This document shows, one piece after another, positions 1 to 64,000 of a stretch of 64,000 bases of DNA. Positions within the stretch are counted from its first letter, which is position 1, and every line of letters starts with the position of its first letter. Source of the DNA: a virus; IMG/VR virus record IMGVR_UViG_3300023235_000015, positions 1 through 64,000 of that record; one strand, given 5' to 3'. The notes beneath the pieces were generated by a model that did no database searches, was not told the DNA's origin, and worked only from the letters and a program-made list of their open reading frames with translations. The position numbers and the translations under genes were made by a program.

Positions 1-2
1 GT

Positions 3-644
3 TCCGCAGGAACCTACTTCGACGGCAGCGGTTACGTCAACGACACCGGCAACTGGATCAGCGACCCCGGAGGGCATGTTGGCTGGCTAGGGACGGCTCA
101 CGCTAGTGCTAGTGATAAGGGGTGCTTTGCGAACGGTACGACCCGTACCTTCATGGGTTGGGTGTACCAAGACACGGCAGGCACGACGCAGGTTGTGTGG
201 CGCAACAACGACCCGATCAGCTACAACGTCCCCTTCAGGATCAGCGCCACGGCGGGAACGCTGGAAGTGTTCATGAGCGCGACCATAGTTACATGGACCG
301 GGACCGGCTGGCTCGCGGGGCAATGGAATCACGTTGCGGTGGTCTGCGACGAACCGGGCAACCTTGCGACCATCTACCTGAACGGGGTCAGTCTGACAAC
401 GAAGGCTCACGCCGGTCAATGGGCCACGTCCTCGCTCGGCAACAGGTTCGAGGTGAACGGCTACGGAGGGCAATGGTTCGACGGCAAGCAGGCATGGGTA
501 TCAGTCCACGAGCGAGCGCTTACAGCAAATCAAATACTAACTGCTTTTCGAAGCGCACTTTATAATCCACCATCTTCAAAATTTGAAATAAACATAAATT
601 ATAATTCTACAGATATATCTATTGTTACGGGTCATGAGGCATAG
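3..644 (+). CDS. C-terminal part of a virion protein with a LamG/concanavalin-A-like domain (5' partial)
   Basis: The frame of ORF 153-644 is open back to nt 3 (SAGTYFDGSGY...). GQWNHVAVV...TIYLNGV and RALTANQI are LamG-like motifs. The segment is GC-rich. Confidence 0.7.
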   Translation, partial: SAGTYFDGSGYVNDTGNWISDPGGHVGWLGTAHASASDKGCFANGTTRTFMGWVYQDTAGTTQVVWRNNDPISYNVPFRISATAGTLEVFMSATIVTWTGTGWLAGQWNHVAVVCDEPGNLATIYLNGVSLTTKAHAGQWATSSLGNRFEVNGYGGQWFDGKQAWVSVHERALTANQILTAFRSALYNPPSSKFEININYNSTDISIVTGHEA

Positions 645-717
645 CTTTGATAATTTATAAAAATGCTCAATTATTGGTATCATATAGTATGACGGCAAAT
701 TTACTTAAGGACAAATA

Positions 718-1053
718 ATGAGTTTAACAATGAAACGCGGCGACACTTATCCGCCATTAGCTATAAACCTTACTTACATTGATGATAACAATGTAAGTCA
801 GCCTACCGATTTGCGCGACTCAACCGTAAAAATTATTATAAAGACTGCTTCTTTTGCCATTGTTTTAAGTGGAGTTACTTTATTTGATGGTCAAAATGGA
901 AAAATATCTTATAGCTGGCAAGCTGGTGATACAGACTTTAGTGGAACTTATGACGTTGAAGTTGAAGTAAATTGGCCGGGAGGATATCAAACATTTCCTA
1001 ATGATAGCTACGGAACTTTAATAATTATGCCTGATCTTGGTGGCGATGCTTAA
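718..1053 (+). CDS. BppU-N/Ig-like virion structural protein
   Basis: MKRGDTYPPL...GKISYSWQAGDTD..G.Y..E.EV.W..G..TFP pattern, SD AAGGA, structural context. Confidence 0.6.
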   Translation: MSLTMKRGDTYPPLAINLTYIDDNNVSQPTDLRDSTVKIIIKTASFAIVLSGVTLFDGQNGKISYSWQAGDTDFSGTYDVEVEVNWPGGYQTFPNDSYGTLIIMPDLGGDA

Positions 1054-1397
1054 TGATTATTAAACCAAAAAATGCTCCCTTTGATATAGACCTCAGTTTA
1101 GGAAATAATACTGAAAATGTTAATTATAAAGAAATTATTGTAAAAATAAAAAACAATAATAAAGTTATTAAAGAATTTACAGTTGATTCTCAATTTGCTA
1201 ACATTAAAGCACCAGAAGAATCAGGCAAATATAAAATTATTTGGTCACTAGAAAATAAAGAATATTCTACTGAATTATTAGTTACTAGCACTTTGTATCA
1301 TAAATTTAATGAATCTGAAATTCTTGAAAACGATACTAAATTAGAAGAAAAGAAAAAACAAGATAATGAATTTTATGGGCAGTTTAAAGGTAACTAA
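1053..1397 (+). CDS. hypothetical virion protein
   Basis: Translationally coupled ORF (TAATG overlaps) in the structural operon. Confidence 0.5.
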   Translation: MIIKPKNAPFDIDLSLGNNTENVNYKEIIVKIKNNNKVIKEFTVDSQFANIKAPEESGKYKIIWSLENKEYSTELLVTSTLYHKFNESEILENDTKLEEKKKQDNEFYGQFKGN

Positions 1398-2266
1398 TGA
1401 AAAATAGAATTATAGTTTATAATACAGAAATTGGTATTCCTTTAAACGACCAAATTACTAATAATAACAGAGCTTTTAATATTCCTATTAGTTCTACTGT
1501 AAGACTTAAGTTGCGCCAATGGGATTCTGATAGTATCTATATAGATTCTGCTGCTAGTATAATAAACGCTAGCTCGGGTCAAGTTAGATATATTTGGAAT
1601 GCTAATGACTTTATTATTCCGGGGCAATATATAGCTTGGTGGGAAATTAATTCATCTGGTATTATTTTTGAATCTGATGAATTTTCTATTATTATTGCAA
1701 CTCATGCGCCGGGTCTAGAAACTCGCACAGGTGCTATATATCACGCCGCAAAATCTTACCTGCCTATTACATGGGAACGTTTAGAAGAATCTGAACACTA
1801 TGGAGACAGACAGTTACAAAGCAAAGTAGAAATTGCGAAGCTTTCGCTGCTAGGTGTTGAAATTCTTGCAGAAGATGAAGCCGCTATGGATATTAGAGTA
1901 GCTAATTATATCGCTAAGATTGCTGTAATTTCTATAATACCTGCTGGTAAGGACTATTGGGCTTCTATGGTAAGCTCAAAGACTTCTGTTGGTACAGATG
2001 AGTCAGTTTCATATCCTGATAGAATTGAAATGCTGGATCAGCTACACGATCAACTAGTAGAAGAAATTGCTAAAGAACGTGACGATATTTCAGAACTTAT
2101 AGACTTACCAAACATTAGACGCGCTAACTCAGTACCTAGCGTATCTGATGGCACAGATGAAGGATACATTACGCCTAATCCACATACGCACTTTAGAGAT
2201 TATGGATTTCCAGTTAGAGGTAATACCTTACGCGGCAGAAACGCAGTTAGAGGGAGATTTTGGTAA
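1397..2266 (+). CDS. putative head-tail adaptor with N-terminal Ig-like domain
   Basis: N-terminus resembles ORF 718 (GQVRYIW...G.Y.AWW). C-terminal helical part has SVGTDESVSY. Lies upstream of the tail genes. Confidence 0.45.
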   Translation: MKNRIIVYNTEIGIPLNDQITNNNRAFNIPISSTVRLKLRQWDSDSIYIDSAASIINASSGQVRYIWNANDFIIPGQYIAWWEINSSGIIFESDEFSIIIATHAPGLETRTGAIYHAAKSYLPITWERLEESEHYGDRQLQSKVEIAKLSLLGVEILAEDEAAMDIRVANYIAKIAVISIIPAGKDYWASMVSSKTSVGTDESVSYPDRIEMLDQLHDQLVEEIAKERDDISELIDLPNIRRANSVPSVSDGTDEGYITPNPHTHFRDYGFPVRGNTLRGRNAVRGRFW

Positions 2267-2850
2267 TGGAACTTACTGAATCTGGATTTGGAACAGAACT
2301 TATTGAAACAGAAGCTATAAAAATTCTTTATAGTGAACTTAATACAGAACTTGTTAGTGTACAAGATAGGTGGGAATCAAGGGATCAAGAAGTTAATCAA
2401 CTAATTGGTGTAGAACCTATTACAGTTGAACAAGAATTAGTAATTGAAGGTAATTATTATTATGGACACACACCATCTTTGATTGAAGCGCCCATTGATA
2501 AATACCCAAATATTTGTGCTATATCAGATAATGCTGATCAATCAGAGAGCGGAATTGACCAAATGAATAATTACGCTGTTGGCTTAGCTATTGAAATTAT
2601 GTGTAAATCCCTATATAATGAGTCTGAGGTAAATAGACGAACAAATAGAACTTTAGAAGCAGTACATAACGTTATGATGCGTAATCAAACACTTAACGGA
2701 CTTATAGAAGGTTTTGATTCAGACCCTTCAGCTATCTTAACAGATGTTTTTACAAGAAGTGATCACCCGCAAGGTAATGATATAAAATGGTTTTGGAGAG
2801 CAGGACGCATTGATTATCAAATCACTAGAAACGCTTTAATACCGGAGTAA
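2260..2850 (+). CDS. putative tail terminator/completion protein
   Basis: Size and position before the major tail gene, YPNICA and RNQTLNG motifs. Confidence 0.45.
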   Translation: MVMELTESGFGTELIETEAIKILYSELNTELVSVQDRWESRDQEVNQLIGVEPITVEQELVIEGNYYYGHTPSLIEAPIDKYPNICAISDNADQSESGIDQMNNYAVGLAIEIMCKSLYNESEVNRRTNRTLEAVHNVMMRNQTLNGLIEGFDSDPSAILTDVFTRSDHPQGNDIKWFWRAGRIDYQITRNALIPE

Positions 2851-2854
2851 ATTT

Positions 2855-3151
2855 ATGAGCTATAAAAATAACGGACCTAAGAATACAAGTGCGGATTATC
2901 TTGTTGTAAATGGTTCAAGAGTTTATACAGGAGAAAAGTTTGAAGCATCTGACGAAGATGTAAGCAGTCTTTCAAAAAACTTTAACATTAAAAGCCTTAA
3001 GACTGAACATAAGGATGTAGTATCAACACCAAAAGATGAAGTTGTAAAGGTGGGTAGTATTCCTAAAGACAGTCAAGCACAATTTCAAACAGAAGAGGAT
3101 GCTTTAGCTAGTACCTCTAAAAATTCTAATCCAAATAAGGGGGTGAAATAA
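2855..3151 (+). CDS. hypothetical protein
   Basis: ORF in the structural operon. Confidence 0.5.
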   Translation: MSYKNNGPKNTSADYLVVNGSRVYTGEKFEASDEDVSSLSKNFNIKSLKTEHKDVVSTPKDEVVKVGSIPKDSQAQFQTEEDALASTSKNSNPNKGVK

Positions 3152-3154
3152 CAG

Positions 3155-3772
3155 ATGGCAGATTTCTATAAGACAGGATTAACAGACGATTGGGCTACAC
3201 TTAAAGGTGCCGCCCGTATTCTAGTTGCCGACATTGGACAGGCTTACCCTTCAGGTATTGACGATATTATCGTTGTAGCTTCAGGCGTAACTCAGTACAA
3301 CGCAAGAGCAGGTTGGGAGGATTTGGGAGCTACTAAAGGTGGCGTAACAGTCTCAACTAACCACACTGAAGAAACACTTTCAGTAGACCAGATATTTGGA
3401 GATATTTATTCTTCTCCTACATCATGGGAAGCGTCAGTACAGACAGCCCTAGCCGAAATGACTCTAGAACACCTTCAGCTAGTATGGGAAGGTTCAGCTA
3501 TTACGACTAACGGTGCTGGTGAACGTATTCTTGGATACGGACAGTCAGACGAGTATAAGCAGCGTCGTCTAGCAGTTCTATTCAAGAACGCTAGAACTGA
3601 TAAGATTCGCGCTACAGTAGTACGTATCGCGCAGCTACAGCCAGTAGAGTCAAGCATTGTTTTCAACCGTGAAGGCGATCAAATGACAATTCCGGTTCAG
3701 TTCAAAGCTCTAGCGGATACATCAATTGCTGATCCGAAGAGTCGTTTCTTCTTGACATTCGAGCAAGCGTAA
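3155..3772 (+). CDS. major tail (tube) protein
   Basis: DLGATKGGV, VDQ, LAEMTLEHL and IPVQFKA are tail-tube motifs. Strong SD, highly biased codons, followed by a terminator. Confidence 0.85.
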   Translation: MADFYKTGLTDDWATLKGAARILVADIGQAYPSGIDDIIVVASGVTQYNARAGWEDLGATKGGVTVSTNHTEETLSVDQIFGDIYSSPTSWEASVQTALAEMTLEHLQLVWEGSAITTNGAGERILGYGQSDEYKQRRLAVLFKNARTDKIRATVVRIAQLQPVESSIVFNREGDQMTIPVQFKALADTSIADPKSRFFLTFEQA

Positions 3773-3812
3773 CAGTTACATCTGTTATTTTGCTAGCTAA
3801 AGCAGCATTAAG

Positions 3813-3855
3813 AAAAGGGGTTGGTAATCGAAAGGTTGCCAGCCCCTTTATTTTT
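3813..3855 (+). terminator. intrinsic terminator
   Basis: AAAAGGGGTTGGTAATC-GAAA-GGTTGCCAGCCCCTTT followed by ATTTTT. Confidence 0.85.
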
Positions 3856-3866
3856 ACAGGATAATT

Positions 3867-4421
3867 ATGGGGAATATTTCTATAACAACTGACGCAAGTT
3901 ATCCAATTATGTTTAGCTCAGACAACCGTTCTGCTGCTCAACAAGAATGGATTGATATGTATGTTAGAAAATACGTAAATGATCAGAGAGACTTTTTTAA
4001 GAAAGTCTATAAAATCCATGCTCCAAGGGGTGAATTAGGTCTACTAAGGTCCAGAGGACTTAAATGGACTAGAAAGATACGTGAAATTGATCACGCTGGT
4101 AGCGGCAATACTTATTGGCATAATTTACAACTTGCCCCTATTAAAGATTCTAGAATTAGGTGGCAAGAAAGTGACTATCCTTTTTGGGTAAACTATGGCA
4201 CAACTGATCCTATTACCCCACGCGCTATGGGTAATGTAATGAGACTACGTAATAAAAAAACTGGAATACCATACGCTACAGCGAGTTCAGTAGCAGGCCA
4301 GCCGCCTCAACTATTTTGGGAGAAGTCTATTAGGCTTACTAAAACTAACTTTGGCGGCATTGAAAAATATAACCTTGGTAGAAAGATTGCTAAAATTATA
4401 GCAACTGGTGAAAGGCTATAG
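3867..4421 (+). CDS. HK97 gp10-like tail completion protein
   Basis: AP...G.LRS, Y..WVNYGT and GQPPQ.F motifs. Confidence 0.6.
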   Translation: MGNISITTDASYPIMFSSDNRSAAQQEWIDMYVRKYVNDQRDFFKKVYKIHAPRGELGLLRSRGLKWTRKIREIDHAGSGNTYWHNLQLAPIKDSRIRWQESDYPFWVNYGTTDPITPRAMGNVMRLRNKKTGIPYATASSVAGQPPQLFWEKSIRLTKTNFGGIEKYNLGRKIAKIIATGERL

Positions 4422-4500
4422 TAGCTTATTAGCTGACTTCTTGGTATAATCTATATAGAAACTTAAACAACAACTTGTCTGAAAATCAAAGGAGGACAAA

Positions 4501-5133
4501 TTGAGTACCGAAGTAGAAACAGAAGTAACAGAGGAAGAATCAGTAGTACAGGAAGCGCCTGTTGCAGTTAAAGATGAACTTTCAGATTTTGAAAAACAGG
4601 TAGCAATTCTAGATACAGTATCTAATGAAGTTACTGTAACACTAGTACACCCTGTTACTGAAGAAACAAAAGATTTTATTCAGAAGGAACTAGCTTTCAT
4701 TCCTAAGACTAGGCTTCTAAGTCTAGTAGCTACAACTCTACGTGCTGCTTCTGATAGCGACGGAAATATTGGAGAGGTAGTGTCAGATATGTTTGGTGGC
4801 GTAAATAACCTTATTGGTCAGGGCGTTGATCCTGAAGATGCTGAGTCATTTGCGACTAACCAGTTTCTAGATGTAATTCTGCGCCTAGTTGAAATCACTC
4901 CCGATTTCCTAGACCAGCTATATCTATTAGTTCTTGGCGCGAAACCAAAGGATCGTCAGTGGGTAGTAGACTCATTAGAAGTTATTGACGATGAACAGGG
5001 TGTAGCAATTCTAGACACAGCTATTGCTCAGAACGGGGAGGCTTTGAAGAGTTTTTTCGACCAACATCTACGAAAAATAGCGACCAGAGTACAGACTCTA
5101 GCGGCGAGCGAAAAGGCTACGGCGCAGGAGTAA
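4501..5133 (+). CDS. tail assembly chaperone (gpG-like)
   Basis: TTG start with SD GGAGG, acidic protein upstream of the tape measure, slippery site near its 3' end. Confidence 0.8.
   Translation: MSTEVETEVTEEESVVQEAPVAVKDELSDFEKQVAILDTVSNEVTVTLVHPVTEETKDFIQKELAFIPKTRLLSLVATTLRAASDSDGNIGEVVSDMFGGVNNLIGQGVDPEDAESFATNQFLDVILRLVEITPDFLDQLYLLVLGAKPKDRQWVVDSLEVIDDEQGVAILDTAIAQNGEALKSFFDQHLRKIATRVQTLAASEKATAQE
5052..5058 (+). other. -1 programmed frameshift site T TTT TTC (gpG/gpGT)
   Basis: In-frame X XXY YYZ heptamer. The -1 frame is open through to ORF 5145-5513. Confidence 0.8.
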
Positions 5134-5144
5134 GGAACTATAAC

Positions 5145-5513
5145 TTGATAGAGACAGTCGAAGCTTTTTCAGCGGATCATAACGAAAGTATTGATACTAT
5201 GCTATTTGACTGGCCTGCATCAAAGTTTGAAGGTCTTTACGAAGCATACTCTAGAAGAAAGATTGCGGATAGCCTTAGTGCTAGACGGGATTCTGAGATT
5301 GCTAATCTTTGGGGCAACCCAAACCTAGATCAAAGTGAGAAGCCTAGTCTAAGGCAGGATATGATGGAAGCTGTTGATAAACAGTTTTCAACTGCTATTG
5401 CTGCTCTTTATGGAGAAATTACTGAGGAAGAAGTTGATTGGGATGATCCATTCTTAGCACCTGCTAAGAAGTCAATTGAAAACATGAAACTACCAAAGCC
5501 TGATAGCGAGTAA
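5145..5513 (+). CDS. tail assembly chaperone frameshift extension (gpT-like)
   Basis: In the -1 frame relative to 4501, contiguous from the slippery site, immediately before the tape measure. Confidence 0.75.
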   Translation: MIETVEAFSADHNESIDTMLFDWPASKFEGLYEAYSRRKIADSLSARRDSEIANLWGNPNLDQSEKPSLRQDMMEAVDKQFSTAIAALYGEITEEEVDWDDPFLAPAKKSIENMKLPKPDSE

Positions 5514-5518
5514 TAGAT

Positions 5519-8500
5519 ATGGCTAAATCTGATACTACAACTTTAACATTAATTTTAAACGCTATAAATAATATCTCACCGGAGACTGAAGATGCGCGTA
5601 AAAGTCTTGCTCAACTAAGAAAAGACTTAGAGGACGCAAATAAGCGCCAAGAGGATATAGACAAGCAGCGTGGTAAAGATTCTGATGCTATTAATAAACA
5701 AGCTGATTCAACTAACAAGCTTACTGACTCTCAAAAAAAGTTAAATGATGAGCAAGAACGAAGTGCAATCTTAGATGAAAAAATTAAGAATACTACTTCT
5801 AGAATGGAAGATAACGCTGATCAACTAAAAAGTTTAAATGAAGCTCTAAAAAGAGCGTCAGTAAGCAGACAAGAGGCAGCTAAGTGGAAAAGAATCGCTG
5901 CTGGTTATTATAAAGATGAAAATTCTACTAGTACAATAACTAAATTTACGCCTGACAAGAATGATGGCTATGGCTCTGGACCAAGATGGATTATAGAAAA
6001 TGACGATGGAAACTATAGCGATCCATTTAATACTTATAAAGAAGCTAAAGAAGATTATGATAGTTGGGTAAGTTCTAATCGTGTTTCAGAAAGAGTAAGT
6101 TATAAAAAACTTATTGCTCGTATGGAAGATTCTCAAAATAACTATGTAAGTAGTTTACAAGAACACGTTAATGAAATAAAGAAAATACAAAATGATCAGA
6201 TAAAAAATGAACAAAATACAACAAAACAAATAAATTCAGAATTAGCTAAGAGAGCAGACCTAGTTGGCGGCGGGTCTGGTGGTAGCGGTGGTTCTGGTGG
6301 TAGTGGTGGCGGCGGGTCTGGTGGTAGTGGTGATTCTGATGAAGAAGATGAGAGAAATAGAAGAATTAGACAGCTTAAAGTTGCTAGCTTAAGAGGTAAG
6401 CTAGGTAGGCTTGCTAACCAAACACAGGAAATGCGTAATCAGTATAGGGGTGGCGGCTCTATAGAAAGTGAGCTTCTAATAGACGAATGGGCTGCTAAAG
6501 CTAAAGCTATTCATGATGAATTAGACGCAATGGGTGAATCTTATGATGATATCATGGATAAGGCTAGAAGAAATCAAATTCATACAGAGTCCTTTGGCAA
6601 GAAGCATACTGCCGCGCTTAAAATGGATAGAAAGATTGAAGAAGATAAGGGCGCAGCATTTCTTCATATTGCTGACACACAAGAAGATAGTTACAAAAAA
6701 TCAATTGAGTTTGGCAAAGAAAATCTTACACTTACACAGGCTGCTACTAAAGTTGAAAAAGAACTTAGTAAACAAAGGTTGCTTGAAGGCAAGCAGGTTC
6801 AAGGCGACCTTAAAGAACAAGGCAAACTAGATAACCAAAACTCTGAGGCTAGGGACAAAGCGCACCGCGAGAGGCAAAAAGCCGAACAACGTATGGGCAG
6901 CACTATTGAATCAATCAATACCCGTACTGAAAAGCACATTGACGATCAAGTTGCTGGAACCAATAAGATTGCCCAAGAGCGCAAAAAGCTTGCTAAGCTT
7001 CTTGTTGAAGAACATGATCTTATTAAGAAAGGCGGCGATCAACTTGATAAAGATGCTAACAAAACCGCACAGGAAGTTTCTAGAAGGGCTATTACTAAAA
7101 GGGGAGGAAAGTATGATGATCTTGGCGGCATAGCTGATAATGTAATTGCTGAAAGGGACCGCTCAATTGCCGCAGCTAAAGCTGAAGCTGAAGCAACTAA
7201 AATTGCTAATAGGGAAAGAGCTAAATCTATAGCTGTAGAGAAAGAAGTTGCTAAAGCTAAGAAAAAAACTAATAAGGAAACTGATAGACAAAGTAGTTTA
7301 TTTAATGATGTAATAAATAATTGGAGAATAACTGCTAGGGCTGGTGGCGATCTTTCACGTAGGCTAGGTCGTCTAGGACTAGCTGTTCGTGGTCTAGCTA
7401 TCGTTGGTATTTTAGTATTTGCTCGTTCTCTAGTTGCTGCCCTATCAGCACTTGCTGGTTCTGCTATATCTCTAGCAGGCTCATTAATTTATGCTGCTGG
7501 TGCGTTAGGTGGAGTTTTTACCGCTGCTGTAGCACAAGCTATACCAGTAGTCGGGCTGTTAGCAACGGCTATGAGCAGGCTATCAGCTATTCAAGAGGCT
7601 GTCAAACAAAGCGACTTATTGAAAAAGCAACAGTTTGGTGATACTGGTGCTGAAGAAGCCGCAATTGATAATACTGATCAGATTGCTGATGCTAACCGCG
7701 CATTACAAGAAGCACAAGAAGGAGTTACTGAGGCGCGTAAGGATGCTAAGAAAGAACTTCAAGAACTTATCTATAAAGAGCGCGAAGCTGAATTAGCTCT
7801 AAGAGGATCAGTTCTTTCACAGGCAGACGCACAAAGAGCTTTAAGAGAGTCTATACGTGGTGGCGATGTTGAAGGAATAGCACAAGCTCAGTTAGATATA
7901 GATACTACAAGATTTGATACTGGTCAGTCACGTAGAAACTTAAGAGATGTTCGTAAAGAACGTAAACTTGGTAAACGGAATGGAGTTAATGGTGACGATG
8001 GAGTAAAAGACGCTATAAAGGCTGTAGCTGATGCTCAGCGTAATTTAGCTGACGCTCACAAGACTGCTGCAACTGCTGCTGATACTCAAAGTGCCGCTAC
8101 AGATAATCTAGCTTATTTCTTGTCTAAACTTTCTCCTGCTGAAAAAGCTTTATTCAAACAACTACAATCTTTCAAGGCTAGATTTGCTAAAGCTACTAGA
8201 CCTATTACAGATATTATTATTAGGTCTTTTGGTGATGGATTACAAAATGTAGAAAAACTTTTATTCAATCCTAAAATTCTTAAAGCTTTTACTGCTCTTG
8301 CTACAGTTGTTGGCAACCAGATTGAAAGAATTTCTAAAGTCTTAACAAATTCAGGATTTACAAGATTCTTTGAAGAAACAATTGGTGAATCATCTAAAAA
8401 CTTTCCAACAATTGTCTCAATGTTCTTGGAGCTTGCTAAGGTATTTAGAAACATTGCGACAGCTTCAGCGCCAGTACTAACTGAATTTCTAAAATTCTTT

Positions 8501-11500
8501 TTAGAGGAACTAACTCAATTAACTGATGCTACGTCTGATACCAATAGCTTAAGCGATTTCTTTTCTACAGGGCTAGAACACTTCAAGGCTTGGTATCACC
8601 TAATTGGAGCAGTAATTGGCCTCTTTGGGGAGTTGATGGGCGCAAGCGGCGACAGCGCGTTAGGAACGCTTACAACGCTTACAGGGGTAATAAACGACGC
8701 TAAGGACGCGCTCTCATCAGACGACTCGGGCGCTAAGAACTTTTTTGAAGATGCTGCTAAATCAATGGAGTACATTGGTAGCGTAATAGTAGAAATTGGT
8801 AAAGCATTTATTGAACTATCTGGAAGTGTACATGTAAAAGCTTTGGCAGACATTTTAAATAAAGTTCTTATCCCCGGATTTGTACAAGGTATCGAATTAG
8901 TTGGAGTGTTCGCACTTGGTATTGACAAGCTAATTGAGATACCTCTAATTGGTCACTTCTTAAAGTGGGCAGTTGCTATTACTATTTTTGGTGCTGCTTG
9001 GTCCTCTATGTTTGCGCTTTTCAAGCCATTTTACTTATTGTTCAAAGGCTTTAGTACTATAATTGGTAGAGTTGCTGTTATGCTTGGCGGCACAATTCTA
9101 AAAGCCACTGAAGGCTTTAGAATGAGCTTACTTAAAATTTGGGGAGCATCAGGTAAGGCTAACAGCTTCTTTGGTTTATTTAGAGCTTTATTGGGCGAAT
9201 TTTTTAGAACCCTTACAAAGAGCGGAGGCTTTATACGTATCTTTACTAAAGGGTTGGCGGGTATTCCTATAGTTGGTTGGGCTATAGCTGCTGGAATAGA
9301 AATAGTTATTGGGGCTATAAATGCACTAAAGGAAAACTTCCTTGGAATTAGAGATATACTTATAGACAATCTTAAAGGTATTTGGAAAGAAGTTAAAGCT
9401 ATTTTTGGAGATATTGGAGATTCTGTAAAAAGTATAGGAGAAATTTTTGGAGCAGTAGCTAGTGGCGATTCAGGATTTGCTCAATTTCTTAAAGTAATAT
9501 TTAATATCATAGCATGGATTGGTAAACTAGCAGGAACTATCGCGCTGATGGCAATTATTAATACCATACTTGTTCCTCTAAAGGGCTTCCTTAGAGCAAT
9601 TAGAGCTATTACTAAAGCTATTGCTGCGTGGATTGATAATATAGCTCAGCTTGTAAACGGAGAAATTACCTTTGGCGAATTCTTAAAAAATATTGGCAAG
9701 ATACTTCTTACATTTGTATTTGATATTTTGAAAGCTGCTGGCGGTATTGTTTGGGATTCACTAAAAAATATTGGTAAGTTAGTTTGGAATGCGCTAGGTG
9801 ATGGATTGCGCAATGTATTTTCTGGTATTGCCCAAACAGTTCTTGATGGATTTATTAGCGGAATTAATTGGATTATTGACGCAATCAATGTTGCTATTGA
9901 TGCTTATAATAAACTACCTATTGGTGACGTTGATAGAGTTGGTAAAGTAGAAACTAGCGGTGAAAGAGCCGCTAGAAAAGCAAACGAAGCTAAACTTAAT
10001 GCGGCGGGTAATAGAGGCAGAGGTTCAGGGCTTGGCGACAGTTCAAAGAAAAACGATGAAGCTGATGCTAAAGCAAAAGACAAAAAAACTAAAGCTAATA
10101 AAAGAGCTACAACTGCTGAAAACTTCAACCATAAAGCAATGCTTAGGTCGGGTGGCGCTTCTAAGAAAAATATTGTAACTAATAACCAGCTTAGCAAAGC
10201 TCTTGATAAATCATCTAAAGCGTCTAGACGAGCGCAAAGACTACAGAAGGCAATGGCAGAGGCGGCGGATACAGCATCTAAGCGACAGAGAAATTATGCT
10301 AGATCAGTAGCGGCTACAGCTAATGCCGAAGCGCGTTTGGCTAAAGTTCTAAAGAATAGCAAAGGCTCACGTACTGATTCTAATGTAGCCGATAGTAACT
10401 CTGTAAAGATTAAGGGTAATCTTTCAGATGCTACTAAGTCAGCTATGAGTATTCAACAGAGATTTACTAGTGCTACTAGATCAGGGACAAAAGCTCGCGG
10501 CGTATATAACTCTAATCTTGTAAAAGGAATTAAGCATACAGACAATTACGAGGCAGCAGCCTTTAAAGCTACTAAAACAACTAACTTAGAAACTGCCGCT
10601 ATTAGAGGTCTATCTAAAAAAATGGGCGCTCTAAATACAGTATTGAAAGTAACTGGTGAAAATTCACGCGCTCTTGGAATGGTGTTTAAGCAAGTAACAA
10701 ACAAAATTCTTACACAGTTTAATGTTGATCCTATTAAGGTTGATTTACCAGAAGTTAGCGGAATGTTTAAACAAGCTACTTCTGATACTGGATTTGCTAA
10801 GGGTGGTTACTTTGGCCGTAAGGGTGAACGTAAGCCAGATGATCGTCATGTAAAAGTAGCTGGCGGCGAAGCTTTCTTAACAGGCGCACAACAAAGAGAA
10901 ACTGATAGAGCTTTTGCTGTAGCTAACTCTGTAGGTGGCTCACCTTATAACTCACTAGATAATCTTTTCCAGAAAGAAAATCGCGCTCATGCTGGTACTG
11001 GTCATTCTGGTAATAGTAATTTTAATAGGGGCGGTAGAAATTCACGCAGAGCTAATGCTGGTGGACAGTCAATTATAATTCCTAAAAGTGTTCCTGACGC
11101 TATGGGCGCTCTGCCGGGTCTAGACTTGATGGGCTACCTAGCCAATCAGTATTTTGGTGTTGGAGTAACAAGTGGTATTAGAGGCGCAGGAACGTTAACT
11201 AGTTCTGGTAATGTTTCAGATCATTCATGGGGCGGTGCTATTGATATTTCAAACGGTTCAAGCCCAACCCCTGAAATGGACGCAGCTTGGCAATGGTTCG
11301 CTAATGTTCTAGGTAATGGCGGCTCATGGGTAGAAAATTATTCTGGTGGCGCAATTAAACAAATGCTTTACCGTACTAATATTGGCGGAAACCACTTCGA
11401 CCATATCCATCTTGCCCTACAGGAACAGTACGCTAATAGTACTGCGGCTCTAACTGAAATTCTTACAGGACAAGCAATACCTGTTTCTTCTGGCGGCATA

Positions 11501-14500
11501 ATGGCAACGGAAGCACCTAAGCTTAAGAAGCCTAAAATTAAGGGAGACAACGGAGTACCTAAAAAGATGCTTCAGGGTCAAAGCGATAAACTAACTAAAG
11601 CTTCTAATAAGTATCTTGCTGAAAAAATTGTTGCTACTGAAGCTGGCGGTAGTGGCACTATTCGTATGTCTCTAAAAAACGCAGAAGATTTCAGCGCCAT
11701 AGATAGAATCTTTGCTCCTGTAACAGACTATGACGGGCCTGCACTACCATTCAACGTAGTAGCGGCTCTAGCTGAAGCAGCGGGTATGCCCGGTAAAACA
11801 TTTGCTCAAATTGCTATTGGAGAATCTATGCTAATGCCGGGAGCAATTGGTAGTGACGCTGCTGCCGGTTATGGAAATACTTTTGGTCTAGGGCTTTGGC
11901 AGATAACAACAGGAGTTGGCAATGAAGATGTTATTAGTCGTTTTGGTGGAGAAGCCAACATGCGTAATCCTGTTAAAAACGCTTTAGCAGCTAGAGCTAT
12001 TTATGACCGGCAAGGCACAGGCGCTTGGTATGGTACTGGCTCTGTAACAGATTGGAATGCTCACTATAATGGTAGAGTACCAAACATGGATCATGATAGA
12101 GGCGGTAAGGTTCCTACGTTCCATGACGGAGTTTATGGAATTGGAAAAGAACATCAAAATGACGAAGTAACTAAAAAGATGTTTGGTCTTAAGGGCAACG
12201 AAGTTATAGCTAAACTTGAATATGGCGAATCAGTAATTCCTGCGGCAAGCTTACGCAAAAATAATAAAAAGAAAAAGCCTAAGAGTGCGGCTGGATTACA
12301 GAATCAGATTGATAAGATGTGGAAGAAAATTGAAAATTCTGAACGTAGGTCAATCAAAGAACGCTTAAAAGAAAAAATCAAAGATTTCAAAGATGATATT
12401 CTTCTTATTAAGGCGCGTGACGAATTCACGGATGAAATTAAAGAGAAGAATAAAGAAATTCGCAATAAACAAAAAGAACTTGATGAGGCTAGTTCCGATA
12501 AGAAGAAAAAATCTGCTAGAAAAGAACTTAATACTTTAAATACAGAGCTTAAAGAAATTAAAAGAGATCGTAAAAGTTTGCGAGCTTTTGAAGGTGCAAC
12601 ATATAATACATCTAATATTGGTGATTACATTCTTTTAACTTCTGACAGAATTACTTCATTCATGAAAGATATTGAAGATACTGTAAGTAATCTTGCTAGA
12701 GCAACAGCTAAGTGGACTTACTCTTTCAAGAAAAATAGAAAAGGAATAAAGGTTGCGACTAGAAGTAATACTGAAATACAAGAAGCTAAGAGACAGGTTG
12801 GCGATCTTCGTAAGCAACTAAAGGTTGAACAAAAAGCAATCAATGAGGCTACTCGCGGTAGAATAAAGACTAAGAGAAAGCTTGGTAAAACTCAAGATTC
12901 TTACCAAAAAGATATAGATAAAATAAAGAGAAAGCTTAATAAGTCTGATGATAAAGACGAAAAAGAAGCTCTCAAAAAAGATTTAGATAAAACTCGCAAG
13001 AATAAAAAAGTTGATGTTCAAAAGCTACGTACTTCTTTAAACAACATTACTAATAACCGTAAAGAAGCTATTGATAAGAAACGAGAAACAATAGCTGCTC
13101 TATATGAAGCTCAACTTGCTGTTTACGAAGCTACTATTGGTAGATTTAGTCAGAGACAGAGTGCTAATGATACCAAAATTCAAATTGCTAGTCTAAAAAA
13201 TCAGGATAGGGACGGAAATCTAACTGAAAATGGAAAGACAGAAGTAGCAGCTTTATATGGTAATAAGAAAAATATTCTTGAAGAAGAACGCGCCGTAATT
13301 AAAAACGCTATTAAAAATGCTAATAAGACAGGCGATATTGAGCGCAGCAGAGAACTAAACCAAGCACTTCTAGAAAATCAGCTTGCCATGCTAGAAAACA
13401 CTCAGAGCATAAATGATCTAAATGATACTACACAAGCTTATGAAAAACTACTTGCAACTTTTGGTAACAGAACTCAACAGGCAGATACTAAAATTGAAAT
13501 TGCTAGACTTCAAAATACTGATGAGGAAGGAAACCTTACTAATGTTGGTATAGGAATAATTGAAAGTCTGTATGGAGAAAAAGCTAATATTTTACAGGGT
13601 GAACGTGATGCTATTCAGGAAGAACTAAACCGTTCAAAGGCAGAAGGAGATACTGATAGAGTTAAAGACCTTGAACAAGCTTTACTAGATAATGAGTTAG
13701 CTACTATTCAAAATTCAGATAGCGTTAAGGCTTTATCAGACACTTATATTCAAGCTTACGAAAAGCAAATGTCAGCATTTGGTGTTGGTATTCAATCAAT
13801 AGATTCTCAGATTGAAATTGCTAATTTGACAAATAAAGACCCTAACGATCAATTGACCCAAACAGGTAAAAATAAAATTGCTGATCTTCTAGCAGTTAGA
13901 AGCAGCATACTTGATTATCAGAGGGGCGCGATTGAAACTGAGCTAGCAAGAGCTATAGCAGAAGGGGGTTCTGAAGAAAGAATTAATGAACTAAAACAGT
14001 CTCTACTAGAGAATGAGCTTGCTACTCTTGGTAATACTCAAAGCATTAATGATTTGGATACAAGTATTGCTGATTATGAAAAAGAAATTAGTGGGTACGG
14101 CGGTGAAAAACAACAGCTAGACACTATGGCCGAAATTATAGCTCTACAGAATAAAGGCGCTGACGGCGAAACAACTAGAGCAGGTAAGGATTTAATAGCG
14201 GCACTATATGGACAGAAAGGTGGTGTCTTAGAGATTGAGCGCCAAGCAATTCAAGATGAGCTAGCAGAGTCAATCCTAGCTGGAACTACAGATAGAACTA
14301 AGGAACTTGAACAGGCGCTTCTAGATAACGAATTAGCAATACTTCAAAATACTGATGCCACTAATGAACTTAATTCAAGCGGCGTATTTAACTTTAAGTC
14401 TACTAATTGGGAAATGCTTAGACAGGCTATTACAAATGGTAATGGACAAATTCTTCCATCGCTAATGAACACTATTCCAATGCTAGCTTCTGGTGGACAT

Positions 14501-14680
14501 ATAAAAACAGATGGGCTTGCTTATCTACACGCAGCAGAGGTTGTTGTGCCAAAAGATAAAAATTATGGTAATGGCACAATGGTTGATACAATTAACTTTA
14601 CGCAGCCAATGGAAGTAGCCGATCCTGTGGCACTAAGCAATATAATCGGCTTTAAACTTTCAACTCTTAAATCAATATAA
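5519..14680 (+). CDS. tape measure protein with peptidase-like and lytic transglycosylase domains
   Basis: 3053 aa, coiled-coil and amphipathic. SDHSWGGAIDI...HFDHIH, AIGES...GLWQI...NPVKNA..A..IY...G.GAW, FAKGG/LASGG motifs. Confidence 0.95.
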   Translation: MAKSDTTTLTLILNAINNISPETEDARKSLAQLRKDLEDANKRQEDIDKQRGKDSDAINKQADSTNKLTDSQKKLNDEQERSAILDEKIKNTTSRMEDNADQLKSLNEALKRASVSRQEAAKWKRIAAGYYKDENSTSTITKFTPDKNDGYGSGPRWIIENDDGNYSDPFNTYKEAKEDYDSWVSSNRVSERVSYKKLIARMEDSQNNYVSSLQEHVNEIKKIQNDQIKNEQNTTKQINSELAKRADLVGGGSGGSGGSGGSGGGGSGGSGDSDEEDERNRRIRQLKVASLRGKLGRLANQTQEMRNQYRGGGSIESELLIDEWAAKAKAIHDELDAMGESYDDIMDKARRNQIHTESFGKKHTAALKMDRKIEEDKGAAFLHIADTQEDSYKKSIEFGKENLTLTQAATKVEKELSKQRLLEGKQVQGDLKEQGKLDNQNSEARDKAHRERQKAEQRMGSTIESINTRTEKHIDDQVAGTNKIAQERKKLAKLLVEEHDLIKKGGDQLDKDANKTAQEVSRRAITKRGGKYDDLGGIADNVIAERDRSIAAAKAEAEATKIANRERAKSIAVEKEVAKAKKKTNKETDRQSSLFNDVINNWRITARAGGDLSRRLGRLGLAVRGLAIVGILVFARSLVAALSALAGSAISLAGSLIYAAGALGGVFTAAVAQAIPVVGLLATAMSRLSAIQEAVKQSDLLKKQQFGDTGAEEAAIDNTDQIADANRALQEAQEGVTEARKDAKKELQELIYKEREAELALRGSVLSQADAQRALRESIRGGDVEGIAQAQLDIDTTRFDTGQSRRNLRDVRKERKLGKRNGVNGDDGVKDAIKAVADAQRNLADAHKTAATAADTQSAATDNLAYFLSKLSPAEKALFKQLQSFKARFAKATRPITDIIIRSFGDGLQNVEKLLFNPKILKAFTALATVVGNQIERISKVLTNSGFTRFFEETIGESSKNFPTIVSMFLELAKVFRNIATASAPVLTEFLKFFLEELTQLTDATSDTNSLSDFFSTGLEHFKAWYHLIGAVIGLFGELMGASGDSALGTLTTLTGVINDAKDALSSDDSGAKNFFEDAAKSMEYIGSVIVEIGKAFIELSGSVHVKALADILNKVLIPGFVQGIELVGVFALGIDKLIEIPLIGHFLKWAVAITIFGAAWSSMFALFKPFYLLFKGFSTIIGRVAVMLGGTILKATEGFRMSLLKIWGASGKANSFFGLFRALLGEFFRTLTKSGGFIRIFTKGLAGIPIVGWAIAAGIEIVIGAINALKENFLGIRDILIDNLKGIWKEVKAIFGDIGDSVKSIGEIFGAVASGDSGFAQFLKVIFNIIAWIGKLAGTIALMAIINTILVPLKGFLRAIRAITKAIAAWIDNIAQLVNGEITFGEFLKNIGKILLTFVFDILKAAGGIVWDSLKNIGKLVWNALGDGLRNVFSGIAQTVLDGFISGINWIIDAINVAIDAYNKLPIGDVDRVGKVETSGERAARKANEAKLNAAGNRGRGSGLGDSSKKNDEADAKAKDKKTKANKRATTAENFNHKAMLRSGGASKKNIVTNNQLSKALDKSSKASRRAQRLQKAMAEAADTASKRQRNYARSVAATANAEARLAKVLKNSKGSRTDSNVADSNSVKIKGNLSDATKSAMSIQQRFTSATRSGTKARGVYNSNLVKGIKHTDNYEAAAFKATKTTNLETAAIRGLSKKMGALNTVLKVTGENSRALGMVFKQVTNKILTQFNVDPIKVDLPEVSGMFKQATSDTGFAKGGYFGRKGERKPDDRHVKVAGGEAFLTGAQQRETDRAFAVANSVGGSPYNSLDNLFQKENRAHAGTGHSGNSNFNRGGRNSRRANAGGQSIIIPKSVPDAMGALPGLDLMGYLANQYFGVGVTSGIRGAGTLTSSGNVSDHSWGGAIDISNGSSPTPEMDAAWQWFANVLGNGGSWVENYSGGAIKQMLYRTNIGGNHFDHIHLALQEQYANSTAALTEILTGQAIPVSSGGIMATEAPKLKKPKIKGDNGVPKKMLQGQSDKLTKASNKYLAEKIVATEAGGSGTIRMSLKNAEDFSAIDRIFAPVTDYDGPALPFNVVAALAEAAGMPGKTFAQIAIGESMLMPGAIGSDAAAGYGNTFGLGLWQITTGVGNEDVISRFGGEANMRNPVKNALAARAIYDRQGTGAWYGTGSVTDWNAHYNGRVPNMDHDRGGKVPTFHDGVYGIGKEHQNDEVTKKMFGLKGNEVIAKLEYGESVIPAASLRKNNKKKKPKSAAGLQNQIDKMWKKIENSERRSIKERLKEKIKDFKDDILLIKARDEFTDEIKEKNKEIRNKQKELDEASSDKKKKSARKELNTLNTELKEIKRDRKSLRAFEGATYNTSNIGDYILLTSDRITSFMKDIEDTVSNLARATAKWTYSFKKNRKGIKVATRSNTEIQEAKRQVGDLRKQLKVEQKAINEATRGRIKTKRKLGKTQDSYQKDIDKIKRKLNKSDDKDEKEALKKDLDKTRKNKKVDVQKLRTSLNNITNNRKEAIDKKRETIAALYEAQLAVYEATIGRFSQRQSANDTKIQIASLKNQDRDGNLTENGKTEVAALYGNKKNILEEERAVIKNAIKNANKTGDIERSRELNQALLENQLAMLENTQSINDLNDTTQAYEKLLATFGNRTQQADTKIEIARLQNTDEEGNLTNVGIGIIESLYGEKANILQGERDAIQEELNRSKAEGDTDRVKDLEQALLDNELATIQNSDSVKALSDTYIQAYEKQMSAFGVGIQSIDSQIEIANLTNKDPNDQLTQTGKNKIADLLAVRSSILDYQRGAIETELARAIAEGGSEERINELKQSLLENELATLGNTQSINDLDTSIADYEKEISGYGGEKQQLDTMAEIIALQNKGADGETTRAGKDLIAALYGQKGGVLEIERQAIQDELAESILAGTTDRTKELEQALLDNELAILQNTDATNELNSSGVFNFKSTNWEMLRQAITNGNGQILPSLMNTIPMLASGGHIKTDGLAYLHAAEVVVPKDKNYGNGTMVDTINFTQPMEVADPVALSNIIGFKLSTLKSI

Positions 14681-14689
14681 GGAGATATT

Positions 14690-15958
14690 ATGGCAGCAAG
14701 ATCAGGTTTTGATGGAGTATTCAATAACGCAGCAGACGGAAAGCCTATGGCTAATCTTGAATGCTATGTATACGATTCTACTAACTCATTAGCAACAATT
14801 TATGCAGGTAAAACTGGTAGCACTCTAAAGTCACAGGGATTTCTAACTGTACCAAACGGTGTTATTGAGTTTTGGACAAACCCCGGATATTACGAACTTG
14901 AAGTAAGAGATACAGAAATTCCGGCAAGAGTAACAACAAGAAGAATTCCGTTCAATGCGGTTGCTGGCGACGATGCTGGAATAGACTTTGATCAGCTAGA
15001 AATTCCTGCTGGTAGTATTACTAATCCCAACATAGCTAACAACAACATTAACGCATCACAGAAGATACTCGATCTAAGCGTTTCTACTGGAAAGATCGCC
15101 AACGGCGCAATTGATGGGTCAAAGCTTGGCAATCTTGCTGTTACCCACAGCAAGATATGGGATGAGTCGGTAATAACTCGCACAATCAACGGCGGCGCGG
15201 TCACCAACGCCAAGCTCGGGCCTGACTGCGTTACGTTCGACAAGATCGCTGACGACGCGGTGAACAGTTCCCACATTGCCGATAACTCGGTCGGCACCAA
15301 CCATATCGCTAACGATGCAGTTACAGGATCAAAAATTGCTAGCAACTCGGTAGGTACTCCTGACCTTATTGACACGGCAGTCACTACCGCCAAGCTCGCT
15401 AACGATTCAGTCACCGCAGGCAAGATTGCAGCCGGGCAAGTCAGCGCAAGTGAACTGGCTTCTAGCGCGGTCACCAGCGCCAAAGTTGATGCCACGCTAA
15501 AAGACGGCTCGACCGGCAGCGCAACCATGCGCTCGCTCGGCACCGGGGCAGCACAGGCAGCGGCAGGCAATGATTCACGACTGTCGAACCAACGAACACC
15601 CTCCGATCTTTCCGTAACTTCGGGCAAGATTTGGACAAACGCGGTTGGAAATCGAGCGGTAAATGTTGTTCAGGAAATGGCGACCTATGCACACTCTTCA
15701 GGAAATACGCTAGTCGCCTTTGGCTACTTGCCAATAGGACAACACGTTGTGATTGTTCATACAAGTGGAAATATGTCAAAAATGACCTTTTCTTGGACAG
15801 ATGGCGGGGTCGGGACAATCCAGCAGGCGAGCCTACCGGCGATTGGCAAGTCAATATCCTGCAATGTTAATATCACAACTGCTGGCACACTCCGATTGGA
15901 CGGAAATATAGATGCAACTGGAACATCAGTAATGATTACATTCGGAATAGGAGCATAA
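14690..15958 (+). CDS. tail fibre protein with 10-aa (AVT.AKIAD.) repeats
   Basis: Tandem VT..KIA..SV repeats and the LGTGAAQAAAGND.RLS fibre motif. Confidence 0.75.
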   Translation: MAARSGFDGVFNNAADGKPMANLECYVYDSTNSLATIYAGKTGSTLKSQGFLTVPNGVIEFWTNPGYYELEVRDTEIPARVTTRRIPFNAVAGDDAGIDFDQLEIPAGSITNPNIANNNINASQKILDLSVSTGKIANGAIDGSKLGNLAVTHSKIWDESVITRTINGGAVTNAKLGPDCVTFDKIADDAVNSSHIADNSVGTNHIANDAVTGSKIASNSVGTPDLIDTAVTTAKLANDSVTAGKIAAGQVSASELASSAVTSAKVDATLKDGSTGSATMRSLGTGAAQAAAGNDSRLSNQRTPSDLSVTSGKIWTNAVGNRAVNVVQEMATYAHSSGNTLVAFGYLPIGQHVVIVHTSGNMSKMTFSWTDGGVGTIQQASLPAIGKSISCNVNITTAGTLRLDGNIDATGTSVMITFGIGA

Positions 15959-15959
15959 A

Positions 15960-16331
15960 ATGATTGAAAATACATTCCCTTATACAGACCCAACTAATGC
16001 CGACTTAACCGCCAATATAGTAAGTAATGAAGATGGCGACATCGTAATTGAGTGGCACAATCTAAAGGTGGAATTTGGGCCGCTGTGCGGTAGAATCCGC
16101 TGCACTCTATCGAACAAAACCCTTGACTTTACAGAGTTTTCACTTAGTTCATCTGTGAGTGGCGAAGGCGTACTTACACGATTTGTGGAATGGGCAAATG
16201 ACAACCTGCTAAGTGACGAAGTAACAAAACTGTCCGTAACCTCTCTCGCACCGGCAGTCGTTTCAACGCTTAAAAAAGCCAAATGGTCTAAACGTGGCAA
16301 CACTTACACCTTAAAGAAAACTAATGCCTAA
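15960..16331 (+). CDS. hypothetical protein
   Basis: SD GGAG, follows the tail fibre gene. Confidence 0.55.
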   Translation: MIENTFPYTDPTNADLTANIVSNEDGDIVIEWHNLKVEFGPLCGRIRCTLSNKTLDFTEFSLSSSVSGEGVLTRFVEWANDNLLSDEVTKLSVTSLAPAVVSTLKKAKWSKRGNTYTLKKTNA

Positions 16332-16365
16332 TAATAATCTAGTCAGATTTGGTTTATAGATATAA

Positions 16366-18450
16366 ATGCCAGTTAATCATTCATTATATAAAGCAATAAC
16401 TAATAGCAGATGGCAAGGCGATGGTGAGCTAGCAGTTAAAGGCTCTGGAATTGCTGTGCCTATTGGCCTAGAGGCAACATTTTCTTATAACGGGCTAGTT
16501 ATGAATGATTTAACTGTATACGATAAATATAGAGTAATGAGTATTGATGGTTTAGCTGATTCTTCTATTAGAGATTCTAGAGAAGATAAGCCGGGTGATG
16601 ATGGTCAAGATGCCTACACTAGTTATTATTCTGGCCGCACAATTGTTATGCAAGTTAGAGTAGAAGCTTATGGCTTAGATAAACTCCGTGATATGGAAGA
16701 ATCTTTAAGAACAGCTTTTATTGATATGAAAGAAAAGCCGCTATACTTTTTGACTAATCAAAACAATATGAATCATTACATAAATTGTAAAAAATCTGCC
16801 GAAATGTCCAAAGAAGAAGATGTATCAAGTTTAGATTACAGACATTTTCGTACATGGCAGATTACACTTACTGCTTCTGATCCTAGATTTTATAGAGTAA
16901 GTAAAAATTACATTAATACGCTAGTAACTGTTGATGAACCAGAATTTAATAATGATATTAGTTTCGAAAGTGCTAGCGGCATAAATAATAGATGGGTTTC
17001 TGATCCTAATAACAAAAGAACTAGTTGGCTTGGAACTGATCACAATAGCACAAGCGAAATTGATAATAATTATGCTAATACGCGGCGAAACTACGCGGCA
17101 AACCCGCGAGCCGCCGTAAACGCAACGGACGGCTGGTCTTTTGGCAGCACCGGCTACACGGGCGCGGCGATGATAAAGCAAAACACTTCGCTTACTCAAC
17201 ACGGAACGTCGTTCAGCATAGTCGGCACGAAGGTAGGCGCAACCCCTCAGGCTCTGTTTATGACGACCTCGCCGACGAACTCGGTTCCTGCGGCACCGGG
17301 CGAGATCTGGACCGCGAGCGCAGTCTTTCATAGCATCGACCCGTCTGTCTCGACTTCTGCCGCAAGAGGTTTTCGATGCCAGATCCAATGGTATGACGCG
17401 GGGAACTCGCTCATTAGCACCGATACTTCGGACTTTGTGCCAGACGAAGGCGTGGCCGGGACTCGGATTCACACCACCGCGACCGCGCCTGCTTTGACAG
17501 CGTTCGTCGCAATGCGGCCTACCTGCTTTTCGGAAACAGACGGCGACTTTGTAAGTTTCCGCGTATGGGACTGTCTGCTTGAGAAGTCAAGCGAGGTGGG
17601 CACCTACTTCGACGGCTCAGGTTACTATGACCCATATAATGTATTAGCTCCGGGTGGAAGTGTAGTTAGCTCTATTTCAACTGATTGGGCATCGCAGGGA
17701 ACTAAATCACTAAAGGTTGTAAGCTCATACACTAATCCTGATAAAGTAAAAATTACAAAGTCTTTTTATAACATACGCGACGGATTTGCTTACTCATTTT
17801 CTGGTAATGCTAACTTTGAAGTAAATGATATAATAGGAAGTGATCCAGCTAATGTAATAATAAAATTAAACTTTTTTAATCTAAATAATACAAGTTTAGG
17901 ATCAACAATTGTTTACAGCGCACAAATAGGGTTTGCTCTTTCTAATTCTATATTTAATTGGAATCATGGGTTTATAGCGCCAAGTGGTTGTGCTAAAATT
18001 ACAATGGAAACAAGTATTGAATACTTAGTTTCTAATACTGGCTGGACTTTATATCTAGATGAGCTTTCTCTAAGACATACTAATATCCTTTCAGAAACAG
18101 GCCATATAAATATTGAAAATTTAGGTAATTATAATACTAGTCCTATTATAATAATTGGTGGCGAAATGGAAAATATTACTGTTATAAATGAATCAGCGCC
18201 AGAACCATTTAATAATATTAAATTCAAGCCTTCAATAGTAATAAATGAAGGCGACGTTTACATTATTGATGTAGATAAAAGAACAATTGTAGATCAAAAT
18301 GGTGTTAATAAAATTAACGAACTAGATATGACTTCTGGTTGGCTAAAACTTTATAATGGCCCTAACACTATAACATTAAGCCCTAGTACAATTTTTGGCT
18401 CAAGCACAGAATCTCAAATATCTTTTGAGTGGAAGGATGCGTGGATATAA
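16366..18450 (+). CDS. distal tail protein (Dit) with inserted carbohydrate-binding-like domains
   Basis: IDGL...R...E..PG.DG...Y.GRTI, ITLTASDPRFY and a C-terminal W.DAW. Central CBM-like inserts. Confidence 0.8.
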   Translation: MPVNHSLYKAITNSRWQGDGELAVKGSGIAVPIGLEATFSYNGLVMNDLTVYDKYRVMSIDGLADSSIRDSREDKPGDDGQDAYTSYYSGRTIVMQVRVEAYGLDKLRDMEESLRTAFIDMKEKPLYFLTNQNNMNHYINCKKSAEMSKEEDVSSLDYRHFRTWQITLTASDPRFYRVSKNYINTLVTVDEPEFNNDISFESASGINNRWVSDPNNKRTSWLGTDHNSTSEIDNNYANTRRNYAANPRAAVNATDGWSFGSTGYTGAAMIKQNTSLTQHGTSFSIVGTKVGATPQALFMTTSPTNSVPAAPGEIWTASAVFHSIDPSVSTSAARGFRCQIQWYDAGNSLISTDTSDFVPDEGVAGTRIHTTATAPALTAFVAMRPTCFSETDGDFVSFRVWDCLLEKSSEVGTYFDGSGYYDPYNVLAPGGSVVSSISTDWASQGTKSLKVVSSYTNPDKVKITKSFYNIRDGFAYSFSGNANFEVNDIIGSDPANVIIKLNFFNLNNTSLGSTIVYSAQIGFALSNSIFNWNHGFIAPSGCAKITMETSIEYLVSNTGWTLYLDELSLRHTNILSETGHINIENLGNYNTSPIIIIGGEMENITVINESAPEPFNNIKFKPSIVINEGDVYIIDVDKRTIVDQNGVNKINELDMTSGWLKLYNGPNTITLSPSTIFGSSTESQISFEWKDAWI

Positions 18451-19503
18451 ATGGCAAATTGGAAATTTTTTCTTGCTAATTCTTCCAACATGGAAGTACA
18501 GCTTGATATAACTGGTAATGCTAGAGCCAAACAAATAACGCTTAGTCACAACAGATCGGGCAATTTTACATTTAATCTTCCTCTTACTATAGAGTATTTA
18601 GAATATACTAAAACAAATCAATACTGTATCATAGCAATGAAAAATAATACTATAGTTTGGAGTGGACCTTTATGGACGCGCTCTATTGACCTTTTAGAAG
18701 AAAAAATTACTCTTTCGGCGGTTGGTTGGTTTGAGATTCTTATGAATCGTTATCTTCGTGAAACCGTACCTGACTATAGTGACGTTCCTACTTTAGATAG
18801 CTCAATTGGTCACGCTCTATTAGGTATAGCTAATACAGACGTACCTACATATATTACTACTGGTTTAAGTACAGGATCAACTAATAGAACTATTAAATAT
18901 GAGATTTTTCAAAGTATTGGCGAGGAAATAATTAATCTTTCTGATACAGAAAATGGATTTGATATCTATGTTGATCCTGAAACTAGAGAGCTAAACTTGT
19001 ATGATAATACTGATTATGTTGATAGAACGTCTATACCTTTTGGTATGAATCATGGTGTTAATAATATTTCTAATATTGTAATTAACGAGAATGGCGGCGA
19101 AATGAGAAACCGTATTCAAGTTGTCGGCGCTAATAATGATGTGTATGAATATGATAGTTTAGCAAGTCAAGCTACTAATGGGCTTATGACTGAGGTTATA
19201 CAGCTTACAGAAAGTGATGATGCTACATTATTACAAGCTATTGCTAATGCTCAGGGAGCAATTAAAGAAAATGGAATGATTGATTATGAACTTACGTTAA
19301 AGCCTGAAGGCGAAAGCAATCCTTACGAAATTTTTGAAGATTACGATATTGGAGATAGAATTTACATTACTGCTCAAAAATATATTGATGGTGAAACAGT
19401 ATTATTTACACATGAGCCTAGAATCTTTGGCGCTACAATTGATATTGATGAGTACAATACTGAACGTGTAAGCTCTCTACAAACTACTTTTTCAGGTGCT
19501 TAA
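18451..19503 (+). CDS. minor tail protein (Tal/baseplate hub)
   Basis: IVWSGPLW, GFDIYVDP and DYDIGD motifs, follows Dit. Confidence 0.75.
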   Translation: MANWKFFLANSSNMEVQLDITGNARAKQITLSHNRSGNFTFNLPLTIEYLEYTKTNQYCIIAMKNNTIVWSGPLWTRSIDLLEEKITLSAVGWFEILMNRYLRETVPDYSDVPTLDSSIGHALLGIANTDVPTYITTGLSTGSTNRTIKYEIFQSIGEEIINLSDTENGFDIYVDPETRELNLYDNTDYVDRTSIPFGMNHGVNNISNIVINENGGEMRNRIQVVGANNDVYEYDSLASQATNGLMTEVIQLTESDDATLLQAIANAQGAIKENGMIDYELTLKPEGESNPYEIFEDYDIGDRIYITAQKYIDGETVLFTHEPRIFGATIDIDEYNTERVSSLQTTFSGA

Positions 19504-19922
19504 TGTCAAATTTAGGTAAACAAAAAACTTTAGTTGGCGCTATTCTTAAAAACGAAAAAGATATTGAAGAACTAAAGAGAAAATCAATAAATCTGGCAAA
19601 TAACGTTCCCGAAGCATGGATTGCCCCAACATTCACAAACAGCTTTACAAACTTTGGCAGCCCCCACGCCAACGCCGGGTACTACAAAGACCCATCCGGG
19701 CGAGTCCATCTACGCGGCGCGGTCAAGCGCAGCCCGACCACCGATCTCGGAATGTTCACCCTGCCTGCGGGCTACCGGCCTTCTGCCCAGCTTGTCTCAC
19801 CTATCTCGGTCTTTGGCGCAATCGGGGGACTTGGGATTACCAGCGCAGGCGTTGTCAATGCCAACAGCGGCGATACCTCAGTTTTCGTATCGCTCGACGG
19901 AATCTCATTCAGGGCAGCGTAA
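19503..19922 (+). CDS. minor tail protein with C-terminal beta-sandwich head
   Basis: GYYKDPSGRVHLRG, FTLPAGYRP and SLDGISF fibre-head motifs. GC-rich 3' part. Confidence 0.7.
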   Translation: MSNLGKQKTLVGAILKNEKDIEELKRKSINLANNVPEAWIAPTFTNSFTNFGSPHANAGYYKDPSGRVHLRGAVKRSPTTDLGMFTLPAGYRPSAQLVSPISVFGAIGGLGITSAGVVNANSGDTSVFVSLDGISFRAA

Positions 19923-20009
19923 GTAGACCTATGTGAAGGCAAGGGCTGGTACGACGAGCATTCTAGGAAGTTTGCGCCAATGCTAGCAGTATGATACCAT
20001 ACGTTTACA

Positions 20010-21410
20010 TTGATTGAGATAAAAGTCACAAACTTCATTGAGGTTAGGGGGCTACCTGATAAATGGGTAGCTTCTCTTGCTAAGCTGGTGTCAGTAGAAA
20101 ACGAGAAGAAGGCTACAGCGATAAGTGAACATACTTATGGCGCTGAATACCTACCTGATCGTTTGACCTACCTAGAAGATCAGGGTGATTACATTACGCT
20201 ACCTCTAGGCTTTGAGAAAGAGCTTACAACGCGCCTGACTGAGACTAAGACACCTTACAAAAGACTTAGATGTACTAATTTTGTATCGTCAAAATCTTAT
20301 ACAGATCATGATACTATTGCCCTTAGAGATAGACAGCCAGAAGCTAAACAAGCTATGCTAGACAATAAGCATGGACTTATTATGGCTTCTCCCGGCTTTG
20401 GCAAAACTACAGTTGGCCTTCACGCTATTTTAGAAATAGGTCAAAGAACAATAATCTTAGTTGACAAAACTGAGCTAGCTAAACAGTGGATAGTTCGCGC
20501 CAAAGAACAATTTGGTATTGATATAGGTCTTATTGGAGATAACCAATGGAACGAGCAAGACATTACAGTAGCTACGCTTCAAACTCTAAGGTCTAGAGAA
20601 GAACAGCTAAACAATGAAAACTTTTGGGATAGATGGGGAGTTGTTGTATATGATGAATCGCATCATGCTGGTAGCTCAGATAGCTACTTTAATATTGTCA
20701 GTAAGTTTAAAGCTGATCGTAGGTACGGCCTTTCAGCTACTAAAGGAAAGAGCCAACAGAAATCAAAGGTGGCCGAACTAGTATTTGGCCCTGTTTTATT
20801 TGAAGATAAAACAAATCAACTTATTCCTACTGTACACAGAGTAAAAACTAATTTTCAATTTGAATATCGTGGTACAGATATTATCAATGGAAAGCGCGTA
20901 CAGAATAATTACCAAGCTATGATAAAAGAACTTATCGCTGACATAGATAGAAATAAATTAATTGCGTCTAAGATAAATAACGAACCTAACTGCGCTCATC
21001 TAGTTATATCAAGGCGGCTACAGCACCTAGAGGACGTTCAAAGCGCCGTAATAGAGGCTGGCTTCGATCCTAAGCGGTGTTTTATGCTTACAGGCAAGGA
21101 ATCCTCAGACCGACGCTTAGAGGTCGGGAGAATGGCTGACAGCGGCTCTATCGCTATATTTTCAACCGTAGCTGACGAGGGATTGGATATCCCGCGCCTA
21201 GACAGAATACACTTACCATTTCCATCTAAGAATCATGAGACAACTAGACAACAAGTAGGTAGAGGTTTAAGAAACCATCCTGATAAAGATGAAACTATTA
21301 TCTATGATTATGTTGATTTAGAAGTATCTGTAATGCGCAATCAATGGAGAAACCGTTTGAATAGATATTACCGTCCAAACAAATTTCCCATTGAATCTTA
21401 CGAATTTTAG
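20010..21410 (+). CDS. superfamily 2 DNA helicase (UvsW/ResIII-like)
   Basis: SPGFGKT, DESHH, GLSAT, EGLDIP and QQVGRGLR motifs. Confidence 0.9.
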   Translation: MIEIKVTNFIEVRGLPDKWVASLAKLVSVENEKKATAISEHTYGAEYLPDRLTYLEDQGDYITLPLGFEKELTTRLTETKTPYKRLRCTNFVSSKSYTDHDTIALRDRQPEAKQAMLDNKHGLIMASPGFGKTTVGLHAILEIGQRTIILVDKTELAKQWIVRAKEQFGIDIGLIGDNQWNEQDITVATLQTLRSREEQLNNENFWDRWGVVVYDESHHAGSSDSYFNIVSKFKADRRYGLSATKGKSQQKSKVAELVFGPVLFEDKTNQLIPTVHRVKTNFQFEYRGTDIINGKRVQNNYQAMIKELIADIDRNKLIASKINNEPNCAHLVISRRLQHLEDVQSAVIEAGFDPKRCFMLTGKESSDRRLEVGRMADSGSIAIFSTVADEGLDIPRLDRIHLPFPSKNHETTRQQVGRGLRNHPDKDETIIYDYVDLEVSVMRNQWRNRLNRYYRPNKFPIESYEF

Positions 21411-21779
21411 TATATCATATAGGCAGGATTCTGTTTTTCAGTCAATCATCTGTCTCAGTGTTGCTCTCGCTTTTCAGCGCACTTAGCTCCCTCAATAGGA
21501 AGTGCATACTGGCCGCATCTTTACATGGTGGCTGCTCTCTACCTTCATTCCTCAAAGTTTTCGGCATCTTAGTTTTCACGCCACTATGATTAGTCCTTAC
21601 AGGAAATATTTTGAGATTGCATACCCTGCTTAACGTCTTTTCTACTTATTGGTAAATAGCGGGTTTCCCCTCCCAAAGCGGATAAGTCATTTTATATTAG
21701 GTTAGCCCTAACAGGGTTGTCCTGACCTTCCTCGACAATGAATTTGAGCCATATGCCGCGACTGACCAGATATACTAAA
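21406..21779 (-). ncRNA. rnpB: RNase P RNA (bacterial-type ribozyme)
   Basis: CR I GAGGAAGGUCAGGAC (21733-21719) and CR V ACAGAAUCCUGCCUA (21434-21420) form P4 with the bulged U. P1 is 11 bp (UUUAGUAUAUC/GAUAUACUAAA). P2 is GUCAGUC/GAUUGAC. CR IV AGACAGAUG. P15 UCUC/GAGA with L15 GGUA. Confidence 0.9.
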
Positions 21780-21829
21780 TAGGAGTGGTGGGAATCGAAC
21801 CCAACGTATTATCTGTAACCATTACCCCT
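21780..21829 (-). ncRNA. minimal tRNA-like element (acceptor stem + T-arm, no anticodon arm)
   Basis: AGGGGU...ACUCCU A acceptor stem, UGGG-UUCGAUU-CCCA T-arm, AAUGGUU D-loop-like stretch. Confidence 0.5.
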
Positions 21830-21833
21830 TAAG

Positions 21834-21858
21834 TACTGCCGTCTGGATTTGAACCAGA
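21834..21858 (-). pseudogene. tRNA 3'-half remnant
   Basis: UCUGG-UUCAAAU-CCAGA-CGGCAGU-A directly after the HNH stop codon, with no good 5' half. Confidence 0.55.
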
Positions 21859-22248
21859 TTAAAGCCTTCCGTCTAGGTATTTATTTTTATACCAGTCGTT
21901 TTCTTCTATGTGAAATATGTGGTGACAATTCCTGCATAAGACTTCGCATTTATTTATTTCATCTAAAATGCGTTGTTGAGCTATTTGTTTATGCGGCGCG
22001 TCAAATAAGCCGAATGATTTTTCGCCTCTTATATGGTGAAAGTCCAAACACCGAATATCTTTTTGACCACACTCACCACAAGGGTTGGTTGATAAATATT
22101 CGCACAGAAAAATTTGAATTTCTCTAGTTCGTTTAGCTTTTTGAATCTTAACTCTAGCTTTTTGTTTCTTTTTGTTCTTCTGATACCAGTCTCTTTGGTA
22201 CTGGCGATTTCGTTTTCGTTGCTCTAAATTATTAGGATCGTATGACAT
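21859..22248 (-). CDS. HNH endonuclease
   Basis: CGECG...LDFHH...KCEVLCRNCH..FH. Confidence 0.9.
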   Translation of the reverse strand: MSYDPNNLEQRKRNRQYQRDWYQKNKKKQKARVKIQKAKRTREIQIFLCEYLSTNPCGECGQKDIRCLDFHHIRGEKSFGLFDAPHKQIAQQRILDEINKCEVLCRNCHHIFHIEENDWYKNKYLDGRL

Positions 22249-22254
22249 AACTGT

Positions 22255-22263
22255 ATTATATCA
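22255..22263 (-). promoter_or_regulatory. extended -10 promoter (leaderless HNH mRNA)
   Basis: TGATATAAT ends 6 nt before the ATG at 22248. Confidence 0.6.
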
Positions 22264-22281
22264 AGTTATAAGATCAATTCA

Positions 22282-22357
22282 TAGGGAAGGCGGGGATTGA
22301 ACCCGCGTGAACCAATTACCCTTTCAACTGCATATAAGACAGAGGGGATACTTCCCA
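22282..22357 (-). tRNA. non-canonical tRNA-Ile(UAU)-like RNA lacking a D-arm
   Basis: Acceptor GGGAAG/CUUCCC, arm CUGU-CUUAUAU-GCAG extended by CCCU/AGGG, T-arm GCGGG-UUCAAUC-CCCGC. Confidence 0.6.
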
Positions 22358-22396
22358 ACGATTAAAGACTCTGTTATAGAGTCTTTGGTAATACAA

Positions 22397-22468
22397 TAGG
22401 ATATAAAGGTTATGCTCCTTTTTCTCTGCCTTATCAGAGCAGCGTCTTAACTAGTGGACAAATATCCA
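22397..22468 (-). tRNA. tRNA-Ile(GAU)
   Basis: Cloverleaf, anticodon loop CUGAUAA, atypical T-loop AGCAUAA, U1.U72. Confidence 0.8.
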
Positions 22469-22481
22469 ATGTGTAAATAAG

Positions 22482-22554
22482 TGGAGCTAATAGGATTCGA
22501 ACCTACATAAAATACGTTGCAAACGTATCGCCTTGCCAATCGAGCCATAACCCC
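22482..22554 (-). tRNA. tRNA-Ala(UGC)
   Basis: Cloverleaf, G3.U70, loop UUUGCAA. Confidence 0.92.
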
Positions 22555-22570
22555 TTGATAAATTTTTAAG

Positions 22571-22643
22571 TGGTCAATCAGGGATTCGAACCCCGGACCT
22601 TCCGCATGTAAAACGGCTGCGCTACCAACTGCGCCAATCGACC
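22571..22643 (-). tRNA. tRNA-Val(UAC)
   Basis: Cloverleaf, loop UUUACAU. Confidence 0.92.
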
Positions 22644-22679
22644 TTAAATTTTACTTCTTGACTTTCTTTTTCTTAACGT

Positions 22680-22740
22680 ATTCGAACCTATGCTTTCTTG
22701 GTATGTAACACCAAAGCTCTACCTACTGAGCTAATCGGGT
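22680..22740 (-). pseudogene. truncated tRNA-Val(UAC)
   Basis: Intact D- and anticodon arms and GGUUCGAAU, but the 3' T-stem strand and 3' acceptor strand are absent. Confidence 0.7.
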
Positions 22741-22753
22741 ATGTAATTTTTAA

Positions 22754-22826
22754 AGCGCCTATTTGGATTCGAACCAAAATCTTCGACCTTCGTAGAGTCG
22801 TGTGTTATCCATTACACTATAGACGC
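22754..22826 (-). tRNA. tRNA-Arg(ACG)
   Basis: Cloverleaf, loop CUACGAA. Confidence 0.92.
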
Positions 22827-22871
22827 ATATGTAGGTTACTTTGAAGTAGAGCGTATACCTACAATACTCTA

Positions 22872-22944
22872 CACCCCTACTAGGATTCGAACCTAGACCT
22901 AACGACTTAGAAGATCGTTGCATTATCCATTGTGCTATAGAGGT
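22872..22944 (-). tRNA. tRNA-Arg(UCU)
   Basis: Cloverleaf, loop CUUCUAA. Confidence 0.92.
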
Positions 22945-23016
22945 ATATTGCTAGTCACAAAAAGTAGCTATTTTTTTACTAGCTCTTACATGAGAGGATA
23001 AGTCAATGTAAGTAAG

Positions 23017-23087
23017 CAGGAAATAAAGGGATCGAACCTTTGTTTGCAGGTTTGGAATCTGCCGTGATGCCATTACACTAATCTCCT
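23017..23087 (-). tRNA. tRNA-Trp(CCA)
   Basis: Cloverleaf, loop UUCCAAA. Confidence 0.9.
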
Positions 23088-23102
23088 ATATTTAATTTTT
23101 AG

Positions 23103-23174
23103 CTGATCCAGAAGGATTCGAACCTTCATTTTTCTGCTTAACAGGCATACGCATTTCCATTATGCTACAGATCA
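23103..23174 (-). tRNA. tRNA-Asn(GUU)
   Basis: Cloverleaf, loop CUGUUAA. Confidence 0.88.
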
Positions 23175-23187
23175 ATGTTTACTACAG

Positions 23188-23269
23188 TATCGCATATAGG
23201 ATTCGAACCTATTCACCCGAAGGAACAGTTTTACAGACTGCCATGACTCTCCAACTTCATCGCTACGAT
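23188..23269 (-). tRNA. tRNA-Tyr(GUA)
   Basis: Cloverleaf with variable arm CC-UUCG-GG, loop CUGUAAA. Confidence 0.9.
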
Positions 23270-23282
23270 ATGTTTTACTTCA

Positions 23283-23354
23283 TGATTCCTGATGGATTCG
23301 CACCACCGACGCGCAACGCTTCAAGATGCCGCTCTACTCCTGAGCTAAGGAACC
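23283..23354 (-). tRNA. tRNA-Phe(GAA)
   Basis: Cloverleaf, loop UUGAAGC, T-loop UGCGAAU. Confidence 0.85.
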
Positions 23355-23367
23355 GTATTTAATTAAG

Positions 23368-23440
23368 GGCGAACAGAGGAATTCGAATCCTCATTTTCTT
23401 GGATCACAACCAAGGGCATTAACCGTTATGCTATGTTCGC
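23368..23440 (-). tRNA. tRNA-His(GUG)
   Basis: Cloverleaf, loop UUGUGAU, C73, genomic -1 base is U rather than G. Confidence 0.9.
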
Positions 23441-23442
23441 AG

Positions 23443-23518
23443 TACGCTCGGAAGGAATCGAACCTTCAAAATCTCTTGTGTCTAAGACAAGCGGCTTTGC
23501 CAGTTTGCCCACAAGCGC
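23443..23518 (-). tRNA. tRNA-Leu(UAG), short variable arm
   Basis: Cloverleaf, loop CUUAGAC. Confidence 0.9.
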
Positions 23519-23535
23519 ATGTTATTTTTACTTCA

Positions 23536-23606
23536 ATCACCGGCTAGGATTCGAACCCAGATAAGATGCCCCAAAAACATCTGTCTTACCGTTAGACGAC
23601 CAGTGA
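23536..23606 (-). tRNA. tRNA-Gln(UUG)
   Basis: Cloverleaf, loop UUUUGGG. Confidence 0.88.
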
Positions 23607-23609
23607 ACA

Positions 23610-23681
23610 TTGCTTAGAATGGATTCGAACCACTATCCCTAGATTCAGAGTCTAGTCACTTACCAATTAGTGTACCAAGCA
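23610..23681 (-). tRNA. tRNA-Gln(CUG)
   Basis: Cloverleaf, loop CUCUGAA. Confidence 0.9.
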
Positions 23682-23695
23682 TTATTTTTACTACA

Positions 23696-23767
23696 AGCCT
23701 AAATACGGAATCGAACCGTAATTATCTGATTACAAAACAGAGGTAATAGCCGTTATACTATTCAGGC
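23696..23767 (-). tRNA. tRNA-Thr(UGU)
   Basis: Cloverleaf, loop UUUGUAA. Confidence 0.9.
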
Positions 23768-23798
23768 GTATGTTGTTCATACATTATACCATACTTCA

Positions 23799-23882
23799 AG
23801 GAAGGGCAGAGATTCGAACTCTGAGGGCTGTTACGCCTAGCTGTTTTCAAAACAGTGTCCTTAACCAATTCGGATACCTTCC
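23799..23882 (-). tRNA. tRNA-Ser(UGA)
   Basis: Cloverleaf with long variable arm, loop UUUGAAA. Confidence 0.9.
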
Positions 23883-23897
23883 ATATTTAATTTTAAG

Positions 23898-23981
23898 CGG
23901 AATACTCAGGGTTCGAACCTGAAGGGCTTTTATGCCTTGTCTCTTTAGCAAAGAGAGTCCTGTCCAATTCGGTTGTATTCC
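23898..23981 (-). tRNA. tRNA-Ser(GCU)
   Basis: Cloverleaf with long variable arm, loop UUGCUAA. Confidence 0.9.
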
Positions 23982-24038
23982 AGATGCCATACCAGTGTAG
24001 CAGATTGTATGCTAGACGGTATGGAGTTTAGTACTTCA

Positions 24039-24111
24039 TGGCGGGTATCGGTGCCGCCCCGATTCCTAGAGCTTATGAGACTCCCGACTTATCTACCTTG
24101 TCCTACCCGCT
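24039..24111 (-). tRNA. tRNA-Met(CAU), possibly initiator-like
   Basis: Loop CUCAUAA, A1.C72 mismatch, atypical T-loop GGCGGCA. Confidence 0.8.
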
Positions 24112-24122
24112 TTGTATGTTAC

Positions 24123-24152
24123 ATTATATCAAATGATAAGGAGTAGCGTCAA
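24123..24152 (-). promoter_or_regulatory. sigma70-type promoter inside the tRNA array
   Basis: TTGACG-N18-TATAAT with TG extension. Confidence 0.7.
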
Positions 24153-24346
24153 CCTTTAATCTAAGTTCTTAATATTAGAGTAGCTTACACCAGACTTCTA
24201 CTGGTTCCTACATAAGTTATAAAAGTTATAAAGAAATATAAAAGGTATCGGGCGGGAGGTACATATTGCGCCATATGCTTCCTCACATTATTCTCAGTAG
24301 AGATTTTTATATTAACCTGCTAGCGGTAGGTCGTCCGATGTTATAG

Positions 24347-24429
24347 TACCCTTACTAGGATTCGAACCTAGACGCATATTTCAGCAGTTGGGCTTAAACC
24401 AACCGTGTCTACCATTTCACCATAAGGGC
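24347..24429 (-). tRNA. tRNA-Leu(UAA)
   Basis: Cloverleaf with variable arm, loop UUUAAGC. Confidence 0.9.
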
Positions 24430-24439
24430 TTATGTAAAA

Positions 24440-24513
24440 TGCTGCTACTAGGATTCGAACCTAGACTTTACCGCGTTTGAAACGGCTTCCTCTACCAATT
24501 GGGATATAACAGC
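24440..24513 (-). tRNA. tRNA-Leu(CAA), short variable arm
   Basis: Cloverleaf, loop UUCAAAC. Confidence 0.88.
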
Positions 24514-24522
24514 TTATGTAAA

Positions 24523-24555
24523 TCAGACTAACAGGATTTGAACCTATATAATCTT
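24523..24555 (-). pseudogene. tRNA(Pro-like) 3' fragment/minihelix
   Basis: AGAUUA-U-AUAGG-UUCAAAU-CCUGU-UAGUCUG-A. Confidence 0.55.
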
Positions 24556-24557
24556 AA

Positions 24558-24628
24558 TCGGAATACGTGGAGTCGAACCACGGCTTCTAAGTTCCAAACC
24601 TAGGGTGCTACCGTAACACCTTATTCCG
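24558..24628 (-). tRNA. tRNA-Pro(UGG)
   Basis: Cloverleaf, C1-G72, loop UUUGGAA. Confidence 0.9.
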
Positions 24629-25010
24629 TTATGAAACGTGAGCTTGTTCTAATTGCGTGACAATTGGCACAAACTAATTCACATTTACTAATTTCTTTTG
24701 ATATCTTTTCTATACCGAAACCTCTTGCGACCATGTTACCAACATTGAATTCTTTATCATTTTCAATATGATCCCAATGCATTACTATAGGTGGGTATGT
24801 ATTGTCGCAATCTGTACAAGGGCCGGACTTTATTTTGTTCGACCATTCTCTTAAGTCTTTACGCCTTGATTTATTTTGTGAAGCCCTTTTGCCTTTATCA
24901 GACTCGTAGCGTTCCTTATCATAAACTTTAACGCAAATCCTACACCAAGATTGTCCCTTATTAAATTCTGATTCTGTTTTAGTCTTAGTACATCTAGAGC
25001 AGTTCTTCAT
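24621..25010 (-). CDS. HNH endonuclease with N-terminal zinc finger
   Basis: CSRC..CRIC and CTDC...MHWDH...KCELVCANCH. The stop codon lies inside tRNA-Pro. Confidence 0.9.
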   Translation of the reverse strand: MKNCSRCTKTKTESEFNKGQSWCRICVKVYDKERYESDKGKRASQNKSRRKDLREWSNKIKSGPCTDCDNTYPPIVMHWDHIENDKEFNVGNMVARGFGIEKISKEISKCELVCANCHAIRTSSRFITE

Positions 25011-25016
25011 AAATGA

Positions 25017-25044
25017 AATATACCATATTTGGAAACTTTGTCAA
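25017..25044 (-). promoter_or_regulatory. sigma70-type promoter (leaderless HNH mRNA)
   Basis: TTGACA-N16-TATATT with TG extension, 6 nt before the ATG at 25010. Confidence 0.6.
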
Positions 25045-25058
25045 ATGTTCCAAATAAA

Positions 25059-25130
25059 TTGCCGGTATGGGTAACGATCCCATTTCTGAAAGTTAAGAGC
25101 TTCCTGCATCACCATTAATGCTTACCAGCT
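25059..25130 (-). tRNA. tRNA-Lys(CUU)
   Basis: Cloverleaf, loop CUCUUAA, T-loop AUCGUUA, A1.A72. Confidence 0.82.
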
Positions 25131-25138
25131 ATGTAAAG

Positions 25139-25210
25139 CGGTTCATGAGGGTTACGATCCCTCTTATTCTGATCGACAATCAGATGTAATAACCAGTATA
25201 CGAATGAACC
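25139..25210 (-). tRNA. tRNA-Asp(GUC)
   Basis: Cloverleaf, loop UUGUCGA, T-loop AUCGUAA. Confidence 0.88.
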
Positions 25211-25213
25211 AAA

Positions 25214-25288
25214 TGGTACGGAATAAGAGAATTGAACTCTTGTTTCAAGGATGAAAACCTCGCGTATTCTCCACTATACTAATCCCGC
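25214..25288 (-). tRNA. tRNA-Glu(UUC)
   Basis: Cloverleaf, loop UUUUCAU, encoded CCA. Confidence 0.9.
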
Positions 25289-25301
25289 GTAAATTTTAAA
25301 A

Positions 25302-25374
25302 AGCATCATTAGAGATTCGAACTCTATTCTCTTGGGTGGAAGCCAAGTATGTCAACCATTTCTACTTATGATGC
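25302..25374 (-). tRNA. tRNA-Gly(UCC)
   Basis: Cloverleaf, loop CUUCCAC, U73. Confidence 0.88.
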
Positions 25375-25377
25375 ATA

Positions 25378-25449
25378 TTGCCCCTGAGTGACTTGCACAC
25401 TCGCCCCAAGGCTTAAAAGGCCCGGATCTACTTGTTGAATTAAGGAGCT
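25378..25449 (-). tRNA. tRNA-Lys(UUU)
   Basis: Loop CUUUUAA, T-arm GAGUG-UGCAAGU-CACUC, weak D-stem, A1.A72. Confidence 0.75.
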
Positions 25450-25461
25450 TCGTTTACTAAG

Positions 25462-25539
25462 TGGAGAAGAAGGGTATCGAACCCTTGTCTTAGAGAGCGC
25501 ACTTCGGCAGTAACTCTAATCGAATCCTATCGCTTCCCC
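25462..25539 (-). ncRNA. ssrA: mini-tmRNA: tRNA-like domain only, no mRNA-like domain
   Basis: GGGGAAG/CUUCUCC-A acceptor with G3.U70, stemless D-loop CGAUAGGAUUCGA, P2 UUAGAG/CUCUAA closed by 18 nt, GAC linker, T-arm AAGGG-UUCGAUA-CCCUU. Confidence 0.75.
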
Positions 25540-25570
25540 GTGTTTTCCTACAGTTGATACCTGTTCGTAC

Positions 25571-25579
25571 ATTATAGCA
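25571..25579 (-). promoter_or_regulatory. extended -10 promoter upstream of the mini-tmRNA
   Basis: TGCTATAAT. Confidence 0.55.
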
Positions 25580-25602
25580 CAGATGCCCCGCGCCGTGTAG
25601 AG

Positions 25603-25674
25603 AGATTGAGAAAGGATTCGAACCTTCATAAGACAGGGTTGCAGCCTGCCGCGTCACCATTCCGCCACTCAATC
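25603..25674 (-). tRNA. tRNA-Cys(GCA)
   Basis: Cloverleaf, loop CUGCAAC, U73. Confidence 0.92.
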
Positions 25675-25685
25675 GTGTTCTAGGT

Positions 25686-25714
25686 ACTATACAGGGTCGC
25701 GCGGAGAATGTCAA
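25686..25714 (-). promoter_or_regulatory. sigma70-type promoter heading the tRNA array
   Basis: TTGACA-N17-TATAGT. Confidence 0.75.
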
Positions 25715-26019
25715 GCTCTGCGATTAAAGACCCAAGGGCGCTCTCCTTCAATAATTTCATCAGCATGAAAATCGTCGTGACAATATTTACACATTAAAAC
25801 GCATTTATTAACTTCGGACCAAAATCTTTTATGGCTACATTTAGCTAAGTAAGTAACTGTATTTAGTTTAGTTTCAGGGTTTATATGATGAAACTCTAAA
25901 CTTACGTGTGGAGTAATACACTCTGGAATGTAACATTTATTTCCAAGATGTTCTTTAGCATCATTTACTCGCTTATTATATCTACGTTTTTGTGATGCTT
26001 TTTTTGCTTCGCTTTGCAT
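25711..26019 (-). CDS. HNH endonuclease
   Basis: LGNKC...C...LEFHHINP...KCVLMCKYCH..FH. Confidence 0.88.
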   Translation of the reverse strand: MQSEAKKASQKRRYNKRVNDAKEHLGNKCYIPECITPHVSLEFHHINPETKLNTVTYLAKCSHKRFWSEVNKCVLMCKYCHDDFHADEIIEGERPWVFNRRA

Positions 26020-26200
26020 AGAACCTTTTGTATTTATATAAACTCATGTGATAGGCCGGGAGGGAAGGTTTGATATCTCAGCCGTTTCCCTTTATTCCCG
26101 CGCTCCTATCACCTGACCAGTATAGCACAGTCGGTCCTGACGCGCTAGAGGGGCAGCCGGGGTACGATGTGGCGCATAAAGTATGTAACGCCTAAGTCAA

Positions 26201-28840
26201 TTAAGCGCCGCATACTCCCCCGGCGCACGTTTCTAGGTCTGACTCAAATACCACGCCTTCCTTGCCAATTGCTTCTTCATAAGTAACAGAAGTTAAAGGT
26301 TGACCGCCACGCGCTCCATCAGGATAGCAAGTAACGCCTCTTAGTTTAGGCAGATAACGGTAAAGCATTTCTTTAAAGTCCTCTACTTCTTCTTCTTCTG
26401 TAATTGGGTAAGGCAGATTAATTGTTGAACTAATAGCATGATCAACATATTGCTGAACAAATGCTTGAAATTCAATTCTTTTTTCTACGTTATAAGCTAG
26501 TTCGTGGGCGCTTTCAATGCTAGATGGATGTACTCCATCTTCATCAATAAGACGTTTAGCTGTAGGGTCTACAATATATTCATGTACCCAATTCTTTCCG
26601 TCTTTAAGATAACGGCGCTTCATAGCTACGCAGTAAATTGGCTCAATTCCTGTAGTTGTTTCAGCAATAATTCCGATTGTCCCTGTGGGCGCAATAGCTC
26701 TAACTTTTACAGGCTTTGACAGGCCAAGTTTTTTAGAATATTTTTCTGATGCTGCATTTGAAGCTGACTCATAAATCTCTAGCCACTCTCTTAGCTCGTC
26801 ATTTGGAGCATATTTATATTGACGCTTTAGAAGCCACTCATGGATTCCCATTAGGCCAAGTCCTAAACGACGATTTTTAGTTCTTATATTTTTTACTTTT
26901 TCATAAGGCACATGTGAGTAAACGGTTCCTGATAATAGAAACAGAACTGCTTTATCTATAACCTCTGCAAACTCTTCTTTTGTGTCAATGTTTGCTAAGT
27001 TAATTGAACCTAGATTACAAATGTCTGAATCGTCAGCACTTGTAACTTCGCAACAGTTAGAAATAATTACACCTTCCGCCATAAAGGAATGTTCTTCTAC
27101 CTTTACATCAGCGCAATAAACATCTTCAATCCCGTCCTCTACAACTTCTAGAACTTTAATTGTTGATGCTCGATAAGGTTTGTAGCTATCTAGGTTAATA
27201 TTTAGTCTGTGGGTAGGAACCTCATCAGCAAATTTAGCTCTGAAATCTGCCGCGATAACTAGCTGCCAACATTTTGTCTTGCCAAATGTGGAAGTTCCGG
27301 CAGAACTTATATTAGACTGTATACCAATCTGTTCTAAAGCTTTTTGTACGCCATTAAGAAAACTTTTATGTTTTGATGCTAAACGAATAGCTTTATTGAT
27401 TGGTTCCCAATTGCCATCAGCATCAAATAGTCCACCAACAAATGACTTAATTTGTTCAGGTGAGGCCGCATAGATATCTTTGGGAAATTCAGCCTTTCCT
27501 CGACCTGAAAATTTCTCATTAACTGAGAAATATAGTCTAGTGTAACCACGACTATCATTTTCATTTACTGAATTGTATCCGTCTAGCCATTCCAAACAAT
27601 CTTTAGATTCATCTGTACATAAGGTTAGGTCGGCACCACCAGTATTAGTGAAGGAACCATCGCCATAGATGTATCCCATAGTATAATAGTCCTTGCACAA
27701 AGCGTTGCCGCTAGTTGTAGGATATGAAACGTGAAGGATATCTCCACTTTCTAGGTCTTTAGCGGGAATTTTTAAAATCCTTTCAAATTTGCGCCTTGAA
27801 CCGGCACCAGAATATTCTTCAACAAGAAACTCATGATTTGGTTCACAACGAATCTCACGACCGCCAGAAATTAACACGCAAACAACGCTAGCTTCTTTTT
27901 CAGTTAGTGAAAATACAACGTCATTAGCCCATTGTTTACCTGTCCACACAGTTGTAGGATTATCCACGATATCTGATACTGGTTGATATCCTTGCCGTGT
28001 TAAAACATTAGTTCCGGCTGTTACCGGAGCATTGCGTAAAGTCTCGCCAGCATTTTCTCCAACGTCAATTGAAAAACCCGGCTCTGCTGTTTTTAGCATC
28101 CTCTTAGTAGTCTGGTGGTAAACTTCTCTGGCATGATTATGTAGTTCGTGATCCTCGTTATCGTGAGCCTCAAAAAACTCATCGTCTAAAAGAACACTAA
28201 TATTTGTCATATCTAATCTTGCCGGAAAGTTAAAGTCTTTCTCTTTTTCTGCGCGTACTATATCGCTCCAATTCTTAGCATCAATAAACTGAAAGATATC
28301 ACCGTGTTTCCAGTTTAGACCAGCCCAAATAGCTGACCGTCTAGAGCCGCCTTGCATAATATGACGGCCACACTCATTAACCATTTCCATAATAGAAATA
28401 GGTCCAGAGGCAACACCGCCAGTTTTAGTAATAACTGAGCCAGATTGTCTAACATCTGAGTAGTCAATTCCAATTCCTGCTCCTGTCATTAGAGCCATTG
28501 AAGCGTTAGCTAGTAGCTCACTCCAACCCTCTCTAGAATCTTCACAGCGCATCAGGAGGCAGTTTTGTGTCTGGTGAAAGTCGCGCCCCGAAGCGTATAG
28601 ATAACGACCGCCTGCTAAAAATTGTTGTGCTGCTAAGTATTGTTCTAGTATATCAGCAGATTCAGTTTCTTCCATGCTGATAGCCTCTAGATTAGCTTGA
28701 ATTACTCGCTTGGCAGTATCAGGCCAATCTTCTACAATATTTCCATCTTTATCTTTAAATGCGTATTTTTGTTCGTAAATTCCTCTTGCGAAAGGGGAAA
28801 AGTCTTGGCCCTGTTTAGCGGGTCGTACTGCTGTCGGCAT
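26201..28840 (-). CDS. nrdJ: ribonucleotide reductase, class II (NrdJ-like), intein-containing
   Basis: GGRYL, NCLL, GSRRSA, LRNA|CCE (NxCxE), CNLGSINL, APTGT, ISSTINLP and C-terminal CAGGVC. No small-subunit gene in the window. Confidence 0.85.
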   Translation of the reverse strand: MPTAVRPAKQGQDFSPFARGIYEQKYAFKDKDGNIVEDWPDTAKRVIQANLEAISMEETESADILEQYLAAQQFLAGGRYLYASGRDFHQTQNCLLMRCEDSREGWSELLANASMALMTGAGIGIDYSDVRQSGSVITKTGGVASGPISIMEMVNECGRHIMQGGSRRSAIWAGLNWKHGDIFQFIDAKNWSDIVRAEKEKDFNFPARLDMTNISVLLDDEFFEAHDNEDHELHNHAREVYHQTTKRMLKTAEPGFSIDVGENAGETLRNAPVTAGTNVLTRQGYQPVSDIVDNPTTVWTGKQWANDVVFSLTEKEASVVCVLISGGREIRCEPNHEFLVEEYSGAGSRRKFERILKIPAKDLESGDILHVSYPTTSGNALCKDYYTMGYIYGDGSFTNTGGADLTLCTDESKDCLEWLDGYNSVNENDSRGYTRLYFSVNEKFSGRGKAEFPKDIYAASPEQIKSFVGGLFDADGNWEPINKAIRLASKHKSFLNGVQKALEQIGIQSNISSAGTSTFGKTKCWQLVIAADFRAKFADEVPTHRLNINLDSYKPYRASTIKVLEVVEDGIEDVYCADVKVEEHSFMAEGVIISNCCEVTSADDSDICNLGSINLANIDTKEEFAEVIDKAVLFLLSGTVYSHVPYEKVKNIRTKNRRLGLGLMGIHEWLLKRQYKYAPNDELREWLEIYESASNAASEKYSKKLGLSKPVKVRAIAPTGTIGIIAETTTGIEPIYCVAMKRRYLKDGKNWVHEYIVDPTAKRLIDEDGVHPSSIESAHELAYNVEKRIEFQAFVQQYVDHAISSTINLPYPITEEEEVEDFKEMLYRYLPKLRGVTCYPDGARGGQPLTSVTYEEAIGKEGVVFESDLETCAGGVCGA
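27056..28027 (-). mobile_element. intein (324 aa, LAGLIDADG) in RNR, Pro1/class-3-like
   Basis: Starts PVTAGTNVLTRQG and ends GVIISN|C. Block F VYCADV. MGYIYGDG and GGLFDADG motifs. Confidence 0.88.
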
Positions 28841-28939
28841 AAAATCTCCTACTAGTTTGTCTAAGTTTTTTAGGTGGTCTTTGAATAATACCGCTTTAGA
28901 CCAAAGCGTACAATAGACCTATTGGACTGATTTTGTAAT

Positions 28940-29953
28940 TTAGCTAAGAAATTTTTCCCATTGAATTGCGCCCTGTCTAATATCTCGGTTTTCTTGAACA
29001 AAAACTTTCGCATTTTGCGCTATTTCATTTCTTAAGCTAGCGTCCGTAACAAGTGTACCTAGTTTATCTTCAAACTCTGCTGCTGTTGCTGCTACCATTC
29101 CTGTTACCCCATCTACTACTTCTGGATAGGTAATAGGATTTACTATCATAGGTATTCCTGCTGCTGACCCTTCAACCCACCTAAGATCAGATTTGCTCCT
29201 AAAATATTTTGAATCGTGGGATGGCGCTAAACCAATATCCATAGCTTTTAGTGCGTATGGGTAATTTTCAATGTTAGTCCAAGGCATAGACAAAGTTCTA
29301 CTAGGAAACCCTTTATCTACTTCAATAGCATAATCTGTACCTATACTTACAAAGTTAGTATTACTATAGTCTCTCATTATATTTAAAAGTTGTGGATACC
29401 AACTCTTGAAAGATTGTAGATGGCCTGTGCCTCCTGACCATCCAATTATTAATTTATCGTTTTCTTTTTCATGAGGCAAAACATCGTATAATTTAGTATT
29501 AATAGAGTTTAAACAAACATGTACATTGTCATTATACTTTTTGTATTGTTCAGCTAAAAATTCTGTTGAACAAATAATTCCATCGCATTCTTTCATTACA
29601 GATGTGTATTTTTTTACTTCGTTTTTAGAAAAATTACTTTTAAACCTGTGGTCTTTAATTCTGTTTACTCCTTGTAAAAAATCGTCACACTCATAGTAAA
29701 CAGTTTTGCCTAATTTTTTCCAACGCTTTACAGCTTTAACCCAAGCATCACCCTTACCTAGCTGTACTATAATAACTTCGTAATTATCTACATCTGGCAT
29801 ACCAGCGTGATTGCCAGAAATCATTACGCCGCCATCATCGGGCGGTCCTACTAGCAACCCTATCCAATCCTGTCCTAACTGAGTCGCAGGAATAGCACAC
29901 CTATACCAAGCTATTGATGAGCCGCCAAGCCCAATCCATAATGTCTTTTTCAT
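28940..29953 (-). CDS. glycosyltransferase (GT-B, GT4-like)
   Basis: YECDD, IGWSGG..H, DIGLAP...KSDLRWVEGSAAGIP. Confidence 0.85.
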   Translation of the reverse strand: MKKTLWIGLGGSSIAWYRCAIPATQLGQDWIGLLVGPPDDGGVMISGNHAGMPDVDNYEVIIVQLGKGDAWVKAVKRWKKLGKTVYYECDDFLQGVNRIKDHRFKSNFSKNEVKKYTSVMKECDGIICSTEFLAEQYKKYNDNVHVCLNSINTKLYDVLPHEKENDKLIIGWSGGTGHLQSFKSWYPQLLNIMRDYSNTNFVSIGTDYAIEVDKGFPSRTLSMPWTNIENYPYALKAMDIGLAPSHDSKYFRSKSDLRWVEGSAAGIPMIVNPITYPEVVDGVTGMVAATAAEFEDKLGTLVTDASLRNEIAQNAKVFVQENRDIRQGAIQWEKFLS

Positions 29954-30729
29954 TACTGTCCTTTCTCTAACATAGAAGGCACAAAACCAGCAAAATTAGT
30001 GTGTTCATATTTTTTCATAATATACGTAAGTGACTCCATTTGTCTATGGTTATTAATGCCTTTACGGATTAATGATTCATGATGTAATGCTATTACTTTA
30101 GGATCGTACCTACACTCGCCGCCATTAAATAATACTCTAAGGTTATAATCTACATCTTCGTATCCTAAGTAAAACTTTTCATCATAAATACCTACTTCTT
30201 CTAGCGTTTCATATTTTATATATTGTAGTGCGCCTGTTACCGGACACTTAGCAGGTACTAATGCTTCTGGCGTACTTGGAAGGCAATATAAAAACCTGTG
30301 ATTAAACGATCTACTCAAATGGCTAAAGTAGATGCCGCCATGTTGTATAAGCTTATTAGGATATAGCAACAATGCGCCAGTTACATCTGAATCATTAGAT
30401 GCTAGTTGTTCAAGCCAACCCTGTTCAAAAAATTCTAAGTCTATATTTAACAATACAGCATCGCGTTTTTCTTCTAAACACTTACGTAACCCAACGTTTA
30501 CTGTAGAAGCAAAGCCTGAATTTTCTGGTTTGATAACCCAACTAGTATTAACAAAGTCAGTTGTATAATCGCAAGCTTCATTTAGTAAGTTTTTGTCAGG
30601 CGAATAATCATCTACTAAAAAGATTTCAGCGTCGGTGGTTCTGCGAATAGAATCTACACAATCTTTAAATACATCTAGTACCTCTTGTTTAGCAAAAAAT
30701 GATGGCATAATCAATAAAGGATTATTCAT
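29953..30729 (-). CDS. glycosyltransferase family 2
   Basis: LVDDYSPD, NSGFASTVNVG, LLNID, YEDVDY and HHES motifs. Confidence 0.88.
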   Translation of the reverse strand: MNNPLLIMPSFFAKQEVLDVFKDCVDSIRRTTDAEIFLVDDYSPDKNLLNEACDYTTDFVNTSWVIKPENSGFASTVNVGLRKCLEEKRDAVLLNIDLEFFEQGWLEQLASNDSDVTGALLLYPNKLIQHGGIYFSHLSRSFNHRFLYCLPSTPEALVPAKCPVTGALQYIKYETLEEVGIYDEKFYLGYEDVDYNLRVLFNGGECRYDPKVIALHHESLIRKGINNHRQMESLTYIMKKYEHTNFAGFVPSMLEKGQ

Positions 30730-31618
30730 TTGATTTCCACATTTCTAGCGTATTTTTATGTTCTCCTGTTTCTGGATCAACCCACTCAAAGCGTTTTCCG
30801 TCATTATCGGAAACGTAGATACCATGATTATGAACCCAAGGGTGTCTCTCATCTAGCATTGGAACTTCTACTGTGTTTGTATCTAGCTTCCATTGATGGT
30901 TAACGGGGTGATCTAAATGGTATCCTCGCGCTCTACCTACAGTTGTCATAGGAACTCCTGCGGCGCAGAATCTCAATCCAATTTCTCCATCTTCAACTCT
31001 ACCTGCTGATAGCTCATCCCAAAATCCACCAAGATCACGAAACGCTTTAGCAGGGTAAACAATATTTCCACCAAAGTTTGCCATAGCATAACTAATGTTA
31101 CCTTCGGCAGTTGTTCTATGCCCATTTGAGTTAAACATATCCCATCTAGGATCATTTTTAATTTCTGGCGATAGTTCTCTTTTTCCTTTTGGTAGCCACT
31201 CATAAGGACCAATCATAATTCTTGGCTCACCATAATCATATTGCGTTGCGTAAGCATACATTTGATTAGCTTCAGGGTCCATAATTATGTCTGAATCTAC
31301 AAACCAATAATGAGAAAAGCTGTCAATAGGTAAATTATCATCAGCCCAAATAGCACCAGCGTTTTTAGGCTGAATTGTTCCTGAGCCGCCAACATGCTTA
31401 GCGTTATAAGTAGCGATAGAAACAACCCCATCTAATAGTAGTTTGCCGCGTATTTCGCCACATACTTCATTTACTTTATGTGGCATAAATCCGTCGCATA
31501 CTATAACTATATATATAACCTTTAGAGTTTGATTATACAGTGATTCAAGTACTAGATTTAAATTCTCTAACCTATTTTCTCCACAAGGTATTATAACTAC
31601 TGGACTATATGTATTCAT
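30722..31618 (-). CDS. glycosyltransferase family 2
   Basis: VCDG, KNAGA, FVDSD, GGFWDE...EDGEIG and HLDH motifs. Confidence 0.85.
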   Translation of the reverse strand: MNTYSPVVIIPCGENRLENLNLVLESLYNQTLKVIYIVIVCDGFMPHKVNEVCGEIRGKLLLDGVVSIATYNAKHVGGSGTIQPKNAGAIWADDNLPIDSFSHYWFVDSDIIMDPEANQMYAYATQYDYGEPRIMIGPYEWLPKGKRELSPEIKNDPRWDMFNSNGHRTTAEGNISYAMANFGGNIVYPAKAFRDLGGFWDELSAGRVEDGEIGLRFCAAGVPMTTVGRARGYHLDHPVNHQWKLDTNTVEVPMLDERHPWVHNHGIYVSDNDGKRFEWVDPETGEHKNTLEMWKSNE

Positions 31619-31917
31619 ACAAGATTCTTTCTAATGTTGTCTAGAAAAGTGAGCTTTTCTGCTTCGCTAACATTATAGTAAGTATCTTCATACTGATCAA
31701 TAAAAGGTCTAGCTTCTGCTACACTTGTTATTTGTACAAGGTCAGCTAAAGATTTAACATATTCCCAAGGGTCAAAGCATGAGCAACCACTATCGTCACC
31801 TAAATATAACTTGCCTGTATTATTATCGCGCCAAACGGCAGTAATTGACCACTCATAATCTTCCCAACCAATTTGAGCAATCTGTTCTAAGTTATCTTGT
31901 TCGTATATCCAGTCCAT
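31615..31917 (-). CDS. conserved phage hypothetical protein
   Basis: YEW...VW...DSGCSCFDPW motif. Confidence 0.6.
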   Translation of the reverse strand: MDWIYEQDNLEQIAQIGWEDYEWSITAVWRDNNTGKLYLGDDSGCSCFDPWEYVKSLADLVQITSVAEARPFIDQYEDTYYNVSEAEKLTFLDNIRKNLV

Positions 31918-32612
31918 TAGTTTTCTCCGTTTATTCTATAAGGTCTTTTATGTATTTTAGCAGTTTCTATTTTTCCATCAGCGCCTTCTAATGCTACGGT
32001 GCTTCTGCCTAAGCCCATACCATAGTTCTCCGCTAGCTCTTGTAGGGGTAAACCATTGTACCATTTTGCTGACACTTCTATTTTCTTCATAAGTTCCCAA
32101 TCTTCACTAAAAGATTCTGAGTATGAGGCGATTCCAAATTCTTCGTAAACTTCACGCCTGACAGCAAATCCTGAACCTAGAATATGAGTGTGTGAAGTAT
32201 GATCATCATAGTCACAAATAAGTGTTTTATTCATATCTACAGGTTCGTGATGATAGTGACACAAGCCTAGTAAACCTAGTCGTGGGTTTTCTTCAAACAA
32301 ATGTACAACTGACTCTAACCAATTGTGTGCGAAGTTTAGATCGCTGTCAATCTTTATTAAAATATCTCCTGTAGCGATCTTGAAGCACTTGTTAATTGAT
32401 CTCCCAACTCCTTCATTATATCCACAAGGGTTAATAATTCTAGTAGCGCCATCGAGAGCAAGTTTGTCTACATTATGAAATAGCTCTAAGTCGCTACCAT
32501 CATCATTAATTATTAATTCATAAGGTGTTTTTGTATTATCTTTTAAAGATAATAAAGTATCTTGTAACCATTGGTGTCTATTATATGATAGTACACAAAC
32601 GCTAGGAATCAT
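31917..32612 (-). CDS. glycosyltransferase family 2
   Basis: SYNR, INDDGSD, KIDSD and SEDW motifs. Confidence 0.88.
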   Translation of the reverse strand: MIPSVCVLSYNRHQWLQDTLLSLKDNTKTPYELIINDDGSDLELFHNVDKLALDGATRIINPCGYNEGVGRSINKCFKIATGDILIKIDSDLNFAHNWLESVVHLFEENPRLGLLGLCHYHHEPVDMNKTLICDYDDHTSHTHILGSGFAVRREVYEEFGIASYSESFSEDWELMKKIEVSAKWYNGLPLQELAENYGMGLGRSTVALEGADGKIETAKIHKRPYRINGEN

Positions 32613-32877
32613 TTTTTATCTTTCTCATTAAGCTTTCTAGCTTATAACGTAACGTAGGCTTTTTGTATTTATTTTTTATAAAATAAATTATTTCTACTAA
32701 AGCAAATACTGGCATAGTTGTAAACCACAATATTGAAATTAATAATATTTCTAAGGTATTGCAAGTATCACTTGTTTGATACTGTCTAGTAGGCTCCCAC
32801 CAAAATTTAGTAGTAAAAATAAAAGTTGCTATAAATCCTATTATATAAATTGTTATTATCAATGCTTCTATCAACAT
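32602..32877 (-). CDS. membrane protein
   Basis: Two hydrophobic segments. Confidence 0.6.
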   Translation of the reverse strand: MLIEALIITIYIIGFIATFIFTTKFWWEPTRQYQTSDTCNTLEILLISILWFTTMPVFALVEIIYFIKNKYKKPTLRYKLESLMRKIKNDS

Positions 32878-32884
32878 TATTTCC

Positions 32885-33619
32885 TTACTTAGTTAATGTA
32901 ACTCTTATCTCTCTTGGCTTTTCAAATATTAAATCTGTATCTAAATAGGGCAAAGGGCTTGAGCCATCAACCGAAAATATAACAACATCATTTACTAGTT
33001 TTCCTGTAATCATAGGAGCAGGAGTATATTCAATAGCAGTTTGTGTAAATCTTGCTTTAGTATAAGGAGTAGCAAATACTTCGTGCCAATGTTCAGCGCC
33101 GTCAGTTCCAGTAAAATCAATAAAAGTTTCTTTCCCAATCCACATTTTATGATCTGATGATTCCCAAGAACTTCTTGAAGGAAAAATAGGAACAATGATT
33201 CTAAGTATTCCGCTTTTAACAAGAACCCTATAACAATCGTCAATTAAGTTAATGAACCCATCTGAAGTTAGATGTTCAAAGAAATGGTGACTAATTATTG
33301 ACTCGATTGAGTTATCTGGAAAAGGAAGTACTCCCCACTTTCCAAAAGTTTTATCGTATTGTGTAGTTTGATCTGCTAAAGGTTGTCCTTCGCGCCAACT
33401 AAAAATTTGTCCTGTGTTCAAGTCCATTTGAATATCACCCTGATTACGGTCAATACCTATACGAGCTTTTGGAATTTTGCCGCACCCAAGATCAATATGA
33501 AAGTCAGTAAAATCATCAGGGTGAGATTGCGTTGTACCTAAATCCCAACCTTTATCATGTTTACACGCTTCAAGATTTTCGTATCTCCACCATTCATTCA
33601 TCCTCTTACCAAAACCCAA
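32885..33619 (-). CDS. class I SAM-dependent methyltransferase
   Basis: IDLGCG, LPFPDNS, HFFEHL and YRVL...G.L.I.VP motifs. Confidence 0.85.
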   Translation of the reverse strand: MGFGKRMNEWWRYENLEACKHDKGWDLGTTQSHPDDFTDFHIDLGCGKIPKARIGIDRNQGDIQMDLNTGQIFSWREGQPLADQTTQYDKTFGKWGVLPFPDNSIESIISHHFFEHLTSDGFINLIDDCYRVLVKSGILRIIVPIFPSRSSWESSDHKMWIGKETFIDFTGTDGAEHWHEVFATPYTKARFTQTAIEYTPAPMITGKLVNDVVIFSVDGSSPLPYLDTDLIFEKPREIRVTLTK

Positions 33620-33789
33620 TCCCCAACAACTTTATAATTGTCGGGATTATTTAATCTTTTTAGTTCTTCACAACATCTATCATAAGTCAAAAATTTTCCA
33701 CCACGTTCTGCGGTTTCAATATGTTCTAGAAAGTAGTGAAAAGATTTATTTCCAGCACCTAGTCTAGTTCCGTTTTTTAATATAACCAT
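33598..33789 (-). CDS. hypothetical protein
   Basis: Short ORF with SD AGGA at the head of the leftward operon. Confidence 0.5.
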   Translation of the reverse strand: MVILKNGTRLGAGNKSFHYFLEHIETAERGGKFLTYDRCCEELKRLNNPDNYKVVGDWVLVRG

Positions 33790-33832
33790 TTTTTCCTGTT
33801 TTTGTTTGTCACCGCTTAGTACGGGAGCAGGT

Positions 33833-33841
33833 ATCTTATCA
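33833..33841 (-). promoter_or_regulatory. extended -10 promoter for the glycosyltransferase operon
   Basis: TGATAAGAT with GC-rich upstream spacer. Confidence 0.5.
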
Positions 33842-33924
33842 CAGGTCGGGCCTGTCGCCTAATCTGGCGAGGCGTGAAGGGCGGGCGAAGCGCGAAAGGA
33901 AATCGCCACATTAAAAGGATAAAG

Positions 33925-34227
33925 AAAAAGCTCAATTAAATCTATTAGTAGATTCCAAAAGGACACGCATTTTGGACGTACCTCTCCCGTCAAGGAGAGA
34001 TAAGAATAGGTTCCATGAAGGTATCCGCTTCTGTTACGATAAGGTTTCAATGCGCCCGGTCCTCCTGCTGATCCCGCGCATATGTCTTTCGACAATCTGC
34101 CTTACCCCCCATACAGGTTTATTAAACTAGGCCGAGTAGCGTAGTTCCGGTAAGTGCCTCTACAAGTTAGCTCTTTCCCAAGGCTCTGTAAGTATGTAGG
34201 AAAAGGACAAGACGATCCTCAACCGAT
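33925..34227 (-). ncRNA. candidate ~300-nt structured RNA
   Basis: Follows a consensus promoter and contains a series of hairpins (UGUC-GAAA-GACA, AUGCGC/GCGCAU, AUCUCUCC/GGGAGAGGU, UCCAAAA/UUUUGGA, AAUCUA/UAGAUU). No credible ORF. Confidence 0.45.
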
Positions 34228-34233
34228 AAAACC

Positions 34234-34262
34234 ATTCTAGAGATTAGCTGCCGCAATGTCAA
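34234..34262 (-). promoter_or_regulatory. sigma70-type promoter
   Basis: TTGACA-N17-TAGAAT. Confidence 0.7.
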
Positions 34263-34284
34263 ATTTTTTGTTTGCGCCGCCCTC

Positions 34285-34314
34285 TCGACACGCCCCGGTC
34301 AGGTGTGGTACAAT
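34285..34314 (+). promoter_or_regulatory. sigma70-type promoter of the replication operon
   Basis: TCGACA-N18-TACAAT with TG extension. Confidence 0.65.
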
Positions 34315-34328
34315 GCCGGGAGGCAACA

Positions 34329-34595
34329 ATGAAGGAGACACAGATGCCAGATTCAAATTACTACCCTCTAGATGAGAACGAGCAGCCAAAGGCGCTTATT
34401 CAGGTGTCAGAGGAAGATAAGATTGGTCTTGATAATTACGGCAACGTAACTATCCGCGCTTCAATCAGTCGCTTTGTCAAGGACGAAAATATCGCCGCTC
34501 AGATTATTTCAGCGCACGATGAGATTGTAGATGTACTAGATCAGACGTATATTGATAAGCGCCGTGACGCAATGCGAGAAGAACTAAAGGGATGA
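34329..34595 (+). CDS. hypothetical protein
   Basis: SD GGAGG before ATG 34329 (alternative start 34344), coupled to dut. Confidence 0.6.
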   Translation: MKETQMPDSNYYPLDENEQPKALIQVSEEDKIGLDNYGNVTIRASISRFVKDENIAAQIISAHDEIVDVLDQTYIDKRRDAMREELKG

Positions 34596-35026
34596 ATGTG
34601 GCGAAGGTTCACGCCGACGCTGTTATTCCATCCCTCGCGCATGATGGTGACGCGGGTTATGATCTATACTCAGTAGAGTCATTAGACATTTCACCCGGCG
34701 AAACTAGATTGGTTGATACAGGTCTTATATTAGAGATTCCGTATCCTTATGCTGGTTTTATTCTGCCGCGCTCAGGACTCGCAGTTAAAAAAGGCATTAC
34801 GATTCCTAACTCTCCCGGCCTGATTGATTCAGGATATCGTGGAGAGGTAAAAGTAGGGCTTCATAATAATCGTTACCACCAAAGATACAAAGTTAAAAAA
34901 GGTGACAGAATAGCTCAGATTGTATTTATGCCTGTTCATGCTTATTTTAAGTTCAAAGAAAAAACAAAAAAAGAACTAGAAAATACAGAAAGAAATATAG
35001 GAGGATTTGGCTCAAGTGGATATTGA
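34592..35026 (+). CDS. dut: dUTPase
   Basis: AGYDL, PRSGLA, GLIDSGYRGE, RIAQ and GGFGSSG motifs. Confidence 0.97.
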   Translation: MNVAKVHADAVIPSLAHDGDAGYDLYSVESLDISPGETRLVDTGLILEIPYPYAGFILPRSGLAVKKGITIPNSPGLIDSGYRGEVKVGLHNNRYHQRYKVKKGDRIAQIVFMPVHAYFKFKEKTKKELENTERNIGGFGSSGY

Positions 35027-35279
35027 CAATGAAGAATGTGGAAATTATGAACGTGACCCAACATATGAATATGATTTTATTTTATCTGGTCTTGATATAA
35101 AATTTATGCTTGAAGCTATAGATTTTACAGTACAAAATTCTGAGCCACATTATACTTTTCTTAAGTATGCTATAAACCTTACATCAGATATTTACACTCA
35201 GCTTGGTATTGATTTTCAGGATGAACGTGAAAGTTTACTTAATGAACTTGAAGAAATCGAAAAATCAGGAGAACTCTAA
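35007..35279 (+). CDS. hypothetical protein
   Basis: ORF in operon. Confidence 0.5.
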   Translation: MAQVDIDNEECGNYERDPTYEYDFILSGLDIKFMLEAIDFTVQNSEPHYTFLKYAINLTSDIYTQLGIDFQDERESLLNELEEIEKSGEL

Positions 35280-35281
35280 AA

Positions 35282-36529
35282 TTGGATTATGAATCTAGAT
35301 TACTAAGCAAAACAGTACAAAGTGGTGGTCTAGAGAATCTAATTGCTAGTGGCATTTCGCTAAGGCACTTTGAGAACCCACAGAATGAGGAACTTTGGAA
35401 TTATCTACTTAATCATGTAGATAAATATAAAACAGAACCCTCATACGAAGAAGTCAAAGATAGCTTCAAAGAGTATGAATTTGAAGTTGTAACAGATTCT
35501 TTTGACTATATAAAAGATAAGTTTATTGCTCAGTTAAAACGCCGTGAAGCAACAGCGGCACTATTTGATCTTGGCAACATTATAGATACAAATAATCATG
35601 AGCAGTTGATGCAAATTGATGAGCTATTTTTAGATCGCTCTAGGGACTTGGCGAATATTTTGCCAACAACTAAGGCTGCTAAATTTTCATCAATGAAAGA
35701 CCGCATCGCTCAATATAAGCGTGATCAAGAATTAGGAATTCAAAAAGGTATGCCGTTTGGTATACCTACGTTAGATTCTTATACGCTTGGATTGATGGAA
35801 TATGAATATGTGACAATTGCTGGACCAACAGGCTTTGGTAAAACTACTCTTGGATTGTGGTTTATGCTGAATCATTTCTTTGCTGGTCATACACCAATGA
35901 TTATTTCACTCGAAATGAGTGATGAAGAAATCTACAAGAAGCTTGATGGAATGGCCGCTGATCTCAAACAACATGCTATTCAGGCAATGACTCTTGGATT
36001 AGATGAAATGGGCCGATGGGAAGCTATGGCTGAAAAGATTGAAAATCTAGAGAATGACATTATTGTAATTGATGTTGATAATGCTACTCCTGAGAAAATC
36101 TATGCTGAAGCTTCAAGATGGAATCCTGACGTAATCATGGTTGACTACATTCAGTTGTTAGACGCGCCAAGGCATATTAAAGAAAGCTACAAACAGGTCG
36201 GACATATTTCTAAGCAGATGAAGCGTATTGCTCGTCAACTTAGAATTCCGGTCTATGGACTTTCACAGACTAACTCAGAATCATTTGCTGAAGGTGCAAA
36301 GTTAACTAACGTTTCAGAATCTAGAGCTATTGTACATAACTCAGATATTGTTTTAGGTTTACATCAAGATGAAGAAATGCAAGCCGTACAAAAACTAGAA
36401 CTTCGATTACTTAAAAATCGACGCGGTGTTGCTAAAAAAAATATATATATGCTTTGGGATCATGAAAACTCTGACTACAGAGAATGGAATCCAGAGATAG
36501 ATCAATTTAGGGAGTTGAATGACGAATAA
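35282..36529 (+). CDS. dnaB: DnaB-like replicative helicase
   Basis: GPTGFGKT, SLEMS, VDYIQL, LSQ and KNRRG motifs. Confidence 0.93.
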   Translation: MDYESRLLSKTVQSGGLENLIASGISLRHFENPQNEELWNYLLNHVDKYKTEPSYEEVKDSFKEYEFEVVTDSFDYIKDKFIAQLKRREATAALFDLGNIIDTNNHEQLMQIDELFLDRSRDLANILPTTKAAKFSSMKDRIAQYKRDQELGIQKGMPFGIPTLDSYTLGLMEYEYVTIAGPTGFGKTTLGLWFMLNHFFAGHTPMIISLEMSDEEIYKKLDGMAADLKQHAIQAMTLGLDEMGRWEAMAEKIENLENDIIVIDVDNATPEKIYAEASRWNPDVIMVDYIQLLDAPRHIKESYKQVGHISKQMKRIARQLRIPVYGLSQTNSESFAEGAKLTNVSESRAIVHNSDIVLGLHQDEEMQAVQKLELRLLKNRRGVAKKNIYMLWDHENSDYREWNPEIDQFRELNDE

Positions 36530-36782
36530 ACAATCGCCATTGGCGAAAGAATTATTAGCAACAGATGAACTATACAAATTTGCTAATGAATTTGGGCTTT
36601 CAATTGAGTTAGATAAATTATCTGAAACTGGCGGAGAACTTGTATACCGCGTAGCTGATAATAATAATCAAACAATTAAGCAAATAGTTATTAAAGAAAG
36701 CGACATTCAATATTTCCAAAATAATATTGAAGAATACGCTGGAACACTACTAAACAAAGTAAGTCAAATATATCCTAAATGA
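36519..36782 (+). CDS. hypothetical protein
   Basis: ORF between helicase and primase. Confidence 0.5.
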   Translation: MTNKQSPLAKELLATDELYKFANEFGLSIELDKLSETGGELVYRVADNNNQTIKQIVIKESDIQYFQNNIEEYAGTLLNKVSQIYPK

Positions 36783-37837
36783 ATGAAACTAAGTATGATA
36801 TCGTAGAGGCTCTTGAAGCCCTAGGCATTAAGCGAATTACTGTAAGAGGCGAGGAAGTAAATTTCTCTTGCCCGCAGGACTTCCATGCCAGAGGCGACCG
36901 GAATCCATCTGCATCCGTAAATAGTAAGAACTATACCTACCACTGTTTTAGTTGTGGCGCATCAGGAACGATCTACACGCTGATTGGCGACGTATTAGGG
37001 GTTTCCCCTGCCATTGCTATCAGATGGCTTAGAGAGCGTTTCTGGCTAGGTGAATCAGAGGACTACAAAACTGTATCGGTGGAGCAGCGCCTACGAAACA
37101 TGCTGAATAATAATGCTGAAGATGTAACAGAAAAACCAAAATGGCTTCTGGATAAATCTTTAGACGATTTTAAAGTTGACTGGTTTAGAGCTTATACAGC
37201 TTACATAGATGGGGAACTACCTGAAAAGCTAGCCCGTCCATTTGAATCGTATAATTTAACTCCGAAAACTTGCACTAGTTTTGAGTTAGGTTATGATAGG
37301 TCAACAAACCGTATCACAATCCCTAGAAGAAATTTCAAGGGACAATTAATTGAAGTCAAAGGTAGAAGCTCAGATAACGATGAGTTTCCAAAGTATCTTG
37401 GATTAGGTAATAAAGAGGGGGTAAGCGGCTACAAGTTCCCGCGACTGAAAGACACTTCTTTGGTCTACGGCCTTGACACAGCCTCCACCGATTTGATACT
37501 CTGTGAGGGTGAGTTCGTTTGCCAATATATGAGGCAATTAGGATTCACTGGATCAGTAGCAATAGGTACAAGCAAAATTTCAGAAAAACAACTTAAGAGT
37601 ATTCTTAAAAAGGCTGAACGAGCTACTATCCTATTTGATCCAGACGATGCTGGTTACGAAGGCGCATCACAAGCAATAGATTTGCTTTACGGGAATATAC
37701 CTGTTACTATTGCTTTACTACCTTCTCCTGACCCTGACCAATTTTCTAAGTCAGAAATGGAAGGTATAATAAAGAACGCAAAGAACCCCTTAGAGTTCAA
37801 AAAGTTTTATAAAGAATACAAAGAAAACAGGAGTTGA
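36779..37837 (+). CDS. dnaG: DNA primase (CHC2 zinc finger + TOPRIM)
   Basis: CP..FH...D.NPS...HCFSCG, KGR, PKY, CEG and FDPDDAG motifs. Confidence 0.9.
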   Translation: MNETKYDIVEALEALGIKRITVRGEEVNFSCPQDFHARGDRNPSASVNSKNYTYHCFSCGASGTIYTLIGDVLGVSPAIAIRWLRERFWLGESEDYKTVSVEQRLRNMLNNNAEDVTEKPKWLLDKSLDDFKVDWFRAYTAYIDGELPEKLARPFESYNLTPKTCTSFELGYDRSTNRITIPRRNFKGQLIEVKGRSSDNDEFPKYLGLGNKEGVSGYKFPRLKDTSLVYGLDTASTDLILCEGEFVCQYMRQLGFTGSVAIGTSKISEKQLKSILKKAERATILFDPDDAGYEGASQAIDLLYGNIPVTIALLPSPDPDQFSKSEMEGIIKNAKNPLEFKKFYKEYKENRS

Positions 37838-37842
37838 ATTAA

Positions 37843-38559
37843 ATGCCGCGAGGATTAAGTGTAGTTGAAAAGTTTGGAAAGAGAAGTGCTGGTGGAGCAG
37901 GCCCGCTTCGATTGAGATTGAAAGAAGGAGAAACTGCCACAGTTCGTTTCTTAGAACAAGGTGATGAACTATTCTATTATTACTACCACGACTTCTCTCA
38001 CCTAGATAAGCAGAATGGATTTAAGTTCAGCTTTCCTTGTCTAGATCAAGATGATGAAGGTAAGCCTAGCCCCGGTGCTGAACAGGAGTTTCCACGTAAG
38101 TTCCGTACATCTGTAAATGTAATTTGGCGCGATGCACCAAAATACGAGCGCGATTCAGATAACAAGATCGTAACAGGATCAGACGGCAAGTGGAAGCAGA
38201 TTGACACCGAGGATCAGGTTGCAGTTTGGGAAGGTGGACAGAACGTATTCAAAATGCTAGCAGAGAAGGATCGCAAGTATAAGGGCATTGGAAGCCTAGA
38301 GCTTGAAATCGGACGCTCAGGGACCGGGTTTGATACTCGTTACACAATTGAGCCTGCTGACTTTGATGCTGGTAAGACACCGCTTAGCAAGGAAGATAAG
38401 AAGCTATCTGAAGGTAAGTACAACCTAGATAAGATTGCGCGTCTAGATATGACTTATGAAGAAGTTACTGATCTAATTGACAAGCAGCTAGGAGCTAATG
38501 AGACTGAAGATGATTCAGACGTTAACGATTTCCTAGACGATGATCCGTTCAAAGAGTAG
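37843..38559 (+). CDS. single-stranded DNA-binding protein (gp32-like)
   Basis: GETATVRFL, R.GTGFDT.Y and an acidic tail DFLDDDPF. Lies between primase and polymerase. Confidence 0.75.
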   Translation: MPRGLSVVEKFGKRSAGGAGPLRLRLKEGETATVRFLEQGDELFYYYYHDFSHLDKQNGFKFSFPCLDQDDEGKPSPGAEQEFPRKFRTSVNVIWRDAPKYERDSDNKIVTGSDGKWKQIDTEDQVAVWEGGQNVFKMLAEKDRKYKGIGSLELEIGRSGTGFDTRYTIEPADFDAGKTPLSKEDKKLSEGKYNLDKIARLDMTYEEVTDLIDKQLGANETEDDSDVNDFLDDDPFKE

Positions 38560-38654
38560 TAGAAATTAATTAGAGTGTAGGTAGTCTCTATAATGGTAGA
38601 GAACTAAGTCACGCAACCAAAGCGTAGCCTACATTATATAGAAAGGTATTACAG

Positions 38655-40019
38655 ATGTGCGACTATTGTAATCTACACGCTCACAGCGATAACAGTTTGC
38701 TGGATGGGGCAGTCACAACTATGGAAAGAGCTAGGCTTACACAAGAGCTAGGTCAGACCTCATTAAGTATTTCCGATCATGGAACCCTTATGGGCGTACC
38801 AGATCATATTGAATCTTGTAAAGAATATGGGCTTAAGCCTCATGTTGGAATTGAAGCTTACTTTAAACCTGATCGTCTTAAGCAAGACAAGCATAATAAA
38901 AAGTCATTCCATCTGTTGCTAACCGCACAGAATGAAGATGGCTGGAAAAATCTAATTAAGCTCTCTAGCGAAGCTTATCAATCTGGTTTCTACTACAAGC
39001 CTAACATGGATTACTCTCTGTTAAAAAAACACTCAGAGGGAGTCATTGCTTCTTCTGGCTGTATTTCAGGATACCTGCCGCGCCTAATTTTGAATGGTGC
39101 GCCGCAACATGAAATTGATGAATGTATTCAAAAGCACCTAGAAATTTTTGGCGACAATTACTACTTTGAAATTATGCCACATGATTTAAATGAGCAGCGA
39201 GTAGTCAATCAACATCTAGTAAAGTATTCATTAGACTACAATATACCTTTAGTTGCTACTAATGATTCTCACTATGGCAATAACGATGATGCGTCTACTC
39301 AAGACGTTCTGCTAATGATTGCTACTGGTCAATCTAGAAATCAGCGTGAAACTAAAAAGGAAGCTGGCGAAGAAGTGTACGAAATGGGTGAGGCTGACAC
39401 GCTTCATATGATGAGTATGGATCAAATGAAGGATAAGTTTGCCACATACCATTATGATATTCCAGAAAACGTTATACATAAATCTTTACTAGAGTCAGGT
39501 AAAATTTCTGAGAAGATTGAAGAATTTGAACTAAGTAAAAAGATCAAGATACCTAAGCTTTACAACACTAAAGATAAAGCTAAGAAGCAGCTTGAAAAAT
39601 GGTGCCGTGAAGGTATGGACAGAATTGGTAAGACAGGCGTACAGGAGTATGAAGATCGCCTATCATACGAGCTACAAGTTATTTACGATATGGAGATTGA
39701 AGATTACTTTATCCTAGCCGCTAACACGGTGCGTTGGGCTAGAGATAGCGGCATTAGAATATCTAGTGGTCGTGGTTCTGCCGCAGCGTCTATTGTATGT
39801 TACTTAAGTAAAATTACGATGATTGATCCCATTACACATAAGTTCAAGTTTGCTAGATTCCTAAATAAGAACAGAAGTGGGAAGCCAGAATTACAATTTC
39901 CTACTATTGAGTCTGATAATTATAGCGGCTTGACGGAAACCGAGCTTTTTGATATTATTGAATACAATGGAAAAAGCAATGCCGGAATCCAAAATAACCA
40001 AAGTATGCCCAGTATGTAA
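38655..40019 (+). CDS. dnaE: DNA polymerase III alpha, N-terminal (PHP) fragment
   Basis: LHAHSDNSLLDG, SDHG, TNDSHY, GRGSAAAS and FARFLNKNR, then a divergent tail and stop. Confidence 0.92.
   Translation: MCDYCNLHAHSDNSLLDGAVTTMERARLTQELGQTSLSISDHGTLMGVPDHIESCKEYGLKPHVGIEAYFKPDRLKQDKHNKKSFHLLLTAQNEDGWKNLIKLSSEAYQSGFYYKPNMDYSLLKKHSEGVIASSGCISGYLPRLILNGAPQHEIDECIQKHLEIFGDNYYFEIMPHDLNEQRVVNQHLVKYSLDYNIPLVATNDSHYGNNDDASTQDVLLMIATGQSRNQRETKKEAGEEVYEMGEADTLHMMSMDQMKDKFATYHYDIPENVIHKSLLESGKISEKIEEFELSKKIKIPKLYNTKDKAKKQLEKWCREGMDRIGKTGVQEYEDRLSYELQVIYDMEIEDYFILAANTVRWARDSGIRISSGRGSAAASIVCYLSKITMIDPITHKFKFARFLNKNRSGKPELQFPTIESDNYSGLTETELFDIIEYNGKSNAGIQNNQSMPSM
39930..39958 (+). promoter_or_regulatory. 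promoter inside the dnaE-N 3' end, driving HNH/dnaE-C
   Basis: TTGACG-N17-TATTAT with TG extension, ATG 8 nt downstream. Confidence 0.6.
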
Positions 40020-40620
40020 TAAAGCATTTATTTCATATAAGTGTAAGAATCAGCATGTATGTTCTAAAAATTGTCGGCATAAAGCACATTCTACTAAAAT
40101 GAAGCAATATGAAAATAAAAGTTGCGCCTTTTGTAAAAAAAAATTTTATGCGAAGAATGGTAATCAAAGTCAAAGATTTTGTTCGTTAGAATGTTTTCAT
40201 AATTCTACTAAAGTAAAATGTTTAGTGTGTAAAAAGCCAATATTAAAGAAACTAAAAACTTGTTCTCGTAAATGTATGGCAATTCGCTACAAAGAATTGC
40301 TAAAGGGTGAGAACAATCCTAATTGGAAAGGCGGATTTTTTAGCAGAGAAAACTCATTAGTATCAGCTAAACTTAGAAAAGAAGTTTTAACCAGAGATAA
40401 CAATAAATGTCAGGAATGCGGAGTAACAGATTGGAACGAAAAACCCAGCCTATTACATACGCATCATATAATAGAATTTACAGATGGCGGCGCAACAGAA
40501 TTATCTAATCTCATAATTCTTTGTTTTGTGTGTCATTGGGAAAGGAAGCATGGATATACGTTGGGTAAAAATATGCAAGAAATCGCATCCAGAACGGGTT
40601 GCGGAGATTACAGAAGATAA
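39967..40620 (+). CDS. HNH homing endonuclease with zinc-finger repeats
   Basis: CxxC...CSxxC repeats, ENNPNWKGG, RDNNKCQECG...HHII...GG....NLIILCFVCH. Confidence 0.92.
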   Translation: MEKAMPESKITKVCPVCNKAFISYKCKNQHVCSKNCRHKAHSTKMKQYENKSCAFCKKKFYAKNGNQSQRFCSLECFHNSTKVKCLVCKKPILKKLKTCSRKCMAIRYKELLKGENNPNWKGGFFSRENSLVSAKLRKEVLTRDNNKCQECGVTDWNEKPSLLHTHHIIEFTDGGATELSNLIILCFVCHWERKHGYTLGKNMQEIASRTGCGDYRR

Positions 40621-42703
40621 GCTAACCGAAGAAATAGTTAGTATACCTGATAAGTATACTAAAAAGCTACAGCTTTGTTTGCTAAATAAAGAAAAGATAG
40701 ATAACTTAACAAATAGCAGCTTACTGTATTGTTTAGGAATAACTAATGACAAGCCAACTGGCGATATTAAACGTGTTGGTGGGTCTATGCCCGACATTGA
40801 CCTTGACTTTGATCCTGAACGTATTCCAGAAGTTATTGCGTATTTAGAAAAGCTTCTAGGTAAAGATCACGTATGTCACATTTCAGCGGTTGGTACTTAC
40901 AAACCTAAGTCTGCTATTAAAGACGTAGCGCGAGTTCTAAATGTACCTTTTGCTGAAGTCAACGCCGTAACTAAAATGATTCCTGATCCTCCCGATCAGC
41001 CGCCGCTAGATATTCTTTACAGAGACTATCAAGAGGTAGCAGATTTCTTAGATGCTTGGCCCGAAGTAAAGAAACACGCATTCAAAATTGAGGGAATGAA
41101 AAAGCAATTATCTAGACACGCCGCTGGTATTCTAGTGTCGCCGTTCCCAATTACAGATGAAATGCCAATTATTAGAGGCAAGGAATCTATGGTAACAGGC
41201 TTTACTGATACCGCTGGTGCTGAGTGGGTAACTGGTCTAGGATGGATGAAGCTTGATATTCTTTCTATTGACGGGCTAACTAAACAAGGCAAAGTAATTG
41301 AATCTGTTTACAGGCGCACAGGCAAAAAAATTAATCTTGATGAGCTTTCTGTAGCTACTGATCCAGATTCCGCCGATCCTAAAGTGCTAGAGATTTTATC
41401 ATCTGGTAGGAATGAAGGCATTTGGCAGTTTCGGTCTAAGGGTGCGTCCAATTTCATTAAAGATATTGGGCCAACGTCATTCTACGATATCGCCGTAGCT
41501 AATGCTCTATACAGACCGGGTGCGCTAGATGGTGGTGACGCTTTTAAGTATGCTGCTTGTAAGCATGGCAAAGATGTTCCTACTTATTGGCATCCATCAG
41601 TAAAACCGTTCCTAGAATCAACTTATGGAATTGTAGCATTTCAGGAACAGCTAATGGAAATCGCTGAAGAACTTGGCGGATACACACCAGAAGATGCTGA
41701 TGATTTACGTAAGATTGTATCTAAGTTATATAGGATTGGCAAGGCACAGGCATCTAAGATCATGAACGAGAACAAGCCTAAGTTCGTTAACGGCTGCAAG
41801 AGCAATGGGCTAACTGAGAGCGAAGCTGAGCTAGTTTGGGAACGCTTTCTAGCATTTAGTGGTTACGGATTCAATTACATTCACGCGGCCTCATATGGAT
41901 TTACCGCCTATCAAGATGCCTACTTAAAAGCTTACTACCCTATGGATTTCTACGCTGCTGAATTAAGCGGCTCTGACGAGGTAGCCAGTATTGTAAGAGA
42001 GGCAAGATTCTCAGATATTATTGTTAGTCCTCCCGATATTAACAGGTCAGAAAAAGAATTTACTATTGATGAAGAAGAACAAAAAATTCTCTATGGTTTG
42101 CGAGCAGTAAAGTATATTGGTAGCGAGGCAGTAAAAACAATTGTTAACACTCGTAAAAATGATCCTTACATTGACATACATAATTTTCGTAATAGAGTAG
42201 CCCCAAAGAAGGTAAACAAAAGAGGTCTAGACTATTTGGTAAAAGCTGGTGCATTTGATAGCGTTGGTGAAAGAGCGCAGCTTGATAAGCTACAGAAAAG
42301 AGCATTAGAAGCTGAGGCAATTGGAGTCGAGCTTACTGGATCACAAGACGCTCTAAAATATTCCGGCATTCTAGAATCAAGAATAAAGACAGAAAAGCAA
42401 GTAGAGAGCGCCGCAGATGGTAGCGGTCTAACGGTTGGCGGTGAAATTACAGCAGTAAAGCAAATTGAAATTAAGCGAGGAAAGTTTAAGGGAAAGCCTA
42501 TGGCATTCGTTGATATTTCTCACAAGGCAGATAGCTACTCATGTACTGTATTTACTGACAAATTTTACAAGTATCAGGACTTGCTTTCTGAGGGCAATAT
42601 TGTTATTGTTAGAGGTAGAAAGAGTGATCGAGGCGGATTACTACTAGACACTATGGCTAGGCTTGAAGATTTAGCAAAAGCATTGGAGAAAAATAATGAA
42701 TGA
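40550..42703 (+). CDS. dnaE: DNA polymerase III alpha, C-terminal catalytic fragment
   Basis: SMPDIDLDF, HAAG, MKLDILS, YRPG, FQEQ, YGFN..HA, PDINRS and an OB fold. Start inferred from SD AGGA. Confidence 0.9.
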   Translation: MDIRWVKICKKSHPERVAEITEDKLTEEIVSIPDKYTKKLQLCLLNKEKIDNLTNSSLLYCLGITNDKPTGDIKRVGGSMPDIDLDFDPERIPEVIAYLEKLLGKDHVCHISAVGTYKPKSAIKDVARVLNVPFAEVNAVTKMIPDPPDQPPLDILYRDYQEVADFLDAWPEVKKHAFKIEGMKKQLSRHAAGILVSPFPITDEMPIIRGKESMVTGFTDTAGAEWVTGLGWMKLDILSIDGLTKQGKVIESVYRRTGKKINLDELSVATDPDSADPKVLEILSSGRNEGIWQFRSKGASNFIKDIGPTSFYDIAVANALYRPGALDGGDAFKYAACKHGKDVPTYWHPSVKPFLESTYGIVAFQEQLMEIAEELGGYTPEDADDLRKIVSKLYRIGKAQASKIMNENKPKFVNGCKSNGLTESEAELVWERFLAFSGYGFNYIHAASYGFTAYQDAYLKAYYPMDFYAAELSGSDEVASIVREARFSDIIVSPPDINRSEKEFTIDEEEQKILYGLRAVKYIGSEAVKTIVNTRKNDPYIDIHNFRNRVAPKKVNKRGLDYLVKAGAFDSVGERAQLDKLQKRALEAEAIGVELTGSQDALKYSGILESRIKTEKQVESAADGSGLTVGGEITAVKQIEIKRGKFKGKPMAFVDISHKADSYSCTVFTDKFYKYQDLLSEGNIVIVRGRKSDRGGLLLDTMARLEDLAKALEKNNE

Positions 42704-42844
42704 AAAAGATAGTTTTAAACAAGACATTGAAGTAGTAGTACAAGAAGGTTTTGAACTAGGATTATCTCCAACTGAAATAGACAAAATGGTTCAAGAAGTT
42801 ATTGCTTGGGCAACAATTCAATTTACAAAAGAAGATAGTTTTGA

Positions 42845-43303
42845 ATGAAAGCATTTGATATACATAACACACCAGATACATTTGACGCTTTTATTATAAG
42901 TGTAAAAAAGCTAATAGAAGAAACTGAAGTAGAAGTAGACGACTGGTATCCAGATGCTTTATTTACCGTAGATGAATATGATTTAGGAAGAATAATTGAT
43001 ATTGACGAAGAAGTAGCAGAACTAGAAATTCCTCATCAAGCAATACTAGAAACTAAATGTGTACAGCACATTATGAAAGACAAAGTAAAATGGTACGCGC
43101 ACGTATCAGTTGTAGGTGACGATGATGGAAAAAAATATTTAGTTTTAGTTATTGGCAGTTTTACCCAAACGGGAATGTGGATATCAGAAATTATTCAGCA
43201 CGAAGGTTATGAATATGTAAAACAATGGGATGGGTTAGCACCATCAGAACATTTTCCAAAAATAGTAATACCACTTAGACGAGCAATAGTTAATAGAGGA
43301 TAA
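42845..43303 (+). CDS. hypothetical protein
   Basis: ORF in operon. Confidence 0.55.
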   Translation: MKAFDIHNTPDTFDAFIISVKKLIEETEVEVDDWYPDALFTVDEYDLGRIIDIDEEVAELEIPHQAILETKCVQHIMKDKVKWYAHVSVVGDDDGKKYLVLVIGSFTQTGMWISEIIQHEGYEYVKQWDGLAPSEHFPKIVIPLRRAIVNRG

Positions 43304-43309
43304 AAAATA

Positions 43310-44419
43310 ATGGCAGTTGATACAAGCAAGATAGCAGAGATTGTAAAGGCAGTAGAAAAAGAATATGGTAAGAACGTAATTCACAAGAGTACAGATTTTG
43401 AGCGCATTATGCGTATCCCATTTGACTCTATTGAAATGAACGTGATTACTGGTGGCGGCGTACCTATTGGTCGCTGGTCTAGATTTTGGGGCGGCGAGAG
43501 TTCGGGCAAAACTACTCATGCTCTAAAGACTATTGCTAACGCTCAGAAGATTCATATTATTGGCGAACAGATGATGGACTGTAACTTTGAGCCTGTGCAA
43601 CGTGAAGGTGAAAGACTAGTCAAGGCTTTCCCTAATGGAATGGAATGTGCCTACTACAACATCGAGCAATCATTTGATAGGATTCACGCCGAAGCATTAG
43701 GCGTAGATACTGAGAGACTATGGCTAGTTGACGGTAACGAGCTAGAGGCAGTAGGAGAAATTCTACACGCTGGTCTAGAAGGTTTTCATCTTCATGTAAT
43801 TGACTCAGTAAACGAAGCTGTGCCAATGGATGCAGCAGCATCAGATATTTCTGATTGGCAGAGAGCTTTGAATTCAAGAGTATGGAGCAAGGTACTTGAT
43901 AAGGCAGAAAGCGCAGTTGGAGAAGGTGAAAACGCCGTAATTTTGATTGACCAAGTTCGTCAAGATATGTTTACAGGCGGTGAGAAAATGTCAGGCGGAA
44001 GGCGCTTAGGACACGTATCATCAATGACTATTCATTTCAAACATGGCAGGGAACAATATTTTAATAATTCTGGTGCGCTAAAACCTGAAAAACCAAAAGT
44101 AGGAGATAACTTCTCAGGAGAGGCTGACGCTGACGCTTATCTACTTCACGCGCACGTTCGTAAGAGCCGTGTAGGCACAGCGCAGCGCAAAGCTAACATC
44201 TTCTATGAGTATGAGAAACGTGGCGTAGACAGGCTACAGGAGCTAGCAAAGGCATCCTACTGGCTAGGGTTCACACAGAAGTCAGGCTCATGGTTTACGT
44301 TACCCGACGAATCAAGTGTACAAGGCATTGGTAAGCTAATGGAGTACATTGATTCAGATGTAAATATTCAAAAACAAATTCAAGATAAAATTTACCAATA
44401 CTACTATGAGCATCCTTAG
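43310..44419 (+). CDS. recA: RecA/UvsX-like recombinase
   Basis: GGGVPIGR, GGESSGKTT, VIDSV, IDQVR, SGGRRL and KSGSWF motifs. Confidence 0.93.
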   Translation: MAVDTSKIAEIVKAVEKEYGKNVIHKSTDFERIMRIPFDSIEMNVITGGGVPIGRWSRFWGGESSGKTTHALKTIANAQKIHIIGEQMMDCNFEPVQREGERLVKAFPNGMECAYYNIEQSFDRIHAEALGVDTERLWLVDGNELEAVGEILHAGLEGFHLHVIDSVNEAVPMDAAASDISDWQRALNSRVWSKVLDKAESAVGEGENAVILIDQVRQDMFTGGEKMSGGRRLGHVSSMTIHFKHGREQYFNNSGALKPEKPKVGDNFSGEADADAYLLHAHVRKSRVGTAQRKANIFYEYEKRGVDRLQELAKASYWLGFTQKSGSWFTLPDESSVQGIGKLMEYIDSDVNIQKQIQDKIYQYYYEHP

Positions 44420-44581
44420 AAAGAACTATGACTGTAGAAATAGAACTAAAAAACGATACAAAAAGTAGATATATTTATGATGTAAAACATGAGCAAAAGC
44501 ACGACGGTTTTTACATAATTCAAAGTAAAAAAGATAAATATTTTTTTGCTATTGATCAAATAAAATCAGTTAGGATTATCA

Positions 44582-46450
44582 ATGGCTGATAGACAACAAA
44601 CAATGGCGGCATTAGGATTAGATGTAGATATCGTATCGCCATTAATTGAAAAAGCGTATAAGAATGAAGCTAAGGCTATCTTCGAGAAAGACTTATTTAG
44701 TTCCCCTCATGGAGAACATTGGGCTACTTGCTTAGCTGGCGAAACTGAAATAGTAACAAGAGGCGGGATAAAACAAATTAAAGATTGTTTGGGTATTGAA
44801 GAAATTCTTATACCTAAAAGAGGTAAGGGTAAATTTAAGAAGTGTGAAATAAGGAATTTTGGACCCAACTATCTTTATAGAATTGAATTAGTTAAGGGTA
44901 AGAGTAAAAAAACTGTTTATGCTACACACGATCACAGGTGGTATCTTAAGGATGATTCAGTTAGCTATACAGGGGTATTAAATATTGGAGATAAACTAAA
45001 ATCTATAAAATCTCAGAGCGTTGTAAATAATCATAAACTAATTAGATTTGCAGCGGCGCAAGGATTTGTTTTTGGCGACGGTACAACCGGGCTAAATTCT
45101 AGCCATCTTGACTTACATCATAATGGCAAAGATGAATGTATGCTTGACTATTTCATAGGTCACGATACTAGCTTATTAAGTAATCTTAGTGGAATGATTA
45201 TAACAAGAATTTTGGATTTGCCTGCTAATTGGAAAAACTTACCAGATATTTATGAATCTAGAAAATTTTTAATATCTTGGTTGGCTGGTTATTTTGCTGC
45301 TGATGGACACGTTTCTAAAACAGGTTCTATGAGATTAGTTTCTAGCGAATATGGAAATCTTGATTTCGTTAGAGCAGTCTTATCTATTTGTGGTATTTCA
45401 TATGGAAAAATTACGCAAAGGGAATCTGGAAAATATAAATGGCATGAATTGTCAATTGAAAATAAAAATATTCCAGATTGGTTTTTTATATTAGATAAAC
45501 ATAAAGATAGATCAGATAATTCAAAACGGGACACAAGAAAATTAGATTGGAAAGTATTAGATATACAACTAACAACTAGGTGTGAAGATGTTTATTGTGC
45601 TATTGTCCCTGAAGAAAATAGTTTTGCTTTATCTGGCGATCTATTGACTGGAAATTCTTTTCACGCTTCACAATTTCCCGGCGACGAGGAAACAGCTTGT
45701 GCTAGAAAAGCTATGTATGGGTTTATGAATATACCTGATACTAGTCCTGCCTCTCGCAAGCTAGTTACATCAGCCGAATCTGGTTTAGATTTAGAGGATC
45801 GTATTGTGTGGAGATTACACCGCGCCGGTATTTTACTATCTAATCCACCAGACGCAGATCATCAGACTAACTTTACTGATGAAAAGCATTGGCTTAGTGG
45901 TAACTCAGATGCAATCATAAAGATACCAAGATCAAACCGGCCCTATGCTTTGGAAATTAAGTCTAAGTATGGTAGGGTTATTGAAGAAATGCAAAGAGGG
46001 GATCGTGAACCTGATCCACAGCATGTAAATCAGCTAATGACGTATATTAGTCTAATTCATATGTATGGAAAAGAACACTGGCCCGATATGGATAAGTGTA
46101 TGGGTGGTTCATTACTATATGTAAGCCGTGACGATCCTTCTCAGACGTTTGAATTTAAATTGAAGTACAACCAAAAATGGCTAGATGAAGGTCTAGCTCG
46201 CTTAGAAAAGTGGCAGGGATATTTCTTAGATGAAACTATACCAGAACGACAAGAACACTTCATGTGGAGTAAAGGCGCTTGTCAGTATTGCCCGATGAAA
46301 CGCGAAGCCTGTAAAAAAGATTTCAAAGATGGTATTACAGATATGAATAAATCACATGGTATTGCTTATGCTAAAACAATACGTAAAAATTACGATTATA
46401 AGGAAACAAGAGAAGCCGTATTAGAACGGTGGATCAAGGACAGTAAATAA
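44582..46450 (+). CDS. Cas4/AddB-like PD-(D/E)XK exonuclease, intein-containing
   Basis: HASQ...CARK, SDAII..LEIKS, QLMTY and CQYCPMKREAC (Fe-S cysteines). Confidence 0.8.
   Translation: MADRQQTMAALGLDVDIVSPLIEKAYKNEAKAIFEKDLFSSPHGEHWATCLAGETEIVTRGGIKQIKDCLGIEEILIPKRGKGKFKKCEIRNFGPNYLYRIELVKGKSKKTVYATHDHRWYLKDDSVSYTGVLNIGDKLKSIKSQSVVNNHKLIRFAAAQGFVFGDGTTGLNSSHLDLHHNGKDECMLDYFIGHDTSLLSNLSGMIITRILDLPANWKNLPDIYESRKFLISWLAGYFAADGHVSKTGSMRLVSSEYGNLDFVRAVLSICGISYGKITQRESGKYKWHELSIENKNIPDWFFILDKHKDRSDNSKRDTRKLDWKVLDIQLTTRCEDVYCAIVPEENSFALSGDLLTGNSFHASQFPGDEETACARKAMYGFMNIPDTSPASRKLVTSAESGLDLEDRIVWRLHRAGILLSNPPDADHQTNFTDEKHWLSGNSDAIIKIPRSNRPYALEIKSKYGRVIEEMQRGDREPDPQHVNQLMTYISLIHMYGKEHWPDMDKCMGGSLLYVSRDDPSQTFEFKLKYNQKWLDEGLARLEKWQGYFLDETIPERQEHFMWSKGACQYCPMKREACKKDFKDGITDMNKSHGIAYAKTIRKNYDYKETREAVLERWIKDSK
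44729..45655 (+). mobile_element. intein (309 aa, LAGLIDADG)
   Basis: CLAGETEIVT...THDHRW...FVFGDG...LAGYFAADG...VYCAIV...LLTGN|S. Confidence 0.92.
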
Positions 46451-46609
46451 ATGAAGCAATACGAGATAGAAATAACCGCCGTAATCGCGGCAGAGGACAT
46501 TGACGAGGCCGCAGGACACGCCGACGAGCTTTGTGATATAATGGTCGCTCAGGGGCAAGCCGTGTCCGACGCATACTGGAACGAGCTACTAGCCGCAGTG
46601 GGCGACTAA
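46451..46609 (+). CDS. small hypothetical protein
   Basis: 52-aa ORF MKQYEIEITAVIAAEDIDEA..., below the track cutoff. Confidence 0.45.
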   Translation: MKQYEIEITAVIAAEDIDEAAGHADELCDIMVAQGQAVSDAYWNELLAAVGD

Positions 46610-46805
46610 TAGAGAGGAAAAATGGTGTATACTGAAGAACATTTAAGAGACACTTTTTGGAACGGAGTAAATACAAATATTCCGCAAGATGTAAAAGACA
46701 AAGGGCCAATAGCAGTTATCCGTTTCACAGATAACGAGTACAGAATTTGGTTTGAAGGAAAATTTCAAACTGAAAGCGAACTTAATGCCTTTAACTAACG
46801 AGCAA

Positions 46806-47135
46806 ATGAATGAAATAAGAGAAAACTGTATTGACCCAATGTGTACAAGAACGGGATTTGTTGGTAAAGACAGCATATGTATAAATATGCATTGTACTTA
46901 TTGTGGCGAACGCTGTAGCCCACAAGGACATTTTGAATGTCCTGTTAGGGAAAAAGAACAGGAGACTAAAATAATGACAACAGAGTTTGAAGAAGTAATA
47001 ATTACAGTTGATAAAAAAGAACTAGATTATCTTCGTAAACGTGATGCTGACCTTACTGAGTTAGAAAAAGAAAAAAAGAACGTAGACATTTTTTTAATTG
47101 AAAATTCAGAAAGGACAGTAGAACTAAGTGAGTAA
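46806..47135 (+). CDS. Cys-rich hypothetical protein (possible second start at 46974)
   Basis: C..P.C and HC.YCG..C motifs, internal SD GGAG. Confidence 0.45.
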   Translation: MNEIRENCIDPMCTRTGFVGKDSICINMHCTYCGERCSPQGHFECPVREKEQETKIMTTEFEEVIITVDKKELDYLRKRDADLTELEKEKKNVDIFLIENSERTVELSE

Positions 47136-47829
47136 AAATAAAGTAAAAGCAGCCGCAGCAATTATCAATGAGTGTAAGTCTAGAGGCTACTACGATAAGC
47201 CTATGCCATCTAAGGATGGAGATATTATTACACTCGCTGAACAGTTATTAGGGAGAGCAGAGTTAGCTTTAGAAAATGGCAGCACAAAGCCTGATGTTAA
47301 AGACATTGTATCAGTTGGCGCAGTATACAAACTATCAGATACATCTAGTGATGCTGATGAGTCACGATACGTAAGCCTTATTATGGAAGATGTAGATGGA
47401 CTACCAAATCCATTTCAGCCAACAGAAGAAGAAATACTTCCTTACGATCTTAGTACGCTAACTGTAAAAGAAATTATGCGATATACTGGTATTTATAACT
47501 CTTGCTTTGGGTACGCTAATCATAAGTATTCACTAGAGGAAGCTGGTTCAGCGGCAGCCAAAATTATTGCTGATGAGGCATATGACGAGTGGCTTGTAGG
47601 AGCGCCTAAGAAAGACGAAGAAACTAAGAAACCTAAGACCGCTAGACAACTAGAGGCAGAGGCTAACGTACAGGACGCTAGAGTAAAGAAGTGGCGTACC
47701 AAACAGAAGGAACATCTGACTAGGGCTAAGAGGTACAAGCGCCTAAAGGATATTTATTTCGAAAACTGTGAACGCCTATCAAGAGCTTTCACAGCTATAC
47801 AAGACGAACGCAAATACACAAGCGGATAA
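47128..47829 (+). CDS. coiled-coil protein, possibly UvsY-like recombination mediator
   Basis: Helical C-terminus (LEAEA..D.RV...RLSR..T) near recA. Confidence 0.4.
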   Translation: MSKNKVKAAAAIINECKSRGYYDKPMPSKDGDIITLAEQLLGRAELALENGSTKPDVKDIVSVGAVYKLSDTSSDADESRYVSLIMEDVDGLPNPFQPTEEEILPYDLSTLTVKEIMRYTGIYNSCFGYANHKYSLEEAGSAAAKIIADEAYDEWLVGAPKKDEETKKPKTARQLEAEANVQDARVKKWRTKQKEHLTRAKRYKRLKDIYFENCERLSRAFTAIQDERKYTSG

Positions 47830-48007
47830 AGGAAATATACAATGGCAAGTTACGGAGAAGGCAGTACAAACAAGGTTAAAGAAAATAAAGAAAAAAGTTT
47901 ACTATACAGTTTTATGGGGTTATTTTTAACAATTCCTATTTTGACAGGTATGCTAGGCAGTATTGTATGGTTTAATATTTTTATCTGGTCACAGATTTTC
48001 TAATTAG

Positions 48008-48322
48008 ATGAGTGTAAAACTAACACCCGAAAATTACAAAAGATACTATGAGTGGGATACACTACCTTACGAAATAAGAACAGTTACTATAGAAAAATTA
48101 AGCGACAGATTAAAATTAGATGAGCTTTTAGTTACAGAGTTAGAAAAAGTTATTAAAGCTGATCAGAACTGGTGGTGCCACGTAAGCGAAGAATTTGAAA
48201 AAGAAACTAAACAGTTTCTAACACACAGAGTAGCTGCTAGATCATGGGATGATTATTGGGCAGCAGCAATTGAAAAATCTATTGAAAAAATAGTAGAAAG
48301 CGCAGAATATGACAAGACTTGA
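48008..48322 (+). CDS. hypothetical protein
   Basis: ORF in operon. Confidence 0.5.
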   Translation: MSVKLTPENYKRYYEWDTLPYEIRTVTIEKLSDRLKLDELLVTELEKVIKADQNWWCHVSEEFEKETKQFLTHRVAARSWDDYWAAAIEKSIEKIVESAEYDKT

Positions 48323-48524
48323 ACTTAAAGTAGAAAATGTAGGAAGTATTATAGCAGACAAAGATGGCGAGCTTTGGACTGTACAGGTGTACAAAGATGG
48401 CATAGGAAATATGGGCGGCTGGACTGGCAGCGACTTACATATAGCTTGGAATGAAGCTCTAGCTAATCTAGATATAGACTTATATTATGAACTTACTACT
48501 AAAAAAGAACAGGATTACAGATGA
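48309..48524 (+). CDS. hypothetical protein
   Basis: ORF in operon. Confidence 0.45.
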   Translation: MTRLELKVENVGSIIADKDGELWTVQVYKDGIGNMGGWTGSDLHIAWNEALANLDIDLYYELTTKKEQDYR

Positions 48525-48636
48525 AATTAATTGGACTAGTATTTATTGTATTTGGAATTTTAGCATTTTTTATTACAACACCAATTGCCGCAGTATTAAC
48601 AGGAGCAGCATTGTTACTTTACGCTGAATTTGGATA

Positions 48637-49353
48637 ATGAAAATTGATTATTTGAATGACGGAATTTCAGGTGTAGAGCTAGTAAACGTAACAGGTACAG
48701 AGCTTGATATTGTTAACGCCGCCAGAGTGTCATTACATAAAGAGTCAAATTGGGAGCATTCCGATTCTAGTAAAGCTGGTGGAATTCTTGACGATAAAGA
48801 TAAAGGGCTAATCAATTTTCTTATGAAAAATAAGCATGGTACTCCATTTGAAATGGGATTCCAAGCCACGTTTAGATTACGTATGCCTATCTTTGTTGCG
48901 CGTGAACACGTTAGACACAGGATTGGACATAGTATTAATGAAGAAAGCGGAAGGTATGTAGAAATGCGCCCTGATTTTTATACTCCCGAAACTGTAAGAA
49001 CTCAACACGGTAAGCCGGGTGCTTATACATTTGTAGACACAAACGATCTAGTACTACAAGAAGAATTTAAAGCAGAGCTAGAATATCGAAGTAAAGAAAC
49101 TTACAAACTATACAAGTATTTTCTAGATGCTGGCGTAGCAAAAGAACAAGCAAGAATGTTTCTACCTCTGAATTTATATACAGAAATGTTGTGGACTTGT
49201 AACGCACGTTCACTAATGAATTACTTAGAGCTACGCGCTCACAAAGACGCTCAATTAGAAATTAGGTATCTAGCTGAAACGCTAGAAGCAATTTTTTCTA
49301 TATACATGCCTAACACTTGGGAAGCGTTTAACAAAGAAAGGATATCACCTTAA
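48637..49353 (+). CDS. thyX: FAD-dependent thymidylate synthase ThyX
   Basis: AARVS, HGTPFE, RHRIGHSINEESGRY and NARSLMNYLELR..DAQLEIR. Confidence 0.96.
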   Translation: MKIDYLNDGISGVELVNVTGTELDIVNAARVSLHKESNWEHSDSSKAGGILDDKDKGLINFLMKNKHGTPFEMGFQATFRLRMPIFVAREHVRHRIGHSINEESGRYVEMRPDFYTPETVRTQHGKPGAYTFVDTNDLVLQEEFKAELEYRSKETYKLYKYFLDAGVAKEQARMFLPLNLYTEMLWTCNARSLMNYLELRAHKDAQLEIRYLAETLEAIFSIYMPNTWEAFNKERISP

Positions 49354-50741
49354 TGAGTAGTCATATCAAGCTAGGAGATTGCGTAGAAAAAATGCGCCTT
49401 CTAGATGAAAATTCAGTTGACTCTGTAGTTTGTGATCCACCATATGGCCTTAAATTTATGGGCAAAGAGTTTGATAATATAGGCGAGGCCGCTGCTCAGA
49501 GAGAGTGGCATAAGACTTGGGCTATTGAAGCCCTTAGAGTACTAAAGCCGGGTGGTCATATGTTAGCCTTTGGCGGTTCAAGAACTTACCATCATCTAGC
49601 ATCTGCTATTGAGGAAGCAGGCTTTGAAATTCGTGACCAAATCATGTGGATTTACGGATCAGGATTTCCTAAGTCTACTAACATTACTAAGACCCTAGAT
49701 AAAAATGGTATTGATGGTAGCGAGTACGAGGGTTATGGTACTGCATTAAAGCCTGCCCATGAACCTATCGTGCTAGCCCGTAAGCCTTTCAAGGGTGCTA
49801 CATATAAGAATGTATTAGAACACGGGACCGGGGCGCTGAACATTGACGGGTGCCGGGTTGCAGGCACAAAGCCCGTAATGGTACGAACGGAAACGGTTGT
49901 GGCGGCAAACGCAATGGCGGGAGAATCAACCGGGGCGACCTCAACCGGCGAGACTACTACCGAGGGAAGATGGCCCGCCAATCTTATTTTAGGACATAAT
50001 GAAGATTGTGAACTTGTAGGTACAACAGAAGGTGAAGGGTACTCTATCAATACATTTGATAATGGCGCAAAACCATTTGGTGATGCTGTAGGTGAAGATT
50101 ATTCTACTAGCAAAAAAACAGAAGTAATTGAAGAATGGGAATGTACAGAAGGTTGCGCTATAAAGATTCTAGATGATCAGACTGGCGTAAGTAAATCACC
50201 ATCTACTTATGTTAGAAAAGAAGGGTCAAAACAAAATATTGGTCACACACCGGGTTCAGAAGGTGGTAATCAAACTGTCTCATTAAATTACGGAGATTCG
50301 GGCGGTGCCTCACGCTTCTTTTATTCAACTAAAGCCAATAAAAAAGAAAAAAATGCTGGCCTAACAAAAGAAGTAGAAAACGATAGGTTTCAGACTAGGG
50401 AATGTACCCAATGCGGCAAGAACGTTCCTTACGTTGGCTCCTGTGGCTGTCCTGACGCTGAGATTATAATGGTTGCCTCTAAGCCTACTAAGAACGTTCA
50501 TCCTACGGTAAAGCCAATAGACCTCATGCGGTATCTAGTACGCTTAGTTACCCCTAGAGGCGGGACAACTCTTGACCCATTCTTAGGTAGCGGCTCAACA
50601 GGGATCGCAGCACACCTAGAAGGATTTAATTTTATAGGTATTGAAAAAGATGAAGAATATTTAGAGCTAGCTAAAGAACGTATTGATTGGTGGGCGCAGT
50701 TTGAAGGCGAAACAAAACAAATTCTAAAGGACAATAAATAG
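49353..50741 (+). CDS. DNA adenine/N4-cytosine methyltransferase (beta class)
   Basis: DPPY, LKPAHEPI, GRWPAN, HPTVKP and DPFLGSGSTG motifs. Confidence 0.93.
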   Translation: MSSHIKLGDCVEKMRLLDENSVDSVVCDPPYGLKFMGKEFDNIGEAAAQREWHKTWAIEALRVLKPGGHMLAFGGSRTYHHLASAIEEAGFEIRDQIMWIYGSGFPKSTNITKTLDKNGIDGSEYEGYGTALKPAHEPIVLARKPFKGATYKNVLEHGTGALNIDGCRVAGTKPVMVRTETVVAANAMAGESTGATSTGETTTEGRWPANLILGHNEDCELVGTTEGEGYSINTFDNGAKPFGDAVGEDYSTSKKTEVIEEWECTEGCAIKILDDQTGVSKSPSTYVRKEGSKQNIGHTPGSEGGNQTVSLNYGDSGGASRFFYSTKANKKEKNAGLTKEVENDRFQTRECTQCGKNVPYVGSCGCPDAEIIMVASKPTKNVHPTVKPIDLMRYLVRLVTPRGGTTLDPFLGSGSTGIAAHLEGFNFIGIEKDEEYLELAKERIDWWAQFEGETKQILKDNK

Positions 50742-51683
50742 ATGTATATGTTAGATTTATTTTCTGGAGTTGGTGGATGGGATGTTGCCGCTAATCAGAT
50801 ATCAGAGATTGACGATTTATTAGGTATAGAGCTAGAAAAGTATATGTGCGATACGCGCCAAAAGAATAACCTGCCAACAGTACAAGCAGAGGTTTCTTTA
50901 TTAGACCCTACTGATTACCCGTCAGATATTCTAGTGGCTAGTCCACCTTGTCAGGGCTTTTCTAAACAAGGGCATGGCAAGGGCAGACTAGATAAAAAAA
51001 TAGTGTATCAGTACGCAGATGATATTAATTCTGGTCTTGACACTAAGAATGAATTGTTCCCACAACTACAGGATAAGCGATCACTATTAGTTGTAGAGCC
51101 GCTAAGGTTTGTTTTAGAAGCTAAGCCTAAGTATGTAGCCTTTGAGCAAGTGCCATACGTTAAAGAGCTATGGGAGTACTTTGCTAAGATTATGAAGCAA
51201 CATGGGTACTCAACATGGGTAGGTAATTTAGAAGCAGAAGAATATGGATCGCCACAAACTCGTAAAAGAGCTATCTTAATGGCTAGCACAGAAAAAGATG
51301 TTGCGCCACCAACTAAGACTCATCAGCGTTTTCTAAAGTCAGAAATTAAGCGTGGCGACTTAGGTGTACTGCCTTGGGTATCATTAGAAGATAGATTCCC
51401 TGAGCGCAAAGGTTGGAGTTATCAAGCAGGCGCTAGGAAACGTTCAGCACTTAGAAAAAGTACGGAACCCGCACCCACTATAGCTTTTGGTTATGATTAT
51501 AATAATCACGGTTGGAGAATAGACGAACAGTTTGAAAAACTAACTGAAGCTGAAGGCTTAAAGTTTCAAGGCTTTCCAGATAATTTTCAGTTATGTGGAT
51601 CAAAGCATTCTAGGTATACACAAATAGGTAACGCTATTCCTGTAGAATTAGCTAAGTCTATATTAGAAGAATTGATTTTATGA
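50742..51683 (+). CDS. DNA cytosine-C5 methyltransferase
   Basis: DLFSGVGG, SPPCQGFS, EQV, PQTRKR, QGFP and QIGNA motifs. Confidence 0.93.
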   Translation: MYMLDLFSGVGGWDVAANQISEIDDLLGIELEKYMCDTRQKNNLPTVQAEVSLLDPTDYPSDILVASPPCQGFSKQGHGKGRLDKKIVYQYADDINSGLDTKNELFPQLQDKRSLLVVEPLRFVLEAKPKYVAFEQVPYVKELWEYFAKIMKQHGYSTWVGNLEAEEYGSPQTRKRAILMASTEKDVAPPTKTHQRFLKSEIKRGDLGVLPWVSLEDRFPERKGWSYQAGARKRSALRKSTEPAPTIAFGYDYNNHGWRIDEQFEKLTEAEGLKFQGFPDNFQLCGSKHSRYTQIGNAIPVELAKSILEELIL

Positions 51684-51707
51684 GCATATATGTCTATACT
51701 GTATATT

Positions 51708-52181
51708 ATGACATTAGTGCTAGGGTTAGACACTTCATCATCAAAAGCAGGAATTGCTTTACTTGATGATAAGTACAAACTAAAAAAACTTGACCTTTGG
51801 AAAAAGGACAAAAAAAAAGACCACTACGCAAATCTACTTGACTTCCACAATTACGTAGGGAAGTTTTTACCAGTAGATTTAGTAGTGGTTGAAAAAGTTT
51901 CAAAGAGCCGCAATCTTAATACTGTTAGACTATTAGCGTATTTTGAAGCGGCTTGTTTGCTTGCAGCACAAAAACATGGAATAGAAATTTTACACATTTC
52001 TCCTAAGACGGCCCGCAAAAATGGTTTTGGTAGTGGAAGTTTAAGTAAAGATGCTATTTATATGATGGCTAATAAAAAATACGGTCCATTATTAGAATAT
52101 GAAAAAGGTGGAAACGATCAATCAGATTCTCTATGTTTAGCAAGGGCAGGCGTACATTACTTGAAGGACAAAAATGGCTGA
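51708..52181 (+). CDS. ruvC: RuvC-like Holliday junction resolvase
   Basis: VLGLDTS, VVVEK, G.GS.SK and NDQSDS motifs. Confidence 0.85.
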   Translation: MTLVLGLDTSSSKAGIALLDDKYKLKKLDLWKKDKKKDHYANLLDFHNYVGKFLPVDLVVVEKVSKSRNLNTVRLLAYFEAACLLAAQKHGIEILHISPKTARKNGFGSGSLSKDAIYMMANKKYGPLLEYEKGGNDQSDSLCLARAGVHYLKDKNG

Positions 52182-52626
52182 AGATAAAAAAAGTTTAGTT
52201 CTTTCTGATGAAGAAAGAAAACGAAGATCAGATAGGGCTAAGGCTTTAGTTAAATCTGGAAAAATTGGTGGGCCTAATCATGGTCAGGGCAGAAAAAAGA
52301 AAGTAAAAGCTAATGAAAAAGTAGCACAAGAAGCCGCTCGCCATTCACAAAAAATTATTGATCGCTTACTAGATGTTATTGAAAATGGTAAAAATCTTGA
52401 AGCTCTAAACGCTATTTCTATGTGGCTAAAGATTGAAGCTGATGAAACTCACCGTCAATCTCATCAAGAAGTTTCCGAACTTGAAGGTAAGTCTAAGGAT
52501 GAGCTAATGAAATTTGTTATTGAAAAACTTATTGAGCAGCAATCTAGCGGCGATATAAAGATTCCTTTTGTTGATGGTACTGCTGTAGAAGTTACAGATG
52601 CTAAGGTAATAGAAAGTGTCAATTAA
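52174..52626 (+). CDS. putative terminase small subunit
   Basis: Basic, helical protein directly upstream of terL. Confidence 0.6.
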   Translation: MAEDKKSLVLSDEERKRRSDRAKALVKSGKIGGPNHGQGRKKKVKANEKVAQEAARHSQKIIDRLLDVIENGKNLEALNAISMWLKIEADETHRQSHQEVSELEGKSKDELMKFVIEKLIEQQSSGDIKIPFVDGTAVEVTDAKVIESVN

Positions 52627-54406
52627 CGAAAAGCAATTATTAAAGAAGCTTTCTGAAATGGACGAGGACGAGCTTATGGAAATGGCGCTCAACCTAGAGA
52701 AGCTTTCAAGTGGCCCTGTAGCCTCTCAGGAACGGCCACAGACGGACGATGAGCTACATGATTGGGTGCTTGCCGCTACTGGTGTTGACATTCCTAGAGT
52801 TGCTGCTACGCCAGACACAAACGCTCCTTTTGAATGGTTTAGCGATTTATTTTTTGAAAGAGAAAGGGCTGTATTAGTAGTAGCGTCTAGAGGTTCTGGT
52901 AAAAGTTTTCTTTCTGCTTTGTTTAACTTTACGATGTGTTACTGGTTTAAAGAAGCACAATGCATGAGTGTAGGTGCTATTGAAGAACAGGCTAAAAATG
53001 TATATAATCATGTTCGTACTTTTCAAGACATAGCCGCTGACAGATTGAAAGTAGTATTAGTAAAACAAGGACAGTCTCAGCAGTCTTTCACAAAGTATTC
53101 AAACAACTCTAGATATAAGATTGTAACTGGTTCTAAGAAAGCCGTAAACGGACCACACGATCCTGTAGTACATCGTGACGAAATTGAACTTATGGATAAA
53201 GAAGTTTACTTAGAATCTCTAAACATTGAAAAAGCTAAAGTAAATTCTGAGGGAGAACTTATTAATACTAGGACTCTGCTTACTTCTACTCGTAAGACTT
53301 CTCAGGGGTTGATGCAAGAGATTATTGATAATTGCTTACTAGCTGAGAAAGAAGGTAGACAAGCTCCATTCAAAATTTATTGGACAAACGTTTATGATGT
53401 TTCTGAGAATAGACCAGATTGTAGAGTAGCTTTTCCTGACCTACCAGAGAGCGAAAAATGTAACTGTAATGAAGTTACATCTGGTGAGTGGGAAAAGGGA
53501 AACCCTAGAACTTTTGAAGATGCTTGCGGAGGTAAGTTAGGTAAGGCGCAGGGCTTTTCACCTTTAGCTGACGCTCAAAGTATTTTTGAACGCTCTCCTA
53601 GATTCTTGTGGGAGGCGCAGCAGGAGAATAAACGACCTTACGTAGAGGATGTTTCTATACCAGAATTTTCTAAAGAAAGACACGGTATTAGAGATTACGC
53701 GCCACTACCTGAAAATGGTAGAATCTATAACGCAATTGACTTTGGTGGCCGACACCCATTTGGTATATCATACTTTCAAGTTTTAGATCATGATGTTTAC
53801 GCTACAAATCATGCTGGCGTAGAAATTTTATTACTTGAAGGAACTAAAGTAATGTTTAAAGAAATTTACAAAGGCGACATTGGTAATCAAGCCGCGTCAG
53901 AGCTAATAAAATCTTTTGAATCAGAAATGAAAGCAAAGTATGGAAACGATTGGAAAGTATGGCAAAGGTTTGGAGACAAGGCTGCTACAGCCGCTCGTAA
54001 AGACTTTGCTGAATGGGGATTGCCTACTCAATGGCCTGCTATTACAAGAGAGCGTGAGGCACATTTAGAGAGACTTAGAACTGTTATTCAAAATGATGAG
54101 TTTATGTATGATATAAAAACTTGTAAGATTTTTGAAGAACAATTATCTATATGGCATATTGATGGTAAAAAAACATTTGACGATATGGTTGATTCGGCTC
54201 TGTATAACAATACAAATATATATGCTATAGAAAAACAAGGGAAAGGTAAGAAAGGCCGTCCTGCTGTTAAGAAACGTGCTTATAACACTAGAAATGGCAA
54301 TGCATTTCATGATACAATGCATGGAGTAGGAATAAGAACACAAAGGAATGAGATAGGCGGAATGACCGCTAAGGGATTTTTAGATCAGGTTAGGCGTAGT
54401 AGATGA
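52616..54406 (+). CDS. terL: terminase large subunit
   Basis: ASRGSGKS Walker A, VHRDE Walker B, TST, nuclease AIDFG..HP and DDMVDS. Confidence 0.9.
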   Translation: MSINEKQLLKKLSEMDEDELMEMALNLEKLSSGPVASQERPQTDDELHDWVLAATGVDIPRVAATPDTNAPFEWFSDLFFERERAVLVVASRGSGKSFLSALFNFTMCYWFKEAQCMSVGAIEEQAKNVYNHVRTFQDIAADRLKVVLVKQGQSQQSFTKYSNNSRYKIVTGSKKAVNGPHDPVVHRDEIELMDKEVYLESLNIEKAKVNSEGELINTRTLLTSTRKTSQGLMQEIIDNCLLAEKEGRQAPFKIYWTNVYDVSENRPDCRVAFPDLPESEKCNCNEVTSGEWEKGNPRTFEDACGGKLGKAQGFSPLADAQSIFERSPRFLWEAQQENKRPYVEDVSIPEFSKERHGIRDYAPLPENGRIYNAIDFGGRHPFGISYFQVLDHDVYATNHAGVEILLLEGTKVMFKEIYKGDIGNQAASELIKSFESEMKAKYGNDWKVWQRFGDKAATAARKDFAEWGLPTQWPAITREREAHLERLRTVIQNDEFMYDIKTCKIFEEQLSIWHIDGKKTFDDMVDSALYNNTNIYAIEKQGKGKKGRPAVKKRAYNTRNGNAFHDTMHGVGIRTQRNEIGGMTAKGFLDQVRRSR

Positions 54407-54489
54407 ACTTAGAAGCTAAATTAGCAGAAATATTTGGAGTTAAGCAAAACACTATATCGTATATAATCAATGGGATTAATTGGAAATAA
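54403..54489 (+). pseudogene. 28-aa HTH remnant of an HNH endonuclease C-terminus
   Basis: MNLEAKLAEIFGVKQNTISYIINGINWK, coupled to terL (ATGA) and portal (TAATG). Confidence 0.5.
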
Positions 54490-57400
54490 TGGGTTTATTT
54501 GATAGAAAGAAGAAAGACAATTTAGCAGAAGATGGAACCTTAGACGAATCAGAAAATAAAAAACTAGGGGATAAGATTCGTAAGTCTAGAGATTACGCGC
54601 CTTCTAGTAGAATTCAGACTGACAATTATAAGTATTTTCAAGAAGCTCAATCAGCAATGCTTGGCGCTCCTTATGATGTAAGTAAGATTCCGATTGATGT
54701 TCTTACTCAGATGAAGTTTGATCCTATGATTATGTTTGCTGAACACTTTATTACGATGCCTTTACTTAGAGCGCGTTGGCATATTGAGTGTGTGGCGGAA
54801 GGTCAGCGCGTAATGATGCGTGATGGTACTCTTAAAAATATTGAATTTATCGAACCCGGTGACGAAGTTCTTTCTTCAAATGGTGAAATTGTTGATTATG
54901 ACACTGTAATTGATAAATGGAATTCTGGCAAGAAAGATATTCTTAAAATTACTTTAGAAAATGGAAGAACTATGCGTGTCTCTGGCGACCATAAAATTTG
55001 GGTATGGGATGAATGGATAGAAGCTAGAGATCTTACAGTTGGCGACCCAATTGCCACACCAAGAACTGCTTTATATGATGAAACTTCTAGCGCAAATCTA
55101 GATGATGCTTTCTTGCTTGCTCTTTGGCTTGCTGAGGGTTCTAAGCATAAACCTACTTATGAAGTTTCAAATCTATTAGAAGAAAATCGCGCCCGAGCCA
55201 GAGAGATTGCTGAAAAACGAGGATGGGATTTTACATTTAGAGATAGATACAAGTTTGCGATAACTAATGAGAGTAAGCGAAATGATAATACTCCCGTTAA
55301 TTTCTTACGCAAACACGAAGTATTTGATTTAAAGACAAAAGATATTTTTGTTCCAAATTTTATTAAGTCAGCTAGCAAAGAAGTTATTGCTGAATTCTTG
55401 GGCGAATATATCTCTTGTGATGGATGTGTTACACAGGATTCAGTTAGAGTAATCAGCACAAGCATTACAATGGCTAAAGATATTCAATTTCTGTTTAATA
55501 AACTAGGGATTAATTCTAGTATTCAAACTAAAGAAATCTTAAACGAAAATCATAATACTCAATATGTGGTTAATTCTGGTGGTAAAGAAAATATATCTAA
55601 GATTAAATCTCAAATTTATATTTATGGAAAGCAGAATAAGTTACTAGCTATTTCTGATGTTTCTAAAGAAACTGATAAATCTATTCCGGCTCAATATTAT
55701 GACGAAAAAGAGTTTGCGCTACCAGCTTATAGAGCAGAAGGATTTAACCCTAGAAAAAATAATTGGGGGTCTAGAAGAACTGCATTAGGCGTAGCCATTG
55801 TTGATAAAAACACAACACTAAGAAATAAAGTTGAAAGTTTAAATTATTCAGCGATTAAGTCAATTGAATCTGATGGAGCAGATGAGTGCTATGATATCAC
55901 TACTCTAAAACATCATGCCTTTTTCTTAGAAGGCGGTCTTACTCATAACTGTGAAGATGCTCAAGTAGCAGCTTTTGTTGATGCTGCATTACGTAAAGTT
56001 TATGCGTCATACTTATTAGAACGTTCTCAATCTCATATCTATGGTTTCAAGCCAATTGTAAAAAGATTCCAGTTAGAAAATCCAGATTGGAAATATCTTA
56101 ACCCCTCTGTATCAGACACTACTATTCCTGTATGGGATTCTAAGAATGTTGAAGCTAAAATCTTTAAGCATTTTGTAGGGCTACCATCTGATCCAGAAAT
56201 TTGTCAGCCTAGATTTAATGCTAAAGGTGAATTCAACGGCATTGAGTATACTCCACAAGTAGCAGGAGTGTCTAGCTTTCCATTTCAAAAAAGCAATTCT
56301 AGTAATGAGGAAGGCTATAGAAAAATTCCGGCCCACCTTTCACTTTGGGCTACTAACCAGCGCCACACAGTTGACGGGAGCCTTTGGGGATTTCCAAGAA
56401 TCGGGTATGCGTATAGATATTGGTTCTCATACTGGCTTAGATGGGCTATGTACGACAGATACTTTGAGCGTAAGAGTGATCCGCCCTACGTAGTTTATTA
56501 TCCAACTGATCCCGGCGAAGGGACAGAGGATGAAGATGGCGCTTCAATGAAAGCACACGCCTTACGCATTGGCGATGCTGCTAAATCTGGTGGCACAATT
56601 GCTCTACCCGGCGACTTTGTAACAGACTATGAAGGTAGAGTAACTGGTAACAGAGAGTGGGAAGTAAAAGAACTTGAAATTGCTGGCGACCTAACGCACT
56701 TTGTTGAATCATTTGAATACTTAGACAAAATGAAAGTAACATCACTACTAGTACCTGATAAGGCTATTCGTGGTGGCGACGATTCATCTGACGCTGAACA
56801 TACATTCAATATCTTCAAACAGTCAGAAGCCTCAGAAATGGAGCAGATTGATGATGAAATTAATCGCTTTATTATTCCTGACCTTATTGCTGCTAACTTC
56901 CCCGATAGGAATGTTACGGCACGAAAAGTAACTACCGGATTCGATGATGCCGACTTAGACACGATGATGGAAATTATCCGCGTTGTAGGTCAGACAGATC
57001 AGAACGCCTTAAAAGCAGTAGACTTTGATAGCATGTTAGATACAATTGGCATTCCTTCCATCAGTCACGATGAAATTGTAAGACGAGAGCAGGCTGTAAA
57101 AGATGAAATTGAAAGCTTTAAGCCTGACCCTATCGTTCCTATTCCCGGCGAACAAGCAGGAGTAGATGAAGAAGGGTTTTATATTCAGCCTAGAGAAAAG
57201 ATTATACTGTCAGAAGATAGTTCGTTTATTTCTAAGCTGCCGCCCACAAGACATTATAACGACGAGGAAGTACTTCAAAGTGCTAGAGAAATTCGCGCCA
57301 AGTGGAATGTAGCTTACAAGGATATTTATGATGATGTTGCTACGTTCTTATCTAGCGTAGAGTTATCAGAAGAACTTAAAGGAATTGATTTAGCAGACGA

Positions 57401-58148
57401 TGATCAGGCTAGCAAGTTAGCTTTCAAAATAATTTCTAAGTGGAACTTTAGTAAGAATAAAACTAAGAAGCTTATTGAAGATACTAAAACTTCTGTAAGA
57501 AATATTATTGCGCGGGCAGGTTCAAGAGAGCTAAGGCGGATTCGTACCGAAGATGATTGGAAAGTTGATTCTGAATCAGTCGCTACTTACTTAGAAGATC
57601 GCGGCCTTGAATATGTAAAGGCTATAGAAGATACTATAAGGGACGAAGTAGCTTCTTACTTAGCTCAACAGATTAGGGACGGCAAGAGCAATACTGAAAT
57701 TGCTGACGGAGTAAGGGAACACTTCTCAGATAGTTTTCCTGATTGGAAGGCTACGCGCCTTGTAAGATCAGAAGTAAGAAATGCTTACAACTTTGCTACA
57801 TTAGAAGCAGGACAGCAAGCAGGAATAAAAGTAGTACAAGCAAAAGACGCTCAGTTACCACAAGAAACGGATCAAGACTGTATAGATCGAAATGGCAATT
57901 TTTACTCAATACCACAAGCTTTAACAGAAAACCTAAAAGAACATCCTAACGGAACTTTAGAGTGGAAACTAATTCCAGACGTAAGTTCTGTATCAGAGGT
58001 TACTGTAGAAGCATCTGAAATTGAAGATGGCGGCATTGGCTACTTTGATAATATAACAAACACTATCTATCTAAATGAGGATGCAACTAAAGAGGAAGCT
58101 GAACAATTCAGAATTCTTCTAGGAGAAATCCTTAGCAATGATTCATAA
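54489..58148 (+). CDS. portal protein (DUF935-like) fused to a MuF/gp7 head morphogenesis domain, intein-containing
   Basis: Follows terL. YGF, YFER..DP, INRFIIPDLI.ANF, and C-terminal RLVRSE...C..RNG...EHPNG. Confidence 0.85.
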   Translation: MGLFDRKKKDNLAEDGTLDESENKKLGDKIRKSRDYAPSSRIQTDNYKYFQEAQSAMLGAPYDVSKIPIDVLTQMKFDPMIMFAEHFITMPLLRARWHIECVAEGQRVMMRDGTLKNIEFIEPGDEVLSSNGEIVDYDTVIDKWNSGKKDILKITLENGRTMRVSGDHKIWVWDEWIEARDLTVGDPIATPRTALYDETSSANLDDAFLLALWLAEGSKHKPTYEVSNLLEENRARAREIAEKRGWDFTFRDRYKFAITNESKRNDNTPVNFLRKHEVFDLKTKDIFVPNFIKSASKEVIAEFLGEYISCDGCVTQDSVRVISTSITMAKDIQFLFNKLGINSSIQTKEILNENHNTQYVVNSGGKENISKIKSQIYIYGKQNKLLAISDVSKETDKSIPAQYYDEKEFALPAYRAEGFNPRKNNWGSRRTALGVAIVDKNTTLRNKVESLNYSAIKSIESDGADECYDITTLKHHAFFLEGGLTHNCEDAQVAAFVDAALRKVYASYLLERSQSHIYGFKPIVKRFQLENPDWKYLNPSVSDTTIPVWDSKNVEAKIFKHFVGLPSDPEICQPRFNAKGEFNGIEYTPQVAGVSSFPFQKSNSSNEEGYRKIPAHLSLWATNQRHTVDGSLWGFPRIGYAYRYWFSYWLRWAMYDRYFERKSDPPYVVYYPTDPGEGTEDEDGASMKAHALRIGDAAKSGGTIALPGDFVTDYEGRVTGNREWEVKELEIAGDLTHFVESFEYLDKMKVTSLLVPDKAIRGGDDSSDAEHTFNIFKQSEASEMEQIDDEINRFIIPDLIAANFPDRNVTARKVTTGFDDADLDTMMEIIRVVGQTDQNALKAVDFDSMLDTIGIPSISHDEIVRREQAVKDEIESFKPDPIVPIPGEQAGVDEEGFYIQPREKIILSEDSSFISKLPPTRHYNDEEVLQSAREIRAKWNVAYKDIYDDVATFLSSVELSEELKGIDLADDDQASKLAFKIISKWNFSKNKTKKLIEDTKTSVRNIIARAGSRELRRIRTEDDWKVDSESVATYLEDRGLEYVKAIEDTIRDEVASYLAQQIRDGKSNTEIADGVREHFSDSFPDWKATRLVRSEVRNAYNFATLEAGQQAGIKVVQAKDAQLPQETDQDCIDRNGNFYSIPQALTENLKEHPNGTLEWKLIPDVSSVSEVTVEASEIEDGGIGYFDNITNTIYLNEDATKEEAEQFRILLGEILSNDS
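54789..55949 (+). mobile_element. intein (387 aa, LAGLIDADG) in portal
   Basis: CVAEGQRVMMRDG...SGDHK...LWLAEGS...EYISCDG...CYDIT...LTHN|C. Confidence 0.93.
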
Positions 58149-58166
58149 TGGAAACAAAACCTAAAC

Positions 58167-58328
58167 ATGCAGTTCAAACCCACAAGGGACGGAGCCTTAT
58201 TTATAATAGGGCTATTAGGGATAATAAACGAAGCAGTATTACAGCAAGTACCCGATCCACAACTTCTAGTCCTGTTCGCAGCGATGGTTGGACTACCAGC
58301 GTTTCTGGCAAAGGATCGTCAAGATTAA
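58167..58328 (+). CDS. small two-TM membrane protein (holin-like)
   Basis: MQFKPTRDGALFIIGLLGIINEAVLQQVPDPQLLVLFAAMVGLPAFLAKDRQD, in a different frame from the track ORF at 58148. Confidence 0.65.
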   Translation: MQFKPTRDGALFIIGLLGIINEAVLQQVPDPQLLVLFAAMVGLPAFLAKDRQD

Positions 58329-58433
58329 TTACTGCTATGATAATCAAAAATTATTTAGAACAAAACTACAAATGGACTACACCTTATATAACGCTTGTTG
58401 CGACGATAATAATTACAATAGGAATTTTTTAAA

Positions 58434-58751
58434 ATGAATAAACTTATACACAAAAATAATTTTTGGCCCATAGTTTCTTATGTATTTTTAGTCGCTGTAC
58501 TTTTGTTTGCTTTGAATGTTGCTAGAAATGACACAACAAACCTTTTATTAGAAAATCAATTAAGCTCATGCGAAAGAGGAAATGTAATTAGAGAAGTATT
58601 ATTTGCTACCATTGTACAGGCCGCAGAGTCTAACCCTACAGAAGCATACGCTGAACAAGTAAGGATTATGCAATCAACTTTGCACACTAATCAAGAAACA
58701 GGAGTGGTAGATTGTCGTAAAACAATAAAGGGGTTTGATTCAAGTGAATAA
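58434..58751 (+). CDS. membrane-anchored protein, CxRxN family paralog 1
   Basis: N-terminal TM, SCERGN and VDCRK. Confidence 0.6.
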   Translation: MNKLIHKNNFWPIVSYVFLVAVLLFALNVARNDTTNLLLENQLSSCERGNVIREVLFATIVQAAESNPTEAYAEQVRIMQSTLHTNQETGVVDCRKTIKGFDSSE

Positions 58752-59066
58752 AACTATAAAAGATATTTATAATAAAGCTATTAAAAATCATTATTTATTA
58801 GTTTATATTTTTTCATAGTAATAGTTTTGCTTTCTTTGAACTATGTACAAACTCAAAACATTACTCAGATTCAGGCACAAACAGATGAAAATGTAGCTGC
58901 TCTTTATCAAAGTCAAATAGCTGAATGTCAAAGAGGCAACGATGTTTTGAGAGCGACTTTAACGCAACTAGATTTAAATATAAAAGACAGTAATTTTATA
59001 GTTCATTGTAGAAAAACTGTAATAAAACCTAAGAGCTTACAAGATTTAATAAATGATGCCAAATAA
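58744..59066 (+). pseudogene. membrane-anchored paralog 2, frameshifted at a T6 tract
   Basis: GTG 58744 frame stops at 58816-58818. The -1 frame continues FFIVIVLL...ECQRGN...VHCRK. Confidence 0.55.
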
Positions 59067-59394
59067 AATAAGTAGTTATTTAAAAGCTTCATCAACACGA
59101 CTACATACTATTGTTTATATATTTTTTGTTATTGTAGTTCTCTTTACTTTGCATACAGTTCAGAGCAATACTATTAAAAAAATAGAAAGAGCCGACTCTC
59201 AGGTTGCTAGCGCAATTTATAAAGGTCAAATAAATGAATGTAATAGGGCAAATGCTATTCTTATAAGTAGCATAAAACAACAAAAAGAATTTGGCATTAC
59301 ATTAAATTACGATAGTTTTATTGTAAATTGTAATAAAGTTATTGATAAACCCACAACAGTAGAAGATATTAACAAAGGAAGATATATACCATGA
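59053..59394 (+). CDS. membrane-anchored paralog 3
   Basis: TM VYIFFVIVVLF, ECNRAN and VNCNK. Confidence 0.6.
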   Translation: MMPNKISSYLKASSTRLHTIVYIFFVIVVLFTLHTVQSNTIKKIERADSQVASAIYKGQINECNRANAILISSIKQQKEFGITLNYDSFIVNCNKVIDKPTTVEDINKGRYIP

Positions 59395-60209
59395 ATAAAG
59401 TTTTTTCTCTAAACAGAAAAGACCTCAATACTTTAAATTTAGCTAACGTCAAAATTGATGTAGAATCTGGTAACCCTTACCGTAATGCTGGTACAGGTAA
59501 GTTTGGGTTTGAGTTACCCGGCGTTTCTATTCTTATGGGAAAAAGTTTTTTAAAGGGAATGAACACAGAAGCTAAGAATGCTTTAGCTAATAGAGTAAAG
59601 ATAACTAACGCTAGACAAATGGGTATTAGGCAGGACGAATCAACTGGAGAGCTTATAGTCGTCCTAGCCAACGATGGGCGAATCATAGACTCCTTCACCT
59701 TGCCCCCTCCCGACCCCGTAGAGGGCAATTCACCAGATACAGGACCAGAGACACAGGGAGAGCGTGGAAAGCCTTACGAGGCCGCATTTGACCAGTCCGA
59801 TGAGATACTTAGGGACGCAATTTTAGATGCGGCACGAAACTTAAATCTTGGGGAAGAACAAGTAATAGCCGCAGTAGAAGCTCGTATTGGCCGTGAGCTA
59901 ACTGACGCTGAGAAATTTCAGCTAGGAGAAGAAATTACGCGCCAACGTATTGAAGATTTGGTTCAATACCTGTACTCTAACAGTACGGACGAAAATACTG
60001 ATGGCATAGTACGCATTAGAACGCCTAGAGGTTACCTTAGACGAACGTTCGCAGGACTTGACAAGGTACAGGCTGAAAAGGTTCTAAACCGCCTAAAGGC
60101 TATGGGCCTAGACGATGAGACTATTGACAATAAAATAATTTCAGGTATGTCTAAGAAGCTAAAAAAAGAATTAGGCTATGTAAAGGAAGAACAAAAAAAT
60201 GAAGGATGA
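59391..60209 (+). CDS. hypothetical protein
   Basis: Long ORF with GNPYR.AGTGKF motif. Confidence 0.6.
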   Translation: MNKVFSLNRKDLNTLNLANVKIDVESGNPYRNAGTGKFGFELPGVSILMGKSFLKGMNTEAKNALANRVKITNARQMGIRQDESTGELIVVLANDGRIIDSFTLPPPDPVEGNSPDTGPETQGERGKPYEAAFDQSDEILRDAILDAARNLNLGEEQVIAAVEARIGRELTDAEKFQLGEEITRQRIEDLVQYLYSNSTDENTDGIVRIRTPRGYLRRTFAGLDKVQAEKVLNRLKAMGLDDETIDNKIISGMSKKLKKELGYVKEEQKNEG

Positions 60210-60628
60210 TATTAGTGGAAGCTAAGTTAACTCCACAACAAGAGGGAGTAGAGTTTGAAAAAAGATTTGCTGCTAAATTTAAAGGCGCATTAGTCCCTAG
60301 AAGTGGCGCGGGAATTTATCACAAACTTGATGTTAGGGACAGCAAATTTCTTTGGAGCTTAAAGTATACATCTAAGAAATCGTTTAGCATTACACAAAAA
60401 ATTTGGGATGAAGTACACGATGAGGTTTATGGGCCGGGAGGATTAGGGCTTGACTTCATGCCGGGATTAGCCATTGAGCTAGAGGGGGAGACATACGCCT
60501 TTCTAAAGATGGATGATCTTGTAGACCTACTAGAGAGTGACGTAAAGGTATTCAAAGCAGATAAGAAAACTGAGAAACGCGCTCTAGCGGCAGTTCCTAG
60601 ATTACTTAGAACTCAACAAGAAGATTAG
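60206..60628 (+). CDS. PD-(D/E)XK-fold Holliday-resolvase-like protein
   Basis: G..FEKR.A......VP.SGAG...K.DV.....SLK.T..KSFSI. The usual ExK reads SLK. Confidence 0.6.
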   Translation: MILVEAKLTPQQEGVEFEKRFAAKFKGALVPRSGAGIYHKLDVRDSKFLWSLKYTSKKSFSITQKIWDEVHDEVYGPGGLGLDFMPGLAIELEGETYAFLKMDDLVDLLESDVKVFKADKKTEKRALAAVPRLLRTQQED

Positions 60629-60761
60629 AAACACAAACTTGAGCGACCTAATCTATTCCGCCCGACAAGGGATTAGATAACGCTCTTGCATCAACTGCTT
60701 ATAACATAATAATAGACTAGGATTCCTTCTCCTGACTATTAGCAAAGCAGACAGATGCAAT

Positions 60762-60804
60762 AAAAAAGCCCCGGTTCACTATGCCTAAAGTGACCGGGGC
60801 TTTT
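60762..60804. terminator. bidirectional intrinsic terminator
   Basis: AAAAAAGCCCCGGTTCACT...AGTGACCGGGGCTTTT between convergent operons. Confidence 0.88.
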
Positions 60805-60821
60805 CCTTTCTATGTCAAATA

Positions 60822-61292
60822 TTACTTTACTTTCTGCTGCTTTTTTAGGTAAGCGATACCTTCATCAAATGCTCTGAGAGTTTCCTTGTGAGCTTTGTTA
60901 CGTGATCCTTGATCATTGATTTCCTGAATATTATCTAATTCAAAAGGCCATTCAAATTGTTCCTCGCCCCAATAATCATCATCATCTGGCGGCGCGTTTT
61001 CATATGCGTCGTCATTGATATGCCCTAGAGAACGATTTAGGGAGTTAATAGCAATTGATCCATCAATGATGGTATCCGCCGCCAGATAAATAGCTCCTTC
61101 CGCACACACTCTACATACCTTATCTTCTAGTGAACACGCAAACCGTTCTTCAATCACTTTTAGCTCATTATAATCACTTGGATTATCAGAGTAGTCTAGT
61201 CCTTCTGTAATGCTCTTTTCCTTTACTGTACCACCATCAAACCAACTACCCTGTACCCAATACTGCTTGTCAGAGATAATGTCACGCGCCAC
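60822..61292 (-). CDS. hypothetical protein
   Basis: W.QG...C..GAI...ND...H...L..FD..I pattern typical of small phage proteins. The start may lie further upstream. Confidence 0.55.
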   Translation of the reverse strand: MARDIISDKQYWVQGSWFDGGTVKEKSITEGLDYSDNPSDYNELKVIEERFACSLEDKVCRVCAEGAIYLAADTIIDGSIAINSLNRSLGHINDDAYENAPPDDDDYWGEEQFEWPFELDNIQEINDQGSRNKAHKETLRAFDEGIAYLKKQQKVK

Positions 61293-61543
61293 TTCAAGTG
61301 TAGCTAGAACCCGAGTCTGTTCTTTACGCTTACCCTTAATAAATGAACGTCCCTTAGAGACTAGACCAGCTAGCTTCTTGCTGCTTGTGCTTTTGTCTGC
61401 TTAATCATAATACCTTTCTTAGTTATCGTATCTGTCTATTAGTTCTAACAATTTTTATGACGGCCAAAACAATCCTGAAATAAATCCTGAAATAAACACA
61501 ATCAGGAACAGCGTAAAATAATAAGTATCTACTTTATTAAGCA

Positions 61544-61807
61544 TTAATTACCTCCATTTTTTTGTGTTGGATAAATAATAAAATCGTGGCCCATATTATC
61601 CCAACCAATAGTCATATCAGTCGCTCTAATACCAACTTGAATATCCTCTACCACAATAGACGGCCCGCTGTAAAACCATCTACCATTGTAATGAATAGGC
61701 TCGTATCCATTAGACTTTACATCACTAATAAATCGCTTGTAGTTTTCATCTTCATAGTCGTCAACATTTACAATTTTATCGCCATCTTCATTTAACTCAT
61801 CAGTCAT
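61544..61807 (-). CDS. hypothetical protein
   Basis: HYNGRWFYSGP...DNMG...IIYP. Confidence 0.6.
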   Translation of the reverse strand: MTDELNEDGDKIVNVDDYEDENYKRFISDVKSNGYEPIHYNGRWFYSGPSIVVEDIQVGIRATDMTIGWDNMGHDFIIYPTQKNGGN

Positions 61808-62189
61808 TATATTCCTTTAGAAAGTTGCCCTCAATCATATCAGCAATATCATTAAAGCTTGCTTGCTGTCCATCATTCCAATTAGAAGCAGAATGAGCTT
61901 CCTCGCCATTTTCGCTTACTAGCATGGGATCATGTTGATTAGCTTTTAGCCCTAGCCAATCAACAACTACACTAGGCAAAGCTGTAGAATAAAAATCCTC
62001 CTCTGTACCAAATCTGTCAGATGTTTCCCATCTATAATCGTCTGTTAGGTCGCCTGACTTTAGAGCAATATCACAAGCAACTCCTAGACAACAGTATTTT
62101 TCATTAATTCTAAGAGCGCCGTCAATCTGCTCATAGTCACCAGACCTTAGAGCTTTTACCCATTCTTGAATGTTGTTTTTGTTAACCAT
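61800..62189 (-). CDS. hypothetical protein
   Basis: SD AGGAG before MVNKNN, WVKALRSG.Y.Q...YCCLGVAC...ND....F..IAD.IE. Confidence 0.65.
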   Translation of the reverse strand: MVNKNNIQEWVKALRSGDYEQIDGALRINEKYCCLGVACDIALKSGDLTDDYRWETSDRFGTEEDFYSTALPSVVVDWLGLKANQHDPMLVSENGEEAHSASNWNDGQQASFNDIADMIEGNFLKEYND

Positions 62190-62526
62190 TATTCTCCTTA
62201 TCCAACCAGCTAGCGTTTGTAATATTTTCATTATCACTAATAAAGAATTGTAGGGTTCCCTTAACTGAAGCGGCGGGCGCAATACCTAGAGTAATTTCAG
62301 GCCCATAGTTTATTCTAATTTCTCTAAGAGAAGTAAGTATAATACTTGTTGGCCTACAGTTATCAATCAGTTCTCTAGCAATATCAGCAGTTAATCTTTT
62401 TTCATCAGTATCTAATTCGTAAGTTACTTCTGAATGTTGTTTTGGTTTAGACTTTACGTACGTTGTTTCAAAAGGCATTATTTTTTCTTTCATTTTTTTT
62501 ATAAATTTAGTTTGAATTAGAATCAC
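62182..62526 (-). CDS. hypothetical protein
   Basis: ORF in the leftward operon. True start probably near 62478. Confidence 0.45.
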   Translation of the reverse strand: MILIQTKFIKKMKEKIMPFETTYVKSKPKQHSEVTYELDTDEKRLTADIARELIDNCRPTSIILTSLREIRINYGPEITLGIAPAASVKGTLQFFISDNENITNASWLDKENNG

Positions 62527-62710
62527 GTTGCTTCATACCCAAGCCACCAGCAGTACCTAATTCAACTTTAGAATATATTTTCATACCCGAGTAGTAACGA
62601 ACAGACTTCTTGTTACACTTAGGGCAAGTTACCTCACTAGGTATCTTATCATGACTGCAAGCAATTTCCGTTATGTGATTATTGATACATAAAAAATCAT
62701 AACGCGGCAT
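62507..62710 (-). CDS. FmdB-like zinc ribbon protein
   Basis: MPRYDFLC...H......CPKC......R.YS. Confidence 0.75.
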   Translation of the reverse strand: MPRYDFLCINNHITEIACSHDKIPSEVTCPKCNKKSVRYYSGMKIYSKVELGTAGGLGMKQRDSNSN

Positions 62711-63077
62711 ACAGATTCACAAATTCCTCATAGGTATGTTCCGCGCCATCTGGTGTTTCTACTCTCTGCTTATCGCCAGAGTAACCAGCGTACAGTTCAA
62801 TGTCAGTAGCGGTACTGCTATCCTGATAGTTCCTAGAAATACCAATACCAGTCTCACCCTCAATATCGCCCTTTACGAACTCGCTGATGATGATTCTGAT
62901 TAGATAAGACGGATCACTCCATCTACTCTTACCGCGCTTTAGAGCGTTGGCTAGAGTATTTTCAATATTGTATCCACCCCAATGAGTGTATAGGTGGATT
63001 GGCTTATCAAAATAACTAAGCTCTCCATTTTCATAATACTCTTCAAAAATAAGTACCTGTGCTCTGTCTCCCATCAC
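62697..63077 (-). CDS. hypothetical protein
   Basis: MGDRA...LYTHWGG...RWSDPSYL.RII...ETG.GI. Confidence 0.65.
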   Translation of the reverse strand: MMGDRAQVLIFEEYYENGELSYFDKPIHLYTHWGGYNIENTLANALKRGKSRWSDPSYLIRIIISEFVKGDIEGETGIGISRNYQDSSTATDIELYAGYSGDKQRVETPDGAEHTYEEFVNLYAAL

Positions 63078-63349
63078 TGCTCCTTATCTACGTATACTGT
63101 TTCTATTTGAATATGGGTATCTACATCTTCATCTAGCACCCTGTACGGGCCGAAGATTTTAATTACTTCTTCTGCTTTTGTATTCCAATTAGTATCAATG
63201 TAGCCAACCATTAAAGTACGAGGTTTATCGCCACTATACGTTTTTACAGCTTCCTGTGGTGAGTCAGCTTCAATATGTTCACCATCCCAATGATTAAAAA
63301 GTTTTTCTCCAAAATCTTCCTGAAGGGAAAATAGCATATACTTACTCAT
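63074..63349 (-). CDS. hypothetical protein
   Basis: SD AAGGA, coupled ORF. Confidence 0.55.
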   Translation of the reverse strand: MSKYMLFSLQEDFGEKLFNHWDGEHIEADSPQEAVKTYSGDKPRTLMVGYIDTNWNTKAEEVIKIFGPYRVLDEDVDTHIQIETVYVDKEQ

Positions 63350-63360
63350 AAACTTCCTTT

Positions 63361-63762
63361 CTAACTATAACTTGATGATATAAGCCAAGTGGGATTTTCC
63401 CACTTAACAATTTCTTTTTCTTTAGCCCATCTATTACAAATTTGTATTTCTTGTGGTGTAGGGCCAAGAATACTATTTGTAAAACTAGAAGTACCTTTTT
63501 CTAGTTTTTCTGCTACCTGATAATTACTCCAATAATAACCTTTTACAGCTAGTCCATAGTAAAACCATCCATCCCCACCCTGAGAAACTAGCTGAAACGG
63601 ACAATCTTGTTCTAATTCTAAATTATAAGCATAATCGCTAAAGCTGCCATATTTTTCTTCCATAGCTTCAAATTCTTCATATGGTTTTTCTCCAAACCAA
63701 CTATCCCACCAGTCATCGCCAGCTATTCCATAAAATAAAATACCACTAGCACTACTACCCAT
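63361..63762 (-). CDS. hypothetical protein
   Basis: SD GGAG before MGSSASGILFYG. Confidence 0.55.
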   Translation of the reverse strand: MGSSASGILFYGIAGDDWWDSWFGEKPYEEFEAMEEKYGSFSDYAYNLELEQDCPFQLVSQGGDGWFYYGLAVKGYYWSNYQVAEKLEKGTSSFTNSILGPTPQEIQICNRWAKEKEIVKWENPTWLISSSYS

Positions 63763-64000
63763 TATATTCAACTCCAAACCATTCTGAAATATCGTTTTGA
63801 AAATTCTCGCTAATGTATCGCACATCGTCTAAGATAATCTTTGTCATTACTCTATTGCCACGATGATCATATAGAGGGTAGGCTGTACGTAGAACGTAGC
63901 CCTCAATCTCTTTATTGCCAACGTGGTCATGTAGTATAGCAGGTTCTCCCTCGTCTGCTAGGTCAATGGCAAGTAGCATATCTGAGATTACGTTAGGGAT
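63755..64000 (-). CDS. hypothetical protein (5' partial)
   Basis: ORF runs to the window edge. Confidence 0.45.
   Translation of the reverse strand: MPNVISDMLLAIDLADEGEPAILHDHVGNKEIEGYVLRTAYPLYDHRGNRVMTKIILDDVRYISENFQNDISEWFGVEYNG

Follow-up and report, generated by a model that had tools for sequence, protein, structure and literature searches.

Does a tailed phage carry its own ribozyme for tRNA maturation? RNase P RNA, the ribozyme that matures the 5′ ends of new tRNAs, counts as a housekeeping molecule of cells. No virus-encoded example turned up in a literature search, although such an absence is not proof. The question is raised by some 374 nt of minus strand (21404..21779) lying beyond the tRNA array of an uncultured phage, which a preliminary description, made from the letters alone, had interpreted as a divergent, phage-borne RNase P RNA. 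As far as sequence comparison can establish it, this stretch is a genuine phage-borne gene for an RNase P RNA derived from the bacterial type A. The interpretation finds support in a covariance-model match and in covariation with a related phage contig, while transcription of the RNA and cleavage by it are inferred only. Judged on the same evidence, homology to RNase P RNA and selection on its helices can hardly be doubted. What is particular here is the combination of a near-full-length RNA with a non-canonical specificity domain (S-domain) in a phage of 102 kb.

Genomic context of the RNA gene

The source virus record, taken from IMG/VR, comprises 102,342 bp and is rated 100% complete by CheckV; the window, by which we mean the whole stretch of 64,000 nt analyzed here, is its first 64 kb. 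The genome is that of an uncultured tailed phage, encoding a tape-measure protein of 3,053 aa, a terminase, DnaB, a primase, a split DnaE polymerase and a ribonucleotide reductase, and the DnaE of its best cultured relative shows at most 33% identity. On the minus strand, ARAGORN and Rfam together delimit an array of 22 co-oriented tRNA genes (22396..25674), the presumed substrates of the RNA, many of which are separated by spacers of only 1–17 nt. CCA is encoded by tRNA-Glu alone, the other 21 of the 22 genes being without it. The RNA gene is convergent with the gene of an SF2 DNA helicase (phrog_16; 20010..21410, plus strand), which served as the synteny anchor, and whose stop codon (21408-21410) produces an overlap of about 5 nt (21406-21410) with the outer end of the 3′ strand of helix P1.

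The preliminary description had placed the RNA in a minus-strand gap between the tRNA array and the helicase. The layout is less simple than that, as the helicase reaches into P1 and an HNH endonuclease ORF and tRNA remnants intervene on the other side. The last canonical tRNA ends at 22396, 616 nt upstream of the P RNA, and is followed by a degenerate tRNA-like RNA (22282-22357; 24.6 bits) and the HNH ORF (21859-22248). A T-arm remnant is also present between the canonical array and the P RNA. Directly adjoining the RNA, folding reveals a tRNA-like minihelix of 50 nt, composed of an acceptor stem and a T-arm (21781..21830, minus strand), whose 3′ end lies 1 nt before P1. At the same position the related phage contig L135, described below, carries an intact tRNA-like gene, whose anticodon loop reads CUUAUAU and which ends 1–2 nt before P1. 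Since a tRNA-like gene or minihelix abuts P1 in both phages, the arrangement points to tRNA-end processing as the step that excises the ribozyme from the array transcript. Neither promoter nor terminator signals at the RNA gene rose above shuffled controls.

Regarding protein partners, the preliminary description had seen no rnpA, and this absence holds for the full 102-kb genome (PF00825). A protein of the PolyA_pol/CCA-adding family is encoded at G000:C1:89505-89888, and no member of the RNase Z family (PF12706) was found in the genome.

Covariance-model match and the catalytic domain

At its gathering threshold (100 bits), Rfam reports only tRNAs in the window and makes no RF00010 (RNaseP_bact_a) call. 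When E-value mode is used, RF00010 matches 21404-21777 of the minus strand over model positions 1-367 of 367, with 37.3 bits and an E-value of 1.1e-9; searching the whole genome returns the same site (E 1.6e-11), which is the sole RF00010 site in the genome. The covariance-model comparison that the preliminary description had proposed consequently yields an end-to-end match, though one below the 100-bit cut-off. Infernal aligns P1, P2, P3, CR-I/P4, two P5 pairs, J5/15, P15, P16, CR-IV, P2′, CR-V/P4′ and P1′. It leaves unaligned 96 nt that replace 162 model positions of the S-domain, and 76 nt that replace 24 positions after P15; it is because these two regions cannot be aligned that the score falls so far under the cut-off. 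The same figures confirm the compact S-domain and the expanded P16-P18 side noted earlier. By primary sequence the RNA is isolated: among 120 bacterial rnpB loci and all remaining loci, nhmmer matched L135 alone, so that no donor lineage can be named, and neither blastn nor megablast matched any of 50,697 phage records.

A script check recovered, where the preliminary description had put them, all the landmarks on which it relied, and P1, P2, P3, P4 with its bulged U, CR-I, CR-IV, CR-V, GCAA and P15/L15 with GGU are all present. All coordinates that follow refer to the minus strand. The 5′ strand of P1 (UUUAGUAUAUC, 21769..21779) forms 11 perfect pairs with the 3′ strand (GAUAUACUAAA, 21406..21416), also by script check. 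P2 consists of seven pairs between GUCAGUC (21760..21766) and GAUUGAC (21441-21447), identical in L135, and P3 (21734..21757) is a hairpin of 7 bp with one bulged base and a 9-nt loop, from which L135 differs in bulge and loop only. The CR-I segment of the model alignment, GAGGAAGGUCAGGA (21720..21733), provides the 5′ strand of P4 with the bulged U and pairs with 21420-21427 inside CR-V (ACAGAAUCCUGCCUA, 21420..21434; model alignment and script check), giving the long-range CR-I/CR-V helix AGG-U-CAGGA/UCCUGCCU, 8 bp plus the bulged U. CR-IV, the J18/2 segment (consensus AGAnnAAUG), was located by the model alignment as AGACAGAUG (21447..21455) and is identical in L135.

The same alignment assigns 21534..21619 to J5/15 (GCAA), P15 (UCUC/GAGA), the L15 internal loop and P16 (UUCCU/AGGAA). 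The stretch reads GCAA-UCUC-AAAAUA ... AAGGUA-GAGA-GC, with the GGU of L15 at 21541-21543, and P15 and P16 are identical in L135. An internal P15/L15 loop with GGU is a hallmark of type A, whereas type B carries a P15 hairpin. An insert of 48 nt within P16 (21553..21600) possibly forms a P17, in the window copy only: 40 nt of it are missing from L135, which closes P16 with an 8-nt loop. A P6 pairing, which in type A makes a pseudoknot with P16/P17, was not identified. P18 is a hairpin, GCCAC...GCGGC with GUAAAG in its loop (21512..21532), showing compensatory pairs relative to L135, two in the stem and one further inside. Two extra hairpins stand between P18 and CR-IV (21459..21511), where L135 has one different hairpin.

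An orthologue and its covariation with the window RNA

L135 is a contig from an independent metagenome. It was recovered with an alignment of graded helicase homologues, a single helicase protein as query having found no related loci; its helicase is 80% identical to that of the window, and the nearest helicases (P0002-P0005) range from 77 to 82% identity. Its RNA gene (L135:1431-1742) is 312 nt long and matches RF00010 over model positions 1-367 with 44 bits (E 2e-10), and the gene order is that of the window: helicase on the plus strand, P RNA and tRNA array on the minus strand. Further copies in viral contigs were not found via lineage-specific S-domain or CR-IV/CR-V patterns, nor via the gap range 236-264.

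Between the two RNAs, 68 homologous pairs can be compared, of which 55 are unchanged, nine are double changes that still pair, one becomes a wobble, and three are mismatched in one copy. Three consecutive double changes fall in P1 and three more in P18; P4 (A-U to G-C), the closing pair of the P8-like hairpin and an S-domain helix have one each. Covariation of this kind in a related phage contig had been put forward in the preliminary description as a way of checking the structure, and here the structure passes. The counting tool took in the 63 pairs that MAFFT had aligned correctly, with 97.6% of cells paired and eight double changes; sliding the partners by 1–3 columns reduced these to zero or one double change and 31–41% pairing. 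It should be kept in mind that the covariation rests on one pair of sequences, and that the two-row shuffle control is weak (3/500).

Conservation is distributed unevenly. The two orthologues differ overall at about 20% of aligned positions, the 18 nt of CR-IV and the 3′ strand of P2 are identical, CR-I differs at one of 14 nt, where the change is compensated, and the 63 nt absent from L135 fall in peripheral hairpins, within P16 and after P18. An invariant single-stranded core, covarying helices and peripheral indels are, to the extent that two sequences can tell, the signature expected of a functional structured RNA, and together they argue against a decaying pseudogene.

The P4 variant and CR-IV

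Relative to E. coli rnpB (L164), three P4 pairs of the window RNA differ, each by a double change, which the preliminary description had taken as strong evidence of selection on structure. All three are indeed double changes, but two of them are ordinary bacterial variants, and the argument is weaker than it was put: bacterial P RNAs often have G-C as the second pair and A-U as the last, at least 120 species carrying GAGGAAGGUC...GCCUA, mainly Acidimicrobiia, Nocardioides and Burkholderiales. For the same reason, GAGGAAGGUC was rejected as a phage-specific P4 signature. Among the bacteria listed (at least 120), the counterpart of E. coli C71-G356 occurs as G-C or C-G, and P4 ends in G-C or A-U. 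An A-U at the C71-G356 equivalent, as in the window RNA, was not seen in the 120 bacterial sequences listed, and in L135 this unusual pair is G-C. Read from the aligned sequences, this A-U/G-C swap within the phage RNAs is better evidence than the comparison of E. coli with phage P4.

In 99 of the 120 listed bacteria sharing the P4 variant, CR-IV has GAUG in place of the Rfam-consensus AAUG, and GAUG is also found in the window RNA, in L135 and in L122, an unrelated phage. This suggests that an apparent tertiary co-variation of P4 with J18/2 may have been kept by the phage RNA, with the reservation that the figure comes without a baseline from bacteria with the A-U form.

A rebuilt specificity domain

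The S-domain left unaligned by Infernal occupies 100 nt (21620..21719, minus strand) and has the same length in both orthologues, with an invariant centre of 22 nt, CCGCUUUGGGAGGGGAAACCCG. Its secure elements are a P5/P7 stem and two hairpins: the P8-like hairpin (U/C)UAGG-GCUAA-CCUA(A/G) (21697-21711), whose closing U-A pair is replaced by C-G in L135 in a compensatory manner, and GGGGAAACCC (21661-21670), a GGG-GAAA-CCC hairpin identical to P9 of E. coli. Beyond these elements the fold is ambiguous. Positions 94-100 of the RNA strand can pair with 132-137 (helix B) or with 147-152 (helix B′, in a P10-like place), both helices being of 6 bp and mutually exclusive; as each is supported by one compensatory change and opposed by one mismatch, two sequences cannot choose between them, and single-sequence folds and RNAalifold disagree in this domain. 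In the Infernal alignment, no P10-P14, CR-II or CR-III is recognizable in the window RNA.

The P8-like hairpin and P18 are both kept, and both covary between the orthologues. A P8/P18 contact joins the two domains (PMC5839562), and the sequences fit a retained P8-like hairpin that could still meet the P18 loop. The tRNA elbow is probably read differently, or less strictly, than by cellular enzymes, because recognizable P10-P14 and CR-II/III are absent. The catalytic domain alone cleaves substrates in vitro with reduced efficiency (PMC5839562), so that a weakened S-domain is compatible with activity. It is a tentative idea, and one that we consider doubtful, that the rebuilt S-domain gives the phage enzyme a substrate range unlike that of the host, which may for example include the non-canonical tRNA-like RNAs and acceptor/T-arm minihelices of the array, or a preference for phage pre-tRNAs. 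Were it true, the phage enzyme and the phage's CCA-adding enzyme would together make up a separate tRNA-maturation pathway with altered targets.

Distribution among phages

Three relatives by terminase (52, 36 and 33% identity) carry 4, 7 and 2 tRNAs, respectively, and have no RF00010 match; in a relative by helicase, which carries 24 tRNAs, no P RNA could be detected either. L122, an unrelated phage of 96 kb with 31 tRNAs, has a P RNA of 364 nt between two tRNAs. Since relatives with few tRNAs are without the RNA, while the tRNA-rich but unrelated L122 has one, the gene is an accessory that a narrow lineage gained along with its many tRNAs.

Other phage P RNAs are L122/L163 (364 nt, 76.6 bits) and the IMG/VR phage contigs L285 (297 nt, 173.9 bits) and L286 (270 nt, 145.8 bits), the latter two exceeding the Rfam cut-off of 100 bits. 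Three mini P RNAs of about 200 nt (L061, L121 and L016) were exposed by a 14-mer CR-I pattern that is too unspecific as a search. The window RNA resembles all of these in lying within or at the end of a phage tRNA array and in having the GAGGAAGGUC P4 variant; P4 is identical in L135, L285 and L286. Nonetheless, nhmmer found no primary-sequence similarity between the window RNA and any other phage P RNA except L135. The canonical S-domain core (ACAGAGA, UGAAA) is kept in L122, L285 and L286 and the minis are without an S-domain, whereas the window RNA and L135 represent a third solution, a non-canonical 100-nt module.

Proposed function and alternatives

The reading that we favor, with a probability of roughly 0.7, is that of a working phage RNase P RNA relying on host RnpA; expression, RnpA binding and catalysis are all inferred. 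According to this proposal, the P RNA would share the minus-strand transcript of the tRNA array and be released by enzymes cutting around the tRNA-like element at its 5′ end. It would then assemble with RnpA of the host, which is unidentified, this binding being inferred because the phage encodes no RnpA of its own. The holoenzyme would remove the 5′ leaders from the closely packed phage pre-tRNAs, with elbow recognition relaxed or altered through the rebuilt S-domain, and, next to the phage-encoded CCA-adding enzyme, would raise the capacity for tRNA maturation during infection. If so, tRNA-rich phages bring maturation machinery besides tRNA genes, namely a 5′ ribozyme and a 3′ CCA-adding enzyme. 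The gene, at 374 nt, is small and directly testable in vitro.

An RNase P-like fold need not be catalytic, and the RNA could instead serve as a regulator or decoy by binding pre-tRNAs or the RnpA of the host, for instance to draw that protein away from the host's M1 RNA or to hold phage precursors. Such a role would accommodate the rebuilt S-domain with its unrecognizable CR-II/III as well as the missing phage rnpA, which obliges the RNA either to use the host protein or to compete for it, and conservation of structure suits binding as well as catalysis. We nevertheless consider it unlikely, given that conservation is strictest in the parts that form the active site or meet the 3′ end of the substrate (the bulged U of P4, CR-IV, CR-V, GCAA of J5/15 and GGU of L15), and that neither the L15 GGU nor J5/15 is obviously needed for mere RnpA binding; a place at the array's end and an association with large tRNA sets also fit processing. 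Somewhat less likely still is a non-functional, decaying remnant of a bacterial rnpB captured with tRNA genes. The nine compensated pair changes against three mismatches, the core motifs that remain almost invariant despite about 20% overall divergence, the confinement of all indels to peripheral hairpins, and an S-domain that measures 100 nt in either phage, its 22-nt centre unchanged, speak against decay, which would otherwise explain a score of 37 rather than 100 bits, an unalignable S-domain and large indels between orthologues. A remnant would also be at home in an array under rearrangement, as indicated by the nearby HNH endonuclease genes and tRNA remnants, and the RNA is missing from more distant relatives.

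That the resemblance is due to chance, or that an assembly artefact joined host DNA to a phage contig, has nothing but the sub-threshold score in its favor and is scarcely credible with E-values of 1e-9 to 1e-11, an independent assembly in which the gene has the same phage neighbours, flanking genes that are of phage type and a contig rated 100% complete.

Comparison with cellular RNase P RNAs

The working phage RNase P RNA proposed here shares with bacterial type A (E. coli M1 RNA/rnpB, RF00010) P1-P5, the P4 pseudoknot with its bulged U, CR-I, CR-IV and CR-V, as well as J5/15 GCAA, the P15/L15 loop with GGU, P16, P18, a P8-like hairpin and an identical P9 hairpin. It departs from type A in being phage-encoded, in scoring 37 bits against a 100-bit cut-off, and in having a 100-nt module, without recognizable P10-P14 or CR-II/III, in place of an S-domain of about 155 nt; in addition, its P16 is longer by 48 nt, two further hairpins follow P18, and one P4 pair is an A-U absent from the 120 bacterial sequences listed. 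A naturally reduced cellular counterpart is the type T RNase P RNA gene of the archaeal Thermoproteaceae/Pyrobaculum (PMC3579882). The phage RNA resembles type T and the engineered E. coli RNA reduced to its catalytic domain (PMC5839562), in that the catalytic domain is intact and the specificity domain lost or reduced. An intact catalytic half joined to a re-engineered substrate-reading half offers a compact natural experiment on the need for the S-domain; unlike in type T and in the constructs containing only the catalytic domain, the S-domain of the phage RNA is replaced rather than deleted, and the P8/P18 elements are kept.

P4 and CR-IV variants in bacterial and viral RNase P RNAs

In at least 120 bacterial species (genome contigs L165-L284; Acidimicrobiia, Nocardioides and Burkholderiales), the second pair of helix P4 of RNase P RNA is G-C and not A-U. 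In 99 of the 120 bacterial RNAs with this G-C pair, the CR-IV motif reads GAUG and not AAUG, and it is possible that the two features reflect tertiary co-variation between P4 and J18/2.

RNase P RNAs exceeding the Rfam cut-off were found within tRNA arrays of two other IMG/VR phage contigs, of 27 kb (L285:1887-2183, plus strand; 297 nt, 173.9 bits) and 318 kb (L286:6188-6457, minus strand; 270 nt, 145.8 bits). Both have exactly the P4 seen in the orthologous RNA of the independent metagenome contig L135. A 26-kb viral contig, L121, combines about 30 tRNAs, a GOLLD RNA with a tRNA within it (L121:7430-7900, minus strand; 191.6 bits) and a mini RNase P RNA of 204 nt (L121:3202-3405, minus strand; 46.4 bits).

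tRNA-like elements, HNH ORFs and a probable CCA-adding enzyme

Two tRNA-like pieces occupy window 21781-21858 (minus strand): a 50-nt acceptor-stem/T-arm minihelix immediately 5′ of the ribozyme and, upstream of it, a solitary T-arm with a 3′ acceptor strand, UCUGGUUCAAAUCCAG-ACGGCAGUA. This T-arm recurs in L135 (L135:1743-1830, minus strand) as part of a tRNA-like gene that is intact there and has the anticodon loop CUUAUAU; the window copy seems to have been broken by an HNH endonuclease ORF (21859-22248). This ORF and two others (24621-25010 and 25711-26019), all minus-strand matches to phrog_2255/phrog_3106, are scattered among the tRNA genes of the array. Another tRNA-like RNA (window 22282-22357, minus strand), with a UAU anticodon loop and without a normal D-arm, scored 24.6 bits against RF00005, under the cut-off, and was not called by ARAGORN.

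Beyond the window, a 491-aa open frame of the same phage contains a PolyA_pol family domain (G000:C1:89505-89888, minus strand; 85.5 bits) and is probably a CCA-adding enzyme; encoded CCA is absent from 21 of the 22 tRNAs in this genome. Within the tRNA array of the related phage contig L135, a weak match to the manA RNA motif was observed (L135:3626-3866, minus strand), at 27.3 bits versus a threshold of 55.2.

Follow-up and report, generated by a model that had tools for sequence, protein, structure and literature searches.

A very diverged RNase P RNA gene closes a tRNA gene cluster in an uncultured phage

Known systems

Plastids and jakobid mitochondria keep the genes rnpB and ssrA, and the jakobid mitochondrial tmRNA (Rfam mt-tmRNA) is reduced to its tRNA-like domain. 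Such small organelle genomes resemble the phage locus described here in combining tRNA genes with an RNase P RNA that is reduced or diverged and with a tmRNA that lacks the tag, the proteins being encoded elsewhere. In T5-like and T4-like phages the tRNA regions hold homing endonucleases and also small stable RNAs other than tRNAs. The T4 homing endonuclease SegB is cited in a paper which also reports a cluster composed of GOLLD, HNH and 32 tRNAs (PMC6582537). The one published phage case of such a reduced tmRNA, that of mycobacteriophage DS6A, was listed by Hudson, Lau and Williams (2014) as “TLD only”, and inhibition of trans-translation through titration of SmpB is its proposed action (PMC4131195). 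No description of an RNase P RNA and a tRNA-like-domain-only tmRNA was found for T5-like or T4-like phages, and a literature search found no paper on phage RNase P RNAs located beside tRNA clusters.

The DNA studied here (the window) is a stretch of 64,000 nucleotides, positions 1 to 64,000 of the IMG/VR record IMGVR_UViG_3300023235_000015, from an uncultured phage with a complete genome of 102 kb. Megablast and blastn of the window gave no match to any GenBank phage. Its tRNA region shares with those of T5-like and T4-like phages a dense co-oriented cluster with several promoters, HNH-type endonucleases and extra tRNA-like RNAs, and the neighbouring helicase is D10-like. With GOLLD (RF02032) and ROOL it shares the presence of a large structured RNA in a co-oriented, horizontally moving tRNA array with HNH genes; those RNAs, however, lack a known activity and any similarity to RNase P, whereas the RNA of the window is homologous to a ribozyme of known function. 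In contrast to organelles, with which the phage is likened by description only, the missing proteins would be supplied by the infected host and not by a nucleus, and the phage RNAs were gained rather than retained.

Organization of the array

The RNA genes occupy about 4.3 kb (21406-25674) and every one of them lies on the (-) strand, in agreement with the co-oriented array of the preliminary description. They include 26 tRNAs, 24 ordinary ones and two with aberrant T-loops, which decode all 20 amino acids, as had been proposed; ARAGORN at default settings finds 22 of them, the remainder coming from Rfam, folding and orthologues in L077, the one close relative found. In this way Rfam adds Gly(UCC) (25302-25374, 48 bits) and a weak tRNA of 30 bits, Lys(UUU) (25378-25449), while Ser(GCU) (23897-23981) and Met(CAU) (24040-24110) come from folding and from their orthologues in L077.

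The first RNA gene is tRNA-Cys(GCA) (25602-25674, by ARAGORN), directly downstream of the promoter at 25686-25714. Five tRNAs, for Lys(CUU), Asp, Glu, Gly(UCC) and Lys(UUU), lie at 25058-25448 (ARAGORN, Rfam and folding). ARAGORN places tRNA-Leu(UAA), a type-I tRNA with the anticodon CAA (24440-24513; its L077 orthologue has CCA instead) and tRNA-Pro(UGG) at 24346-24628. Beyond tRNA-Met(CAU), a block of 16 tRNAs at 22396-23981 (ARAGORN and Rfam; Ser(GCU) by fold and L077 orthologue) comprises Ile(GAU), Ala, Val, Arg(ACG), Arg(UCU), Trp, Asn, Tyr, Phe, His, Leu(UAG), Gln(UUG), Gln(CUG), Thr, Ser(UGA) and Ser(GCU). Decoding of Met and of Lys(UUU) depends on the tRNAs with non-canonical T-loops. 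The tRNA-Met(CAU), the sole Met decoder in the array, has the T-loop GGCGGCA; its positional orthologue in L077 keeps CAU, and there the T-loop is equally odd (GGCAGAA) and the T-stem is different in sequence yet fully paired. The odd T-loop of Lys(UUU), UGCAAGU, is kept in L077, with one compensatory change in the T-stem.

The anticodon set matches the A/U-ending codons of the phage: GC3 is 0.29 and AGA, CUA, UUA, AUA and GUA are heavily used, so the suggested fit of the tRNAs to AT-rich codons is upheld. CCA is encoded by tRNA-Glu alone, as noted before, and 25 of the 26 tRNA genes lack it. The spacers are mostly 3-17 nt long and a T directly follows 26 of the 29 array RNAs; such short spacers, together with a U nearly always placed after the discriminator, point to 3' release by an enzyme of the RNase Z type.

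The non-canonical tRNA-like RNAs announced by the preliminary description were likewise found. One of them (22282-22357; fold, and a Rfam tRNA score of 24.6 bits, below the cut-off) resembles tRNA-Ile(UAU) but lacks the D-arm and carries a D-loop-like motif 3' of its anticodon arm, and a degenerate tRNA-like stretch lies inside the 16-tRNA block (22684-22740). Folding and alignment reveal a minihelix of 50 nt (21780-21829), made of an acceptor and a T-arm with no anticodon arm, which abuts the 5' end of the RNase P RNA; its sequence suggests a duplication of the 3' part of the tRNA-like gene which lies upstream of the first HNH gene. In L077 the corresponding place is taken by a normal tRNA-Ile(UAU).

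Three HNH endonuclease reading frames, all on the (-) strand, are interspersed among the RNA genes and would be homing-type passengers which rearrange the array. The first (21859-22248, 129 aa; PHROG HNH families, E 8e-20) is not present in L077, and at its 3' end it overlaps the remnant of a T-arm (21842-21858) with the same sequence as that of tRNA-Ile(UAU) in L077. The second (24621-25010, 129 aa; PHROG HNH, E 1e-26) overlaps tRNA-Pro with its end and has a promoter at 25017-25044. The third, at the head of the array (25711-26019, 102 aa), is kept in L077 with 76% amino acid identity.

Clustered promoters are enriched on the (-) strand. Three (-) sites agree with 11 of the 12 consensus positions (shuffle mean 0.11), and the extended -10 motif TGnTAYAMT occurs eight times on (-) and never on (+) (shuffle mean 0.54). 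Motif matching identifies a sigma-70-like promoter, TTGACG-18-TATAAT with TG, at 24123-24152 (-), and all six promoter positions listed earlier are among the recovered sites.

The RNase P RNA

The last gene of the array (21406-21779, (-) strand, 374 nt) is, on sequence grounds, a genuine RNase P RNA of type A, though a very diverged one, so the processing ribozyme of the preliminary description keeps its place. The match to RF00010 (21404-21777) covers the whole model at 37.3 bits, below the gathering score of 100, with an E-value of 4e-9 in the region search and 1.6e-11 in the genome. Like E. coli M1 RNA (rnpB) and other bacterial type-A RNAs of about 375 nt, it has P1 (11 bp), P2, P3, P4 with the bulged U, P5, P15 with GGU in L15, P16 and P18 in the same order and pairing, and the conserved regions CR-I, CR-IV and CR-V; P7 (as part of P5/P7), P8, a P10/11-like helix and a P12-like GAAA hairpin are also seen. 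The catalytic half is retained (P1-P4, bulged U, ACAGAA motif, GGU in L15). It differs from the bacterial molecules in being phage-encoded at the end of a tRNA array, in its low score, in two extra hairpins between P18 and CR-IV and in a compact specificity domain of 96 nt where P9, P13 and P14 are unrecognisable. This domain gives no alignment to the RF00010 model, so recognition of the tRNA elbow is only putative. The thermodynamic signal is modest (z = -1.65).

In the window P4 contains unusual A:U and G:C pairs which are compensated. Of 62 RNase-P-like sequences, 41 have a CR-I and a CR-V that fit the motif, and in these 41 both positions are always Watson-Crick, the one being C:G in 25, G:C in 14 and A:U in 2, the other A:U in 36 and G:C in 5.

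L077 keeps the RNase P RNA beside its tRNA array (44 bits with RF00010, about 81% identical to the window copy); two hairpins of the window RNA are absent there. About 19% of aligned positions differ between the two, and in a comparison limited to two sequences, because there is a single close relative, and with the structure drawn from one of them, 94.6% of paired cells remain standard pairs and eight two-sided compensatory changes are counted (slid controls 0-1). Both copies have the same junction sequences in the specificity domain. Nucleotide identity is 81% for this RNA and 76% for the neighbouring helicase gene, and the stretch between the third HNH gene and a reductase gene is not alignable. 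Two more distant syntenic relatives agree with the proposed co-occurrence of RNase P RNA and tRNA array: L061 (helicase identity 59%) has one tRNA and no RNase P RNA, and L078 (44%) has neither.

Phage RNase P RNA genes recur next to tRNA clusters in many viral contigs. In further contigs of IMG/VR, 22 of 59 loci matching the RNase P RNA motif hold 3-35 tRNAs, all co-oriented with it and mostly at a distance of 45 nt or less; the loci are flanked by phage structural and HNH genes. Seven of nine loci scored by Rfam exceed the 100-bit cut-off (168-280 bits), the other two reaching 99 and 46 bits. One array (L037) contains GOLLD plus a truncated RNase P RNA. No cultured phage carrying such an RNA was found.

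The mini-tmRNA

An RNA of 81 nt (25459-25539, (-) strand) matches RF00023 in its tRNA-like domain only, with 36-45 bits against a gathering score of 47. It shows G3:U70, a GGAUUCGA D-loop analogue, a short capped P2, a GAC linker, a T-arm and A73, and has no pseudoknots, resume codon or tag reading frame; an extended -10 lies at about 25571-25579. Judged by sequence, it belongs to a family of tRNA-like-domain-only tmRNAs which recurs in viruses, with at least eight distinct sequences of 81-83 nt, in which all acceptor and T-stem pairs are canonical, G3:U70 is invariant and five stem positions covary. It is missing from L077. Without a tag template it cannot tag proteins or replace tmRNA, and the former idea that it keeps translation going as a tmRNA substitute has to be abandoned. 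The DS6A tmRNA is similar in being phage-encoded, with little beyond the tRNA-like domain and SmpB titration as its proposed action; it differs in phage lineage and sequence, the two being likened by description only, and the window copy, which has an extended -10 of its own, is part of a tRNA array. By this analogy the most likely target of the mini-tmRNA is host SmpB, with AlaRS and EF-Tu as possible further ones, so that host trans-translation would be damped; the effect on SmpB is taken from a published remark on a similar molecule.

Protein partners

Of the proteins expected to assist the array, a class-II CCA-adding enzyme with PolyA_pol, RNA-binding, NucTran2 and HD domains was found in the genome, about 64 kb from the array, which fits the 25 tRNA genes without CCA. 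An RNA ligase gene (PF09414) is also present. The complete 102-kb genome holds no gene for RnpA, SmpB, an RNase Z-type enzyme, RtcB, Pth or Thg1, and no polynucleotide kinase was found in it. Since RnpA and SmpB genes are missing, the RNase P RNA and the mini-tmRNA must use host proteins, and RNase P RNA activity in vivo depends on the host protein; the module is not “self-contained” as first described.

Interpretation

It can be said that the locus is best explained, with a probability of about 0.58, as a phage tRNA supply cluster to which part of the tRNA-maturation machinery is attached; the RNase P RNA, the CCA-adding enzyme and the codon match support this core of the preliminary description. 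The lack of RnpA and SmpB genes would also suit a non-catalytic decoy which soaks up host RnpA and shuts down host tRNA maturation, since the RNase P RNA and the mini-tmRNA are both partner-less versions of host ribonucleoprotein RNAs, the model gives no alignment for the specificity domain and titration is already a published idea for tRNA-like-domain-only tmRNAs. Such a decoy is improbable: it would starve of RNase P the 26 tRNA precursors of the phage as well, which lack CCA and bear leaders, and what is kept includes the elements for catalysis and substrate binding (P4 bulged U, ACAGAA, L15 GGU) and not the protein-binding region alone. Very doubtful is a decaying passenger, taken from a bacterium with the tRNA array and becoming a functionless pseudogene. 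The low Rfam score, the unrecognisable specificity domain, the loss of two hairpins in L077 and the spread of the IMG/VR copies, some bacterial-like (280 bits) and others with very low scores, speak for it. Against it stand the pairing and the two-sided compensations kept at such divergence from L077, the compensated P4 and the identical junctions, and also that the RNA and the helicase gene align about equally well whereas parts of the array do not align.

Repair or replacement kits are known from phages which face anticodon nucleases, as T4 with Pnkp/Rnl1 against PrrC. The full amino acid set with isoacceptors, the RNA ligase and the HD-domain CCA-adding enzyme could make up a kit of this kind, with anti-defence as the main selective value, phage tRNAs and RNase P replacing nuclease-hit host molecules and codon matching being secondary. 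In a 2026 paper (PMC12803027) mycobacterial tRNA array units are described as a putative anti-defence system. Nevertheless, polynucleotide kinase and RtcB were not found in the genome and the anticodon set is explicable from the codon match alone, which makes this priority unlikely.

Under the favoured reading, that of a supply cluster with maturation functions, the several (-) promoters would give polycistronic transcripts of about 26 tRNAs, a set which decodes the A/U-rich codons of the phage. Host RNase Z-type enzyme would release the 3' ends, to which the phage enzyme would then add CCA. The mini-tmRNA would be an accessory part of the module. The 5' end of the RNase P RNA may be set by processing of the adjoining minihelix, and together with host RnpA this RNA would form an extra RNase P, or one of altered specificity, cutting the 5' leaders of the pre-tRNAs of the phage, the two conserved odd-T-loop tRNAs among them.

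Composition of the tRNA array

The IMG/VR record, whose first 64 kb make up the window, is 102,342 bp long and 100% complete by CheckV. The array has on one side a gene for a D10-like helicase (20010-21410, plus strand) and on the other one for ribonucleotide reductase (26201-28840, minus strand), with tail genes upstream; tail proteins, helicase and reductase are phage hallmarks, and the 26 densely packed, co-oriented tRNAs within 4.3 kb complete the picture of a phage tRNA array. ARAGORN at default settings predicted 22 tRNAs, every one on the minus strand, while very loose thresholds gave hundreds of false calls, which were discarded. Four more were added on the same strand: tRNA-Gly(UCC) (25302-25374) and a weak tRNA, Lys(UUU) (25378-25449), from Rfam, and tRNA-Ser(GCU) (23897-23981) and tRNA-Met(CAU) (24040-24110) from their folds and from their orthologues in L077, a close syntenic relative. 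The preliminary description of 26 tRNAs for all 20 amino acids was thereby confirmed, as was its statement that CCA is encoded in tRNA-Glu only; a T follows the discriminator in 26 of the 29 array RNAs. Three HNH endonuclease ORFs are scattered among the RNA genes, and the minus strand also carries a D-armless Ile(UAU)-like RNA (22282-22357), a degenerate tRNA-like stretch (22684-22740) and a 50-nt minihelix of acceptor and T-arm (21780-21829). The promoters proposed for the array are indeed enriched on its coding (minus) strand, which has three promoter-like sites agreeing with the consensus at 11 of 12 positions (shuffle mean 0.11) and eight extended -10 sites, against none of the latter on the plus strand. 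The GC3 of the phage is 0.29, and codons read by the U34 anticodons of the array are common within their families (AGA 0.43, CUA 0.32, UUA 0.26, AUA 0.23, GUA 0.46). A hairpin at 26040-26135 (z = -1.56) matched no Rfam family.

Two minus-strand stretches of the array hold neither tRNA nor ORF and have no Rfam match, namely 22946-23015 (70 nt) and 24153-24345 (about 190 nt), the latter being partly alignable to L077 at 71% identity. One motif of 12-17 nt (UGAAGUAAAACAU / UGUAGUAAACAU; for example 23270-23282 and 23175-23186, minus strand) recurs with variations in many of the spacers between tRNAs, with U first after the discriminator and mostly U at -1, and may serve them as a common signal for processing.

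Met and Lys(UUU) are decoded solely by tRNAs whose T-loops, GGCGGCA and UGCAAGU respectively, are unlike the usual UUCGAAU type. Such non-canonical T-loops are common to both phages (window 24040-24110 and 25379-25448; L077 4011-4082 and 4528-4601; all minus strand). In L077 the Met-CAU T-loop is GGCAGAA and the T-stem differs in sequence yet is fully paired; the Lys-UUU T-loop is the same in the two phages and its T-stem has one compensatory change. Both tRNAs are maintained rather than decaying. The tRNA at 24440-24513 (minus strand) was labelled Leu(CAA) by ARAGORN, but it is a 74-nt type-I tRNA without a long variable arm. Its orthologue at L077 4202-4275 (minus strand; 91% identity over 47 nt) has the anticodon CCA (Trp), so that the CAA tRNA seems to have a Trp-type body whose anticodon was switched, and its predicted amino acid is ambiguous. 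The D-armless Ile(UAU)-like RNA and the minihelix flank HNH ORF 1 and both contain the motif AGGG(G)UAAU(U)GGUU plus a T-arm, and a T-arm remnant at 21842-21858 (minus strand) is identical to the T-arm of a normal tRNA-Ile(UAU) at L077 1744-1817 (minus strand). It looks as if the HNH insertion duplicated and rearranged a tRNA gene in the 21780-22357 region.

RNase P RNA of the window and of its relative

The last gene of the array (21406-21779, minus strand) encodes a diverged type-A RNase P RNA (P RNA). Rfam in E-value mode matched RF00010 at 21404-21777 with 37.3 bits (E 4e-9 for the region, 1.6e-11 for the genome), and the L077 P RNA, of 312 nt, scored 44 bits (E 2.5e-11); both span the full model (positions 1-367) and both lie well under the gathering threshold of 100 bits. 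The alignment of the window P RNA takes in P1, P2, P3, CR-I, P5, P15-P16, CR-IV and CR-V and leaves out the P18 region and the specificity domain, where Infernal passes over 162 model positions opposite 96 nt of RNA. As RNAalifold, run on two sequences, favoured P4 at the expense of P2, the helices were drawn by homology: P1, P2, P3, the P4 pseudoknot with its bulged U, P5/P7, P8, a P10/11-like helix, a GAAA-capped hairpin, P15, P16, P18 and two extra hairpins. Most of them were recovered in an unconstrained minimum-free-energy fold (z = -1.65).

The P4 pseudoknot is formed between CR-I (GAGGAAAGUCC-like) and CR-V (ACAGAA..CCNGC), with 7 bp and the bulged U. It departs from E. coli at two positions, each with compensation, and one of the two covaries, as A:U in the window and G:C in L077. 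In the 41 of 62 RNase-P-like sequences from viral contigs that fit the CR-I and CR-V motif, these two pairs are Watson-Crick without exception (C:G 25, G:C 14 and A:U 2 for one; A:U 36 and G:C 5 for the other). The closing helices are present as well: P1 has 9-11 bp and three two-sided changes relative to L077, and P2 (7 bp, its 3' strand beside CR-IV) and P3 (8 bp) are invariant between the two phages. P15 (UCUC/GAGA) and P16 (UUCCU/AGGAA) enclose an internal loop whose 3' side, UGAAGGUA, is identical in L077 and has the GGU which in type-A RNase P RNA pairs with the 3'-CCA of tRNA. The elbow of tRNA is read by the CR-II/CR-III T-loop motifs of the specificity domain (P7-P14). By hand, this domain in the window P RNA could be resolved into P7, P8, the P10/11-like helix and the GAAA-capped hairpin, with junctions identical in L077, and neither CR-II nor CR-III was identifiable in it.

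Helicase homologues at 77-82% identity exist, including P0002, P0004 and P0005; the close-relative comparison of the P RNA was made with one phage, L077 (OEIV010002333.1, 7.6 kb, 80% helicase identity, found by profile scan). Its order of genes is helicase, P RNA, at least 20 tRNAs, an HNH gene and then reductase. The two P RNAs are about 81% identical, two peripheral hairpins being missing from L077, and 94.6% of cells pair on the drawn structure. Two-sided changes affect eight pairs (P1, three; P4, one; P10/11, one; P18, three), against 0-1 in slid controls with the partner moved by 1-3 columns; a ninth compensatory change in P8 (U-A to C-G), masked by a one-column MAFFT misalignment, is outside this count. 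At L077 3626-3866 (minus strand) lies a stretch with weak similarity to manA-RNA (27 bits against a gathering score of 55), within a 240-nt insertion between the two tRNA-Ser genes of L077 which is absent from the window.

Remoter syntenic relatives have a different locus. L061 (59% identity) has one tRNA and no P RNA between helicase and reductase, and in L078 (44% identity) a gap of 300 bp holds neither tRNA nor P RNA. The preliminary description had made its case depend on the P RNA accompanying tRNA arrays in relatives, and this it does: L077 has both and the two remoter phages have neither array nor P RNA, hence P RNA and array were gained or lost as one. Single-protein search of IMG/VR gave no relatives, and L061 was the one match at a useful distance in the profile search. 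Helicase relatives among genome contigs reach at most 33% identity and lie mostly in Clostridia and Desulfobacterota MAGs; neither these nor a tail-protein search of Atlas gave a clue to the host.

RNase P RNAs in other viral contigs

To our knowledge, RNase P RNA counts as a gene of cells and organelles, and a full-text literature search found no paper on a phage- or virus-encoded one. Nearest in print are tRNA clusters with GOLLD RNA and HNH genes (PMC6582537). When IMG/VR was scanned for the CR-I and CR-V motifs set at type-A spacing, 59 loci were obtained. The sequence around 22 of these has 3-35 tRNAs, all co-oriented with the P RNA, and in most of these 22 a tRNA lies within 45 nt of it; nine were scored with Rfam, the highest at 280 bits and the lowest two at 99 and 46 bits. 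Neighbouring ORFs include tail-spike, tail-fibre, virion, HNH and reductase genes. A 26-kb viral contig (L037, IMGVR_UViG_3300031227_008087) has, besides 35 tRNAs, an RNase P-like RNA truncated to 204 nt (46 bits) and a GOLLD RNA (192 bits), within 3202-3405 and 7430-7900, and a further contig, L162, has a smaller P RNA inside 19 tRNAs. A search with the lineage-specific motif GTCGAGGAAGGTCRGGAC was unproductive, returning five chance matches and the small P RNA of L162, which is unrelated.

Among GenBank phages no credible case came up. Megablast and blastn found no match for the array, the window P RNA or the copy from contig L017. The copies of contigs L014 and L025 match unannotated metagenomic 'Bacteriophage sp.' records. 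They also match MW495066 ('Microcystis phage MaAM05'), which was rejected as a cultured-phage example: the region concerned (MW495066.1 111320-119472, L182) carries fabI, engB, mtgA, glyS and an unannotated RNase P RNA, and resembles a bacterial chromosome more than it does phage DNA.

The tRNA-like domain of tmRNA

The RNA at 25459-25539 (minus strand) consists of the tRNA-like domain of tmRNA alone, with a capped P2 of 30 nt. G3:U70, A73, the D-loop analogue GGAUUCGA, the GAC linker and the T-arm of RF00023 are all present; G3:U70 in the acceptor stem together with A73 is the alanine identity. With 36-45 bits it stays below the gathering score of 47, and ARAGORN called no tmRNA in the array. 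No mRNA-like domain (resume codon, tag frame with stop, PK1-PK4) was found, the halves being separated by 30 nt where 308 model positions are skipped. The mini-tmRNA of the preliminary description therefore stands as a tRNA-like domain and not as a whole tmRNA. It is absent from L077, where the whole Gly-Glu-Lys(CUU)-HNH2 block is missing.

A motif scan gave 18 viral loci, and 13 of them are RNAs of 81-83 nt with eight distinct sequences, the window included. This family has a perfect acceptor stem with invariant G3:U70, covariation at positions 4-6 of the acceptor and 1-2 of the T-stem, and the same two-tier central hairpin throughout; A73, the D-loop analogue, the GAC linker and the T-arm are likewise invariant features of the eight, and two members reside among 20 tRNAs. 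The 'tmRNA' match of contig L025 proved to be a different G3:U70 tRNA-like RNA. The tmRNA of mycobacteriophage DS6A has been listed as "TLD only" (TLD, tRNA-like domain) by Hudson, Lau and Williams (PMC4131195), who add that tmRNA is strongly inhibited by a molecule of similar make, perhaps through titration of SmpB. The present 81-nt RNA resembles the DS6A type in domain content, both being phage-encoded RNAs of little beyond the tRNA-like domain, and its effect would likewise fall on SmpB, the protein partner of tmRNA. With this family, the DS6A oddity, single in print, becomes a recurrent viral RNA whose possible action as a natural trans-translation inhibitor is open to test.

Probable maturation of the array tRNAs

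The array had been proposed as a self-contained module, with the partner proteins to be sought elsewhere in the genome. A CCA-adding enzyme was found, and none of RnpA (the protein partner of RNase P RNA), SmpB, RtcB, Pth, Thg1 or an RNase Z-type metallo-beta-lactamase is encoded there; with RnpA and SmpB lacking, the module is not self-contained. The enzyme is a class-II CCA-adding enzyme of 474 aa with PolyA_pol head, RNA-binding, tRNA_NucTran2_2 and HD domains, encoded outside the window at about 88536-89960 (L163 532-1956, minus strand). An RNA ligase of 264 aa (PF09414, 68 bits) is encoded from 63755 to 64000 and on to genome position 64549 (minus strand). Neither polynucleotide kinase nor RtcB was found near its gene, and the ligase may have a tRNA-repair function.

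The best reading of the element is a cluster that supplies tRNAs, with phage-encoded functions doing part of the work of maturing their precursors. Along the probable processing route, the P RNA together with host RnpA would act at the 5' end of pre-tRNA, the 3' end would be served by a host RNase Z-type enzyme and then by the phage CCA-adding enzyme, and the mini-tmRNA would be an accessory SmpB binder. Homology, conservation, compensated helices and co-occurrence with the array are what the sequences show of the P RNA, whereas catalysis, use of host RnpA, the processing route and the effect on SmpB are inferences. It could be argued instead that the P RNA is a decoy for RnpA or a decaying passenger, and both are considered less likely. 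An anti-defence role, raised in the preliminary description, is also less likely to be the main value of the module than tRNA supply with partly phage-encoded maturation.

A bolder form of the supply-and-maturation reading is rather doubtful at present. The phage would exchange the RNA subunits of two host RNPs: RnpA would be captured by a P RNA with a remodelled specificity domain, retuning RNase P to phage pre-tRNAs, including the abnormal T-loop tRNAs that normal RNase P would read poorly, and SmpB would be captured by the mini-tmRNA, disabling ribosome rescue. Together with the bacterial-like copies in other contigs, virus-encoded RNase P ribozymes would then be widespread, undescribed host-takeover genes.

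Significance

Should phage P RNAs prove active, viruses would have a true multiple-turnover ribozyme among their auxiliary genes, and tRNA maturation, beyond tRNA supply, would be contested during infection. The viral P RNAs form a series from bacterial-like copies (about 280 bits) to the window copy with its unrecognisable specificity domain. It can be regarded as a natural experiment on the limits of stripping and remodelling with the core kept, and on which part reads the tRNA elbow. The pairing of the P RNA with conserved tRNAs of abnormal T-loop offers a concrete and testable hypothesis of co-evolution.

What the first reader, a model, noticed from the sequence alone, without database searches (positions are those of the whole stretch)
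22282..22357. Rearranged tRNA-Ile(UAU)-like RNA with its D-loop motif moved 3' of the anticodon arm
Seen: UGGGAAG UAU C CCCU CUGU CUUAUAU GCAG UUGAA AGGG UAAUUGGUUCAC GCGGG UUCAAUC CCCGC CUUCCCU A. There is no D-arm after the acceptor strand. The anticodon arm (UAU, reads AUA) is extended by a second helix CCCU/AGGG. A D-loop-like UAAUUGGUUCA sits where the variable loop should be. All stems are intact, which argues against simple decay. Known: bacteria normally read AUA with lysidine-modified tRNA-Ile2(CAU). Inference: an alternative L-shaped architecture, either a TilS-independent AUA decoder or a decoy for anticodon nucleases.
Basis: partly seen in the sequence, partly recalled or inferred. 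Interest (0 to 1): 0.7.

Follow-up and report, generated by a model that had tools for sequence, protein, structure and literature searches.

The report
Segment-swapped phage tRNA-Ile(UAU), conserved family
This 76-nt RNA gene belongs to a large, conserved and almost entirely unannotated class of phage tRNAs in which the D-stem strand and D-loop lie after the anticodon arm instead of before it; I found no published description of such a tRNA layout, and standard tRNA finders miss it.

Summary
Window 22282-22357 (minus strand) has an acceptor stem, a UAU anticodon hairpin and a T arm. It has no D arm after the acceptor strand, and a D-loop-like stretch lies 3' of the anticodon arm. One correction: the extra helix is CCC/GGG (3 bp), not CCCU/AGGG.

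It is not decay. Unannotated homologs occur in about 85 cultured-phage records (Streptomyces, Rhodococcus, Microbacterium and crAss-like phages) and in well over 100 IMG/VR contigs. Nearly all lie in co-oriented tRNA arrays.

On 105 distinct copies all four helices covary: 97.9% paired against 66% in shuffles. RNAalifold predicts the same fold. A Levitt-type R15-Y48 pair also covaries.

The anticodon is always an Ile anticodon when U follows G18G19. A sister group with A at that position always has Arg anticodons. One Trp(CCA) copy with G73 was also found. This matches bacterial IleRS and ArgRS identity rules.

Best reading: a working tRNA-Ile(UAU) for AUA, which is 25% of Ile codons here. Its core is re-wired but probably still L-shaped. 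Charging and decoding are inferred, not shown. ARAGORN misses 104 of 106 copies, and the window copy's Rfam tRNA score is below threshold. No description was found in the literature searched. This scan had not found it before on other DNA.

The parts
22351..22357 (-). Acceptor stem, 5' strand (UGGGAAG; positions 1-7)
   Evidence: Pairs with 22283-22289. Family columns 1-7/71-77 are 97% paired, and all 7 pairs show double-sided changes.
22348..22350 (-). UAU linker (U8, A9, and a U facing U13 as a 13.22-like pair)
   Evidence: Present in every BLAST-found and model-found relative. It was fixed by the scan patterns, so its invariance in those sets is not informative.
22345..22347 (-). CCC: equivalent of the 3' strand of the D stem (23-25), here 5' of the anticodon arm
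   Evidence: Pairs with GGG at 22319-22321. 105 of 105 copies are paired. Types: CG 87, AU 17, UA 1; CG 66, UA 35, AU 2, GC 1, UG 1; CG 105.
22343..22344 (-). C26-like base, and U27 of a conserved U.U on top of the anticodon stem
   Evidence: Alignment A3, columns 14-15.
22328..22342 (-). Anticodon arm: CUGU / CUUAUAU / GCAG; anticodon UAU at 22334-22336
   Evidence: Stem columns 16-19/27-30 are 99% paired, and all 4 pairs show double-sided changes. The loop has U33 and A37.
22322..22327 (-). UUGAAA linker from the anticodon stem to the D-stem strand (takes the place of 44-47)
   Evidence: The conserved motif U-W-G-R-A-A is seen in BLAST-found relatives.
22319..22321 (-). GGG: equivalent of the 5' strand of the D stem (10-12), here 3' of the anticodon arm
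   Evidence: Pairs with 22345-22347.
22307..22318 (-). Transposed D-loop: U13 A14 A15 U U G18 G19 U20 U C A21, then C at the place of 48
   Evidence: D-loop consensus is kept. The R15/Y48-like columns 42/53 covary (AU 77, GC 21, GU 2, other 5). The window copy is one of the 5 exceptions (A.C). U20 goes with Ile anticodons and A20 with Arg.
22290..22306 (-). T arm: GCGGG / UUCAAUC / CCCGC
   Evidence: Columns 54-58/66-70 are 97% paired, and 4 of 5 pairs show double-sided changes. The T-loop is UUCRANY.
22283..22289 (-). Acceptor stem, 3' strand (CUUCCCU)
   Evidence: U1.U72 is unique to this copy within the family. The neighbouring canonical tRNA-Ile(GAU) has the same mismatch.
22282..22282 (-). 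Discriminator A73; no CCA is encoded
   Evidence: Column 78 (position 76 of the window copy) is invariant A in alignment A3. The sequence after it is UGA.
22396..22469 (-). Context: canonical tRNA-Ile(GAU), the last ARAGORN-called gene of the roughly 25-gene array, 38 nt upstream of the element
21859..22248 (-). Context: HNH endonuclease gene 33 nt downstream of the element
   Evidence: PHROG 3106 and 2255, E 8e-20 and 6e-19.
21831..21858 (-). Context: orphan T arm plus trailer, probably a remnant of a canonical tRNA-Ile(UAU)
   Evidence: The 18 nt at 21841-21858 and TACTT at 21831-21835 are identical to the T arm and trailer of the ARAGORN-called tRNA-Ile(UAU) at the syntenic site of relative L004.

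Best explanation
The element is a working phage tRNA-Ile(UAU) gene with a re-wired core. It belongs to a large family of phage tRNAs, probably of single origin, in which two internal segments have changed places. The segment 'D-stem 5' strand plus D-loop' (canonical 10-21) now follows the segment 'D-stem 3' strand plus anticodon arm' (22-43).

Secondary structure (shown by covariation): a three-way junction. The acceptor stem encloses (i) a 3-bp D-type helix that itself encloses the anticodon arm, and (ii) the T arm.

Three-dimensional fold (inferred):
- The same helices can stack as in a normal tRNA: acceptor on T, and D helix on anticodon stem.
- The bases of the tertiary core are all kept: U8, A14, R15-Y48, G18 G19, the T-loop.
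- So the molecule probably folds into an ordinary L shape. Only three strand connections differ: 7 to 22, 43 to 10, and 21 to 48.

Function (inferred):
- It is transcribed with the array.
- It is cut out by RNase P and 3' processing, and receives CCA.
- It is charged by the host IleRS.
- It reads AUA, a frequent codon in this phage, without needing lysidine.
For: Family and fold:
- Homologs at 77-87% identity occur in 47 plus 38 cultured-phage records of very different hosts. All but one are unannotated.
- On a structure-blind MAFFT alignment of 105 copies, 97.9% of cells pair, against 66.3% in shuffles and at most 48.6% with partners slid. The covariation score is 0.818 against 0.208. 17 of 19 pairs have double-sided changes.
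- RNAalifold predicts the identical structure.
- The Levitt-type pair covaries.

Identity:
- With a free anticodon in the search pattern, copies with U after G18G19 carry only UAU, GAU or CAU.
- Copies with A at that position carry only UCU, ACG, UCG or CCU: 99 distinct copies.
- A structure-only finder gives 136 Ile-type copies, all U20; 74 Arg-type, all A20; and 1 Trp(CCA) with G20 and G73.
- A20 is the main bacterial ArgRS determinant. U20 and A73 are among the Ile determinants (PMC9976931, Table 1).
- A73 is invariant in the 105-copy alignment.

Context:
- 112 of 121 IMG/VR copies have other tRNAs in the locus, and 99.5% of those are co-oriented.
- Where a canonical tRNA-Ile lies in the same locus, it usually has the other anticodon: 16 against 4, Fisher p = 0.016.

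This window:
- The copy scores 87 bits with the family model. The family range is 80-101 bits, and canonical tRNAs score at most 23.
- AUA is 25.5% of Ile codons, 18.2 per 1000 codons.
- The array otherwise has only Ile(GAU).
- The relative L004 has an ordinary tRNA-Ile(UAU) at this site.

Against: - There are no expression, processing, charging or decoding data.
- The L shape is argued from conserved bases and covariation, not modelled.
- Streptomyces phage Yaboi has canonical tRNA-Ile(UAU) and tRNA-Ile(GAU) as well as the swapped Ile(GAU). The swapped gene is therefore not always needed to fill a gap.
- The window copy has three small departures: U1.U72, a one-base shorter D-loop tail (8 other copies are also 76 nt), and A.C at the Levitt-type position.
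- The U20/A20 rule was found on sets selected for that base. The two groups may each be one clade, so part of the correlation could be shared descent. Only 9 copies were found without such selection; all 9 obey the rule.
- An unmodified U34 would risk reading AUG.
Confidence: 0.7

Rival explanations
1. It is a tRNA-shaped decoy or sponge. The RNA keeps the tRNA-Ile anticodon loop and overall shape in order to bind, saturate or mislead a host tRNA-targeting defence nuclease, or a phage nuclease that depletes host tRNA. It is not used in translation.
For: - The swapped form sometimes coexists with canonical tRNAs of the same anticodon (Yaboi).
- Those phages also carry tRNA-repair genes: RNA ligase and polynucleotide kinase.
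- Only a few identities (Ile, Arg, one Trp) have this form. That would fit particular nuclease targets.
Against: - A decoy for an anticodon nuclease has no evident need for a covarying 7-bp acceptor stem, A73 (G73 in the Trp copy), or the aaRS determinant at position 20 tracking the anticodon.
- Anticodons of swapped and canonical tRNA-Ile in one locus are mostly complementary, as expected of decoders.
- In this window it is the only AUA-cognate tRNA found.
Confidence: 0.12
2. It is a tRNA-like RNA with another job. Examples: a processing signal that releases the downstream HNH mRNA from the array transcript; a regulator binding IleRS or a T-box; or cargo that rides with homing endonuclease genes as a cleavage-resistant replacement of the tRNA gene they destroy.
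For: - In the window the element sits 33 nt upstream of an HNH gene.
- An orphan T arm of the displaced canonical tRNA-Ile(UAU) lies just after that gene.
- Other acceptor-plus-T-arm fragments lie nearby.
Against: - An HNH homolog lies within 1 kb in only 17 of 121 Ile-type and 8 of 118 Arg-type copies.
- A processing signal needs no anticodon loop restricted to Ile or Arg anticodons, and no D-loop consensus.
- The replacement-cargo idea still needs the RNA to work as a tRNA.
Confidence: 0.1
3. It is a decayed or scrambled pseudo-tRNA, left by recombination around the HNH insertion, with no function.
For: - It is below the thresholds of ARAGORN and the Rfam tRNA model.
- The single-sequence fold is not exceptional, z = -1.43.
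- The array does contain real fragments: a T-armless Val-like piece and orphan T arms.
Against: - The same layout recurs in hundreds of unrelated phage genomes, with compensatory changes in every helix.
- The window copy keeps every invariant family position and scores 87 bits with the family model.
Confidence: 0.03

Closest known systems
Canonical tRNA-Ile(UAU) of bacteria and phages (for example the ARAGORN-called gene at the syntenic site of relative L004, Yaboi gene 113, and the HGT-cluster tRNA-Ile(TAT) of Mycobacterium mucogenicum, PMC6582537)
   Same: UAU anticodon with U33 and A37; A73; 7-bp acceptor stem; canonical T arm; D-loop bases A14, R15, G18 G19; location in phage tRNA arrays; presumed reading of AUA without lysidine.
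   Different: The order of internal segments differs. Here the D-stem 5' strand and D-loop come after the anticodon arm. The D-type helix therefore closes around the anticodon arm, and the cloverleaf becomes a three-way junction.
D-arm-lacking mitochondrial tRNAs (mammalian mt-tRNA-Ser(AGY), nematode mt-tRNAs; PMC7609411), and the engineered 'mini HisT' accepted by E. coli (PMC11551756)
   Same: There is no hairpin D arm between the acceptor strand and the anticodon arm, only a short connector of a few nucleotides.
   Different: Those tRNAs have lost the D-stem and D-loop and are shorter and more flexible. This family keeps both the stem (with covariation) and the loop consensus, keeps the normal length (76-77 nt), and keeps the bases for the elbow contact.
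Circularly permuted and split tRNA genes of Cyanidioschyzon merolae and some archaea (recalled from general knowledge, not tested here)
   Same: Pieces of a tRNA occur in a non-standard order in the gene.
   Different: There the 3' half precedes the 5' half, and processing through a circular or trans-spliced intermediate restores a canonical mature tRNA. Here both acceptor strands are at the ends, and the swap is internal. No simple cut and join could restore the canonical order, so the mature RNA itself must be non-canonical.
Class II tRNAs (Leu, Ser, Tyr) with a long variable arm
   Same: A stretch of about 20 nt lies between the anticodon stem and the T stem. The Rfam tRNA model treats the stretch as a variable-region insert. 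One record annotates a family member as tRNA-Leu.
   Different: The stretch forms no variable hairpin of its own. Part of it pairs back across the anticodon arm and the rest is a D-loop. The anticodons are Ile or Arg, not Leu, Ser or Tyr. The normal D arm is absent.
tRNA-like domain of tmRNA
   Same: Acceptor stem, T arm and a D-loop-like strand without its own hairpin. A weak partial Rfam tmRNA match covers the T arm.
   Different: This RNA has no mRNA-like domain, no pseudoknots and no G3.U70. It has a true 7-nt anticodon loop.

Membership tests
tRNA (Rfam RF00005; canonical cloverleaf) | 7-bp acceptor stem with an unpaired discriminator | tested here: met
   6 Watson-Crick pairs plus U1.U72, and A73. 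The helix covaries in the family.
tRNA (Rfam RF00005; canonical cloverleaf) | T arm with a 5-bp stem and UUCRANY loop | tested here: met
   GCGGG-UUCAAUC-CCCGC.
tRNA (Rfam RF00005; canonical cloverleaf) | Anticodon arm with a 7-nt loop, U33 and purine 37 | tested here: met
   Loop CUUAUAU. The stem has 4 Watson-Crick or G.U pairs plus U.U.
tRNA (Rfam RF00005; canonical cloverleaf) | D arm (hairpin) between position 9 and the anticodon arm | tested here: not met
   Only UAU plus CCCCU lie there. The Rfam alignment deletes 15 model positions.
tRNA (Rfam RF00005; canonical cloverleaf) | Score at or above the curated threshold, or a call by a standard finder | tested here: not met
   24.6 bits against a gathering score of 29. 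ARAGORN makes no call at default or -ps settings and misses 104 of 106 family members.
tRNA (functional definition) | Aminoacylation and use on the ribosome | not testable with these tools
   Indirect evidence only: the position-20/anticodon/discriminator combinations follow the Ile, Arg and Trp identity rules (PMC9976931).
Segment-swapped phage tRNA family defined here (model R1) | Order: acceptor 5' strand, UAU, 3-nt strand, anticodon arm, purine-rich linker, complementary 3-nt strand, D-loop consensus, T arm, acceptor 3' strand | tested here: met
   87 bits, full length 1-77. The family range is 80-101 bits and canonical tRNAs score at most 23. All invariant columns are kept.
Segment-swapped phage tRNA family defined here (model R1) | Ile-type signature: NAU anticodon together with U after G18G19, and A73 | tested here: met
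   UAU, GGU and A73. This holds in 136 of 136 Ile-type copies.
Pseudo-tRNA / gene fragment | Lineage-specific, with broken stems or no conservation of the aberrant layout | tested here: not met
   The layout is conserved with compensatory changes across hundreds of phages.
D-arm-lacking (mitochondrial-type) tRNA | Loss of the D-stem and D-loop sequence, with shortened length | tested here: not met
   Both are present but transposed, and the length is 76 nt. ARAGORN in mitochondrial mode does not call it.

The most novel reading that the evidence does not exclude
Phages carry a distinct structural class of functional tRNAs (Ile, Arg, rarely Trp), probably of single origin, whose core strands are connected in a different order from every other known tRNA while folding into the same L shape. 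On this reading the re-wiring is selected because it makes these tRNAs, which read AUA and the Arg codons, poor substrates for host tRNA-targeting defence nucleases or for the phage's own host-tRNA-depleting enzymes, while aaRS, EF-Tu and the ribosome still accept them.
Probability: 0.25. Interest if true: 0.95.

Novelty: new variant of a known kind. Interest (0 to 1): 0.86.

Why it matters
The cloverleaf is one of the most constant structures in biology. A 2024 paper states that all known bacterial tRNAs adopt it (PMC11551756). The reviews and reports of non-canonical tRNAs that I checked list longer or shorter arms and missing arms, and their text holds no mention of permuted or swapped segments (PMC7609411, PMC5389517).

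If these RNAs are charged and used, several things follow:
- The L shape can be built from a different strand topology.
- IleRS and ArgRS read position 20 in a loop that enters the core from the other side.
- This gives a natural test bed for tRNA folding, identity and orthogonal-pair design.

There is also a practical consequence. Hundreds of phage tRNA genes, including genes in well-studied Streptomyces phages and crAss-like phages, are missing or misnamed in annotations. Examples are 'tRNA-Leu' in EGole and 'tRNA-Val(aac)' in Yaboi. Phage tRNA complements for AUA and for the Arg codons are therefore under-counted.

Tried and rejected
Searches that found nothing:
- Megablast of the array against cultured phages.
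- Helicase-based locus search with a single protein.
- An exact 19-mer of the odd part in IMG/VR.
- 'Relatives' cannot be drawn for a virus record.
The contigs of the four closest helicase relatives (77-82% identity) could therefore not be looked up that way. One relative of 80% identity came in as L004 through the metagenome scan.

Ideas considered and rejected:
- Decayed pseudo-tRNA. This was my starting favourite at 50%. It was rejected once blastn in 'distant' mode found conserved homologs.
- A variable-arm hairpin UGAA/UUCA. It is only 3 bp in other members and is not part of the RNAalifold consensus.
- General linkage to HNH genes.
- 'It always fills a missing isoacceptor'. Yaboi has canonical copies of both Ile anticodons.
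- Presence in cultured bacterial isolates. All pattern hits in isolates (Neisseria, Anaerococcus, Streptococcus, Geofilum) have no stems and random 'anticodons'. The 40 true genome hits are all in MAG contigs, mostly in dense tRNA arrays.
- Swapped tRNAs for other amino acids. Scans with anticodon middle base G or U gave 27 hits, none structurally valid. Scans with A or C at the second and third anticodon positions gave 11 hits, of which one is valid, Trp(CCA). Anticodons NAG and GCU, and families with other linkers, were not covered.

Literature: eight full-text searches and six papers read found no description. Subscription-only papers are not covered.

Full report
**1. What is in the window**

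The window is part of a 102-kb IMG/VR virus record. It is about 39% G+C. It carries tail, helicase, ribonucleotide reductase and glycosyltransferase genes. It has no close cultured relative: the helicase is under 30% identical to any INPHARED record.

On the minus strand, 22396-25674 holds 22 ARAGORN-called tRNA genes. Rfam adds several more. The finding lies 38 nt downstream of the last called gene, tRNA-Ile(GAU), and 33 nt upstream of an HNH endonuclease gene at 21859-22248.

ARAGORN does not call it, even in relaxed or mitochondrial mode. The Rfam tRNA model gives 24.6 bits, below the gathering score of 29. Its alignment keeps the acceptor stem, anticodon arm and T arm, deletes the D arm, and inserts 17 nt in the variable region.

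Taken alone, the element could have been a scrambled pseudogene. That was my first guess.

**2. Relatives**

The nearest relative I could fetch is metagenome contig L004 (helicase 80% identical). It has a syntenic array. At the corresponding site it has an ARAGORN-called tRNA-Ile(UAU) with segments in the normal order. That gene abuts an RNase P-like RNA.

In the window, the T arm and trailer of such a gene survive as an orphan at 21831-21858, just after the HNH stop codon. I infer that in the window's lineage a block containing the odd element and the HNH gene replaced most of an ordinary tRNA-Ile(UAU).

The turning point was blastn in 'distant' mode. The 76 nt alone match 47 cultured-phage records at 77-87% identity. 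A marine-type variant matches 38 more. The carriers are:
- about 80 Streptomyces phage records (Karimacvirus, Samistivirus and others);
- Rhodococcus phage Peregrin;
- Microbacterium phage Magritte;
- crAss-like phages (Kehishuvirus 'tikkala', cr130_1) and bajarodcaudo virus 1.

The matches lie in or near tRNA arrays. They carry no annotation, with one exception: in EGole the exact 77 nt are labelled 'tRNA-Leu' although the anticodon is GAU.

I then scanned IMG/VR with a degenerate pattern that left the anticodon, all stems and the 3-nt helix free. It gave 104 distinct 76-77-nt copies.

The same pattern in 185,579 species genomes gave 40 true copies. All are on MAG contigs and most sit in dense tRNA arrays. 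There were about 30 chance matches, including every hit in a cultured isolate. The chance matches have no stems and random 'anticodons'. They serve as a built-in negative control.

**3. The structure is real**

I aligned 105 distinct copies with MAFFT, which is blind to structure, and counted pairs for this proposed structure:
- acceptor: columns 1-7 with 71-77;
- 3-bp helix: columns 11-13 with 37-39;
- anticodon stem: columns 16-19 with 27-30;
- T stem: columns 54-58 with 66-70.

Results:
- 97.9% of cells pair. Column shuffles give 66.3%. Sliding the 3' partners by 1-3 columns gives at most 48.6%.
- The covariation score is 0.818 against 0.208 (0 of 500 shuffles reach it).
- 17 of 19 pairs have double-sided changes.

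The helix that makes the topology unusual is paired in all 105 copies. Its types are CG 87, AU 17, UA 1; then CG 66, UA 35, AU 2, GC 1, UG 1; then CG 105. Four of its six positions were free in the search pattern, as was the C that pairs with the pattern-fixed G.

RNAalifold, run independently, returns exactly this structure.

**4. The transposed stretch behaves as a D-loop**

After the GGG strand every copy reads U-A-R-N-N(-N)-G-G-N...A. That is the D-loop consensus A14, R15, G18 G19, A21. The linker after the acceptor strand begins U-A, as positions 8 and 9 do.

The R at the '15' position covaries with the pyrimidine just before the T stem, the '48' position: AU 77, GC 21, GU 2, other 5. Double-sided changes number 21 against 5.8 expected, and 0 of 500 shuffles reach this. 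This is the pattern of the Levitt pair.

My reading, which is inference:
- The CCC/GGG helix stacks on the anticodon stem as a D stem does.
- U8-A14, R15-Y48 and G18G19 with the T-loop form as usual.
- Only the connections differ: 7 to 22, 43 to 10 through the UWGRAA linker, and 21 to 48.

In a normal tRNA each of those pairs of positions lies close together. That last point rests on my general knowledge of tRNA crystal structures and was not modelled here.

**5. Identity**

The first pattern fixed U after G18G19 and left the anticodon free. All 104 distinct copies have UAU (80), GAU (22) or CAU (2).

The covariance model R1 then picked up weaker, unannotated or misannotated relatives with Arg anticodons and A after G18G19:
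- Yaboi L136 31005-31081, anticodon CCU;
- Yaboi L136 26687-26764, anticodon UCU, annotated 'tRNA-Val(aac)';
- Magritte L015 2405-2481, anticodon UCU;
- L072, anticodon UCU;
- L039, anticodon ACG.

A second IMG/VR scan fixed A at that position and again left the anticodon free. It gave 99 distinct, structurally valid copies with UCU 57, ACG 29, UCG 8 and CCU 5, all Arg.

Two scans with a free position 20 probed other anticodons:
- Middle base G or U: 27 hits, none valid.
- A or C at the second and third positions: 11 hits, one valid. It is a tRNA-Trp(CCA) with G73.

A structure-only finder run over all fetched DNA lists 211 distinct swapped tRNAs: 136 Ile-type, all U20; 74 Arg-type, all A20; and 1 Trp with G20. 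This includes 9 copies that no pattern had selected.

In bacteria A20 is the main ArgRS determinant. U20 (D20) and A73 are among the Ile determinants (PMC9976931, Table 1). G73 for bacterial tRNA-Trp is from my general knowledge.

The Ile and Arg groups share the same linkers and loop sequences, so they look like one family that switched identity. This means part of the correlation may be shared descent. Even so, it is what charged tRNAs would show, and a decoy has no evident need for it.

**6. Context and use**

- Of 121 IMG/VR copies, 112 have other tRNAs in the fetched locus. 71 lie within 200 nt of one. 99.5% of neighbouring tRNAs are on the same strand.
- Where a canonical tRNA-Ile is in the same locus, its anticodon usually differs from the swapped one (16 against 4; Fisher p = 0.016).
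- Yaboi is a counter-example, with canonical UAU and GAU genes as well.
- In the window, AUA makes up 25.5% of Ile codons, about as common as AUG.
- The array is a set rich in U34 tRNAs for A-ending codons. The swapped gene is its only UAU tRNA.
- The window copy scores 87 bits with R1, inside the family range.
- It is the only family member with U1.U72. Its neighbour tRNA-Ile(GAU) has the same feature, in both the window and L004. I note this without explaining it.

**7. Rivals**

- Decay is excluded at the family level.
- A decoy or sponge role cannot be excluded. It fits the acceptor-stem covariation, discriminator, position-20 rule and complementary anticodons less well.
- Linkage to HNH genes is local, not general: 14% of Ile-type and 7% of Arg-type copies have a homolog within 1 kb.

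**8. Novelty**

- The Rfam 15 scans of the window gave no family match for the element other than the sub-threshold tRNA hit and weak partial tmRNA-type matches.
- ARAGORN misses 104 of 106 copies.
- Eight full-text searches and six papers read turned up no description.
- A 2024 paper states that all known bacterial tRNAs are canonical cloverleaves (PMC11551756).
- The library excludes most subscription journals, so an existing report cannot be ruled out.

**9. Limits**

- The patterns fixed several bases. Conservation at those positions in the scanned sets is uninformative. Only the BLAST-found and model-found copies speak to them.
- No tool for RNA 3D modelling, expression or charging was available.

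Noticed in passing
window 21404-21777 (-); L004 1431-1742 (-): A divergent RNase P class A-like RNA closes the tRNA array. Rfam RF00010 aligns full length: 37.3 bits, E 3.6e-10 in the window, and 44 bits, E 1.4e-10 in the relative. Both are far below the gathering score of 100. A phage-encoded RNase P RNA would be notable in its own right.
   Followed up: partly
window 21831-21858 (-) and 21780-21830 (-): There are two tRNA fragments between the HNH gene and the RNase P-like RNA. The first is an orphan T arm identical over 18 nt to the T arm of L004's tRNA-Ile(UAU). The second is a roughly 50-nt acceptor-plus-T-arm piece whose 5' part (AAGGGGUAAUGGUUAC) resembles the GGG-plus-D-loop segment of the swapped tRNA.
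   Followed up: partly
window 22684-22740 (-): A 57-nt tRNA-Val(UAC)-like sequence has good D and anticodon arms but only 4 nt in place of the T arm. Rfam tRNA gives 20.2 bits, and ARAGORN calls it only in mitochondrial mode. It is probably a gene fragment.
   Followed up: no
window 25459-25539 (-): An 81-nt RNA matches the Rfam tmRNA model end to end at 44.8 bits (gathering score 47). It has only the tRNA-like domain.
   Followed up: no
window 25302-25374, 25378-25449 and about 24039-24111 (-): ARAGORN at default settings misses further tRNA genes. Gly(UCC) scores 48.4 bits with Rfam. Lys(UUU) scores 30.1 bits. A CAU tRNA (Met or Ile2) appears only with relaxed ARAGORN.
   Followed up: no
window 22364-22386 (-); L004 about 1835-1860 (-): A 9-bp hairpin (AAAGACUCU-AUAAC-AGAGUCUUU) lies between tRNA-Ile(GAU) and the swapped tRNA. 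It is kept in L004 with three changed pairs that preserve pairing. It may be a processing or attenuation signal.
   Followed up: no
window 22396-22469 (-): The canonical tRNA-Ile(GAU) is itself odd. It has a U1.U72 mismatch and a T-loop without the UUC consensus (GGAGCAUAACC). Rfam gives only 37.5 bits. L004 has the same features.
   Followed up: no
L136 26687-26764 and 31005-31081 (Streptomyces phage Yaboi, NC_048730.1 86686-86763 and 91004-91080); L135 395-471 (EGole): These are misannotated or missing genes in GenBank records. 'tRNA-Val(aac)' in Yaboi folds as a swapped tRNA-Arg(UCU). An unannotated swapped tRNA-Arg(CCU) lies 240 nt upstream of tRNA-Ile(gat). EGole's 'tRNA-Leu' is a swapped tRNA-Ile(GAU).
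   Followed up: partly
L366, around 133-190 (IMGVR_UViG_3300035696_000034): This is a single swapped tRNA-Trp(CCA). All four helices are perfect (7, 3, 4 and 5 bp). It has G73, and G after G18G19.
   Followed up: partly
L174 2617-2693 and 3550-3626; L045, L074, L160, L185, L188: A few swapped tRNAs have a CAU anticodon. If they are tRNA-Ile2 they would need lysidine from TilS; otherwise they are Met. L174 (an Erysipelotrichaceae MAG contig) carries a GAU and a CAU copy 900 nt apart.
   Followed up: no
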